DNA of 64,000 bases. It comes from Podarcis bocagei (taxonomy: Eukaryota). Below are positions 1 to 64,000 of the stretch, piece after piece. Under the pieces are notes generated by a model, which did no database searches, was not told where the DNA came from, and saw only the letters and a list, made by a program, of their open reading frames with translations. The DNA is taken from assembly GCA_964188305.1 (NCBI GenBank), contig OZ076893.1. One strand, given 5' to 3'. A program made the translations under genes and the position numbers. Numbering within the stretch: the first letter of the stretch is position 1; each line of letters starts with the position of its first letter.

Positions 1-772
1 CCCATTTAAAACCACATTTTAAGAAACAAAATTTCCTCCTTTGTTTACTGGGTAAGAATACAGGTTTAAAAGCTTAGGAAAATGGTTATTTTTTTAAAAA
101 AAAATGTAGTACCCTTCAGCAGCCATGGGATAACTTACAGCTCTATAGAGCACTGTGCCAGAGTCTCATAGTTATGCATAGGGATAAAGGTTTGTTTTTC
201 CTGTGAGCCTATATGGGATTGTTGGCCCAAGCCCGAACATCTGGCAGAAGCAGCAAATGCTATAGTTCTGGATGAAAATCAAGGCCTAAGCAAGAACCCA
301 CAGAGCATACTGTAGATTCCTGGTTACTGTTGCTGGCAGCCGCTGGGTCTCATTTTATTTCACTAAAACCTAAAACTATTCCAGCAATAATCCAATACCT
401 CCTCTCTCTGCCACATATATTCACCCTGGGATTTAACACAAACTTTTTGCCCACACAGAACTGCATTTGCCTTGTCGTTTTGCATGGAGCGTCAATTTTT
501 CTTAATCCCGAGCCTGTGTAGATCTTAGCTCAGGTGACATACCTAATATTAAGTTTTTGTATTAGACCAGTGAGTTTTGATTAAACTTGATTAAATGTTT
601 GGCAGAGCACAGGGATATTAGAGGGACAATTCAGGGATTTTTGACAGTGCCAAATGTATTTCTTTAGTTTTCTTAACTCTTCACTCTAAGGTTCTTCTAA
701 AAATTAAAATAGCTTTAGGTACAGCTAGCAATAGTAAACTGAATAAAAGGTTTTCTATAATTCTACACTAAC

Positions 773-860
773 AGTGCAGCCTTTTATGCATCTGCTCAGA
801 GGTAAACCCATGAAGTTCATTGAGATTTATTCCAGGTAGGTGTATATAGGATTGCAGCCT
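773..860. repeat. Old short palindromic MITE-like repeat (TGCAATCC...GGATTGCAGCC family); other degenerate copies near 6935-7032, 8965-9135, 14494-14570, 21775-21862, 23240-23310, 47535-47580
   Basis: Recurring ~90-bp motif 'tactcagaagtaa...ttcaatgg...ggattgcagcc' with imperfect terminal inverted repeats. Confidence 0.6.
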
Positions 861-994
861 TAAACTGAGTATTTTATAGGGAAATGTAAGATGACGGGAT
901 AAAAAAGCAAATGTGTAAAATTTTTACAAAAACTTTTCACCAAAGAATGTTTATAAAGTCAGTAATCCAATTGTCAACATGGAGAACATTTCAT

Positions 995-1499
995 CAGGGG
1001 CGAAGGAAGGCATTGTGACACCCAGGGCGGATGTCGCTACATAGGGCACATGTGCGGCGTCGCTATGTAGGACACATGCTCCGTACCTAGCGACGCCACA
1101 CATGAGCTGTATAGCGGTTTGCCGCCGGCACCGCTCCAGCCGTACGGACGGTGCCAGGATCCCTCCATCGCCGCTACAGCTGCAAGCAGAGGATCCCGGC
1201 ACTGTCCGTACGGCGCTGGAGTGGCGCCAGCGGAAAACCGCTATACAGCGCATGTGCGGTGTCGCTACGTACAGCCCATGATTGCAATGCTGCACATGCA
1301 CTGTACTTAGTAGTTTGCCACCAGTGCTGGGATCCTCTGCTCGCGGCTGCAGCCGCGAACAGAGGATCCTCCACATGTGGCTGTGGCAGCACGATGGCTG
1401 CTCATGCTGATGTGAGCCCCCGCAGGGTGACTTCTTGTCACCCCTACAGACATGGAACCCAGGGCGCACCTCCCCCCGTCCCCCGTTGTGATGCCACTG
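995..1499. mobile_element. Non-autonomous hAT DNA transposon (GC/CpG-rich, internally palindromic)
   Basis: Perfect 8-bp TSD CATTTCAT (987-994 and 1500-1507); imperfect TIRs CAGGGGCG / TGCCACTG; sharp GC contrast with flanks. Confidence 0.88.
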
Positions 1500-1967
1500 C
1501 ATTTCATGAACATCAGTGCCCTTAGTTAATCGTAACAAAAATGCATGAAGCACTGTAGTGCTTTACTAGTCCTGTATGGAATACTTCATCTTTTATTTAT
1601 TTCCATTTTAATACCAAACAGTCCCTGCGACTTAGGACAAGCCATAGAAAAGAAGTAAATCATCATCATAATCAGCATCACCAGCAGAACAAAATGCCAA
1701 CTTAAAAATATAGCATATGAAAACTGGCTAAAATCACAACACACTTCCTTGTTCCCAGCCATTAGGGATGGTATAGTGGCAGGCACTATACTGAGACTGA
1801 CACTAGCATCTTAAAAAAACAACCAACCACTACACACACCCTAAATACCAGTGTTACTACAAACTGCCTTACTGTTTTGCCTTGGCAAGTATTAATGTCA
1901 TTTTTTTGTTTATTAGCAGAATTAATAGATTTTGGGGGATGCCAGCCCATGCCAGCTTCCTGTAAGA

Positions 1968-2106
1968 TGAAGGGTTGGCAACCTGTGGCCCTCCAGATGT
2001 TGCTGGACTTCAACTCCCATCAGCCCCAGCAAGCATGGCATGGAGTCAGGGATGATGGTAGTCAAAGTCCAACAATGTCTGGCAGGCGAGAGGTTCCCCA
2101 TGTCTC
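1968..2106. mobile_element. Short degenerate hAT-type MITE
   Basis: 'ggttggcaacctgtggccctccagatgttgctggact...ccaacaatgtctggcaggcgagaggttcccc' with inverted arms. Confidence 0.6.
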
Positions 2107-3156
2107 TCTTAGAGCAAAGGAGTGCCTTTTCAGTTTCTTATCTGCAAATAACTGTCAGCACTAAATAAAAGGAGCATTATAAAATGGATCAAATTTTTAT
2201 ATTTATTTTGTTAAAAAATATTATTAACAATAGTTTAGACAAGACTCTCTCTGCATGTGCTCACTGCAACTTTCTAAGGCTGAACTAAGACCATCTATTG
2301 AAATTTAATGGGTACAGTGACTGAAATATCTTTAATTTTATTTCTGAAATAAGCAGGAGCCAGAGCTGCCATGGAAGTCAAGTTGAAAGTGAAGTCGGGT
2401 GCCATTATGCCTTTTAGCAGATGTTGGCTTCCTGTCCATCAGCCTGGCTTGCCTTATTCTCTCCTAGCTTTCATCTATCACTGATAGTCATTCCTGACAT
2501 TCCCCTTCCATTACTTCAAAGATCAATAGGTACATGGTCTGCTTACTGCTACTTAATATATACAGTATTCCAAACTATTCCACCATAAATTGGATAAATA
2601 ATGTTTTGCAATTACTGGGTTGCAAGAACCCCTCCACACAACTATCAAATTTTTTATTTTTTATTTTTAAGCAACTTTCTTGTACTGAGAAACTAATCAC
2701 AGAACTTTCTAATCAAAATTCAAACTCTGATATAGCGGAAGGTGTCATATTACATATATAGCCTTGCAAACTCTGTCCTATCTCATGAAGAACATTAGAG
2801 TCAAATTTGGATGAGTGCTAAGGAGGAGAATTGACTGAGAAAGCAGAGTTTCAAACTATTGAAAAGATAATCCCATTTGCAAATAAATTTGGCATTTCAA
2901 ATAATTACTGGAACGCATGGTCACCACTGCTTGATTTGTGGATCGTCTGTCACAAAAGGTACAAAGGTACAAAGGTATAAGGTACAAAGCATTGGTCAGA
3001 ATTTTGTGCTAATATTTTTTTATTTTAAAATATAATGTGAAAATTCTTAGCAGATATGGCTTGATCTATAGCAGGACTTCTGAATATCTTCATATGTTGT
3101 TCAGGTTGGATCTGGCCTGCAAGCTGTCAGTTGCCATCCCACATGTATAGCATCCG

Positions 3157-3296
3157 CACTGTCAATTGTTTTTCAGCCAGAACTCACCAGAACTCAGTGC
3201 TGGCACCTCTCAGATGGGTGCCATTGCCATGCTAAAGGAACGAGGAAAGTGTTCATGGTGAGTTCCAGCACCTCTTTTTCTAAAAAAGTAGCACTG
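3157..3296. mobile_element. Degenerate MITE ending in AAAA(GT)AGCACTG; related copy at ~15477-15666
   Basis: Both copies share the terminal block 'catggtgagt.cc.gcacct.ttt...aaaaaa..gcactg'. Confidence 0.55.
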
Positions 3297-5877
3297 GGTA
3301 GAAGGGAATGATCTAGTCACAATTATGCACTGTTGTCATACTATTTTCAGTGCAAAAGGTAAGGACGTCCACTATTCTATCAATGGTTTTAGAAGTTTAG
3401 TTTTGGATGAATTGTACCCTATGTGTGTTTATATTCACACTCTCTTATCCTTCAACAAAAAATAAATAGTCCACTCTGCCTGGTATGAAACTGCTCTCTT
3501 AGCAAAGGCAAAAGAGTATCAGAGCACATGACTGAGAAACAGGTACCCTTTAGCTGATCTAGCAAATATTTCAGTCAGCGCTTGCATTAAAACAATTCCC
3601 TCTTGGAGTACTGGGTTACCATCTCACTGCTGGATACCCACAGATAAAGTCAGTACTGGCATCAGTCCTGACAAAAAGTGCTAAGAATGATAAGTCTTTC
3701 AATTAAAAACCCATAAGGGGTCAAGATTTTACAGAGGAAGAATAAAATGCAAAAATAGAGAAGAATTTAGAAAACCATTAGAAGAGGTTGAGGGAAGTCT
3801 TAGGTTGTGAAAGCCAAAGATTTGTTATGATGTTATGAAGTTGTTATGTTGAAAAATTTGTGCAAAAAACCAATAATTTTTTATTTTTTTTAAAAGTTCC
3901 AAGTCACACTGCACATTGCTGTAAATAAAGATTATTGTTTTGATCCTTAAAAAAAAAAAAGATTTTACAGAGGAAGAGGAAGATAAACATTTGTTTCACA
4001 ATGTTTGGGAAGTGAAAAAGCTGTTTGTATTTTTTAAAAAAACAAAACAATTTGTGAATCTTCAATTTTTCACAAATGTGTGAAACCAATTGCTTATGGT
4101 CCACTTTTCAGTGACTACATGCTTCTGTATTCTTGCATATTATTTCAAATTCAGCCAGATACTTTTCAAGTGGTGGTTATATAGTGAAAATTACACAGAG
4201 CATTTAACTGGCAGGTCTCCATTCTCTTCCTGATGTCATCACCCATGGACCTTAGTGGGTTTCTACAGTTTGGCCAAAGATTAGACGTTAAATATTTAAT
4301 GTAGAAAGAAAAGCAATTCAGAAATACTTGGAAACAGTCTTGTACCTTATGGCAATTATGATCTCCCTGAGCTCCCCTTAAACAAAGAGCTTTGTTCTTC
4401 TAAAGCAATTACCAGAAGTTAAAAAAAAGTTACAATGCCAGTAAGACATTCAAATGGCACATCTGCAAAATGGGTTTCTTTCAGGTTCAATCAGCATGCA
4501 GATGGCTTGCTACTCTACATGGGTTTCACACTCTAAAAAGGATAGACTGGAGTATAGCTTCTTAAAAGATATGAAGCCTGTGGCGATCTGAAAGTTAGTT
4601 CAAAATCACATTTGCCAAACAGCAGGAAAACAAGTAAAAATCAAAAGTGTGTGATCTCATAATTAATCCATGGGTATAATCATAGGCTTGTCACTAAAAT
4701 ATAGAGCTACCATTTCTAAAATATACAGGCTAGCTGTGTCCCATAGGCACCAGTGTGTACACTGGCCAAGTCCCTGCTGTAGCTGATGCATGATTGGTGT
4801 CAGTCTGAAAGGGGCATGTACATATATGGATCCTGTGCATTGGTAACCCTCTACAGGGACAGAAATCATGAAGGGAGCACTAGATGCATACAATCGTACA
4901 TATATAGGTCCCCTTCTAGCTGATGCCGACACAGCCAGGGTCAAGTGTGTGTGTATGCAATGGCATTTTGGGTATGGGGATAGGCAGTGTCCTCACAGGT
5001 GCCAAACTCAGGGGAGTACAATCAGTGTGGCAAGTATGGGTGGTGAGCTACCAGAAAAAGATTTGCTTCCTTTATGGGCTGAGTGTGTTTAGCTGCTCAG
5101 CTCCAATCCTTTGCTTCAGAACAGCTGTTGCTTAGCTGGCTGTGGCCAAAGGGAGACAGAGGAGGACAGGAAATTCTGCCTGAATTATCCTGACACCATA
5201 TGACACAATGTCATTTCTTTTCCTACTGCTATGCTTAAATGCAACTGTGTTGTGCAAATCTTTTGTAAAACGCTTTGAGAGAAAACGCCTTTTACCACCT
5301 GGCCTGGGAGGGCAGGGCCCTGGCTGACTCCAGCTACAAAAGCTGAGGCTGCTTAACAGACCCTTGGGCTGGGGTACAGTTTAGGATTATTTTAGGATTA
5401 TTTTTGTTGCTGCCACCAATATTAATATATTATCTTTAGATGTTATTATGATTTATGTGGAAATTGTTCAATTTGGTTGTGTTCTTTTTGATATGTTTTA
5501 TTTACTGGTTATGATGACTTTTGTTATGTTTATAATTTTTCAAATCTTTTCATGTTGTAAGTCACCTTGAGCATGGTTTTAACCATGGAATGGTGGCATA
5601 CAAAGAAGATGACAATGGTGATTTTATATTTTTGATTATTTTTCATACAGAAACTCCACCACTGAAATAAGTTGGAACAATGTATATTTACCATTTACTA
5701 GGCATCTTCATAATCATCTATATACACTTTGTTTAACAGAGTTGTTCAGATCTAACCTCTTTGGTTTTAAGTATCCAAACATTCTGGACACTATCAGCAA
5801 TACAATAAAATATAATGCATGAACAAGTAATACTTGTGACATTTGTTATTAAATTCAACAACTGCAGAATCTCTGAC

Positions 5878-6247
5878 TGAAATATACTCAGAGTCGCAAA
5901 GTGATTTCATGCTCTTTATTCAGCTCATAGTGGTGAGGAGGAATGAATGGAAGTCCCCTGACAGTATCTGCTTTATATACATTATTTACACAATGGGCTG
6001 CACATGATTGGCTAATTCCGGAATTCTACTGTAAGCCAATCAGGTTGTGGATTCACTTCTATCTGGAGCAGGATTGGGTGGTTCCTGCCAACCAATCATA
6101 CTGCTGCATTGTTCTAGGACCAATCAGACTGTTGCATTCTGAATCCTATTGTTCTAGGACCAATCAGACTGCTGCATTTTGGATCCTATTGTTCTAGGAC
6201 CAATCAGACTGCTGCAGTTTGGATCCTATTCAACTCAGTACATAACA
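5878..6247 (-). mobile_element. Solo LTR (370 bp, probably Gypsy-type)
   Basis: TG...CA termini with imperfect inverted repeat (tgaaatatact / agtacataaca); 5-bp TSD CTGAC (5873-5877, 6248-6252); minus-strand TATATAAA (5972-5979) and AATAAA (5915-5920). Confidence 0.85.
6091..6229. repeat. 40-bp tandem repeat (~3.5 units) with CCAAT boxes in the solo-LTR U3
   Basis: 'gttctaggaccaatcagactg' at 6111, 6151, 6191. Confidence 0.9.
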
Positions 6248-7125
6248 CTGACATTCTCATTACAAGTGAGAAAAATAATCCCATGTTAAAATGCCTTCCC
6301 TTTTTTCCTGGATAACATTTGTCTGTATATAAAGCTGGGCGTTAGCTGATGAGATATTGGACAGTGGAATAAGTGATTCTATAGTTGGCATTAAAATGTT
6401 TTGGCTTTGGAGCATGCAATCCTGATTTAAAACCCTTCATTTCTTTTCTTTTCCCATAAAATTCTCAATGAGTAAGACTGAATAACTTTGATGGCTGCTG
6501 AAGACGGTTGTGTCTTCCTTTTTACTAAAAATTTGCTAGCCAGTTCTTAAGATATAGAAACAATATGTCTGGCCCTCTCCCATAGTAAGCTTTCACAAGT
6601 ATCCAGTACCATTTGAATCTAGGAAAGCATGCAGGAGAGACTAACAACTAGGGATGTTGAGAAATTTAATCAGAAGTGGAAACAGGAGTGGAGATTCCTG
6701 CAATTTTCATGGTTATCTGAGGTCAGGGCAGGAATGGAAACACGTGAGAGAACATGGGCAATATTCACAATCATTTTTAGTCCACAAATGTTATGTAAAT
6801 AGTTACATTATTTTCGCTGTTTTGCTTCCATTGAAATACATTGAAATTAATTACACAAGTTTGGCCTTAGCAGATAGTGAAATAACATAGGTTTTAGCAG
6901 AAGCTGAAGTGTAGCAGGATGGAAACAGCATTGATTGCAATAATCCAACACCTAGATTATAGCTTCTGACTTAACACATGAGTCCACTGTGTTCAATGGA
7001 GTTTACATTGGATTGCGCATTGGATTGCAACCTAAATCACTGAGCTTCTGTTCTTTCTTTCAATGAGACAGAATACTGTGAAGATTAAAGGAAAGTTCAT
7101 GACTTCCTAACTCTCTTTGTGAGAA

Positions 7126-7335
7126 GAATCACAGAAGTATACAGAAGAAACGAGAACTGGAAGGCATCCAGTGTCTTCCCCTTGAATATGATGCCCATTA
7201 CCTAACATCCCAGACAGAGGCTTAAGTATAGCCCGGCTCCTACTCTCCAAAAGGAAGAGATTCTACAGACTTCCTAAGTAGCCTCTTTAATTGCTGTACC
7301 AATTGAACTGTTGAGAAACAATGAGTTCTTCCAGA
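7126..7335 (-). mobile_element. Old CR1 3' fragment
   Basis: Degenerate reverse complement of the CR1 tail and ORF2 end seen at 30300-30595. Confidence 0.5.
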
Positions 7336-7558
7336 TGTGGACTCAATGTTGCAAGCAACTTCGGATATTGCAAGCGAGTCTTTGGCAACATTTTAAAAAA
7401 ACCCTACTTATCAGATATTCCATAGGAAGGGTAAATATGGATTAAATGGGGGAAAATACAGGCTAGCATTCTGTTGTTGACGATGTCATGTGGGAACAGC
7501 AACAAATTTGCATGAGCAGCACCAATTCTATAATCTATACATGTCTGGAAGCATAATA

Positions 7559-7817
7559 CAGTGGTACCTTGGGTTACATACGCTTCAGGTTGTATACGCT
7601 TCAGGTTACAGACTCCGCTAACCCAGAAATAGTACCTTGGGTTAAGAACTTTGCTTCAGGATGAGAACAGAAATCGTGTGGCGGTGGCAAGGCAGCAGCG
7701 GGAGGCCCCATTAGCTAAAGTGGTTAAGAACAGGTTAAGGTTCTTCAGGTTAAGAACAGTTTCAGGTTAAGAACGGACCTCTGGAACGAATTAAGTACTT
7801 AACCAGAGGTACCACTG
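7559..7817. mobile_element. Tc1/mariner-superfamily MITE (CAGTGGTACC-TIR family), copy 1
   Basis: TIRs cagtggtaccttgggtt / aaccagaggtaccactg, TA TSD on both sides, internal cttcaggtta repeats. Confidence 0.92.
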
Positions 7818-9184
7818 TATTTTGAAAACCCAGGATATTTGGTATAATCTTATATATCAAAGAAGTATGGAAAAAAGTGGCCAGCTATAAACTATGTATA
7901 CCTTTCTTTTTCAAGAAGGATTGAAAAAAATGCTTGGATGCTTCACATGGCCAAACCTGGAAACAAAAAGAGTGATGAGAGATTATTGAAATTTAATGCT
8001 GCATCAGAATTCTCTACCATGGGTGTGCTGCTGTGTGTGGAACAGTAACTTCTTCCATAGCATGTGGTGCAGGGCTTTACTTATATTACTAGAAATAAAA
8101 CAATATATAATCATGGGTGGGCCAGTAGGCACAGCCTATGGAGTGGACTGGAGGGGAGCCTTACACCCACTGGGGGACAGTGAGAGATTTCATTCATTTG
8201 TTTAGACCAGCAAACTGAAAGTTGTCTTAATTGGATTTGAATTCATGTTGGTCTCAAGGTGCATGGGAAACCCTGAGGAATAAGATATTGTTAGCAGAGA
8301 GATAGCAATAAAACTCAGCTCCTTATGGTGCCAATTTGTTTATATCTCATAAAAGGCATCCCAAGTGAGCTGAAAACATACATTAGTTGTCTTTGGAGAG
8401 ATGCTCAGAGCATTTTTTAAAGTTACATCTCTATTATATGAATGCAGTTAAGTGTTAAGCAGTTAATGTGGCAGCATCTTTAATCAGTTATTTTAAAAAT
8501 TATGCCCTTCTGTTGGTTAGTTAAGCACATAGCCGTCTGAACATCTAGCTACTTATATATTATTGTCATTGCTATTACTACTACAACTCACTCTCTGCTT
8601 CTACTTCCCCAGATTACTGAAGGCAGCTGCTTATACAGTGGAAACTGTGGAAACTGTTTAGATTTAACTAGTCCCTAGAGAAAACAATAAAAACATGCTA
8701 CAATTTACACGATCCATCAGATACCATATAAAATAAAGGTTTTTTAAACACTTGTTATTAAAACAAACTGTTACCATTAATAGTGCATAAGATATAGGTT
8801 GCCTCATTAGACAAAGTTTAGTATAACACACCCACACCCCTTAAAAACCCATAACAGAAAGATACAATGGATAGACTAGAGATGCTGACAAAGCAATAAT
8901 GCCAGAATAAGTAAATAATACTAATATAACCAAGCAGCCCCTCCCAGTGTATCAATCTCTCCAGTTCCGTCCTATACATGTCTACTCAGAAATAATCCTC
9001 ACTGACTTCAATGGAAGTTGCTTCCATCCCAAGTAGGTGTGCATAAGATTGCAGCCTTACAGTTAAATCCTAACCATATCTATTAAGAAGTTAAGGCCTA
9101 CTGAATTCACTTGTGCTTACTCCCTGTTAGGAGTAGGGCCAAAAGTGATATGAATGGTGATATGGCAAGGGAAGAATGAAAGCT

Positions 9185-9241
9185 AACCATCCTGAGACCT
9201 GCAGATATAGGGCGGTATATAAATCCAATAAATAAAATAAA

Positions 9242-9295
<54 letters not shown>
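9185..9295 (+). repeat. L2-type 3' tail followed by (AAT)n microsatellite
   Basis: 'cctgagacctgcagatatagggcggtatataaat' followed by an AAT array at 9242-9295. Confidence 0.7.
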
Positions 9296-9999
9296 TGGAA
9301 CCCTCTCATCACTTGCTCCTATCTGATGCAATGGCATAATATCATGCCTGTAAAAGTGGTGACATAAGGATAAACACTCTCACTGGAGACCATAGGCAGT
9401 CACAGACAGCCACCCACCCCTCATCTCTCCTCATAGCCAAATCAGAAAATAGGATTCTTGCTAACTCTATAGCCAATCATGGTATACAACAAGACTCAGT
9501 CAAGTGACAGATGCATCTTCTATCAAGGAATAGGATGACACCACTCTTTTCTCATTTGCATAGAACCCAGAGTACATTAGTGGGTAATTATGAAAAAAGA
9601 CACTTTCTCCAAACTGCCAAGGTTCACAACGAAGTGGAAAGTGTAAACACTTGTTTTCTCAAAACCCATACAGGTGTCCTATCTCAGGATTCCAGTGAAG
9701 CCTTGAAACAGGAGTTGGATTGAGGGATGGGACAGATGCCCCCATGGCCAGTGGAGGCCATTCCCCTTCCTGGCTCCTCATGGAGCTTCTTCCTCTCGGG
9801 GTTCTAGCAGGATCTTGGGAAGGGCTGGAGGGCTCTGTAAAAGGACTGGTCAGTCTCTCTCTTGCCTCATGTACAGATTGTTGAACTTTAGGCTAGTGAT
9901 TGCTGTACCAGCATTAACTCTGGTTTAGCAGCTACCTGTGCTACCAGTACCATGGGATTACCAGTCACGGTGGTGACTGGAAGTTTCCCTGTTGGCATT

Positions 10000-10141
10000 C
10001 ATGGGTGTAGCCAGGGTTTTCTATTTTTTTGGGGGGGGGGTCAGGCCTTAGGTTGAGTGGGGCAGAACCTCAGTTAAGTATTTTTATTTATTTACTTGAT
10101 GGGGGGACAGCTGCCCCCCATCCCCCTTGGCTACGCTTATG
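10000..10141. mobile_element. hAT MITE (142 bp)
   Basis: Perfect 8-bp TSD TTGGCATT (9992-9999, 10142-10149); TIRs catgggtgtagcca / tggctacgcttatg. Confidence 0.88.
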
Positions 10142-10729
10142 TTGGCATTATAGTAAATACTACAGTCTAGCAAAGTACCTAACACTGCAGCTAAGCAGGT
10201 GACGAAACTGGAGAAACCTGGAATGACTCAAAGACCAAACCCCCCCCCCCAAGTAATCTGTGCTTTATGGAAACCAGGGTAGTGGGAAGTCAGAGGTAAA
10301 TGACAAGGTCAAAGGGATAAGCCAGGGAAGTACTGTGAGCAACTAATAATAACAATAAGCTTTTATTTATATCCCGCCCTCCCCAGGCTCAGGGGGGCTA
10401 ACATCAGATATATAACTTTAGTATAAAATCAAACAATAATTAAATTAACTCCTAAAAACAGGTCAAAATCTAATTAAAGTCTAATTAAAGTCTAATCTGG
10501 GGGAAAGTTACACTGCACAAGTGAGGTATGGGAAAGTTGCTAGCTGTTCAGACGGAGACAATCTTACAGGAGTTCCCCCCCCCCCAAGAAAACACTACAT
10601 GATGTAGACAAGCTAATACTGATTAACAATAAAAGCAAAATGGAAGATAAGCCAAGGTCATTGGTGACTTTGAGTGTGGTGATACTATTCACAAATGGAA
10701 AATAATACTCCATAAAAATAATAATTGTT

Positions 10730-11052
10730 TTGCTTGATCAGACCTAGGCTACCATTTTGTCTCAAACAGAGACCAGACAGATGCCCACAAGTGTGATATG
10801 ATGGCAATAGCCATCAGATATTGCTTGATCCTAGCATCTGGTAATCCAGTGGCAAATTGTTCAGTATTCTGCTACATCATGGCCAACAGCCATTGATATG
10901 TCTGTCCTCCATGAATTTATCTTATCCTTTTTTAAAGCCATTATATTATAAATAATAAATCACCTATATGGATTATTTATAAAGACATTTAAGCTAGTGC
11001 TGCTTGCCACATTTTGTGGCAATGAATTCCATAAGTTAATTATGCAATGTGT
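10730..11052 (-). mobile_element. Old CR1 3' fragment
   Basis: 'gcttgatcagacc...cagccattgat...tcctccatgaattt...aatgaattccataagtta' resembles the reverse complement of a CR1 3' end. Confidence 0.55.
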
Positions 11053-11855
11053 TGATGGAAGGTGAAGTCTTGATACTATTGCTCTTGGTAATAGCATTAG
11101 CAGCAGCTTTCTCCTGTGAAACAAGTACTAAAGAAAACCCCTCCATTAAGACCGAGTTTTAAGGTTTCTACATTACTTTCGAAGGGAAAATTGAAGTTTA
11201 ATCTCTTCTTTTAAAATGTCACAATTTATATAAATAATACTCAGTTTATTACACAGCTAGGTTTAGTGTTCACACTAATCACCGCATTGTATTCAACAAT
11301 GCCATTTCTCACTGGGGCACTCAAAAGTAGGGATAAATGAATATATTCATGAAACCAACAATAGTAATGTTAGGCCTTTACATTTTCTGCATACTCTGTT
11401 CAGTTTTTCCAACTAACTGTCTGACAAGAACAATGCATATTATGCAATAGCAATAATGAAGTGTTGCTGATTGTAAGAAATAAATGGACCCGGTGCACGC
11501 AGCAAAAGAGAACGCTCAATGCTGTGTGCTCAGTATATAAAACCCTTGGTCCGTCCCACAAATTGGCAACATCAAAATTACCCCAGTAACTCAAACAGCC
11601 CAATCACTGCTATGGCCATCTATACGATCCACCCAGCAACAGAGGGGTGGCCTGTCAGACCCCACCACAACACGTGCTCTCCATGAAGAAGAACACACTT
11701 TTAAAGAAAGAAAAGAACCCCATACTGGAATTAAATAGGCCACATCTTTGTGCAGGGAACCTGTGGCCGGTGAGGCCCAAAGCATGGGAAGAGACAACAA
11801 ACCTACAAGACAAACATATTGGGTTTCAATAGACCACAACTTTATTTATTACAGA

Positions 11856-12004
11856 GACAGGTGCCGACTGCTAGGGGCCGAGGCAGTTTTGGGCCCCCAA
11901 ATATATATATATATTTGAGAGGGCTGGGCCCTTTCACTGTTCCGAGGATGTCATGCAACATTGCGTCCCCACTCCCCAATCCTTTGGAGAAGCTGGCACC
12001 TCTG
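11856..12004. mobile_element. hAT MITE (149 bp)
   Basis: 8-bp TSD ATTACAGA (11848-11855, 12005-12012); imperfect TIRs gacaggtgccgact / agctggcacctctg. Confidence 0.8.
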
Positions 12005-12597
12005 ATTACAGATGTAAGTAGGCTTTAGTGAAAGCATTTGGTATGTATCCTGAATCAATCAGACTGCTGCTTGATTATTTTGCAGGGTTGATCCTGAGTT
12101 ATGGATCTCCCTATGACATACATCAAATAGGGGCAATCCCTCCAGGAGATCCTAGACTAAGGATCCAACCCAATGGCTTATCTGCCAACAAGTTGTGACT
12201 ATTATGGGGTAGGCTAAACCTCCAGATGGGCCTAATTTGTCTGCAGGCAATTTCCTCCCTGGCTCCAAATATGGTAAGCAAATATTTACATAGGAAGGTC
12301 TTACACAGCGCCTGCCTGCACATCTTCAGCTCCTCTGACTTTACCTCTGCTTGGGAGCCATTTGTGATTTATATGATCAAACAATCTCATGGCTGGCACA
12401 GTTCCACTAAATATGAGGGTTGTTGTTTTTTTGCAACATTTATGAATATTGGATATAAATAGTAGAAATATGACCCCTATATTGTCCTATGGAATATATT
12501 TTACACCATTCATGCTTTTTAAGATTTCTATTATGATGATTCTTATTTTATTATCTTTTAATTTTATTCTTCCTATTTTTATGACTGTTTTTAAATA

Positions 12598-13174
12598 CTG
12601 TATTTTTTCGGCCGATAGGACGCACCGGCCCATAGGATGCACCTAGTTTTTTGGGGGGGAAATAAAGAAAATCCCCCCCCTTTATTTCTCCCCAAAAACC
12701 AGGTCGGGGAATCCAAACCAGGTCGGGGGACAGCGGGATGGCAGTGCTCCACCTCCCCGCTGTCCCCCAAGCTTGTGGGGCTGGCGCTGGGGAGAAGCGC
12801 GCTTCTCCCTAGCGCCAGCCTCCAAACCAGGTCGGGGAACAGCGGGATGGCGGCGCTGCGCCTCCCCACTGTCCCCCGAGCTTGTGGGGCTGCCCGATGT
12901 CTGCCCGAAGCATGGGGCGCTCTGCTTCAGCGCTCCCCGCGCTCCGTGCAGTAGGCTGCTATCCGCAGCCTAGGGAGCTCTGCGGGAACTCCCGCGGGCT
13001 CCCCAGGCTTGCTGATAGCTTCCTGAAGCCTGGAGAGCGAGAGGGGTCAGTGCGCACCAATCCCCTCGCTCTCCAAGCTTCAGCAAAAGCCTGCATTCAC
13101 CCCATAGGATGCACACAGATTTCCCCTTCATTTTTGGAGGGGGGAAAGTGCGTCCTATAGGGCGAAAAATACGG
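12598..13174. mobile_element. Non-autonomous Tc1/mariner (Tc2/pogo-like, CCGTA-type TIR) element
   Basis: TA TSDs (12596-97, 13175-76); TIRs ctgtattttttcggccgataggacgcac / gtgcgtcctatagggcgaaaaatacgg; GC-rich core with an internal direct duplication. Confidence 0.9.
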
Positions 13175-13433
13175 TACATATATGGTGAACCTACAGAATC
13201 AGCAGTTTGCTCAATCAGCCCTTTGGAACTTTATTCTCTATTAGGACCACTTACATTTAAGGAAAGGGCTGGTGCTGTGATGTTTTTATTGTAGCCATCT
13301 GTATGTGATCTTTTATATGCATATATTGTATATGTGTATGTGTATATATATATATATATATATACATATATGCTTATATTTTAATTCTACTATTAATGTC
13401 CTGCCTTGTTTATAACTGCCCATTCTTTAAATA

Positions 13434-13652
13434 CAGTGGTACCTCGGGTTAAGTACTTAATTCGTTCCGGAGGTCCGTTCTCAACCTGAAACTGTTCTTA
13501 ACCTGAAGTACCACTTTAGCTGCGCCGCCGGAGCACAATTTCTGTTCTCATCCTGAAGCAAAATTCTTAACCCGAGGTACTATTTCTGGGTTACGGAGTC
13601 TGTAACCTGAAGCGTATGTAACCTGAAGCGTATGTAACCCGAGGTACCACTG
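13434..13652. mobile_element. Tc1/mariner MITE (CAGTGGTACC family), copy 2, opposite orientation to copy 1
   Basis: TIRs cagtggtacctcgggtta / taacccgaggtaccactg; TA TSDs. Confidence 0.93.
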
Positions 13653-16600
13653 TATTGGAATCCCCTTCTTTTCCCAATTAATAAAACCTTAAATAAAATA
13701 AAACAAAATAATAACTTGAACCATAACAACAGCTATCCTAGTAATGAGAAGAGCTGTTTGACAACTCACAATTCCCGTGAGGTTGGCTTGACTGTCCTGC
13801 CACAATATGCCTGAGTCTTCAGCTCAATTCTAGCCATTCCTATTTGGCCAAGCCTTCCTGCACCACAAGGAGAAACGATGCTTCCCAATGGGCCGTCCCT
13901 GAGGAAATCACACTATCTCTTGCTGTCTATTATCACTGAAGTAGGGCTCCCTTCTCCCACTGAACTGGTGGGGAACATTCATTGAACTCAGAAGTTGGAA
14001 CCAATAGTTGTAACAGCATAGATCAGGCAAATTAATTTCTCCCTCTCCAGAACAGTGTCCTAAAGAAAGTACAAAAGTTGCCCACCATGGCCAATCAGTA
14101 AAAGCGTGAAAAGATCCCTTCCCGGACTTTCTAAGAGTCCAGGGGACTTACAACTGATAACAGGAGTGGTGGGTGAGACAATATGCCTCTTTGGCTCAAA
14201 CTGAGGAAAGGTAGTGGCAGGAAACCCATTTCAGTAGACCCTGTTACTATTTCTCCCTCAACTTCCCACATTGATCAAGCCCCAGACATCTGTGCTGCAT
14301 TTCTCCCTTTATACAAAGGATATCATTAGTGAGTAGTGCACCTAACATTAGCTTCCATAAAAAGCAAGGAAATCTCATTAATTTCAAATGGACACACTTT
14401 GAAGTACAGTAAGTGTACTTAAGTAAATATTTAAACCACCTTCATGGATGGTAATCCCCACATTTCAATGGGGATTAATTCTGAACAAACAGTATTACAG
14501 TGCAATCCATTACATCTTTACTCAGATGTCTCAGTTCTCAGTGTGTTCAGTAGGGACTACTATTTAGTGCAGATGTGGGGAGCCAAATGTCATTTCATTC
14601 AGACCTTGGCACCCTCTCCAATTCACACTCCTTCCAGCCACCTAAATCTGCAATCCAAGGGTAGAGCAGCTGGGAATGCTGTTGAGAGTGGGGAGCACAC
14701 CCCTGCCTCTCATCCTTGACTGCTTCCTCTTCAGCTGCAGCACCATGGAAGCCCAAGACTGCATGGGAACCTTTCAGGGAGCCCAAATCTGGATAATTAT
14801 TCGGACCAGTTCTGATCCTTTTTTAAAAGTTGCACTTGTGTGTGAAGACATCACAACTGGAGATTGGATTCATTAGTGATCTGTTAACTGAGAACTAATT
14901 TCCTGAATATGAAACAGACCATTTTTATATGATACAGAATGCAATGTACACATCTGGAAAGCTTCAGCATGTGTAAGAACCTTGCAATCTGTACACAAGT
15001 TGTTGCTCGAGTTGAACAGCAACTCTGAGAATATAAAGTTGGAACTACAACACATGCCTTACTGAAAGATGTTTGTGAAGCAAACAAGCACAAAAAAATT
15101 ATGTAGGTTTACAGTCCCTATTATGCATATTCTCTGTAACAGGCATTCAACCACACAAGTACATTATCAGTGTACTACCAATGAAATGGGATTACACAAA
15201 AAGGTTCAATGAAATGAAACAGGACTACACAAGGGTTTATTTTATTTTTTTACATACTCAGGGGACTTGAGTGCATAAAAGGTACGTAACTTCATAAATT
15301 AAAATAAAAAAGAAACTGAAATACACATAAAAACTGCTTGGCAAAGACTGTGCTTGCAGAAGGCTGGTAACAACTGTGTGTACGTATACAGAAAAAGAAG
15401 GGAGACAGGCATGGGGAAGAGTCTCTGACTTTGAATCAAGTCTATGGTTGATAGCAGATGCAGAATGTTCCCGCTTCAGTTGGAAACCACCCCCTTTCCC
15501 CAACAACAGGGAAATAGAGGAGGTGGAGGTACACTTTAGCACTCTTTTGGAAATTCCACTGTATGCAGTACGGGCACCTCTTTTTTGGTTGTTAAAAAGT
15601 GTGGCACTTAATGTAACAACATCATGGTGAGTACCGGCACCTATTTTACTAAGAAAAAAAGCACTGACTGTAGGTATAATTTCTCAGAAACAATATATAT
15701 CTCTCAAAAGTTAGGGGAAAAGCAAGTTCAAGGACTATTTCATATAACAAGATTGCTATAGGGCAAAGGTACGGTAAAAGAGGAAATGAGTCTGCAAGCA
15801 TATAGCTCACTGTCATTTTGCCACGTGACCAAGAGCATTTCCAGATTGTCACTGTTTGCAGGTAGGATTCAATCACATATCAGCAAATGAAGTTTCTGCA
15901 ATTGAAGTTGATTGGGAGCTCTTACATGAAAGTTCTGGGTTTTTTTGTGATAAGAAAATGCATTGGAAAGTGTGGAATAACATTTGCTTGTGTTCTGCTG
16001 AGAGAAGAGATTTTTGGGTTTTTTTAAATTCGGACAAGACAAAGAGCACACTTTAATCCTTGATAGACAGATTTATATACGGGCAGGATGAGAAAAACCA
16101 CAAACAAACAAGGACCAAATAGCAAATTAAAAGCAAAAGACAGACAGTTTACATCTCTGTCAAAAGCAACAATGGACAGACACCTGTAATGGCCAGAATA
16201 TAGCACCTTTTGTGCTGAAGTTTGTAGAGTAGAATTTCCAAGCTCCTTTCACATCTTATGAACATAAACTAGGTACCAGTGCTATGAAACCCTCCTAAGA
16301 GCTGCCAGTGACTAAGCAAGAAATTAGCCACTTATCAGCTGGTATCTTAAAAAGATAACAATTGCAGCTGGCTAATTAAAGTGTTCTAATCTAGGGCATG
16401 TGATAAGCCACTGCTGTACACCACAAACTCCCCACAATACAAAGTTCTTCTGCATTTCCATTACAGTTTCATGTAAAACCGTCCCTGAAAACAAATCAGA
16501 ATGCATTTTCAATGTCGTTGAATTTCCCTGGAAACAAATCAGGAGGAACAACAAATAAACAGGTAATCTGGAAACAACCCAGTTCTGTGTAAATTCACCT

Positions 16601-19600
16601 AACCCACATTCCAATATGCAGATGCACTTGTGTGAATTTAATTTTGAATGCAGATTTTGAATAGTATTTTGGCATGACTTTCAGAAGCTATCAGGGCCAT
16701 TTTGAAAACCTGTATGTCACCAGCATTTAGAGATGAAATGCAACTTACTTGTTGGAAGTTTGGTGTACTACAAAATGGTAAAGTTGTACAGTAATCCAAT
16801 GAGACAATGTTTACACAGCTCCTTTCCATTCAGCTTGAGGTGAGCTCAGAAGAGCATCTGCATGTAGAAAAATTGGATGGATAAGCTTTCCTGTTTCTGA
16901 TTTAGGTTTCTTTTTAAAAATCCAAATCTGGAACCGCTTCTGGCTCCCTGCAAGTAATGGACACATGATAGGAGAACATGAATCATGTATACAGTAGCCT
17001 AGACTGTTAACATTTTAAATGGTCAGCAGAATTTCCATTTGTTATTGTTATTGTTTACAGAGCACCAATATAAATGTTGTTGCATCAAAATGCAAGGAAA
17101 TTTGGCATAGGGTAGATGTGTCATTCTTGGAAACAACTGTCACCCACAAAGCACTTTTAAACATTAACTGAACACATTGTTTTGAATTACATTACAGTTA
17201 TTTCAGTTTTTAAATGTAAGTACTGTAACAGATGGAAGGTCTATGTTTGTTGTGGTTGCTACTTCAGTAATGGACCATTTGGCCTAGGTGCTGTGTAGGG
17301 AAACAGAAAAGCATGAGAGTCATTATCTTGGAGGATAAACTATTAAGCTATGCTGCTGTTCCTCACACCCACACATTAGTTTTATCTTCATAGAGTTTTG
17401 GCTCTTTGGGGCATGGATTAAGTTTATATGACTGAAAGTGCTATATAACACTTCCCTGTTTTGGTTTTAGAAAATCGAGCACTTAACTTTAAAGAGGTAA
17501 AATCCATTCCTGATCCAGTCACAACCTTCCTTGAGAATACCCCAGGCAAGACATTTTTCAAGAATCTGACATGGTTCACTGAAAGCATCAAATGATCCCT
17601 ATAAATTATCTTGTCTTGACCCAATTTCAGCTTAGTTTTTGTGAGCTTCCATTGCGAGTGTTTGAGCGCTTGTGTCTAAGTTATCAAAAGAAGAGCTGAA
17701 AAAACAAGTGGATCCCTCTCCTTTTTATCTTACTCTCCTGTAGTGAAAACCCATTTCCTTTAAGGAGAGGGATATCGAGTGTCAATAAGGGTGCGTTAAA
17801 GTTAGTGAAGGTATTGCTGAGTCTCTTGTTAACTGGAAATAGTAATCCTGAGAGCGTAATTTCCTACCAGGACATGAAATTTGTAGCTCATTTGGTCTCT
17901 CAAACAGAGCTGGTAATAATACAGCAGAAATTACAAATCCCATGCTCTCTGGCTGTCATGCTAGGGAATATGGGACTGTAGCTTTCTCAGACTATCCCTT
18001 CTTGAAGGGAAATATATTCTGTGGGTGCTTTGCTTGTTTGTTTCAAAGGATCTGCAGGAGCAGCAGGAAGGCTAGCTAGTGGCAGGTGTAGGACTTAGAC
18101 CTGAACTGCAACTCTAGGGCTCACTCTTATTGTGATTAGGCTTTTTTAACTAGGGGTGCACTTTTACCATCAAACTCAAGACAAAGATCTGTCCCATACT
18201 AGAGCCCAGCAGCAGCTGTAGGGAACTGTGGAAGGACAGTGAAGACTGCAGTAATTGCATCCCCCTTTGGTCTTTTGTAAGCTTTTCCCAAGCCTTCAGG
18301 TCAGAGCTGTATAAAACTGCAGATCAGCACCAAATGCAAGCAGGAGAAAATGTAACACAGATGTACCATTTGTGCAAAATGGTAGTTTTCTATCTTCTGC
18401 ATCAGATCTTATCCTTGAAAATCAGGGAGACAAAAAGTTTGCCTGGCATCTCTCAGACTCCAGGTTTAGCACCTACAATGGGTCTGAATCCCAACTCCCA
18501 GTGTATTCCAGAATCAGCTTTGGGGTTACTTTTAATGGGGTTATAATTCTGCTCTACTCCTCTGGTTAATATAATTTTAACAGATTCTCCCTGGGTGGAA
18601 TCTACCACTGAAGCATGTTCAGGATGTGCAAGAGCCTTAGCAACAAGCTTCACCACAAAATAGGGAACAAAACAGTGTAAAGAAAAATGAGTTTGGTTTA
18701 TAACAGTTTGCAAAAAAAAGAAGCCAAGCATGGTTTAGATATAACATATTTAACATTAACTTTTGAATTTCAATATATCATCAGTTAATCAGTTAGAAGT
18801 CCTTTTCCTGGGCCTGAAGCTCAAAGGAAACCTCAGATTTAGACACTTGTTAATTTGTTGCATTTGATAAATTTCATAACTTATGCACTGAGCCCAAATG
18901 TGACACTCTCTTAAAGCACAGAGCTGCAGATTGAAGTAAATTAGAGGTGTAATTTGGTAAAAGACATATTTTTTTGTCCATTTATGTAGATTTGGTCCAA
19001 TCATCACCATCATCACCATCCTATTTATTGAATTTATATACCACCGTTCATTTGAGAATCACAGAGTGGTTTGCAGTATAAAAACACAAGAGGTTTTTAT
19101 ATTCATAAATACTAATACTAATACACAGGGCCCAGTAATAGATGGTGATTAATATTCCCCTCAGAACAACTGATTATGTAAACAAACCACTCTCTCTTTT
19201 TTGTGTGTGCCTTATTTTGTTATTGAGTGTCATAATTTTAATTTTTTTATGGTGGCTAGGGGCCACAAAAGCTGAAAATGGGTCAGGCCTCTCTGGGCCT
19301 CTGAGAGGGCCTGTGAAATACTCCTAAATTTATGTTACTCTAGCTCTGTCCGGGCTCAGGAGTCCAGATTCTCTCACACATTTTCTCTGAAGTATTTTAC
19401 TTGAGGCTTCGGGATCATTCTCTTCACAAGTTGGAACCTTCTCCTTCAGAGTCCTTTTTCTCCCCCTTTCTCCCCCCAATCTTTCATTTCACTAGCCCAG
19501 TTGGCAATTGTTGACTCAAGCTGTTGCTTAGCAACTTGGCTAGGGAAAAGTAGGGAGCCTTCAAAAGGGAGGGAATGGCAGCCCTGTGGTGAATAACAAA

Positions 19601-19938
19601 TTGCATTCTGCGAAAATATTCAGCTGCTGATGTCTGTCAGCTTCCTTCTCTTTCACCACTTGGGTATAGGTGTGTGTGTTCATACAAACATTAAAAGGTC
19701 TGTGAGGGGAATGTTTAAATTCATCAGAAGACTTGCAGGTGCCGGTAGGGGCTTATCATGGAGGACACAAATGGCAGCGTGTTAACATACCGTCATAAAC
19801 AGTGTTCTCTAACTGCAATGGGAATAGCCACTATTGCATGGCAAGGTGTAATGCAAACATGAGGTAACCAACAAAGCTGGGAACTGAACAAAAATTCAAC
19901 AAGGCTTAGGTGAGACTGGATAACATTTATGTATAGTA

Positions 19939-20110
19939 CAGGCCTGGCCCAAGACATTTTGGCGCTTGAAGCAAAGCATAAAATGGTGCCTCCTGCCCGG
20001 GAAGAAGGGGTGAGTGAAGATCTACATCGGAAGCAAGTGGGGAGTGAAGATTTACCTCAAGAACAAGCTGGTGAGTGAGGTCTACATTGGGAATAAGGCA
20101 GAAGGGGAAT
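19939..20110. mobile_element. End fragment of a non-autonomous DNA element with a ~30-bp subterminal tandem repeat
   Basis: Starts caggcctggccc; three copies of 'gagtgaagatctacat...aag'; no second terminus found. Confidence 0.4.
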
Positions 20111-22174
20111 CATAGCAACTTTTCCAGGTTTACTTCACTTGGATTGCCATCTTCAGATGACAAACCAAACACTAGGTCATTGGCTTAGTTAACTACAGTA
20201 TCTACTTTCTATTTGTCCAACATTACTGCTGAGCTGCTTATACAGCGAAAAGGATACTAGCAGGAATATAGTGATACTGCAAAACTGGAAAAAAACTATT
20301 CATTTATTTATTTCATAAAATTTATACACTTACTTGATTGTAAAAACAACCAACCCTCAAAGTGGTTTACAAAAAGATAAAACTATAAAATCAAGAAAAA
20401 CCCACAACCATAATTTCAAACATACAAAAGCTAAAATACAAAAATTAAAAGTACCTCAACTTTCTAAGCATCTAAGAACAAAAGAGATCAAAACTGCTGA
20501 AACAAATACACAAGCAGCAACAAAAACAGCTGAGCAGTAAAAGATTGTGCCCTGTATTCTTGATGTGCTTTGAGTTGAGTTCTTTTTCAGGGAAAATTGT
20601 CTTTCAAATAAATAAAGGTAGTAGACTGATTCAAGCCCTTGTTGGAAATGGTAACTGCCTTAAACAGATGGAGATAATTTGAAGTAAAGTTTTTGAACCT
20701 GAAATTAGTTGTCAATAAAGAATAAATGCATTTGTGGGGTGCAGGGGGGGAGTGGCTTCCTACACAGCTGTTTCCCCTGGTTCCATTATTATGATAAATG
20801 CTGGTGACCTGGCAGGGGAAGTAGAGTGAACCCCAATTTATTATGATAAATGCTGATTATGGTTTTCCAATCCTCTGCTTGCATCTTATCTGATTGTACT
20901 AGGCTACGGGTTTAAGACCAAATATCGGTAGTTTGCCATTTGTATATATTTGAGGCTCAGGAGTGCTCCTAGAAAGTCTCCTACTGAAGGATTTTTGTGC
21001 CCTTTAGTAGATGTATGGCATAGTGCAAGGGTTCTAACCTTTTTGGACCAGTGGGCATGTGAAATTTTGAGTGTTGAGAGCCCCAATGACAAAATGGCTG
21101 CCATGGGGGCATGGTGCAACACATCAGCTTCAGGATATTGGAGTCAGCATTTTCCATAAACTTTTAAATCCACTGAAAATTATCCAGTAAGTTACTAATA
21201 ATATACCACTGTGTTCTTACTTATAGATTAATCTAGAAATCCATAATATATCTCAACAAGTAGTTCCCCATTTCAGAGCTTTTTCAACAGGTCTAACTTT
21301 AAAGCAAAGTCATTAAAGAGTCTTGCATCATATTGAATTAGGCTGAGAGTCTTCCCTATAATTTATTATTTGATTTACTTGATTAATGAGGCATGCTAGA
21401 TACCATATTGATATGCTAAAAATCAACTTCTCCTACAGGTCCATTATCCACTTAAATTTTGAGACACTATTGAATGCTCTCAAGTTTTCTCTCAGTGGAC
21501 TATCAAATCGAAGTCTGTTAGAAGTGATTTGATACATTTGTAGATGATGCCCTTTAATGCAGTTTAAAATGTCAGAATCAGTGTACAATTAAAGGAACTA
21601 CAATATAAAAATATTTTAGCTTCAAGATACTAGACTGGATTTTGTAAAGACATTGACGATTGTAGTGATTCAGCTGCACCATTAGGAGTTATCCCCCCAT
21701 CAAGGAAAGCACAGTGAGTTATTATCACTCAACATGGCAGGGTTTCCTTAGGAAAAAAATAAACAAAACTTTCATGCAATCATGCATCTGTCTACTCAGA
21801 AACAAGGACCACTGAGTTGAATGGCACTTCCTCCCAGGTAAGTGGGTATAGAATTGCAGCCTTAATTGCTTTCTTCCAAACTAGATAGCACCTGGCAAAG
21901 AAAAATATGGCTGCAGGTAAATGTGTATTCCAGGAATTGTACTGTGTCTAAAGGCAATGTATAGTCGCTCTTTGAGTAGAATTCCACATGACTTGGACTG
22001 TACTAACTCCAGATCAATAACCTCAAAATATCAGTTTAACAGCTGTGACTGGCAATGTGACAAAACATTTTCTTGGGGCTGTAATGACCTGGAAGAATAG
22101 AAATAAAATGCAAAAACATATAAATACTTCACTTTGCAATAACAGCTTCTACTTGACTCTGAAATAACATCAGC

Positions 22175-22519
22175 AATAAAAAGGTAAACCATTAGGTCCA
22201 GTTGCGGACGACTCTGGGGTTGCGGAGCTCATCTTACTTTATTAGCCAAGGGAGCCGGCGTACAGCTTCCGGGTTATGTGGCCAGCATGACTAAGCTGCT
22301 TCTGGTGAACCAGAGCAGCACACAGAAACACCGTTTACCTTCCCACCAAAGTGGTACCTAATTATCTACTTGCACTTTGATGTGCTTTCGAACTGCTAGG
22401 TTGGCAGGAGCAGGGACCAAGCAATGGGAGCTCACCCCGTCGTGGGGATTCGAACTGCTGACCTTCTGATCGGCAAGTCCTAGGCTCTGTGGTTTAACCC
22501 ACAGCACCACCCATGTCCC
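22175..22519 (-). mobile_element. Sauria SINE (Squam1), full length
   Basis: Reverse complement reads GGGACATGGGTGGTGCTGTGGGTTAAACCACAGAGCCTAGGACTTGCCGATCAGAAGGTCAGCAGTTCGAATCCC (tRNA head with B box) and ends in an ACCTTT tail; 10-bp TSD TAA(C/T)ATCAGC. Confidence 0.92.
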
Positions 22520-22888
22520 TAATATCAGCTGTAGGGTTCTTCTAAAAACTGTTAACTAATATCCTCTCATTATTAATGTTTTCTACTAGATAGTTGAATA
22601 CTTAAGATATGCTGCCTTGCTGAAGAAAGGATTGAAATTAAATCCCTTATGGTTGTGCCCACCCCCTCACCTGGAAACATGGATGTCAACAAAAAATAAT
22701 CAGGGGAGGGGGTGAGTTCTATGACTTGTAACAGTTATTTCTTTTGACCTGCAGACAGACACGCATACACAGATAGATACTCAGGGTGAGAGGGAGGTGT
22801 ATGGCTGAGGTCAAAGTAATTTCTACAGCACAATCCCAAGCATTTTTTAAATTGGAAATACTTTCCTGAGTTTAACTGGACTTGAGGT

Positions 22889-22936
<48 letters not shown>

Positions 22937-22937
22937 A
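22889..22937. repeat. (AAAG)n microsatellite
   Basis: Direct reading. Confidence 0.98.
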
Positions 22938-24944
22938 AAGCACAATACCATTATTACAAGCAAATAAAATGTCTCAAAGAAGTGAGCAAACTTCTTTATT
23001 ATGTTGGGTGTTCTATCATCAAACAAACCAAAAGGTGGCGGAGGGTGACAGAAAGCAGGGAAGCCTGTTGGGAAAGATGTAAGAGGTCCTTCGGCATATT
23101 ATATTAGCCTTAATATGGAATGGGGAATTTAGCATGCATTTGTTGAACTTAATTCTCAGTCATTATGTGCTGAGGATCACATCCTCTCTCTTGTTAGGGA
23201 TAAAGGGTAAAGGAATTACATGAATGTTAAATCAGTTTAACAGCTGAATCCTATGTGTGTTTACTCAGAAGTAAGTCCCACGATGTATAAGGAGGCTTTC
23301 TTTGTGGTAAATAATTATTGCACCTCAAATTTGTATTGCAGACATTATATCAATTCTCTTCTTTAATGGTCCAAACAGCACAACTCTTTACCCTCGTCCC
23401 TCTTGTCCCCTCATGTTTCCTTTATTCCCCCTGCCCTTTTTTGAGGATCATGATCAGCTTCAGTTTTTCTCCCACACTGGTCATAAAGCTGTATCAGTCA
23501 TTTGTTCACAGCTCGCTTAGTTGGACCATACTCTTCTAGATCTCTGCAGGCCTCATGGTCTCTGGTATTTGCTTAACTATCCCCAAAGTTATGGAGTGAA
23601 GTTTTTCTGTGACATTAAATGCTTGACTTGTGGCTGCAGGATTTTCAGAGTTTTGGAAGCGGGCATATTGGGAACATATACAACTGGGCAACCAGCCAGC
23701 ATTGGTCACAGGGGGCATTTTAGTATTCACTTATTTAAATGTGGGGAAAGTCCTGCCAAAACTGCATATATTTCTCATGTTACAAAGTACTGCTCTATTT
23801 ACATTTCCTTCATTTTCTTTTTAAAAAAACCACGCTGTTTAAAACTGGATTGATACTGAGAATTTAATACTATATTTTAATTCTTCTTAACATTTGATGC
23901 TTGGTATCCTGTTTATTGATCATTTTTATCATGTTGCTTTGTTACTATATACAGTGGTACTATATTAATTCTTGGCTTATGCAACTTTTGCAACAATTTG
24001 TCCAACATTACTCTCAGATTCTTCAGCCATGTTTTTGATTCAGGAATAAGTCATTAGATTTATACAATTATGTTGCCTTTTAACATTTTGCAACTCCAAA
24101 TTCTTAATTCCCTAAATGTTCTATGAACCTATACAAGCCATAATCCAACTAAAGTCAAGCATTTTATCCTATGGACAAGCGATGCATGTCAACATCTACA
24201 GTAATTGAAATCAAGTTGATTATTACACTTTTCTCCCTTACTACAGCAGCTAATGGATGAGTAAGGTTTCAGTGAAACCTGTCGGCAAGAATCATAGGAG
24301 ATAGACATGACTGTAAGGAACTCTGCATATAGAGTGCTGTGTGGAAATCATTAAGAATACGGTACACACCAGTAATGCCCAGACCTAATTCCAGGGTTGT
24401 AGGCTTGTTTTACTAAAGGGGCAAGAGCAGAAAATATCTACTTGCTGTAGTCAAAACCAGTGGTCAGGGGGGGGCTACTAATTCAGAGCAATGGTGGCTC
24501 ACCAAGGCCATCAAACCAAGCTACTGATGCTATTGTGTATTGGAAATTTTAACTATTAAGCAGAGCTTTAAATGACTAAAAGGGGGAAAACAGAGCTCAA
24601 CTTTCCTGAAAACCACTTTTCATAAATATGAAATTTCCAGGAATTAGATGTGTGTGACTACTGTGAAGTGAGAGAAAGTCACTCTACATATGCTTGGGAT
24701 TACTCCTTATTAAGAACACAGACTAGCTTTGGCTCAGATTTACTTTTTTATATGCATAGTTGAAATCTACTCATTTTTCCTGTGCAATATCCCCTTTGAA
24801 TACTGAAAATGAAAAAGGTAGAAACACCAGGCATTTCTGCATCTGCCCATTGATACTTTTGCTAAACATCTACATTCATTTAAAAAACACCCAAAAGATG
24901 TATGGAAAACAACTGTACCATTGCCACTATACTTAAAATAATAG

Positions 24945-25045
24945 TAAATAATAATAATTTTTAAAAATTTATATCCCGCCCATCTGGCTGGGTTGCCCCA
25001 GCTACTCTGGGTGGCTTCCAACACATATAAAAAAGCAAGAAACCA
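24945..25045 (-). mobile_element. L2 3'-UTR fragment
   Basis: Reverse complement of the 3' UTR at 59310-59372 (cccgcccatctggctgggtt.cccca...ctctgggtggcttcc). Confidence 0.8.
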
Positions 25046-28000
25046 TCAAACAATGATAGTAACAATCTGATCCAATATAAAAAGTCACAATAACTTTAAA
25101 ATAAGCAACTTGTACCGTAACAAAGCAACATTCAACAATCCATCAGAATCTAATAGTAAACAGTAAAACTAAATATCAGTAGATAATAATTAAACAGTTT
25201 ACACTTATCAACCACAAGAAAGAATTACTAATCTATAATCATTAAAACAACAGCAAAATAATTTAATGCAAATATAGATACTGTGTGCATGCCATACATA
25301 TGGTCTTTGAATGTATATAGATGCTTTGTTTTACTAATATAGAACTTTGTATTATCTTATATCAATTTGCAAACATATTTTGTAAAACCAAAGGAGACAT
25401 GAATCACTTTGGCTCAAGGGAGTCATTTTTAAGGGGGGTATTTTGCAGGGGAACTTAGGGACTCATGATGCCCTGAAACACAACAGTACATGTATCTGTT
25501 AGGGCATAAAATATAAACAAATGTGACAATCAAAATTCGTTGAGGTATTGTTCATTTTAATCTTGTTATACTGCACACTAAAATTTAAATCATAAAAGCG
25601 AATCAATCACCTTGAGTTCAAAAGACAGGCTTTTGCATTGGTGTGTATGAATGTGCAATGCAAGAGTCCCTTGTACATGCGCATAAATACCTGTTTTACA
25701 CATTCAGATAAACACAGCTGTGTTTATTCCAGTGTGCAAGATTCCAGATGTGCGTGTGGTCACATGTGCACATGGGGCACTCCACCTTATTGCATTACAA
25801 TTTTCCATTACATTTTCAAATCCTTAAACTTTGGTGTCACAGAGACCTATTCAGAAAACACAAAAATGATGCAGCAGGAGATATTAAAGGCCTTCTTTAT
25901 TTGAATCCATGCTGGTGGAGGGCAGTATTTCCTGCAGAGTTTCTGCTTCTCCTAAAAGTATTGAACAATATTTCTTCAATTTAATATTGGCATGAAGTTA
26001 AGACAATCCACATTGAACCAGAGAAACTAATTCACTTCTATCATGATGTGAGGACTTAAAATATGAGGTGAGAAGAGAAGGGGGTACAGTACTGAATCTT
26101 TTCCAGTGTTTACATTAAATTGCTCCACTGTATATATACCAGGTATAACTCTCATTCAGCTTGTAAAGTCTGATTCCATACCAAGCATACTTCATGGAAA
26201 CTATTTGAACATAAATCTCCTTCGAATTACAGGCAATATACAAACCAACCAAACTTGTTGGTTTAGAGACAGATGCACCTGTGATGTACTACTTGTTGAA
26301 GGTTACAGTCCAGTTAACATCTGGGAAATGCCTGAAAATTCCTATTTTGCCTTCAGAATAGGCCCCTAATAAAAGTAGACAATGAAAAGGAGGACACTGC
26401 TTCAGCATTGCCCTCCATATGTGTGTCATTCGCTAACGCCACATGTGCCCACTCAACTGCTTTGATCTGCAGAACTGGCATTATTATAGATTCCACGTAA
26501 TACTCATTCCATGTTCATAAGAAATTTTAATTATTTTAAAATGTGCTTGTGTATTTTTTTACTATTTTTATTATTATTCTTAATATTTCTTGTATACTGC
26601 TTGGAGATTTTACTATAATCAAGCAATATGAAAAGGTTGTTAAATAACTAAGTAAACACTAACATTGCTAAGAAAATTGGTATGAAGAAATAAAAGACGT
26701 GTGTCTTAATAAAATTACAATTTCAACAAAAGCAAAGGCAGAAAAATCCTGCTGTAGTAAGACATTATCATTAGCAGTGGCAGATTTATAGGTATGTGTG
26801 GTATGCACAGAATTAGAGCTCCCTGAGCCCCCAAGTCATTAGTATACATTGTTAACTGAGATGGTATTTTTGAAATATGACTGCAAACAATGAATAGCCG
26901 TTGTTGACTTCTAGTATTTTAGTTTGTTGCATTGTTTCCACTCTTCATTGCTCCTGCTCCCTGATTAAAGTCAGTATAGTCTGGCCCATTAGGAAAGCAG
27001 GGCTTAGTCCTTCCAAGTGAAATATCAAGCAACTTTTTGTTCAGGTTTCCCCTTAAACCTCAAAGCCACACTATTTCATGCCCCACGCATCCTCTCGTGA
27101 CCCATTTGAATTTTAGAGAGCCAGGGCAAACATTTCTATCAATCTCCTTCTCTCTAGCCAGTCAGTTCTCCAAGAAACCACACAAGTGTAACAATAAAAA
27201 TACTAGAATACTACAGGATGAAAATGGCATTGTCTGGCTGCTCAGTAAAAAGTGAATGTATAAAGGGTGGCAATACTAGAGAAAAGGGCCAGTGCAGAAA
27301 AAGCTAACAAAACGGGACTAATATCATTATGGTATATTTCCCATCTCATGCTGTTCCTGCTTCTAGACTTAGAAATTTACATGTTCATATGATTGTGGCT
27401 TTTTTTTCCCTTTAATAAGCCACTTTGTAGACTCATAATGTAGTGCCAAAATGCTTAAAATAAAAATAATAAATAATTAATAAAATTCCCGATTAAGACA
27501 TGTTAAAAGTGACTGTATTCATGTCTGAAGTTTTTGAAATTATATAACTAGACTGAATAATTAAATATCTTTGAACTAGCTTTACATTTTATTAAATTAT
27601 TCAGTTTTGCAAAAGATTAAATATTGCTACTTAAAGATTTGCTGAGTGTTGTACATAAGAATTACTGCGCAGAACACAATACCTTGCTGAAAAGGGATTT
27701 TTATTATTTCGCTGTTTCCTGGTTGCCAAAGGCAGCTTTCAGTTTTGGAAGAAATTCATTTTTCAGCTGCATGGTTTCTCACATAGCTAAAGAAAATGCT
27801 AATATGCAGAATTCTTGTGTTTTTATTGCATTCTTCTTCTTTTTTTTTACTGTTGTGGATCAATGACATGTCCTTTGAAGAAAAACTCCTATTTTACCCC
27901 AAAGTCAGAAGTGGACATTGTTGATGTTTGCCTATCCATCTGGTGTCCAGCCAATTGGCATTTGCTGCTGTTGTTTTCAGTCCGTAAATGATACACAATT

Positions 28001-28302
28001 GATGACACCCTTCAATTTAAACTACCTCACCTTTGCATTGAAATGCAATAATTATGTACCGTAATTAATTACATTAATTAATTACATTCTGCTCTGGTCA
28101 TACCTCACCTGGAGTACTGTGTCCAGTTCTGGGCACCACAGTTCAAGAAGGACACTGACAAACTGGAACGTGTCCAGAGGAGGGCAACCAAAATGGTCAA
28201 AGGCCTGGAAACGATGTCTTATGAGGAACGGCTAAGGGAGCTGGGCATGTTTAGCCTGGAGAAGAGGAGGTTAAGGGGTGATATGATAGCCATGTTCAAA
28301 TA

Positions 28303-30278
28303 CAGTGGTGCCTCGCAAGACGAAATTAATTCGTTCCGCAATTCTCTTCGTCTTGCGGGTTTTTCGTCTTGCGATGCACGGTTTCCCATAGGAATGCATT
28401 GAAAATCAATTAATGCGTTCCTAGGGAAACCGCCTTCAGACCAGGTCCGGGGACAGTCTGTCCCCGGACCTCTTCTGAAGGCTGGGGGGGGGGGCAAGGG
28501 CTTTTCTTCCCACCCCCAGCATTTTAAAAAACCCTGGGACAGCGGAGGACTTCTCCGCTGTCCGGGGCGATCTTAAAATGCTGGCGGGCGGCATTTTAAA
28601 ATCGACAGCGGAGGACTTCTCCGCTGTCCGGGGCGATTTAAAAGCCCCTGGGAAGGCAGACAGGGGGGAGCAAAGACTTTCGCCCCCTGCCCGCCTTCAG
28701 AAGGTGTTCCCACCCCCCCCCGCCCGGCTTCGCAGCAGCGCTACGAAGCCCGACAGCTGGGGCAGCTGTTCCCGCCCCCTCCCCCCTTCGGAACAGCGTT
28801 CCGAAGTGGGGCGGATGGGGCAGCTGTTCCCGCCCCACCTCCCCCCTTCGGAACATCGTTCCGAAGTGGGGCGGATGGGGCAGCTGTTCCCGCCCCACCT
28901 CCCCCCTTCGGAACATCGTTCCGAAGTGGGGCGGCTGGGGCAGCTGTTCCCGCCCCACCTCCCCCCTTCGGAACATCGTTCCGAAGTGGGGCGGATGGGG
29001 CAGCTGTTCCCGCCCACCTTCGGAACATCGTTCCGAAGTGGGGCGGCTGGGGCGGCTGTTCCCGCCCCCCCTCCCCCCTTCGGAACATCGTTCCGAAGTG
29101 GGGCGGCTGGGGCGGCTGTTCCCGCCCCCCCTCCCCCCTTCGGAACATCGTTCCGAAGTGGGGCGGCTGGGGCGGCTGTTCCCGCCCCCCCTCCCCCCTT
29201 CGGAACATCGTTCCGAAGAGGGGCGGCTGGGGCGGCTGTTCCCGCCCCACCTCCCCCCTTCGGAACATCGTTCCGAAGTGGGGCGGCTGGGGCAGGTGTT
29301 CCCGCCCCACCTCCCCCCTTCGGAACATCGTTCCGAAGTGGGGCGGCTGGGGCAGCTGTTCCCGCCCCCCCGCCCCCCTTCGGAACATCGTTCCGAAGTG
29401 GGGCGGCTGGGGCAGCTGTTCCCGCCCCACCTCCCCCCTTCGGAACATCGTTCCGAAGTGGGGCGGATGGGGCAGCTGTTCCCGCCCCACCTCCCCCCTT
29501 CGGAACATCGTTCCGAAGTGGGGCGGCTGGGGCAGCTGTTCCCGCCCCACCTCCCCCCTTCGGAACATCGTTCGGAAGTGGGGCGGATGGGGCAGCTGTT
29601 CCCGCCCCACCTCCCCCCTTCGGAACATCGTTCCGAAGGGGGGCGGCTGGGGCAGCTGTTCCCGCCCCACCTCCTCACTTCGGAACATCGTTCCGAAGGG
29701 GGGCGGCTGGGGCAGCTGTTCCCGCCCCACCTCCTCACTTCGGAACATCGTTCCGAAGTGGGGCGGCTGGGGCGGCTGTTCCCGCCCCACCTCCCCACTT
29801 CGGAACATCGTTCCGAAGTGGGGCGGCTGGGGCAGATGTTCCCGCCCCCCGCTTCGGAACAGCGTTTTAAAATGCTGGGGGTCGGCAGCGAACGCTCCCG
29901 ACCCCCAGCATTTTAAAATCTCCCCGGGACAGAGACTTCTCTGCTGTCCCTTGGAGATTTTAAAATGCTGGGGGTCGGCAGCGAACGCTTCGCTCCCGCC
30001 CGCCAGCATTTTAAGATCGCCCGGGGCAGGCGGGGGGGAGGCAGGCGGGGGGGAGCAAAGACTTTTGCCCCCCGCCGGCCTTCAGAAGAGGTCCTCTTCT
30101 GAAGGCCGGCTGTGGGCGAAAGTCTTTGCTCCCGACCGCCAGCATTTCCCTATGGGCTTTCGTCTTGCGATGCAAGCCCATAGGGAAATTCGTCTTGCGA
30201 AGCGCCTCCAAAACAGAAAACCCTTTCGTCTTGCGGGTTTTCCGTCTTGCGAGGCATTCGTCTTGCGGGGTACCACTG
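28303..30278. mobile_element. Large foldback Tc1/mariner-type non-autonomous element (~1.98 kb)
   Basis: TA TSD (28301-02, 30279-80); TIRs cagtggtgcctcgcaagacg / cgtcttgcggggtaccactg; many subterminal CGTCTTGCG motifs; no transposase. Confidence 0.93.
28756..29866. repeat. GC-rich 60-bp minisatellite (~18.5 units), each unit with a perfect hairpin
   Basis: Unit cgccccacctccccccttcggaacatcgttccgaagtggggcggctggggcagctgttcc; one unit is 52 bp (8-bp deletion near 29015). Confidence 0.97.
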
Positions 30279-30665
30279 TATATAAAAGGATGTCACATAG
30301 AGGAGGGAGAAAGGTTGTTTTCTGCTGCTCCAGAGAAGCGGACACGGAGCAATGGATCCAAACTACAAGAAAGAAGATTCCACCTAAACATTAGGAAGAA
30401 CTTCCTGACAGTAAGAGCTGTTCGACAGTGGAATTTGCTGCCAAGGAGTGTGGTGGAGTCTCCTTCTTTGGAGGTCTTTAAGCAGAGGCCTGACAACCAT
30501 ATGTCAGGAGTGCTCTGATGGTGTTTCCTGCTTGGCAGGGGGTTGGACTCGATGGCCCTTGTGGTCTCTTCCAACTCTATGATTCTATGATTCTAAATTC
30601 ATAAGTTATGTAAATAATTACATAAATGATGTTAAACAGCAGACAGTGTGATGAATAATGTATTA

Positions 30666-31174
30666 CAGTGGTACCTCAGGTTACATACGCTTCAGGTTAC
30701 ATACACTTCAGGTTACATACGCTTCAGGTTACAGACTCCTCTAACCCAGAAATAGTGCCTCAAGTTAAGAACTTTGCTTCAGGATGAGAACAGAAATTGT
30801 GCTCTGGTGGCGCAGCAGCAGCAGGAGACCCCATTAGGTAAAGTGGTGCTTCAGGTTAAGAACAGTTTCAGGTTAAGAATGGACCTCTGGAATGAATTAA
30901 GTACTTAACCCGAGAGCCAGTGTGGTGTGGTGGTTAAGAGCGGTAGTCACGTAATCTGGGAAACTGGGTTCGTGTCTCCGCTCCTCCACATGCAGCTGCT
31001 GGGTGACCTTGGGCCAGTCACACTTCCTTGAAGTCTCTCAGCCCCACTCACCTCACAGAGTGTTTGTTGTGGGGGAGGAAGGGAAAGGAGAATGTTAGCC
31101 GCTTTGAGACTCCTGAAGGGGAGTGAAAGGCGGGATATCAAATCCAAACTCTTCTTCTTCTTCTTCTACCACTG
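30666..31174. mobile_element. Tc1/mariner MITE (CAGTGGTACC family), copy 3, right TIR split by a SINE
   Basis: TA TSDs (30664-65, 31175-76); right TIR aacccgag|...|taccactg. Confidence 0.9.
30912..31167 (+). mobile_element. tRNA-derived SINE, Squam3-type with (CTT)n tail
   Basis: A-box-like gtggtgtggtggtt, B-box-like ggttcgtgtc, CORE-like gctgggtgaccttgggccagtc, L2-like 3' end, CTT tail; near-identical to the copy at 31450. Confidence 0.88.
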
Positions 31175-31449
31175 TATTTGGAGGAAGCAGAACTGTAGCA
31201 GAACAGAAACAACACTGACCGTGACAAAGGTTGGAATGAAAATTGCTGCCTTTTTATATCCCTATTGGTGGTGGAGAACTCAATGCATTACATAGTAGGG
31301 TCACAGGCTTTCTGGGTCTCCCCTGCTCCCCTAAGCGTGTATCCCCAGTGCATGCTCGTGTAAATGTAAATTAAGTAAGTAAGTAAATACATTATAAACC
31401 AACAGAAAACACTATTTTCCTTCCCTTGCCCAGCAATGAGAAGAGGGCA

Positions 31450-31695
31450 GACTGTGTGGTGTAGTGGTTAAGAGCGGTAGTCACGTAATCTGGGTAACCG
31501 GGTTCGCGTCTCCACTCCTCCACATGCAGCTGCTGGGTGACCTTGGGCCAGTCACACTTCTTTGAAGTCTCTCAGCCCCACTCACCTCACAGAGTGTTTG
31601 TTGTGGGGGAGGAAGGGAAAGGAGATTGTTAGCCGCTTTGAGACTCCTGAAGGGGAGTGAAAGGCGGGATATCAAATCCAAACTCTTCTTCTTCT
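31450..31695 (+). mobile_element. tRNA-derived SINE, Squam3-type, second copy
   Basis: Near-identical to 30912-31167; CTT tail. Confidence 0.88.
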
Positions 31696-31933
31696 AAAAC
31701 CACCCAAGGCAATAGTTGGCCAACCAATTCACAGGCTAAATCTGACCTTGTCAAGCTTTACCTTGTGCCATGTAATAGTATTAGAGGAAGGGGCTGTAAT
31801 TCAGCATTTGAACACATACTTTGTATGCCAAAGTTGCCAAGCTCAATCCCTTGGGGGAGTTATTGGTTCGTTTGTTTTGTTCTTGTTTTCATCATGCATT
31901 TTGTGCTTTTATATTGTATTTTTATGTTGTAAA

Positions 31934-32243
31934 TGTTGGTTTCTGCTTTCCTTCAACACGTGCAGCGAAAGGGCTTGTCACGAGACAGGTGTTTACATTC
32001 CACAGTCTGTACTGTTGGAGTTTCTCACGGGAAAGGGAAGCTGGATGTGACGTACACTGGTTTCCTGTTTTTCACTGTGTGATTCTCTCCAAGCTGTCGA
32101 GGAGAGAGGATGCATTTTCTGCTCCGGCAGAGGCAAGATGTCTTTCTGTAATATACCAGCTTTGAACTGTAAATAAAGCAATATAGAGTATGCAGCACGT
32201 ACTCCTCATCCTTCCGCTGGGCACGGGACTCTGCTTTAAATCA
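31934..32243 (+). repeat. 5' LTR
   Basis: Starts TGTTGG; AATAAA at 32172-32177; matches the 3' LTR over 31934-32240; exact 3' end uncertain (CA at 32242-43 or up to 32249). Confidence 0.95.
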
Positions 32244-32249
32244 AAACGT

Positions 32250-32263
32250 GGTTATGGGCCCAG
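32250..32263 (+). promoter_or_regulatory. Primer binding site complementary to nt 26-39 of initiator tRNA-Met (half-tRNA primer)
   Basis: GGTTATGGGCCCAG is the reverse complement of CTGGGCCCATAACC in the tRNA(iMet) anticodon arm; same PBS type as Drosophila copia. Confidence 0.93.
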
Positions 32264-32558
32264 AAGTCGAATCGGAGTGCCGGCAAAGGATCGGAATGCA
32301 GAGGGGCAGATCGGAACGGAATCTTCTCTGCGCGTAAAAGTGATTGATGAGGTATGTGCTACTGCTCCGGGCAGCCTGCCAGCTTCTAGTTAATGGCTTT
32401 ATGGCTGGACTTTGAACTTCAAAAGCCGTTTTGCCGGGAATAGGCAAGAGGCTCCCAGGCACAAGTTACTATGCTGGGGAAATCGAAAGTAACTTTTAAG
32501 TGCGCTTTTGGAATAAAGCAGCTGCAGCAGTGACGCAGCAAGATTTAAAGCAGCATAT

Positions 32559-35414
32559 ATGACGCTGAAGGCTAATGCCAGAGTCATGATGGCCCTTCAG
32601 GATGCTTGTGGGATTCCTAAGCTCAACAAGAAAAATTATGCCGACTGGGTTCTGTATGCAGAGGCAATTCTGCGGAAAGAGGGTTTGTTTAAGGTGATTA
32701 CAGAAACCCCCCCAGTTCCAGTTACAGATGCATGGGAAGCTAAGGATTCCAAAGCAAGGGGAACTCTTACAATGATAGTATCCCCAGAAGAGCTCTGTCT
32801 ATTGCGTGATAAGACCTCAGCCAGAGAAATTTGGGACGCTTTGAGAGAGGCTCACTTAAGGACAGAAGCTGGATCCACTATGTTTTACTTTAACAAGCTG
32901 CATAATATGGCTCTTGCTGAAGGTGGAGATGTGCGTTTACATCTGATGGAGATGCAAAATCTGATACATGAGCTGCAACAGAGAGGACTCAACTTTCCAG
33001 AGGCTGTGTATTCTTTCATGATACTACAATCTTTGGGTTCAGGTTGGGAGTCTGTTGCAACCCAGATTGCTGTGCAGCCAACCGCTCAGCTGACAGTGGA
33101 CTATGTAACTGCCGTGATATTGAATGAAGCAGATCGCCGGGGTGCTAGCTGCATGGGCAAGGGGGAGTCTTCACAGACGTCATCCCATAGTGCAGTGGAA
33201 CCACCAGATGGCGCCAAAGCTTTGAAGGCAGTGAAATGCTACTCATGTGGACGTCTAGGCCATATGAAGAGGGAATGCAAATATCCCAGGGCCAAGACAG
33301 AGCAGCGCAGCGAAAGCTCATCGCGTGGAAAAGGCCGAGGCAAAGGCAAAGGTCCGGTGTCTAGGACAACGCAGCACAAGGCTATGGTTTCACGCTTCAC
33401 TCCAAAGGTTGCAGAGGTCCAGAAAACGTCTAGATCTTTCTTCGTTGTTGATTCAGCGGCAACCCACCACATGTGCAACGATAAGAGACTGTTTGTGTCT
33501 TTTACACCGCAGGAAGGTGCGATTCACCAGGCGGATGACCACACTATTCCCAGTAAAGGTTACGGAACTGTTGTTCTTCACAGTTTGGACTTATCGATAC
33601 AGAATGTGCTTTACGTGCCAGACACCAAACATAATCTGCTCAGCGTTGGACAGTTGAATGAGCGGAACATTGACGTGTCCTTCAAGAACAAGAAGTGCAT
33701 CATCACAAAGAAAAATGATTATGTATTGCATGCTGAATATGTTGATCGTTTGTTTGTTTTGTATTATGATGATGTTGAAAAGGATGACACTTGTTGCATT
33801 GCAGGTTCTAACAAAAGTTTGCATGCAGAATGTATTCATGATTTTCATAGAAAATTTGGTCATTTGCATTTTGAGGCAGTATCTAAAATGCCTGCCTTGG
33901 TTGAAGGTATGACTATTAAACCCTGCAAGTACCACATGAAGTGCAAAGCATGCGCAGCAAACAAGGTGAAAATGGCTGCGAAAGGTAAGGTGTCTAGTAG
34001 GCAAGCTACGGAACCATACCAGGTTGTTCATGCTGATTTGGTTGGACCACTAGCGCCCTCTTTGGGTGGAAATAGGTACTTCATGGTTCTCATTGATGCA
34101 TTTTCTAGATATATTTTTGTGTACAATCTCAAGCAGAAATCAGAGGCTTTTCCTAGGTTCAAGGAATTCTGTGCTTGGTTGGAAAATGTGCATGGTAAGA
34201 AGATAAAGACTCTTTTCAGTGATCGCGGGGGAGAGTTCACTTCTCAGCAGTTTGAAGCTTTTCTGACTGAGAAAGGAATTCAACACGATTTGTCTAGTCC
34301 TCGCTCGCCATGGCAGAATGGACTTGCGGAACGGGCAAATCAGACATTGCTTCAAGGGTTAAAAACCTTGCTGCATGATGCCAATCTTCCAGAGAGTTAT
34401 TGGGCTGAATCTCTCTCGTGTTTTGTTTACAGTTACAATCGCAGGTTATCTTCAGCGATTGGTTGTACCCCCTATGAGAAGATGTTTGGCAAGAAGCCAT
34501 ACATCAAACACATGAAAATTTTTGGTTCTGACATGTGGGTTCATTCACCACAAAGCTCCAAGTTAGGCAAGCGTGGATTGCATGGTATCTTTCTAGGTTA
34601 TCAGAAAGGGTCTTACAGAATAATGATGACTGACTCTAAGACAATTAAGCTCACGAGAAGTGTTGAGTACAATGCAAAGTGGGGGGAGAATGTGGGAATT
34701 TTCCAATGTTATCCTGATGACAGTGATGAGACTGAGGATAAGAAACAACAGCAACCCACACCCACTGATGAAGGTTCTGATTCTGAGTCTGAATCTGAAT
34801 CAGATACTTCAGAGGATTTCAAGAGTGCGAAAGCCTCTATGCGACCCTCTGAAAGCTCTGATCAAGAATTGGAGGAACCATTGTTCAGAATAGGTCGTTT
34901 TTCTCCCAAGAAGGAAGAGGAGAGTGTTGAAGACTTAAGGCTAATTCGTAGGTCACAGAGAGCCACAAAAGGCAAACCTCCAAAGAGATTTGCTGATGAG
35001 TTTGCTACGATAGCAGTAACAGCTGTTAAAAGCTCCAAGAAGGTATTTGAACCTTCAAGTTTCCAAGAAATCCAGGGTTTGGATTCAAAGGAAGCTGAGC
35101 CATGGTTAAATGCCATGAAGGCTGAGCTTGATTCCTTAGAAAGGAACAAAACATGGGAGCTAGTTCCAGTAGTTCCAGGAATGAAACTGCTTGGAAGCAA
35201 ATGGGTCTTCAAAGCGAAGACAGATCAAAATGGCAAGATAGTCAGACACAAAGCCAGATTGGTAGCCAGAGGTTTTGCGCAGGTACCAGGTGAAGACTAT
35301 CACGAGACCTACTCACCCACAGTGAGATATGAGAGCATTAGGCTTATGCTCAAGCTAGCTGCAGAGGAAAATCTACACATTAGTCACCATGATATTAATA
35401 CAGCTTTTCTGTAA
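32559..35414 (+). CDS. gag-pol: Copia Gag-Pol polyprotein, N-terminal part (Gag, zinc knuckle, protease, integrase, start of RT), ending at a premature TAA
   Basis: IPKLNKKNYADW (Gag start); CYSCGRLGHMKREC (CCHC); VVDSAATHHM (protease); HRKFGH...CKAC (HHCC); VHADLVGP, SDRGGEF, QNGLAER (DDE); KARLVARGF (RT). True start may be ATG 32586 or 32589. Confidence 0.95.
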   Translation: MTLKANARVMMALQDACGIPKLNKKNYADWVLYAEAILRKEGLFKVITETPPVPVTDAWEAKDSKARGTLTMIVSPEELCLLRDKTSAREIWDALREAHLRTEAGSTMFYFNKLHNMALAEGGDVRLHLMEMQNLIHELQQRGLNFPEAVYSFMILQSLGSGWESVATQIAVQPTAQLTVDYVTAVILNEADRRGASCMGKGESSQTSSHSAVEPPDGAKALKAVKCYSCGRLGHMKRECKYPRAKTEQRSESSSRGKGRGKGKGPVSRTTQHKAMVSRFTPKVAEVQKTSRSFFVVDSAATHHMCNDKRLFVSFTPQEGAIHQADDHTIPSKGYGTVVLHSLDLSIQNVLYVPDTKHNLLSVGQLNERNIDVSFKNKKCIITKKNDYVLHAEYVDRLFVLYYDDVEKDDTCCIAGSNKSLHAECIHDFHRKFGHLHFEAVSKMPALVEGMTIKPCKYHMKCKACAANKVKMAAKGKVSSRQATEPYQVVHADLVGPLAPSLGGNRYFMVLIDAFSRYIFVYNLKQKSEAFPRFKEFCAWLENVHGKKIKTLFSDRGGEFTSQQFEAFLTEKGIQHDLSSPRSPWQNGLAERANQTLLQGLKTLLHDANLPESYWAESLSCFVYSYNRRLSSAIGCTPYEKMFGKKPYIKHMKIFGSDMWVHSPQSSKLGKRGLHGIFLGYQKGSYRIMMTDSKTIKLTRSVEYNAKWGENVGIFQCYPDDSDETEDKKQQQPTPTDEGSDSESESESDTSEDFKSAKASMRPSESSDQELEEPLFRIGRFSPKKEEESVEDLRLIRRSQRATKGKPPKRFADEFATIAVTAVKSSKKVFEPSSFQEIQGLDSKEAEPWLNAMKAELDSLERNKTWELVPVVPGMKLLGSKWVFKAKTDQNGKIVRHKARLVARGFAQVPGEDYHETYSPTVRYESIRLMLKLAAEENLHISHHDINTAFL

Positions 35415-36581
35415 GGATCTCTGGATGAATCACTTTATATGCTTCCACCTGATGGCGTACAGGTAAAACAGGGATTTGTTTGTGCTCTGAAGAAATCCCT
35501 TTATGGTCTCAAACAAAGTGCACGGTGTTGGCACACAAAACTCACTGAAGTATTGTTTTCTCTAGGTTTTCAGCAAGGGAAAGCTGATCCATGTGTATTT
35601 GTCAAAGAGGAGGGGCAAAAGAAACTGCATTGTTTGTTTTATGTTGATGATTTATTATTCTTTTGGAAAGATGTCACAATGTACAATAACGCCCTAGCTC
35701 AACTGAAAGAGCATTTTGACATAAAAGATCTTGGTGAGGTAAACAACTACCTATCTCTGGAAATAGAGAAAGATCAAGATGGTAACATTCTAGTACACCA
35801 GTCACGGAAAATTGCTGATGTGTTAAGCAAACTAAACCTGATGGATGCTAACCCTGTAGACACACCGATGACAACAGGTTATCAGGTAGATGACACTGAA
35901 GAAGCATTTTCTGACACTACACTGTACAGAAGTGTGCTAGGCAAGCTAAACTTCATTGCCAGATGTTCAAGACCAGACATTGCTATTAGCTGTAATTTGC
36001 TAAGCAGACAAGTCAACAATCCTACTGTCAAGGATTGGAAAGCTCTGAAACGCATAGCGCGGTATTTGAAAGGCACTATGCATTACAGACTGAGACTTAA
36101 CAATCAGAAGTCTGGTGGTCTTGAGATTTTTGCAGATGCAAGTTTTGGAAGTGACACTACAGACAGGAAAAGTACGTCTGGAGTTTGCTACATGTACAAT
36201 CAGGGACTGTTTGATTGGTCATGCAAGAAGCAAACAACAGTTAGCTTAAGTACTTGTGAAGCTGAACTGAATGCACTGTCTTATTCACTTAAGGATTGTG
36301 AATGGTTAGTACAATTGTGCAAAGATATGAAAATTCCTGTCAAATGTCCAATCCAGGTTTACCAGGACAACAAAGCATGTTTGGCTTTGCTGAAGTCTGA
36401 AGGTTGTAAGCAAAGCACGAAGCACTTGCAATTAAAGTTGCAGCATGCTAGGGAATGTATTCAGAAGGGACTCGTAACGGTGTCCTATATGCCAGGTAAT
36501 GAAATTCCTGCTGATGTATTGTCCAAGATTGTATCAAGGGATCAACACTGTACCTATGTGCAGAAGTTGGGTTTGTACTGA
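35415..36581 (+). pseudogene. pol: In-frame continuation of copia Pol (RT core and RNase H) after the TAA at 35412-35414
   Basis: DINTAFL*GSLDESLYMLPPDG in the same frame; LKKSLYGLKQ, FYVDDLL; RNase H FADASF, TCEAE, YQDNKA, ADVLSK. Confidence 0.93.
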
Positions 36582-36614
36582 TATTGTACAAACACGCTGC
36601 CCAGTGATGTTCAC

Positions 36615-36628
36615 AGAAAGGGGGAGGA
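36615..36628 (+). promoter_or_regulatory. Polypurine tract
   Basis: AGAAAGGGGGAGGA directly before the TG of the 3' LTR. Confidence 0.92.
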
Positions 36629-36935
36629 TGTTGGTTTCTGCTTTCCTTCAACACGTGCAGCGAAAGGGCTTGTCACGAGACAGGTGTTTACATTCCACAG
36701 TCTGTACTGTTGGAGTTTCTCACGGGAAAGGGAAGCTGGATGTGACGTACACTGGTTTCCTGTTTTTCACTGTGTGATTCTCTCCAAGCTGTCGAGGAGA
36801 GAGGATGCATTTTCTGCTCCGGCAGAGGCAAGATGTCTTTCTGTAATATACCAGCTTTGAACTGTAAATAAAGCAATATAGAGTATGCAGCACGTACTCC
36901 TCATCCTTCCGCTGGGCACGGGACTCTGCTTTAAA
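36629..36935 (+). repeat. 3' LTR (lacks terminal CA)
   Basis: Identical by eye to 31934-32240; the same 62-aa spurious ORF appears in both LTRs. Confidence 0.95.
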
Positions 36936-37302
36936 AATCTGCCCTGAAATCTACAGATGAGAGGGAGGTTGAGGGGGTTGTCCAAAATAATAATAATAAA
37001 TAAATAAATCTGCAGTGTTTGGGCCAAACTAGACAAATAATCCAGAATGGGCCCCTGCACTTTTAGTTTACTTTTAAAGAGTCATTCATGGAATTTCTAA
37101 TTGCTTGAATGATGTCTCATCTTCTTTTGTGCTTTTTAAAGCACCAATCCAGCCTTCGGTGTCTGCTATTTCTGAGGGTCCCAATGTAAAGTCATACAGC
37201 ATGATGTTTTTCCCAGAAAGCTGTTATCAGTCTTGTTCCATTGTTTTGGTGCCAAGAACATGAAACACAAATTGCTCACACAGCATCATCACTATGAATT
37301 TC

Positions 37303-37705
37303 TTTTAAAAAATATATAAAATATTTATTAAAGTTTTTAAAATATAACAATGAAAAAGAATAAAAAATAAAAAGAAAAACAAAATACAAAATACAACATA
37401 AGAACATTTAAAAAACAAATAATTTTCCATAACATCTCCGGCCTCCTCATACCTCCCTTCTTTGTATTCCACTTCAATTTGTTAGTTCAGCAAATCCTTA
37501 CCATTAAGCTTTTACCCATTTATAAACCTTTTTTTTTCATATCTCCTAAAGCATTACAGCTGGAAACCCCTTAATTTCTATCCAACATCCTTCTAACATT
37601 CATTAATTTTACAATATTTCTGTAAATAGTCTTTAAATTTCTTCCAGTCTTCTTTCACCGACTCTTCTCCCTGGTCTCGGATTCTGCCAGTCATTTCTGC
37701 CAACA
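37303..37705 (-). mobile_element. L1-type LINE 3' fragment (ORF2 C-terminus, 3' UTR, A-rich tail)
   Basis: Minus strand LAEMTGRIRDQGEESVKEDWKKFKDYLQKYCKINEC* resembles squamate L1 ORF2 ends (W..F..YL); AATAAA and A-tail at ~37303-37330. Confidence 0.7.
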
Positions 37706-37927
37706 TCACTATGAATTTCTGCCATAGGCTTTCTTTACCTGTACGGCAGCCTTCTATTCTTAAAATATCTTGCACCTTAATAAATAATATAGAGAAGCAT
37801 TTAATGTTTCCAAGAAAAGCATGGAACAAAATGACCTCTTGTCCTAAGTGAGGAATTTGCCTTAGATGATCCCTGTGGTAGGAAGCAAGTGTGATGTTTA
37901 TCACAATGCACTTGGGTTGCTGAAGTA

Positions 37928-38153
37928 CAGTGGTACCTCGGGTTAAGAACTTAATTCGTTCCGGAGGTGTGTTCTTAACCTGAAACTGTTCTTAACCTGA
38001 AGTACCACTTTAGCTAATGGGGCCTCCCTCTGCCACCGCGCCGCCAGAGCACGATTTCTGTTCTTATCCTGAAGCAAAGTTCTTAACCTGAGGTCCTATT
38101 TCTGGGTTAGCGGAGTCTGTAACCTGAAGCGCCTGTAACCCGAGGTACCACTG
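37928..38153. mobile_element. Tc1/mariner MITE (CAGTGGTACC family), copy 4
   Basis: TIRs cagtggtacctcgggtta / taacccgaggtaccactg; left TA, right AA. Confidence 0.92.
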
Positions 38154-39193
38154 AATCAGAGAACATAGAGAAGTTAACTCAGAGTTCTGGCAAGTGTGTT
38201 ACAGAACCAGATGGACATAAGTAAACCAAAATATTTATTTCTATACTTCACTAACAGTGCTTCTGTTATTTTAGAAGATTCTATTTTTCCTTCTTTGTAG
38301 TTAAAATAGTAGAGAATGTCAAATGTCTACTACCCAAATCTAGCTGTGTGGACAGCTTCATGGCAGTCAGAGTAGGGCCCTGCTACCATTAAACAAAATG
38401 AGTGGACAGAAGGCCTTGGAATTAGAAGACTGTTACAGGCTGGTTCTAATATTAGCCAGAGGGAGGAAATTGCCTCATGCAGATGATTTTGGGTATCATA
38501 AAAGAGTAACAAATGGTCGCGTTGTTGTTGTTGTTATTATTATTAACATGTTTACTATTGGGAGTGTCAAAACTTACGTACTACAAATCTTGACTGTGGG
38601 TTGGCACAATTTGCTGTTCTGCCGCGGGCTCTGTCTCTGTCTCTGTCTTTGGCTGTGTTTATTTAGTAATCCTGAGCAACCCTTTGTCTTGCAATACTTT
38701 CCTATAATTAAAACTGAAGCAAACTAATTATCTAAAGCATATTTAAAAGGAGGAGGAAGTACTGGATTATATAGCAATTATTGTGGTTCAACTCCAGCAC
38801 CAAAACATATTGCACTGTACTCAAAATCAGTAAACCTCCTTGCACCAGCAATTCAAATAAATATCAGTTTAAATATATATTACGTATCATGTTAGTATCA
38901 TTAACAAAGGTTGCTGTGCATTAAAAGTTCAATCAAAACTCTCAGTTGGAAATGGCCATTATTCTTGTATTGATTTGTATTCATGGCACCCATCCTAGAT
39001 GATAGAAAACAGCATCCCTCCTAGAAATTGCTACGGCAATATAGCTTTTTATGTCTGCTTTTCTGGCCCCCCATTAAGAATAATTAACTGGATTTGTGTT
39101 TCATAATGTGTCCTTAGTATATTGATAATTCTTTGTGTATGCAGTTCTTTCTTCAGCCTGTTTAGGTCACCAAATTCTTCTGAGATTAACAGA

Positions 39194-39433
39194 CCAAGTG
39201 TCCTATTTTCCAGGGATAGTTCCAGATTTACAGAAGCCATCCCGGTATCTGATTTGATCCCGGAATGTCCCACTTTTCCTTAGAACGTCCCTATTTTAAT
39301 CAGAGAAATGTTGGAGGGTATGGAGTTATGTGACTCCTGAGCCAAGGAAATAAGTAACTATACAACCTTTAGAATACATCTGAAGATAGCCCTATACAGT
39401 ATAGGGAAGTTATTTAATGTTTAATGGGTAGCA

Positions 39434-39474
<41 letters not shown>

Positions 39475-39487
39475 GATAGGACATCCC
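39194..39487 (+). mobile_element. Chimeric hAT (Blackjack-like) MITE with captured L2 tail, copy A, including (ATT)n
   Basis: GTCCC repeats, TIR gaaatgttggagggtatg, then L2-like segment; homologous to 42599 and 54276. Confidence 0.7.
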
Positions 39488-40992
39488 TCTCCATCAATTA
39501 CCTTCTACCTTTACCTGATTGAAATATTGATCTCTAACAACCCAGGAACGTAATTCTCTCAAAGTTTATTAGGGGTACCGCCACAAAAGACCAGTAATGG
39601 TGGGCAAGTTCCTTGAAAGACAATTGTGCAGAACTACCAATGTGCACAGATTGTGTACTATGTTTGGAATATGATGTGAAGCCTTAGAATGCAAATATAG
39701 ATCTTCTGCAATGCGCCCAAAAGGGATGTATGCTGCTTAGTGGCAAGCCCAGTGTGATGGGTGAAATGCCCCTGAAAGAATTACCACATTATTCCTTACC
39801 AGATATGGTAATGCAGCTCTGGCTGTATGATCCAGTCTTACATTCCCACACATTTGACCAAGGTGAGTTTCCTTGCCCAAATTCTTAGGCCAGGGAAAGA
39901 TGCTGTTCCTCACAAGCTCCTTAGTGAGGGAATCAGCTTGAGCAAATGACTACAAGGGAAGTGTTCCTTGTTACGCACATTTTTGAACTACAAACGTTCC
40001 CAACTTTCTTAGCTGTTTGCCTATATTTTATCCCCACCCCGCCCACTCCATGTACTATTAAAAGTCATTGAGAACTATAGTGTAGAGAGAATCAGTTTGT
40101 AAACAATCTCTCTGGAGCACCAGCAATTATGTCAGAGAGAAGTGTGAAGGGGAGAAAAAATGGATTTGCTTGATGTTATTGCCTTTCTGAAGATCCAGAC
40201 TGTCTGGAGCCCCTACTCTTTAGTACTCAAAGAATAGAGTTTACAGTTATGGACTTTCATTATGTTAACATTATTTTCATAAGAGGTGACATAGTATTGG
40301 GGAACTGTATTTTACTTGATATTCACTGAATGATAATGAGGGAGCTGATTCTAGAGTGTTCCGTCAATTAGAGTAATATATATGCAGACTGGTTACTGTG
40401 CCCTTGGAAGTTCCTCTTTTTAACAAAGCACATCTAGTCACTTCTGATTTTACCAGCCCAGTGCATCAAATTCTCATTGACAGCTGGATAAGCTGAACAA
40501 AATCATTAAATGTGACTTAGGGCCCTGCTATATGTGATGCCAAATGCATCATTACTCTCTGGCACGTCCAGGAAGGGCTGGAGAAAACCCCAGTCTGAAA
40601 CTGGAAGACTGGGGCAAGTACAGACACTACTGAGCTAGCTGGAGATTTAAATCACACCCAATACGCATATTTAAAGCATATGGGTTTTTGCAAAGAATAC
40701 AGGGAACTGTAGTTTCCTCCTCACAGAGCACCCTTAATAAACTTTAGTTCCCAAGATTCCTGATGCGGAAAGTTTTGTGTTTTAAATGTGCACTGGGTGT
40801 GCTTTAAATCTATGGGTGTATCCATCCTAACTCCATATAAATCAGCTTCATGCATTCAGTTTTGCATTAGGACTTTTAATATTGAACAAATAACCTCATG
40901 ATAACCATTGCTTGGATGGGTTATAAAATATTTAACAATAACTAATTTATGTGACTGTTAAAGAGCAAAATATATTTTATGAAATCTGACTT

Positions 40993-41105
40993 TGGGTTGT
41001 ATCCAACTCCTACTCCTACTCAGAGAAGACCCACTAAAATTAAAGAACCTAAGTTAGTATTGCCCATTAAAATCAATGGGTCTTCTCTGAGTAGCAGTAG
41101 CATTT
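40993..41105. repeat. Palindromic MITE (GGGTTG...ACCC type); second copy at 44438-44637
   Basis: Both share 'cagagaagaccca.t.aaattaa.gaacctaa.ttag' and the inverted 'tcaatggg.ct.ctctgagta'. Confidence 0.65.
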
Positions 41106-42598
41106 GTTCTGCTACAGTATCATGGGGCTTTGTAGCTAACACAAGCATAATAAAAAACTATCTTTGCAGCATAAGACCTATGTGGTAGAAATACAAATTC
41201 TCAAAAGGATGTGGTTCTCTAATAGGAAGTGCATTACTGCCCTGAATAAGGTCAATCAAATTTCATTATTTTTACATTAATATAGAGACTGAATTTCAGG
41301 CAGTTGCAATAAGCTCTGCAGGTAGATGAGATGTGTGTGGGATTATTTTTTGCTGACTCAGCTGACACTCTCCTTAGCTTAGCCATGGATATACTTTATT
41401 ATCTTGAGGTTTTGAAAAGCAATCATCAAGATCAGGCTGCATGCATTAACATTGTTTGGAGCTGCCTTGTCCTATTAGTAGTAGAATTTCCTAGATGGTT
41501 TTTGAAAGATCTGTTTGTCTACCCAATTTCTTATAGAACACGCCTACAACACTTTCCGCTTGTTTGGGCAAGAGGCATCCCATTTCATCAAAATGATCCC
41601 AGAAACTGAAGTTTTGGAGCTGTCCCCTTTTAAAACAAATGAATCACAATATAGAGAAGACAATTTTGGAGCTGCTGTGTCCCACACTAGTGATTAAAAA
41701 TATAAATCCATAAGAAGTCAATATAACTTTCATTAGCAGTCTAGCTTTTGGGAGGATGGCAAGATATAACAGCTTCAAGATGCCTAGAAAGAAGTTACAA
41801 CATATATAAAACAGTTAAAACAATAGCATGTATAAAAATATTTTTTTAAAGTACAGTAACACCAGTCCCAAGTTAAATAGCACTAGATTATCAGGGTACA
41901 CCACTTCCTTCAGGGCCCATCCACACTTTTGCTTTTGTTGTTCCACTGCTGTGTCCTGTTAAAATCTGATGTTACCCACTGAGTCAGAATATCTGAAGAG
42001 ATATTTGCCCCACTTCCTAAACCACTCCACTACTGTGAGAACTTTTTGTTTAAACCAGAGTAGCAAAAACTGTAGATCACCAGACTCCAAATTCCTATAA
42101 GCTCCTGCCACCATGACCAGTGGCCATGGAAGATAGCATTAACATCTATCAACACCTGCAAACCATAGGTTTCTCACCCAGATTTGATACTATTTCCTGC
42201 TGTTTAACAATATATTAATCAGTAAGATATTGCCCACTTATTCCATGCCTGATCAAAATACTCAGGAACCTTTTGTGAGAAGCTCTGTAAAAACACACAG
42301 GTAGTTGTATGGCATGATTAAACCCCTTCCTCCAGTCTAGTTGACATGATCCAATTTGTTGCCTCCATGCTATCTGTCTTTCAGAAATATTGGGAGATCC
42401 AACCATGAATCTCCCTTCACCTTCTCTGGTTTGGCAAGTTGATCAAACATGTAGTTGATCAAACATGTAGAAGTGACAAAGGGCTTTTGACTCACCTGTG
42501 TCATCACAATCTAAGAGGGGTGTAGTGTAACATTATAGAGTTTCCAATCAGTCTCCCAGGTTCTCCAAATAATGAATGCAAAGACATAAATACAACTG

Positions 42599-42933
42599 CA
42601 GACCCTCCAAGTGCACCTATTTTCCAGGTACGTCCCTGATTTAAAGAAGCCGTCCCAGCTTCTGATTTGATCTTGGAATGTCCCACTTCTCCTTAGGATG
42701 TCCCTGTTTTGACTGGAGAAATCTTGGAGGCTGTGAAGTTATCTGCACCCTGAGCCGCCTGAAGGCAATACTGTATAGGGAAGTGTTTTAATGTTTATTT
42801 ATGTTTTGATGTATGTTGGAAGCTGCCAAGAGTGGCTGGGGCAACCCAGTAAGATGTATAGGATATAAATAGTAAAATTATCATTATGGAATGGAACGTC
42901 CCTATTTTCATTGGATAAATGTTGTAGGGTATG
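42599..42933 (+). mobile_element. Chimeric hAT (Blackjack-like) MITE with captured L2 tail, copy B (most complete)
   Basis: Left TIR cagaccctccaa; right TIR present twice (~42716-42735 and ~42915-42933) around an L2 3'-UTR segment. Confidence 0.75.
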
Positions 42934-43224
42934 CAAATTGGGGGAGAGGTTCAGCAACTTAGTTTTGTTCAGTCAACAAAGATATCAGAAGAATCCAGAA
43001 AATAGGGCTGGGTTACTGTTTGGGGGACTGTTTTTGGGGGGGAGGGGGTGGGGTTGATTTTGTTTTGCCCACCCACATTTAATCTATCAAGACTGTGTGT
43101 TACAGTTTCCCCAGAAATACTTTTGCCATTAAATGATAGATTTGTTGCCACCTGTCTCACTTTTGTCTTGTCTGATCAGGCTGCAGTTGTAGCAGCCTCC
43201 ACTTAGCCTCAGGCAAACAATTTA

Positions 43225-43356
43225 CAGTGGTACCTCTGGTTAAGAACTTAATTCGTTCCAGAGGTCTGTTCTTAACCCGAGGCACCACTTTAGCTAATGG
43301 GGCCTCCCGCTGCTGCCGCGCCACCACCGCGCGATTTTTGTTCTCATCCTGGGGCA
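43225..43356. mobile_element. Truncated CAGTGGTACC-family MITE, copy 5
   Basis: TA plus left TIR; homology to 37928 stops at ~43356. Confidence 0.85.
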
Positions 43357-44647
43357 TACACAATCACAACCTTACATGGGTGGGGGAGGAATAAATAAAT
43401 AAATGGAGAGCAAGGGAAATTCTCCTTTCCCCTCTCTCCATTCATTTACTTATTCCACCCACCCACCTAGTAAGCTTTCTTTGCTTCCTAGCCTCTGGGG
43501 AGGTGTGGGAGGCACTGGGAAGCTCACAGAGCCCCTGCACGTCCTTCCCAGAGTCCAATAAACAATGTACCTCGCTTAATGGGCTTTGGGAAGGAGGGCA
43601 GGATTGCTTCCAGAGCCATATGTTCAGATAATATAATACATAATATCATATACACATATTACCATTAATCAAACCAAAACATATAACTTAGTATCAAGTT
43701 ATCTGTGGGGGAAAATGTTTCTGTGTCATTTGAAAAGTTTTATTTTAAAAATAAAGCAAAACACCATAGTACAATTAGTATGGGGTGTTCTAGAAGTTGG
43801 GGTATCAAATCTTCCTTACACGATGAAAAAGTTGTGAAGTTTGACTCTATTTTCTGCTATTCAGTGAGAAGCCATCTGAATATTGGCTGGATAAGCAAGA
43901 ACCACAGTGGGGGAGAAGGCTGAGCCTTCTGTATTAATGCTGAACAAATGGAATCCAGATTTAATATTGTGTGTGGTCTAAGAGATCATTAGCAAATTAG
44001 GATCCAGAAAATCTGTTTTTGTACTGATATGTGTACCTTTGGTGTTGTTTTTCCTTAGTTTAGATGAATTGTATTTTGGTACTACCTTGATTTTGCCGAA
44101 AAAATTATTGTTATGCAGCTGTTAGGCTTCCTCTAACATAGACTTTAGTGTACTGCAAAGTCATATTTTAAATTAAATATGAAACTGACTCTCTTGTGAG
44201 TTTTAAAACTGCTTAATTCCACTTTATGTGTTCTGCACCAAAGCACTTCAGCTTGGAGCAAGAGCAGAATCAACAAGTACTCTGAGAGGCTATTTGCAGT
44301 GCTTAGCAGGAAACTACTAATAAAGTATCTGGTAAGATTGTATTCTTTCTAAATTTTCATCTCAGGTGGCAAATTGCTGAAGTTCAAGAAAGATGTAGAA
44401 CTGAATTCTGAAAAACAAGAAATTGTATTATTTCTCTGGGTTGAATTCAACTGAGTCTTTTCAGAGAAGACCCATTGAAATTAATGAACCTAAATTAGGA
44501 AGAAATCCTAAATATGGAAAGATCAGTCACATTCTAACTTGCTAATCCTGATAGATCTAGGGGTTGGACTGTAGCCTAAGTAATGTTTATTAACTTCAAT
44601 GGGACTACTCTGAGTAAAACTTAGTTGAATACTACCCACAGTGTAGA

Positions 44648-45381
44648 CACTTCTTCACTCTTGCTAAGCAAAAACTAAAATCAACAGCACATTATGCACT
44701 CGGTGTGCAAATTTGCTGGAGAAACTTAGTGAATGTTTTAATGAATATTATGAAACCTCTTTGAAAAGACATAGAATCAAAGTTGTAGAGTTGGAAGCTT
44801 CCCTAAGGGTCATCTAGTCCAGCACCCTTAAGTTAAGGAATCTTAACTAGATTATCCATGACAGATAGCCATTCAGTGTTAAAGCAGATGAAAAATTTCT
44901 GCTTGAGCTAATAGAACACTGAACTATAGGTCAAATATAACATAAATGTACTGGAATTCTACAAACTGTACATCTCAGGAGAAATTTTCTGCATTCAGGA
45001 AACAAGCACTAAGAATAGCATCCCTGTTTGCACTGACCTACTGCTGCAAAGCATTGTTTCAAAGCTGCTTCAGGCCAAGAACCATCTTGGTGCCAGATTG
45101 TCAGATGACAAATGAGAGAGTGGCATTAACATCAGTGCAACCAGACTTGGCAAGACTCACAAAGGAAAAGAATCATCAAACAAGAAAGAGATTATGTCTG
45201 AAGGATAAGGATGGCTATAAGGAGAGCTGGATGCTACATGAAGTGATTTGTATCAAAGCTAAGAAATTTATTGTGCATGTTTCTCTTTAGCCCTGCCCTC
45301 TTCTAGCCCCCACCATTTTGCCATCAGCTGGTTGGCCAGGTATGAATACAACCCTTAGGTTGAAATGGGCTCCCCAACCTG
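44648..45381 (+). pseudogene. Fragmented hAT (Charlie/Buster/SPIN-like) transposase fossil and element 3' end
   Basis: Frameshifted pieces HFFTL, LLEKLSECFNE, PFSVKADEKFLLELIE, FRKQALRIASLFALTYCCKALF(S)KLLQAKNHLGARLSDD, RVALTSVQPDLARL match the hAT C-terminal/dimerisation region; possible TIR ccccaacctg at ~45381. Confidence 0.75.
44768..44870 (-). mobile_element. CR1 3' tail fragment inserted in the transposase fossil
   Basis: catagaatc...gttggaag...ggtcatctagtcca is the reverse complement of the CR1 tail at 45880-45935. Confidence 0.75.
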
Positions 45382-45430
45382 GATGTGCAGGTTTCTTCCT
45401 CCCCTTATTTGCGTTTTAGTATTAAATGAA

Positions 45431-45935
45431 ACTGTACCACATCCAGTTTGGGGCACCAGAGTTTAAGAAAGATATTGACAAGCTGGAACATGCACGGAGG
45501 AGGGTGACCAAAATGATGAAGGATCTGTTAACCAAGCCTTATGAGAAATGGTTGAGGAAATTGCATATGTTTAGCCTGGGAAAGAGGAGACTGAGAAAAA
45601 ATATGATAACCATGTTCAAATATCTCACGGGCTGTCGTATGGAGGTTGGAGCAAGCTTTTTTTCTCATGCTTCAGAGGGTAGGACCCGAACCAATGGCTT
45701 CAAGTTACAAGGCAATTCTGACTAAACATCAGGAAGGACTTTCTGACAGTAAGAGCTGTTTGATAGGGGAACAAACTCCCTTGGAAGGCGGTGGAGTCTC
45801 CTTCCTTGGAGGTTTTTAAGCAGAGGTTGGATGGTCATCTGCCATGGATGTTGTACTTGAACTTCCTGCATTGCAGGGGGTTGGACTAGATGACCCTCGG
45901 GATCCCTTCCAGCTGTACAATTCTATGATTCTATG
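45431..45935 (+). mobile_element. 5'-truncated CR1 LINE (older subfamily)
   Basis: QFGAPEFKKDIDKLE...FSLGKRRLR...MFKYL...RTRTNGFKLQ; ATTCTATG tail. Confidence 0.9.
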
Positions 45936-46329
45936 TTATGGAAATGTATAAAACATTGATAATATTAAAACGATTGTTATAAGAGTATAAATGAATATTA
46001 TATTATAATTATATCATTTTGTTCTGTATTTAACTACACAGACACATTTAAGTAAACTTTGTTACTCAGATATTTGTGTGTGGTGGGAATAATGGGGAGG
46101 AGGAAGCTACAGTAGCAAAGCCTCCCAACTAAATTCCAGCTGTGATCATAGCTACACACATGCCCTCTATCTCTTATTTGCAGTGCAGTCTATATTTATG
46201 TTATATGTGAAATAACAGTCCAGGGAACAGTGGCTTGCTTAAGAAGTGACGGCTTCCTCCCACCCCATCTTTGAAAGAGGATAACTGTGTCCAAGCAATA
46301 TATATAGCTGTGTGGTCCTTAAGAGCTTC

Positions 46330-46505
46330 AATGGAGTCCCCTACCTAATGAAGTGAGGTGTGAGGGTATTAGGGAGAGGCCTTTTCGGTGGTGATGGGGC
46401 CTCCATTATAGAGTACCTTCACCAGAGAGGCTAGCCTGGCAGCTATATTATAATATTTTTGGCACCAAGTGAATACTTTATTTATTTTTTCAGCCCTTTT
46501 ATTTA
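46330..46505 (+). mobile_element. Old L2 ORF2 C-terminal fragment
   Basis: 'gagaggccttttcggtggtg...' resembles RAFSVVAP at 59156-59180. Confidence 0.55.
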
Positions 46506-49500
46506 TACGTTAAGTACATTTTAGATCTTTGGCACTAATCACATTTCCCTTTGCTGAGCTCTGGAAGGCTAAAGCATCTAAGGCTTGCTCTCTAGGGATC
46601 CAATGTGGAAACAGTGAACTTTGTAGGAGTATTGCGATGCACACCTCCACCTAGGATTGTGCATCAACTGGTGTGTACCCAGAATAACAAGGCGAACCAT
46701 GATCTCACATTCTCTAGTCCGATGGTGCCATTACCAAGGCATCTAAAGGCAGAACAGGGACCCCCTAAGTGTTTTGAGTCACTCTGTAACTTGAGTTTCC
46801 CCAATAAGTTAAATGCATAATAACCCTTCCCCTTTCCTTTCTGAGAAATAAAACCAAACTGACTGAGCTCAGTGCTGGAGAGGAGAGGGGATGGACAGTG
46901 GAGGGAGCCTTCATTTTGATGGACAGGTCTTGCTTGTAATCACAGTAAATTATTTTTTTGCCGTCACTCCAATCACAATGATTTGGTGAAGCAAGTAAAT
47001 AGAGTTGTTCTTCATGTCCCAAGAATAAATTTTGGTTACACCTTGGTTTGTTTTGAATGAGGCAAACCGTAAGCCCAAGTTAGGACAACATGCTAAGCCA
47101 AACCATGGCTTAGCTCATTGCAGCACAGCAAGACTGAAGGAGGACCAAACTGGAAGCCTGCATGCTAAGGCATAGTTTGGCTTTGCATTATATGCAAACA
47201 GAGCTAAATAATAGTCAAAAGAGGTTCATTACTGGAGCTAGAGTTCCCATCTAGGATTATTTTCAGTCATTTCCTGAATACTAGAGAACTTCACTGCTGA
47301 CAGTCACAATATCTCCCAAATAACACATAACCCAGAGAAATGAATCATTCTGTTGTTTCCTGGATCAGCTTAGCAAAACAGAGGATTTCTTAAATGTTGC
47401 CTTAAAAAAACATATCATCTTCACCTTTGTCTCCCTAAAGATGTTTCTTTCTCTTACAGTATCCATAGTAACTGCAAAGACTTAGGTTAATAGTAAAAAC
47501 ATGGGGGTCAAATGCTAAATTCTGACTCATTCACAGTGCAACACTATACATGTCTACCGTGAATTAAGTTCCATTGTTTTCTTCCTGGCCATTGATAATG
47601 CTAGCTGGGGTTGATGGGAGTTATAATGCAAAATAAAGCATCAGGTTGGAGAAAACCATTTTATAGTTTTCTTAGCTGCCTTGTGGACCCTTAATGGTGT
47701 AAAAGTGGGATGTAATTGTTTTAAATAAATAGTCTTCTTATTTGGGTACCAGAAAAAAGTTTTGTGTTCTTTCAAGGTTATTAGTTTTTATTAACCCATT
47801 ATTAAATACTCATCTGATTGTAATACTGTACTAAAATTCTTGTCGGGGTGGATCTTTATAATTGTTCAGGTGTGGACAAATATGTAGGAAAAACTCAGAG
47901 AGAACAAGGGAATCAGAGTGTCAAAATGTTTTATGTTGTCCAATGCATTTTGGAATTAAGAAATTTCTTCATTGGAGCAAGATATACTTCTTAGCAGCTC
48001 CTCTCTGTAAACATGCCCCAATGGTTCCACCTGAGCTGCTCCTCCATTTTGTTTCTAACCACATTGCAGCCGTACCAGCAAGCTGCATGAAGTTTACTAT
48101 GTCAAATTACAGAGATAATACCCCCCCCCCCCCGTTTTGTGGAGACTTTACTCATCTCCTGTTTTTTCTGGTTTAATGCACACATCTCAAATTACAAGTG
48201 CTGAAATGTGCTGGCTGTACATTTATTTTATTTATTATCAGTACTTACAGGATACTCTGTTACAGAGTTGTCAGGATTGATCACGACAAGAGATAAAGCA
48301 GTTTAAAATTTATACTGCTGTTTCTTCTGGAATGGTGGTTTTTGCCTGTTCAAACAATACAACAGGCCTGAAGATAGTCTTTTACACACTGTGTTAGATT
48401 AAGATATCAGAAAAGAAACAGCATTTTATTTTAAGCCATGGAACATAAGGTATATAAAGTGCCTTGAACAAAGAGGATTTTATCTGTTTGTACAATATTA
48501 CACCAAACAGTACACAGCTCAGGTTATATATGATGTACAGCAGTCTTTGTGGCTCCTTGAGAGCTTTTAATTGAAAGACCTACTTTTCAAAAGAGTAATT
48601 GCTTGCTACCCCAGGAATTCAAATTGAATTTAAAGGAAATGTTTTCCTAGATGAACATTTAACACCCAAACTTGGAAAAAAGATGGTTAACTGTAGGGCT
48701 TTCAAGGAAGGAAAGAAGCATGTAATTATTTTGTTTTGTGTGAAAGATTAATTTTTTAAAAACCTACTTTCATCGAGAACCCAACATTTGTGAAGAAGAA
48801 TATTTGTTTAAGGTGTGCAAAATTTAGGCTGCTTGCACATTACTGGCTTAAAATGCAGATGTGCCTTTCTTTTTCTCAGTTTGGATCAAAGCTGGTTGGA
48901 AGAAACTCATCAAAACATAGTATTTCATAAGAAGCAGGGTAGATATTGATGTGGCTAATATTGTGTGCACACTGCTTCCCAAACTAGTGGAAGCTCAATG
49001 GATCCAGAGTAAATGGGAGTGTGTCATTGTGGAGATTAAATGTTGACTCTTGAAGATACTTTGGGCCTTTTTGTGTATGCAGGAAAAAAATAACACTCCT
49101 TGTGAAAGTGAATTTTTTTTTACTCTGTTACAGTCTACAGTAAAAGACCTTGTGTTGAGAGGTGGGGAGGAGAGGGTGATCTCACGTAAAAAAGGAACTT
49201 TATTATTCCCTCCCTTAAAACATGTATTTTTAATAGAAAAGAAGGAAATTGTTGGCTGTGCATGGGTAAGTAACAGATATGTTACAATTGCTTAAGTAAG
49301 ACGGTTAATTACATTTTATCACATGGTTAAATGCAATTATAATGCTTAGTTATGACCATCAGGCGAGGCTGAATAAGGCACACTAGCATACCAAACACAA
49401 GGGACTGTATTATTTGGCATCTTGTTTGCTTTTGCCATTCCAGTGTTTCACATTCACTTATGACTGGTTCAGTATGAGGCTTTTAAATACTCAGATACAC

Positions 49501-50359
49501 TCTACTATGCTACATTTTTAACCACACTTTCCCTTGTAGTACTAGCTTGAAGAAAAACGGAGAGAGAGAAAACACCATTTAATCTAATGAAGCCTCTTAT
49601 CTTGTTAGTTATGGACAACTGTAGATAGCTAGTAAGTGTGGAATGAGTCTTTTTCCTTTTGGATTTTGAAGAGAGAGAAGATGGACAAATGTAGATATTT
49701 TTATAAGCTCTCTGGAGGATATGGACCCTTCATTACATAAATATTTGGAGAAACTGCAATTGAAATTGATCCCAATTAAGTCCTAGATATGTCAAAGGGC
49801 AATAAAGTTCATTGTTATTAAATACAGGAATACTTTTTTCTCAGAAAAAGCTTTTAAGAGATATAAGCATCCTAATAAATATGGAGTTTTTTTAAAGAAA
49901 AGGAGAGCAGCAGGTTGAATGATCTATTCTTAAAATAAATACTAGAGTAGTATTCCCTTACAGTGAGCCTTTGTTAATATTGGTTAAAAGTATTTGTAAA
50001 TCTATTATTAAAAAAAACAAAAACAGAAAAATGCTAAGGCTTCCAGGCCCACTCTGTTCACAAAACACTTTAGCCAGAGTGTTTGGAACTGAGCTGAGCA
50101 TAAATGGAAATATTCTGGCTTCGCTGGTTTGAAGGACATAGATACTATCTAGATGGGTGGTGTTTTATAAAGCATTACGGATACCATAAATCAATTAAAG
50201 AACTTATTAAAGAATTATTACATCTACTGGTTTCTCACAGGAATAGGGAATCTCAGGCCTCTTTATCTCCCAAGCCATTCTTCTTTCCAGACCACACCCC
50301 TCACCAACATGCCTCTGCACGCTCCTTGAGTGCTTTTGCCTGACTGCACTGTGCCCTTG

Positions 50360-50362
<3 letters not shown>

Positions 50363-50391
<29 letters not shown>
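50363..50391. repeat. (TG)n microsatellite
   Basis: Direct reading. Confidence 0.97.
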
Positions 50392-50394
<3 letters not shown>

Positions 50395-50689
50395 CCCCAG
50401 AGTTTTTCATGGCTGGAATGTAGCCTACTGGTCAAAGGAATCACATATGGTCAAAAGTAAGGGTCAGGCATTTGTCTCTGGCCATGCCCACGACTGGTGT
50501 GTCATGTCTAGATAGTTGCCTACAAAATAATATGACCCTTGAGCTGAAGAACATTCCCAATTCATGCTTTAGGATAAGATAGCATTGGAGTTGTATAGTC
50601 TCCTTGTAATATTTGCTTTATTTGCAAATATATAAGCAGAGAATATTGGAAGCAAACGGACACTTCTGCATCACATCTAAGTGTAGGAT

Positions 50690-50835
50690 TGCAGAGACCC
50701 AGGTTCAACATGAAGTTCACTGGGTGACCCTTGGCCAGTTACTGTCTTTCTTATCTTCCAGGTTATGGGGAGGAGAGAACCATATGTATGCCTCCTTGAG
50801 ACGCTTGGGATAAAGGTGGAACAAAAATAAATAAT
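50690..50835 (+). mobile_element. Degenerate Squam3/CORE-like SINE
   Basis: ggttcaa B box, ctgggtgacc.ttggccagt CORE-like block, TAAA tail. Confidence 0.55.
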
Positions 50836-52181
50836 ATCTATATAACTGAATAACATCAGATTCCCAGAAAGATTTTCTGACTCCAGTTCATCTAGAGTTC
50901 ATCTTCCATCAACTCAAGTCCTTGTTGCCCTTGTGTCTGTTTTTCATGGCAAATAACAACCCAGGCCGGATTTTTTGGCAGGAAACCACTACAGCCCCCC
51001 CCCCCCAAATTCAAACTGGGACCATGATCTGGATCAGGGTCCTGAACACCTGTTTTTCTTTCAAAGCAAAAGGAAGAGGTCAGCTTAAGCAAACTTTAAA
51101 AATAAGTTTAATGCAATGCATACTTTTGACCCTTCGATCTTTTTGAATAGGAACTATTTGCTCTTTGAGTTTAGCTCAGACCTCAGCTTATATCTGTGTC
51201 TTAAGGGATCCAAGATGGAATTTCAGAGAGATCATCTTCATTACGCCTGCTCGCATCTTCCTTTTCAGTATGTTGTGATCTCATCACCATAGTGTAGTCC
51301 TTGGAGGACGTGCCTGGGGTTTGTAGACAGTGTTGGAAAGTATCCTTTCAGAGTCTTTTTTTTGGGGAGTCATTGCTAGTTGTCTCAGAAATGCAGTTTG
51401 AGGTCATCCCTTGGATAATAGATGCATCTAGATTACTGGATAAGGTGGAAAGAGCAGAATTCTTAAGGCACTATTCCATAACAGTTGACAGAATCATTGT
51501 GCATTTTGGACATACAAAAATTATTTCTGACAGCCGCTGGCATGATACATTGCACAATGTTAATACATTAGCTTCTCCAGCAAGCTCTTTCCACGGCTGT
51601 ATGTAGCAGGATGCGATGGAAGGATGGCTGGGCTGGTGGGGGTGGGGCAGGGAGAAGAAATCTGAATGGACATGTTGATGAACAGTAATAATTCTTGGAT
51701 GCAAAGATCCTAGTTTGGAGCAAGTACCCTTTGGTGAAAGAACCCTGGCAAAGATTTAACATGGCAAAACAGGTAGAGAAGTAAATTGTGGAAATATAGG
51801 CTGTAAAAACTTTAAAAATGTGCCCCTCCAGAATGTCACCTTTAAAAGCTCCTTCCAGAGTTCCTCACTTTCCCTAGCACATGGTTAAAGCCATGTGGCT
51901 GAGCTGGAGTAACCAGCTCAGACTTCCTCACATACCAAATCCACAGGTAGACCAACAGAAACACTTGATTGCCCATTTCCTCCCAAGGTGAAGGGAAGTG
52001 ACATAGCTAAGCCTGGCAGGACAGCTTATTTATTGTTTTAAGTAATCAATTAGACTTAAGCATGTTGGTTATATGAGGCTGGTTATCCCACAGGACCAAC
52101 ATTAGGCAATGTTTCTGTATACTTTCAGTGAAAGCATGTACACCCATTTACTGTACTTCCCTTAATACTTTGAAATAAGTA

Positions 52182-52412
52182 CAGTGGTACCTTGGCTTTT
52201 GAACGTCTCGGAAGTCGAATGTTTTGGTTTTCGAATGCCAAAAACCCAGAAGTAACTGCTTTGGTTTTCGAACGCTTTTTGGAAGTTGAACGTGCCACAT
52301 GGCTTCTGTATTGAGTTATCTGGAAGTAAATGCTTCCAGAAGTAAATGCTTCAGTTTTTGAACGTTCAGAAGTCAAAAGGTCTTCTGGAACGGATTACAT
52401 TCGAAAACCGAG
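52182..52412. mobile_element. Tc1/mariner MITE of a related family (TTCGAA repeats), right TIR truncated
   Basis: TA plus cagtggtaccttgg; ends cgaaaaccgag without gtaccactg. Confidence 0.8.
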
Positions 52413-54275
52413 ATATTTTGGAGAACTCAGAATAAACATTTCCCTTATTTCCCTGCTCCAATGATTTTTTTATTAATGGGCATACTTTAGAAAATAAAAT
52501 ATGCACCTTGCTAGCATTCTAAATATAAAATTTAGAATTCTAAATATAAAATTCGACAATTCTAAATAAAAAAATTATAATACACAAATTATACTATTAA
52601 ATCACAATTACCATCTCAGTTTCAGATCAATATTTTCTAGTTTGCATTGGCTTGACTAAACTTTTCTCCCTCTCCTATTTATTTTATTTTATTTTACATT
52701 TTATTTTATTATACACAGTGTTGTGTGGCCATGTAGGTCATTTGCCCCCAGCTGATTCTGAAAGAGCCAACTTCTTATGTTTTGTAAACTATTTTGTGTC
52801 TTAGAACCATAGCCAAATATTTTGACAAGGAGACATAGACATGGCGGCATGTCTTAACAATAGCTATCACCTTAAGGTAATATTTTTGTATATTATCTTT
52901 CTGTTCTCCAAAAATGAAGGAAGAGTTGGCTGTGCTTTTAGAAAAAAAGTCAAGATTCAACTTTTTTTTCTTTTTTAAAGGAAGATGAGAATGTGTTACT
53001 AATTGTCTCTGGTGTTTATATTTCCAAGCAAAGACTCTCAGCCAATAAGTAACATTTCCAAATTGATTATGAGGCATGTTTGGAGGTGTATTTTCTTTAA
53101 TGATTTCTTAAGTGAAAGCTTGGCCTGCCTGTGCCTATGTTTTGAGTAAGGATCAGCAACTGCCCTTTTTTGGATAAAAACTGAATCCAGCCCTGAGGAG
53201 GTGTAGATGAATAAAGGGACTGATATGAGACAGCTAAATCATGCATTGGCAGAAGCTTATTCCAAAACCTTTGTGTCAAATCCAAAAGCTTTGGGAAGAG
53301 CACTCTACACATTGGTTTAAACTCTGGTTGTTGTTGTTTTAAAAAATGCCCTTATCTATTCATTCCTGAAACCCCTGGATTTACCATTATAACTAAGAGC
53401 AAAATATGGCTTCTTTTGTCTGGTTACATAGGGAATGATTTTTATTGGAGGAATTAAAGTGAATGAAAATTGAAGCTATACTAAACGGATAATTGTTCTA
53501 AGCCAACAGCTGTGTACACATTACCATTTACTCTGGTTCCTGTGCATTCCCACCAGTGGCATAGGTTGCCAGCACCTGGGGCAAGGTGCAAAAGGGGGAA
53601 GTGGCATCACCAGGGGGAAGGGGGCTAACACATTGCTGTGGGTGCGCTTCCCCATTTTTAGTGCAACTTCTGAGATGCGGGCTCTCCCAGGAGGTGCTGG
53701 ACACAGACTCCTTGGTGCCATGACTCACCCTGCACCAGCCACTTCAGCTCTCTGTAGAGCACCCACAGGAAGTTCCGCTGGCCCAGGCCAGGAGCTGGCA
53801 TGTTGCCAGCCAAGGCTTGGTACAGCTTCCTCTTCATCCGTGCCAGGCCCCCACCCATGTATTTTTAGAGCAGATGTCAAAACTCAAGAGCTGGTCTGTG
53901 TTCCTCTTAGACAGCATTTTATTTATTTCCTCAGAAAGCCTTGAGTGATACAATTCCCCTTAAATACCCCTGGGAATGGTACTACATCCAGGCATTCTGG
54001 GGAAATGAATATAGTGGCTGTGAGCCTGGAAGTGAGTGCAGAATGGAGTCTCTGGGTTTCCTTTGGGCACATGGCTACCATATTTATTTTCCCAGAATGC
54101 CCATTGGAAAGCTGCTATTGTTAAAGCAATTTAACATTCAGTAGCCATAACCATTCTGGAGGGAATGATGCTTGGAGAAGGGCCTTCAAAGAAGATCTCA
54201 AAAAACACAAGTAGATAGACTGGTCCTTCAAGTACCCTGTTCCCAAGCCATGAATGACCTTAAAGGTAAAAGCCA

Positions 54276-54535
54276 CCACTTTTCCTTAGGATATCCCTAT
54301 TTTCACTGGAGAAATGTTGGAGGGTATGGAGTTATCCGACAACTGAGCTGTCTGAATGCAACCCTATATAGGGAAGGGTTTTTAAAATGTTGAATGTTTT
54401 ATTATGTTTTTATATATGTTGGAAGCTTCCCAGAGTGGCTGGGGCAAACCAGTAAGATGTGTGGGGTATAAATAGTAAAATTATCATTATGGAATGGGAC
54501 GTCCCTATTTTCATCAGAGAAATATTGCAGGGTAT
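54276..54535 (+). mobile_element. Chimeric hAT (Blackjack-like) MITE with captured L2 tail, copy C (left end missing)
   Basis: Same junctions as the 42599 copy; duplicated gtccctattttca...gagaaat.ttg.agggtat. Confidence 0.75.
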
Positions 54536-56991
54536 TCCATTGCCTAATCTGAACATTTACTGGTTTGAGTATTTAGTCCTAATATGAATAGAACAATGCA
54601 AAATAAGGATATTGAAATACCCATTTCCATAATAAAATGCTCTGCTGATAATATTTATTCATAAATCTGTTTTAAAATCATTGTGTACCTTGAACCTTCA
54701 CATCGGAGTGAATGGATTGGAAGCTACATTGCTACTTGGCCTTAAACATCTCAAGAGACTTAAACGTTAACATCTGTTTTGTATTTAGCATTTGTGGAAG
54801 TGCTTGTTCTGGTAAAATGAAACTCTTAGCTAGTTAGTGACAAAAGAAAATAAAAACCTACCTTAGAAAAAGGAGGCTAGAAAGACTGCTGGATGTATGA
54901 ATTCAAGGTTCCCAGACCACAAGAATTTTAATTGCCATAGCATATAAAGACTTCTTAGTTGAAGAGTGTGTAACAGAAGGCCTATTTAGTTATGTTTACT
55001 TTAGGCAGTGTAGCAATTAAGATTTCTGTGTACAGGAGCTATTCAGTGTAGGGTTTTTTTTTTAAAATTGACAGGGTTTTAAAGGCAGAACTACCTTCTG
55101 CTTTTCTCTAAATCAGTGGAAATGGTTTTCATAAGTATCCCACATGTCTTCCCCTTAGTGGATTAAACCAGTGTTCAATCGACACTGCCACTGCTTAGTA
55201 TTTAATTTGGTGCTTAGAAGACTAAGAGAGCAATACTAATACTAATATCTGACAATCAGCATGTGCATTTTTCTATATTAAAGCTCAGCATTATTTCTCC
55301 TCTAATACAGATAGAGTACTGTTTCAACTGTGATTATTCCCCTGCTTGGCAGTTATACATTTAAGAAAAAATAAAGACTAACACTTTATTATTATTATTT
55401 TTTTAAGTCTTCCCAGAACTGTGTGAATTGAGGAAGCCATTTTGCAAATCCCCTTAGCATCCTTCATGCATTAGTTATATGAAGGTGATCCACGAATAGA
55501 AAAGTATGGTAAGCAGACTGAACCTTCTGGACCTGCCCCTAAAGAAAGATCATCTGAGCATGAACAGCTGCTCAGATGTAGACACCCTTTGCAGATGTCC
55601 ATGCTCAGTGTACTCAGACATTAAAGCTAGGGATGCCCTGTGTGTGAAGATAGGAACACTGACAGAAGGTACAGCCCCACTTCCTCCTCTACCTGTGAAT
55701 CCCCATTATATGATTGGGTGAATGTGTAAAGGTGTAATTCTCAAACAGATTTTATTATGAAGTTTTAGTGAGCCTCTCCACTCCCTCCATCCCAAAGTAG
55801 AATGTATAGAATATGGGGGGGGGGTACATGAACTTATTTAGCTGAATTTGCCTGGGTGCACACCTCAGCTATTTGTTGTAAAAATTTCCATACTAACAAG
55901 ACAGACACTAGTGATGCTAATATTAAAATCTACTGAGGCTTGTGATTCTCTTGATGTCTTTTGAATTCCTTTTTACTACGAATGTAGCACTGTGAAATTT
56001 ATTTGTGTGTGTATGTATGTATGTGTTTAAAAGTATTTCTACTGCACAGACACAAAAAATTAATTTCATTTGTCCCATGGATTTTATTGGCACCTCAGAA
56101 GTATCCTCATAGTTTCCTACTGTGCAGTAATTGAATTTTTGAAATATGAGTTTGCCCTCTGTTGGAAAAAGTAAGATGAGATTTGCAGCCTTTCATAGTA
56201 TTATCTACTTTAAGACTTCTCTATTTTAGATGGGAACAAAAGGCACAGATGGATTGCAACCATAAATATGTGCAATATCCAAACTGTGTCTATCCCAGAT
56301 AGTACAATGTTGTTTGATTCCTGTCTTGTAGTTCTGATTTATTTGTAACCCAAGTCTTATGTAATGAAACGTGCATAACAAAATGCCTATATGCTCAGGA
56401 AAAAAAATTAATTTTCATGCTGAACATAGCACACAACTATGTATGTGAGTCTCCCCCCCCCCAAAAAAAAGCTTTCTTTGTTTTAGGAAAACAGCCATTT
56501 ATGAAATGGAATTTCCCCTATTTTTCATTTATGTTGCTTGTCTGTGCCTACAAATAAGCTTGTTTATCCCTTTAAAGGTCAGGTGGTGTGGATAACTAAC
56601 CAGGCTCAGCCAACCTTGATTTTCCTTTGCCAAAAGCTGACCCCAGCTAGCTGCTTTTGTAATCAATGTATCTGAAGTACTCAAGAAACAAGTCAAACAA
56701 ACCTACGGTCTGATTGTTATCTCAACTACATTAGTAGTTGACATCCTGGCAAAGAAGTTTGCTTGTTGGCAGGATTGTAGGCCTGCCTATTTGTAAAATA
56801 GGATATAAAAATCTGAATTTTAGGAACAGGTTGAGAATGACTTTTTCTTTTCCAACTATTAGAATGCAGTGAGTTGAAATACTAACATTTATAGAAGAGA
56901 AGGACTATAGGGGGTGTCAATTTTTAAACTGGGGAAATGTTCAGCTATTTTACTCACTGAATTTTATTTGCTGAACCAGTGTGTTGTACTA

Positions 56992-57132
56992 GGAGAGCCA
57001 GTGTGGTGTAGTTGTTAGATCCCTGGACCATGAGCTGGGAGACATGGGTTCAAATCCTGACTTGACCATTAAGTTCACTGGGTGGTCTTTGGTCAGCTGT
57101 GAAAAGGTGGGATATAAATGCAGTAAATAAAT
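56992..57132 (+). mobile_element. Older, internally deleted Squam3-type SINE
   Basis: ggagagccagtgtggtgtagt head, ggttcaaatcc B box, TAAA tail. Confidence 0.7.
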
Positions 57133-57271
57133 ACTATCAGTCCTAGCTAGAATGTCCAGTGGTCAGGGGTGATGGGAGCCCATGGCATCTGGAGGGCTGT
57201 AGTTCCCCATCCCTAGCTTAAGAAAACCTACTATGAAAAGCTTTCCCAAATCTCTAACAAAGTTTAGGCTA

Positions 57272-59393
57272 TCGGGCTGTCTGGCTCCGAAGCGCCCTCT
57301 CCGATTGCATGGAGCCCGGACAGCCCCGTGGTTTTCTTCGGAGCTGAGGGCGATGAAACAATCGCTGAGACGGCTAGAGCGTCGGTGGCAAAAAACTCAC
57401 TCCGAATCTCACCGGACACAGGTTAGAGCTCAACGTCGAGCCTACCAAGTGGCGATAGCGACGGCGAAGAAGACTTTCTTCACCGCCTCTATTGCATCTG
57501 CAGAAAATAGTAGCAGGGGACTCTTTCAGGTGGTCCGCAATTTAACGGAACCACCTTTACCACCGGGGCCTTGTAAAGACCCCAAGATCTCCTGCAACGA
57601 TTTTGCAAAGTTTTTTGCAGATAAAATCACTCATATTCGGAAGGAGCTAGACACCACCGTGGGAGCAGGGCTGGGGTGGGAGAGTGCTAGAGCCCTGTCT
57701 GGTCAAGTTGCATGGAATCAATTTCAATCCGTTACCCCCGAGGATGTGGACAGGCTGCTTGGACGAGTGAAACCAACCACCTGTCTCCTTGATCCTTGCC
57801 CATCCTGGCTTATAAAAGCTAGCCGGGAAGGGCTGGGCGATGGGCTCTGCGGGGTGGTGAATGCTTCCCTCTGTGAGGGAACATTCCCAGATCCGCTGAA
57901 AGAGGCGGTCATTAAACCGCTTCTTAAAAAACCATCTTTAGACCCGACCAGTATGGCCAACTATCGCCCAGTCTCAAATCTTCCATTCTTGGGCAAGGTG
58001 ATTGAGCGTGTGGTTGCTGAACAACTCCAGGCACGCCTGGAGGATGCGGACCATTTGGATCCCTTCCAATCAGGGTTCAGGCCTCATCATGGGACTGAAA
58101 CTGCCTTGGTCGCACTGGTTGATGATCTCCGGCGGGCTAGGGACAAAGGTGAGAGCTGTTTCCTAGTTCTGCTGGATCTCTCAGCGGCCTTTGATACAAT
58201 CGACCATAACATCCTTCTGGACCGTCTAGAGGGGTTGGGAGCTGGGGGCACTGTTATACAGTGGTTTCGCTCCTTTCTCCTGGGCCGTGTTCAGAAAGTG
58301 GTGGTGGGGGATGAGTGTTCAGACCCTTGGGCCCTCACTTGTGGGGTGCCTCAGGGTTCCGTCCTCTCCCCCATGCTTTTTAACATCTATATGAAGCCGC
58401 TGGGAGAGATCATCAGGGGGTTTGGACTGGGTGTCCATCAATATGCAGATGATACCCAGCTCTACCTTTCTTTCAAATCAGAACCAGTGAAGGCGGTGAA
58501 GGTCCTGTGTGAGTGCCTGGAGGCGGTTGGAGGATGGATGGCGGCTAATGGATTGAAGTTGAATCCTGACAAGACAGAAGTACTGTTTTGGGGGGACAGG
58601 GGGCGGGCTGGTGTGGAGGACTCCCTGGTCCTGAATAGGGTAACTGTGCCCCTGAAGGACCAGGTGCGTAGCCTGGGAGTCATTTTGGACTCACAGCTGT
58701 CCATGGAGGCACAGGTCAATTCTGTATCCAGGGCAGCTATCTACCAACTCCACCTGGTACGCAGGCTGAGACCCTACCTGCCCACTGACTGTCTGGGCAG
58801 AGTGGTGCATGCTCTAGTTATCTCCCGCTTGGACTACTGCAATGCGCTCTACGTGGGGCTACCTTTGAAGGTGACTCGGAAACTACAGCTAATCCAGAAT
58901 GCGGCAGCTAGACTGGTGACTGGGGGCGGCCGCCGAGACCACATAACACCGGTCTTGAAAGACCTACATTGGCTCCCAGTACGTTTCCGAGCACAATTCA
59001 AAGTGCTGGTGTTGTTAAAGCCCTAAACGGCTTTGGCCCAGTATACCTGAAGGAGCGTCTGCACCCCCATCATTCTGCCCGGACACTGAGGTCCAGCGCC
59101 GAGGGCCTTCTGGCGGTTCCCTCGTTGCGAGAAGCGAAGCTACAGGGAACCAGGCAGAGGGCCTTTTCAGTGGTGGCGCCCGCCCTGGGGAATGCCCTCC
59201 CATCGGATGTCAAGGTGATGGACAACTACCTGACATTCAGAAGACATCTTAAGGCGGCCCTATTCAGGGAAGCTTTTAATGTATGATATTTTAGTGTTTT
59301 TGGTTTCTGTGGAGGCCGCCCAGAGTGGCTGGGGAGACCCAGCCAGATGGGCGGGGTACAAATAATAAATTATTGTTGTTGTTGTTGTTGTTG

Positions 59394-59441
<48 letters not shown>
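57272..59441 (+). mobile_element. 5'-truncated L2-clade LINE with 3' UTR and (TTG)n(TTA)n tail
   Basis: Long RT ORF, 3'-UTR stem-loop region and microsatellite tail; endonuclease domain absent. Confidence 0.93.
57275..59286 (+). pseudogene. L2 ORF2 fragment (reverse transcriptase), one frameshift near 59012
   Basis: APWFS, NYRPVSNLPFLGKVIE, QSGFRPHHGTETAL, LLDLSAAFDTIDH, GVPQGSVLSP, QYADDTQLY, LHWLPV; C-terminus continues in another frame (KALNG...RAFSVVAP...FRRHLKAALF). Confidence 0.93.
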
Positions 59442-59442
<1 letters not shown>

Positions 59443-62309
59443 TGAGCATTCAGGAAACTAAAACAACAGCACACATTATTAAAATACATAATGGTGCCTT
59501 TAATACAAATTACTAATAAATATATACTTACATCAGTACCTCCCCCTTCTGACACACCTCCCCACCCAGGACTGACTGCCTCTCACCCACTGCCCAAACA
59601 AACTCACAGATCCCGCCCCCCGAATCTTACAACAAAGAGGAGTTCTAGAAGCTGCTGACATCACCCTTGTCTCTCACTCTAGGTTTGCTTTCATGGAGAG
59701 GCAGGCATCCTTGGGCTGCCCCCAGCACTCAAATCAGCCATACAACACACACCAATCCCAGGCTACAGCACATCTGGTTTAGTGAGTTTTCCAAGGAGTC
59801 CAAAGGATGGCACTCACAGCTCTTTCTCTGGCCTTTGTACATAATCTCTTTTCTGGCTGCTTTGCTGTCCCTACAGCAGGGGTTGCTTTTTCATATCTAT
59901 AGTATTAAAGTGATAATTAGTTGTGTTGATCCCCAAAAGGTAGGGGTACAAAACAAGCATAGCATCTATTTGTGTCTAGTACAGGTCCTCAGGATTTGAC
60001 CCTACTTCTGCACATAGCTCCCTTCGGAATGAACTTTTGATGACACAATCTGTAAAGCTGCATGCTTAGGCATAAACCAAATGAAGCTGATTTGGAATAT
60101 TCAGTACAGACCTTCTGGAAGACTACTGCTTTAAGATTTCTGTATACCAGAGCTATTCAGCATACATTTTCCTCTCTTTTAATTGGACAGAACTACCTTT
60201 TACCAGAAAAGCTCACTACACCTTATTGTCAATGAAAGAGCAGAATGTGAGTTGAAATTTTTAAGCAGCCTGCAGCTCAAGAACTCAGAAACATTAGAGC
60301 ATACACAAGCATCACATTTTTCTCCTCTGTGGGTATATGGTTCCCCCCCCTTTACTTACCTCACTTTCCCCTGGTGAATGAGGTAATCTCTACATTATAA
60401 ATTTGTAAAGGCCTTTAGGAGCCTCTGATATGCAAGATGCTTGATAAGTAGAAGGTAATAATGTTTCACTTTGGACTTTTGCCTTCCTGGATAAATGAGC
60501 TGTTTCAGAGTGTATGGTACTCCTTTTTACACAGCTCCAAGTTGCGCATAAATATTGTGATCCAGGTAAATTAATGTGGGTTTTTTCCTAGGCTAGGCTA
60601 GGCATGTGTATTTAGGTCTCTGCTATGGGGTACTCTTTATGGGGGCCATGACCTCCGATCGCGTTATAGTTCTTGTGACTTAATGTAAGTACTTTTTATA
60701 TCAAGTACCTATAATATTCCCATATAATCAATGAGACTTTAGAGTGTTTGGACATGCCTGGATCACAATAATTTTTACATTAGCACTAGTGATAGACAGT
60801 CCACAGAACCCCAAGCTCAACACGTAGTTAATTAGTTTTTCTCCACCATTCTTGGAGACACAGAATGTTGGTTGTCCAAGTCTCACCGCAATACGTGCCT
60901 TCTTTAAGGGAGGACCCGATTTCTCATTTTTCCAGTTTTAAATTCAGATCTCCACATTTTGCAGCAATTTGCTTTTTAAAAAACAAAACAAAAAAAACCT
61001 TTCAAAAATTCACCAGCGTTTTAGTGTGATTTTTTTCCTAGTAAGCATATATTTATATGCAATTTTGGCTAATGAGCATTATTGAAAGCAATTTTCTCTT
61101 ATAGTTAATGTATGTGGTGAATGTAATGCAAGCTGGACTCAAACTTCAGAAGCTGTTTCAGCTTGGCTCATATTAGAGGCAGAATTTCCAAACTGAGATA
61201 TTTTGGCACCTGATCTCCCCTAATTCTGAATCTGTTATATCACTGATTTGAATACCGCACATTTTTTTAGTATATGTCATATGAGACAAGACTGATTAAT
61301 TTATTTATGGTAATGCATTTTTGTCTGTATAAAGGTTTTAGCCAGAAAGTGGGGTCATGACTTTCATTTTTTTATGAATATTGCTTCCAGATAATTACTT
61401 CTGACATCTGCCACTCCTGTCCCTCACTGTTACAGTGAACATGTAGAATTTTTAGCATTAAAATGAGACTGTGGGCTGTGAAATAAGGCATCAACCTGCC
61501 CTCAACTGATCAGTAGTGCTGAAGCCACTTGTTAAATTGTTTAAATGTGAATCTTTTATATATTAAGAGAAACCAGGAAAAGGCCCTATCCTTGCACTGG
61601 AAATTGCTAAGATACGGACTGTGAGGGTGACTACTGAGATATTTGCAGTCTGTGAATTACCACTGGAATATGAAACAATTCACAAGCACAGAAAGCAAAG
61701 ATCTCTTTTTGCTGATCTATCTTATTTTATAAAATATAGCTACACATGTCACCAGACATTTGCTTAATTTCTCGCTTAATTGGGTAAAAAAGAATAAAAT
61801 GTATTCCACAAATTCCACAGCTGTGTCCCAGGGGTGTGCTGTCTGGCTTCTCTGGTGTTTGTCCAGGCAGCTCGGCAGAGGCAGTACATGAAACAGAAAG
61901 ATCAGGCAAGATTTGCTTTGACATGTTGCTGCTGATCCCACCCGTCTCAGAAGCACAATAGTGGATCAATCTTAGGAACACTCCCAGTAAGTCTGGTTCA
62001 GCCTCCACTCTAGTGAAATGGGTCAAGGGCAAGAAAAAAGTTTCACAGGTATAAAATGAAGAGCAAAAATGTAAAGGAAAACTGTAATTATTTTCACAAT
62101 GGACTGGTGTTGTTTATAGGAATCTGTTTGGTGACTCAGCTTATTAGGATAGGCTTTGCATAGCTTTCAAAGCACTGGTGCTCACATACTTGCCTTCTTC
62201 CTAATATGCACCTGAAGTTACCAATTATATTGCTTTTTTGTTAAACACTTCCATAAATTTGGGTAGCGCAAGTGCTAATTCTCACTAACCCCACAGAAAG
62301 ATCATTTGT

Positions 62310-62541
62310 AATAAGAATAAGAATTTATTATTTATACCCCACCCATCTGGCTGGGCTTCCCCAGCCACTCTGGGCGGCTTCCAAAAAAATATTAAAATAC
62401 TGTAAGACATCAAACATTAAAAGCTTCCCTAAACTGGGCTGCCTTCAGATGTCTTCTAAAAGTCTGGTAGTTGTTGTTCTCTTTGACATCTGGTGGGAGG
62501 GCGTTCCACAGGGAGGGCGCCACTACCGAGAAGGCCCTTTG
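62310..62541 (-). mobile_element. L2 3' fragment (same family as 57272-59441)
   Basis: Reverse complement of ~59155-59372. Confidence 0.88.
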
Positions 62542-63324
62542 TATTTGCATTGTACATAATTTTTCAGATTAAAAAACAACAAACCCAAATCCAATTCTGT
62601 CCATGCGAACAGAATCTATAATGTAGAATCTATAATAAATCTGCAAATGGAAAGCTCTTGAGATTTATTTTTAAGGGCTAGGATATGGCACCATCAGTCA
62701 GGGTCACATCAGCTGTGCTAAATCTCCCACGGCGACCATATACTTCAGATGCAGCTCTTATATTCCAAATCTTGTGACACAAAACAATCAAATGAATATG
62801 GATCTATTGTTTACCTGAATTGCTGGTACCTTTATTGACTTTTCCTATAAAAATGTGGTGATCAGTACAGTTCTGCCATCTGACTGAGGAATGTGGTACC
62901 TCTGGTCTATGAATACTAACACTGAAATTCAGGCATGCTGAGTTGCCTCCAACATGCCACCCCAACCCAGCCAGGCTGTCTCTGCCTGCCAACCCGCACC
63001 TCCTCAACGCCAGCTTCCTTACCTTCGCTGCATTGCTGGTGGAGGACGTGCCAGCACATGAAAATATTTTTAGGAGGGGGACTCCTTGAAAATATGGGGG
63101 CTGGCCCCCATGCCCCCCCCCCAATAGCCAGTGCTGGAATTAAACTTGCATAGTCCATATTCAGAACACATATTTGAATATGGGTTACTTGTACAGTACT
63201 AATGTCAATATACACCTTCAATGGTATGTACAGAAACCTTTCAGCTGAATACTTCAGGCCTATTCAAATTATTATTCCTTGAAGAAGCAATAGGGAGTTA
63301 GAGGTAATGAAGAAAGTGTATGAA

Positions 63325-63329
<5 letters not shown>

Positions 63330-63371
<42 letters not shown>
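63330..63371. repeat. (AAT)n microsatellite
   Basis: Direct reading. Confidence 0.97.
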
Positions 63372-63372
<1 letters not shown>

Positions 63373-64000
63373 CCGTTGTTTAAATGAAAACAAAACTAAT
63401 GACATGGCTGGCTAGAGAGAAAGCCCCTCTCTGCTTGTAACAAATAGTGCCATCATAACATAGCATCAAAATCAAAAGTGGAAATTGATGCACTGATTCA
63501 GATTCCTTTAATAATTTATTACTTGTCTATATATCTCTGGTGGATTCATTACAGGAATGAATATGATTCCCTTTGTTAGAAGAGGAAGCCTACGTGAACA
63601 TCATAATTTGTACATAATATTTTATTCAGAAAGTACCATAATGTGATTGTGTAATTCCAAGTCAACAGAAGAATTAGCCTGTGGTAAACAACGAGGCTAT
63701 CAGGTGAAAGCCTTTGTAAATGTATCCTTGGAGTGTATGCAGTCTCAGGGATTATGTAAGTGTTCTTTAGTATTACACTGCCAGGTAAAATGCTATACCT
63801 ACTGCTAAAGAAATCAATTTCCTAGCCACATGGTTCTGAGGTCACCATGTCTTTTGCTTCAATGATAAGTCACCAGGAATTATGGATTTCCAATGCCAGT
63901 GTTGATAGCTGCAATGTTCAAGATGGCAAAGAAATACAATACATTGTATCCATTCATAAAAGCATCCTCCAAACTGATCACAACATTAGATAATTACAAC

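Follow-up and report, generated by a model that had tools for sequence, protein, structure and literature searches.

The 64-kb stretch of DNA that we analyzed (the window) carries, at positions 31934 to 36935, a Ty1/copia LTR retrotransposon that is a young element of lacertid lizards (Table 1). Its gag, protease, integrase, reverse transcriptase and RNase H follow the Ty1/copia domain order, and a Pfam search returned, in order, Retrotran_gag_2, zf-CCHC, Pol_BBD, rve, SH3_retrovirus and RVT_2. One in-frame stop codon at 35412-35414 splits the polyprotein frame within the reverse transcriptase domain. The direct LTRs, the PBS and the polypurine tract all lie in the window, and the two LTRs are without a difference over 308 nt (31933-32240 versus 36628-36935). 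The best protein match came from Podarcis lilfordi, where we found a copy (L001:22502-27511) that is 96% identical over 5 kb. This copy provided the TG...CA ends, with an LTR that reads TGTTGG...TTTAAATCAACA, and a CTGGT target duplication. The termini TGTTGG...CCAACA are common to Drosophila copia and the family to which the window element belongs, referred to here as fam1.

Since the full LTR terminus is present in the P. lilfordi copy and in sequencing reads, the end of the LTR could be placed 11 nt past block 3, the last of the three U5 blocks considered below. The window copy has an A at 32245, where the other copies have a C. Its 3' LTR ends after TTTAAA, about 6 nt short, and we detected no target duplication at the two borders (36930-36945 and 31929-31933). 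The missing 3' LTR end and the absent duplication may be the result of an aberrant insertion or of a later deletion. Just 5' of the element, we also observed a 247-nt direct repeat (30915-31161 and 31449-31695), the two units of which are 96% identical.

Members of fam1 were present in public sequencing runs of five organisms. Based on the reads of four runs, one per organism, at least four organisms carry the family in high copy number, and read comparison revealed sense-strand RNA in one species. The sense RNA reads were even over U3 and continued through the 3' LTR, so that neither the transcription start nor the poly(A) site could be called from them. ARAGORN detected no tRNA gene in the 64-kb window, and an Rfam search returned nothing relevant.

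Table 1. Positions of the features of the retrotransposon in the window
Feature	Position	Strand	Basis and remarks
5' LTR	31934..32246	+	TGTTGG...TCAAAA here, TCAACA terminus in other copies; comparison with 3' LTR
AATAAA polyadenylation signal	32173..32178	+	Sequence; R/U5 border presumed about 15-25 nt downstream
TATG, possible (weak) remnant complementary to nt 36-33	32189..32192	+	Gapped local alignment with a 4-nt gap
Block 1, CAGCACG	32193..32199	+	Complement of tRNA-iMet nt 28-22; exact; not conserved within the family
Block 2, CTTCCGCTG	32211..32219	+	Complement of nt 21-13 (D loop); exact
Spacer, GGCACGGG	32220..32227	+	Sits where nt 12-9 would pair; GGCACAAGAG in P. lilfordi
Block 3, ACTCTGCT	32228..32235	+	Complement of nt 8-1; exact; terminus corresponds to tRNA 5' end
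CGT spacer between LTR end and PBS	32247..32249	+	Comparison with P. lilfordi
PBS, GGTTATGGGCCCAG	32250..32263	+	Complement of tRNA-iMet nt 39-26; 14/14
Sense tRNA-like stretch over PBS 3' end	32259..32275	+	nt 38-49, then ATCG
gag-PR-IN-RT-RNase H frame	32559..36581	+	ORFs 32559-35414 and 35439-36581 share the frame; Pfam
Polypurine tract, AGAAAGGGGGAGGA	36615..36628	+	Directly abuts the 3' LTR
3' LTR	36629..36935	+	Carries all three blocks; last ~6 nt missing

Complementarity to the initiator tRNA in the PBS and U5

As a reference, we used human initiator tRNA-Met (tRNA-iMet) as printed in PMC8216282, which agrees with the vertebrate sequence that a preliminary description of this DNA had given. 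Numbering of the tRNA is linear throughout, so that nt 39 is standard position 40. The lizard tRNA sequence is inferred from the human one, and exact matches of lizard elements over nt 1-8, 10-39, 42-56 and 50-75 corroborate it. According to the preliminary description, the 5' end of the element contains an AATAAA signal, three blocks complementary to the tRNA and a PBS, and all of these lie where it had placed them. The blocks likewise recur in the 3' LTR (36888-36894, 36906-36914 and 36923-36930), as a consequence of the identity of the two LTRs.

By its complementarity, the PBS is of the half-tRNA (hemivirus) type. As in the hemivirus copias, it complements the initiator tRNA's anticodon stem-loop, with the presumed primer end at nt 39/40; fam1 differs from these elements in having CGT between the LTR and the PBS. 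Half-tRNA priming is known from Drosophila copia, Ty5, 1731 and Osser (PMC1181622, PMC5371799). An insertion of a T behind 32259, within the PBS, is common among copies of the family (GGTTATGGGCTCCAG) and was found in 18/20 RNA reads from organism B and, for organism A, in roughly one-third of the contig depth. Beyond the part of the primer that is bound by the PBS, the segments of the genomic RNA complementary to the primer are blocks 2 and 3 and, in the window copy, block 1. We considered self-priming of the Tf1 type and rejected it, given that U5 and the PBS both complement the tRNA and hence share one sense, and that only 6 nt of U5 (CTGGGC) could pair with the PBS.

The region also includes tRNA sequence in the sense orientation, into which the PBS leads without a gap. 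In P. lilfordi, CCCAGAGGTCGA (L001:22828-22839) is an exact 12-nt match to sense nt 38-49, and the window has an A at 32265. The fam1 leader in this way mimics the 3' strand of the tRNA itself, beginning with the anticodon stem. Far from the element, at 47326-47337, there is another exact 12-nt sense match, to tRNA-iMet nt 33-44 (CATAACCCAGAG), which may be due to chance or to a tRNA-derived repeat. Upstream of block 1, a candidate vestige of an earlier LTR end and PBS, such as a tandem duplication of LTR end, spacer and PBS would leave, seemed suggestive on inspection but was discarded when 896/3000 shuffles reached its score.

Ordered chains of exact blocks totaling 24 nt were found in the two LTRs only, out of approximately 12,800 windows, each 71 nt long, from the two strands of the 64 kb; the best ordered-chain score anywhere else in the 64 kb was 17 or less. 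In gapped local alignment, the U5 match scored 40.5, compared with an average of 16.6 for 2000 shuffles, the best of which scored 30, and in a second test the observed score was reached by 0/1000 shuffles. The preliminary description had named ordered matches that are common in shuffled U5 sequence as evidence against its proposal; no match of the observed score occurred in either set of shuffles. Individual tRNA-matching 7-mers do arise in shuffles about three times per 500 nt, but a chance resemblance has next to no probability when the observed score is unreached by every shuffle and every other window. We conclude that the ordered match to the primer is real and that chance is excluded.

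The two LTRs of the P. lilfordi copy carry blocks 2 and 3 without a change, and no variant is listed for them in the reads of the four runs. Block 1 lies outside any conserved site, and some subfamilies have lost it: it reads TAACACA and TACCACA in the two P. lilfordi LTRs, and 43/44 RNA reads of organism B carry C>T at 32193 and 32196. The spacers at 32205-32210 and 32236-32238 vary no more than the blocks do. Over the 42 nt from 32197 to 32238, about two variants would be expected at the observed density and none is listed, a difference that is not significant. The preliminary description had suggested comparing the conservation of the blocks with that of the intervening U5 bases. In this comparison, block 1 proved variable, and blocks 2 and 3 fared no better than the spacers at the read depth available, in a family so young that blocks and spacers can be compared with little power.

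Primer-derived sequence in related elements

Relatives were collected by two routes, protein similarity and a sequence pattern, of which the former gives an unbiased sample, unlike the pattern search that yielded the loci L056 and L026. The closest relative with a similar PBS is family 2 from P. muralis (L006:8933-9334 and 9378-9781), which consists of two young copias in a nested arrangement, the leader of one harboring the other, with amino-acid identities of 58-67% and 77%. Its PBS-like sequence GGTTTCGGGCCCAG is two positions off the half-tRNA PBS, and no complement of nt 1-25 was found in its U5. A hairpin in the U5 of family 2 includes 15 nt of sense tRNA-iMet (nt 42-56), the score of which was matched by 0/2000 shuffles. 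In family 3 (L006:27600-27990 and 30773-31165, minus strand), U5 contains a 17-nt exact match to sense nt 10-26 as well as sense nt 65-74, and the PBS is degenerate (GGTCATGGGTG). We note that the sense tRNA 3' end in the U5 of family 3 could give its PBS an apparent complementarity to its own LTR.

More distant relatives, with approximately 30% identity (L002, L003 and L106), carry a half-tRNA PBS directly at the LTR end and nothing more. In total, a U5 complement of the primer was absent from family 2, family 3, L002, L105 and L106, indicating that such a site is not needed for half-tRNA priming generally. No initiator-tRNA PBS was seen in L103 and L104. In L004, the closest other family, the contig begins within the leader and therefore covers the element from downstream of its PBS and U5. 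A protein search with gag only returned one fragment. Within the LTR of L002, a stretch at L002:4199-4224 resembles the complement of the tRNA-iMet T arm, with a score reached by 1/1000 shuffles.

Three of the relatives found by protein similarity carry long copies of primer sequence close to the PBS. In L105, the host of which is probably an arthropod, the LTR end is followed by a contiguous 30-nt complement of nt 39-10 (L105:4282-4311), which matches the human tRNA at 29/30 positions (the single mismatch falls at nt 16) and comes to an end just short of nt 9. L005 (L005:468-520) has the LTR end TTAAATCAACA in common with fam1, but its PBS TGGTAGCAGAGG corresponds to the tRNA 3' end, showing that the type of PBS has changed within the clade. 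After this PBS comes a complement of the T arm, such that nt 75-51 are covered in all, and 0/3000 shuffles reached the score. At L007:9675-9721, TGGTAGCAGAGGATGGTT, an 18-nt PBS for the tRNA 3' end, is followed by an 11-nt insertion and then by the complement of nt 62-40. The copy in L007 spans nt 75-40 and stops exactly at nt 40, again with a score reached by 0/3000 shuffles. From this end point, the primer of L007 may be the 3' tRNA half, the stop at nt 40 being the partner of the cut at nt 39 that defines the half-tRNA. Judging from these alignments, primer-derived sequence beyond the working PBS is common in the group and occurs in both orientations. Possible homology of U5 across fam1, family 2 and L005 was also examined and not accepted: a MAFFT alignment was suggestive, and blastn was significant only at the LTR end and PBS.

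For the pattern search, metagenome contigs were scanned with a 19-base pattern in which block 3 was placed 5-25 nt upstream of the PBS. The scan gave 65 matches, about the number that we estimate for chance, and most of them fell in apparent bacterial coding sequence. One of the 65, L056, is a true copia, with 25% and 36% amino-acid identity to the two fam1 ORFs. Its U5 reads CTTCCGC-G-GTCACTCTGCT and agrees at 18/21 positions with the complement of nt 21-1. This U5 copy is followed by 21 nt that hold the LTR terminus and then by a PBS for nt 39-24. Given that block 3 was required by the pattern, only the extension beyond it counts as independent in L056 and L026; L056 has ten further matching bases there, and L026 shows a weaker version of the two-part layout. 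The U5 copies of fam1 and L056 keep nt 1-21, while the part corresponding to nt 22-39, which would compete with the PBS, is absent from them or decayed; L026 shows this less clearly. On this sequence evidence, at least one lineage unrelated to fam1, that of L056, shows the two-part layout as well. A search of a viral_contigs sample for half-tRNA elements gave 30 matches, none of them a copia. As a separate observation, the gag frame of L056 (L056:159-240) seems to begin at an ATG inside the PBS (GGTT-ATG-GGC), which is the complement of the initiator anticodon.

Origin and possible role of the U5 stretch

The U5 stretch is likely to be a captured, reverse-transcribed copy of the primer. Under this reading, 32189-32235 would derive from the primer of the element itself (the 39-nt 5' half of initiator tRNA-Met) as a DNA copy, now degraded, that was produced when reverse transcriptase copied the primer to its 5' end or switched template onto it. 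In support of a templated origin, the blocks follow the tRNA strictly in order and end exactly at nt 1, and L105, L007 and L005 carry long copies that are clearly templated. We take it as shown that the sequence comes from the tRNA and that primer copies of this kind exist in relatives. Mature tRNA carries m1G9 and m2G10, and the fam1 copy breaks at nt 9-12, at the site of these two modifications, which would fit the copying of a modified tRNA. The pieces of tRNA in the sense strand, as found in family 2, family 3 and the fam1 leader, fit template switching in either strand, as it could occur while the minus strand is made. Such pieces cannot be clamps, so that a reading of U5 purely as a clamp leaves them unexplained. 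An origin from a reverse-transcribed primer copy was one of two possibilities raised in the preliminary description, and the copies near the PBS in L105, L007, L005 and L056 have strengthened it. Among known processes, a close one is the read-through of plus-strand strong-stop synthesis, in which reverse transcriptase copies the primer until it is stopped; the copies in L105, L007 and L005 resemble inherited products of this kind. Simple read-through would leave the copy downstream of the PBS, as in L105; the copies of fam1 and L056, located upstream and within the LTR, would have needed a further step. A duplication of the LTR end, spacer and PBS after read-through would fit as the route, but the remnant that it predicts did not reach significance.

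What the stretch does at present is a separate matter. The idea that U5 contains a working second docking site for the primer is tentative and, in our judgment, falls slightly short of an even call. In the proposed complex, block 2 of the genomic RNA would pair with nt 13-21, block 3 with nt 1-8 and the PBS with nt 26-39. Blocks 2 and 3 would form a single helix with an internal loop, and the PBS helix would close a ring through linkers of 14 nt and 4 nt, a geometry that is feasible by our estimate. As nt 1-8 become accessible only when the tRNA is cleaved into halves, the U5 site would favor the 5' half over the intact tRNA. Co-folding against shuffled U5, as proposed in the preliminary description, came out in favor of such pairing: the predicted gain with nt 1-25 was -25 kcal/mol, compared with -7.9 +/- 3.3 kcal/mol for the shuffled controls (minimum, -17). 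The earlier suggestion that U5 clamps the primer is possible in view of the strong predicted pairing and the recurrence of the layout in L056, perhaps also in L026; the lack of conservation of block 1, the similar conservation of blocks and spacers at the depth available and the lack of such a site in the sister family 2 and in most other half-tRNA copias speak against it. Taken as a whole, a captured primer copy that was possibly retained as a second docking site is a reading for which we see belief and doubt as evenly matched.

The alternative that survives best is that the captured copy has no present role and is a neutral fossil, still intact through the youth of the family or through some other constraint on U5, for instance the binding of integrase close to the LTR end, downstream signals for polyadenylation or a stem formed by U5 and the leader. 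This would account for the patchy distribution of the U5 complement among half-tRNA copias, for the decay of block 1, for spacers as constant as the blocks in an element whose LTRs are 100% identical, and for the sense-strand tRNA pieces elsewhere, which have no capacity to act as clamps. It is less well suited to explain why fam1 and L056, and less clearly L026, share the layout of nt 1-21 plus PBS with nt 22-39 lost, or why 17 block positions are perfect although, around them, 11 nt have been inserted and the segment for nt 9-12 has been replaced. In the predicted minimum free energy (MFE) fold of the free leader, 32208-32224 pairs with 32281-32296, which takes in block 2, and the constancy of block 2 could on this model serve a U5-leader stem instead of the primer. 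Altogether, we regard a neutral fossil as possible but doubtful.

Two further explanations fared worse. The first is that the complementarity was selected without any capture, U5 having evolved base by base, as is assumed for the contacts in HIV and RSV. Contacts of 6-8 nt are known in retroviruses as well as in Ty1 (PMC3592414) and Ty3 (PMC5371799), and the predicted pairing energy in fam1 is strong. However, 24 bases in tRNA order, ending at nt 1 and accompanied by a remnant for nt 36-33, look templated, and the contiguous primer copies of 25-36 nt in the relatives clearly are, which makes this explanation improbable. The second supposes an RNA structure unrelated to the primer, in which the stretch would be one strand of a U5-leader or U5 hairpin, or a tRNA mimic, and its likeness to the tRNA would be incidental to its present role. 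The pairing of 32208-32224 in the free-leader MFE fold and a small hairpin at 32212-32228 are compatible with this, but the hairpin is broken in P. lilfordi and the ordered tRNA match is left unexplained; we consider such a structure very improbable.

Comparison with known priming systems and implications

In HIV-1 (A-rich loop and primer activation signal) and RSV (U5-TpsiC), the contacts between U5 and the primer lie upstream of the PBS. A U5 motif in these retroviruses pairs with a part of the primer outside the PBS and may be masked by a U5-leader stem. The arrangement in fam1 is similar in that the U5 motif lies upstream of the PBS and could be masked by a predicted U5-leader stem. Retroviral motifs measure 4-8 nt, whereas the complementarity in fam1 amounts to 17-24 nt in two or three blocks and covers nearly the whole free part of the primer. 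The preliminary description had contrasted fam1 with Ty1 and Ty3 on account of the position of its blocks upstream of the PBS; the contrast with Ty1 and Ty3 is fair, but the retroviral contacts are upstream as well. In the literature searched, we found no description of a second U5 site for the 5' part of a half-tRNA, and we know of none described in copia/Ty5-type elements.

The extended PBS of Ty1 includes boxes 0, 1 and 2.1, which pair with tRNA-iMet and are located downstream of the PBS (PMC3592414), and the bipartite PBS of Ty3 has its extra site in U3, at the opposite RNA end (PMC5371799). In all three elements, extra stretches of the genomic RNA pair, or in fam1 are predicted to pair, with tRNA-iMet outside its PBS-bound end and in tRNA order. 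Ty1 and Ty3 bind a full-length tRNA by its 3' end, and their extra sites pair with the T and D arms. By contrast, fam1 would use a 5'-half primer, and its candidate extra site lies upstream in U5 and spans the D loop as well as the 5' strand of the acceptor. The contacts of Ty1 and Ty3 are experimentally required, whereas the fam1 site is known from its sequence and from predicted pairing. What appears to be new here is a candidate site for a tRNA-half primer that lies within the LTR, upstream of the PBS, covers nearly all of the free primer and looks like a fossil of the primer itself.

A broader scheme can be drawn from these elements, in which half-tRNA copias would use a two-part site (a PBS for nt 24/26-39 and a U5 site for nt 1-21 across a loop at the LTR end) that selects or stabilizes the 5' half, and sister lineages in lizards would use the 3' half, nt 40-75, for which L007 gives a hint. 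We think it unlikely that the scheme holds in full, although it deserves consideration. How half-tRNA primers are selected, held and possibly generated has been an open question since copia priming was described. If true, pairing of U5 with the 5' strand of the acceptor, which becomes available only once the tRNA is cleaved, would be a simple selection mechanism, and under the two-part reading the leftover primer copies would be a record of the tRNA fragment used by each lineage. Regardless of function, the long copies in several copia lineages show that the reverse transcriptases of these elements frequently copy their primer in full and that the copies are passed on. Primer copies may thus be used to infer the primer of uncharacterized elements, whether a full tRNA, a 5' half or a 3' half, and they suggest how PBS type and LTR ends shift over time.
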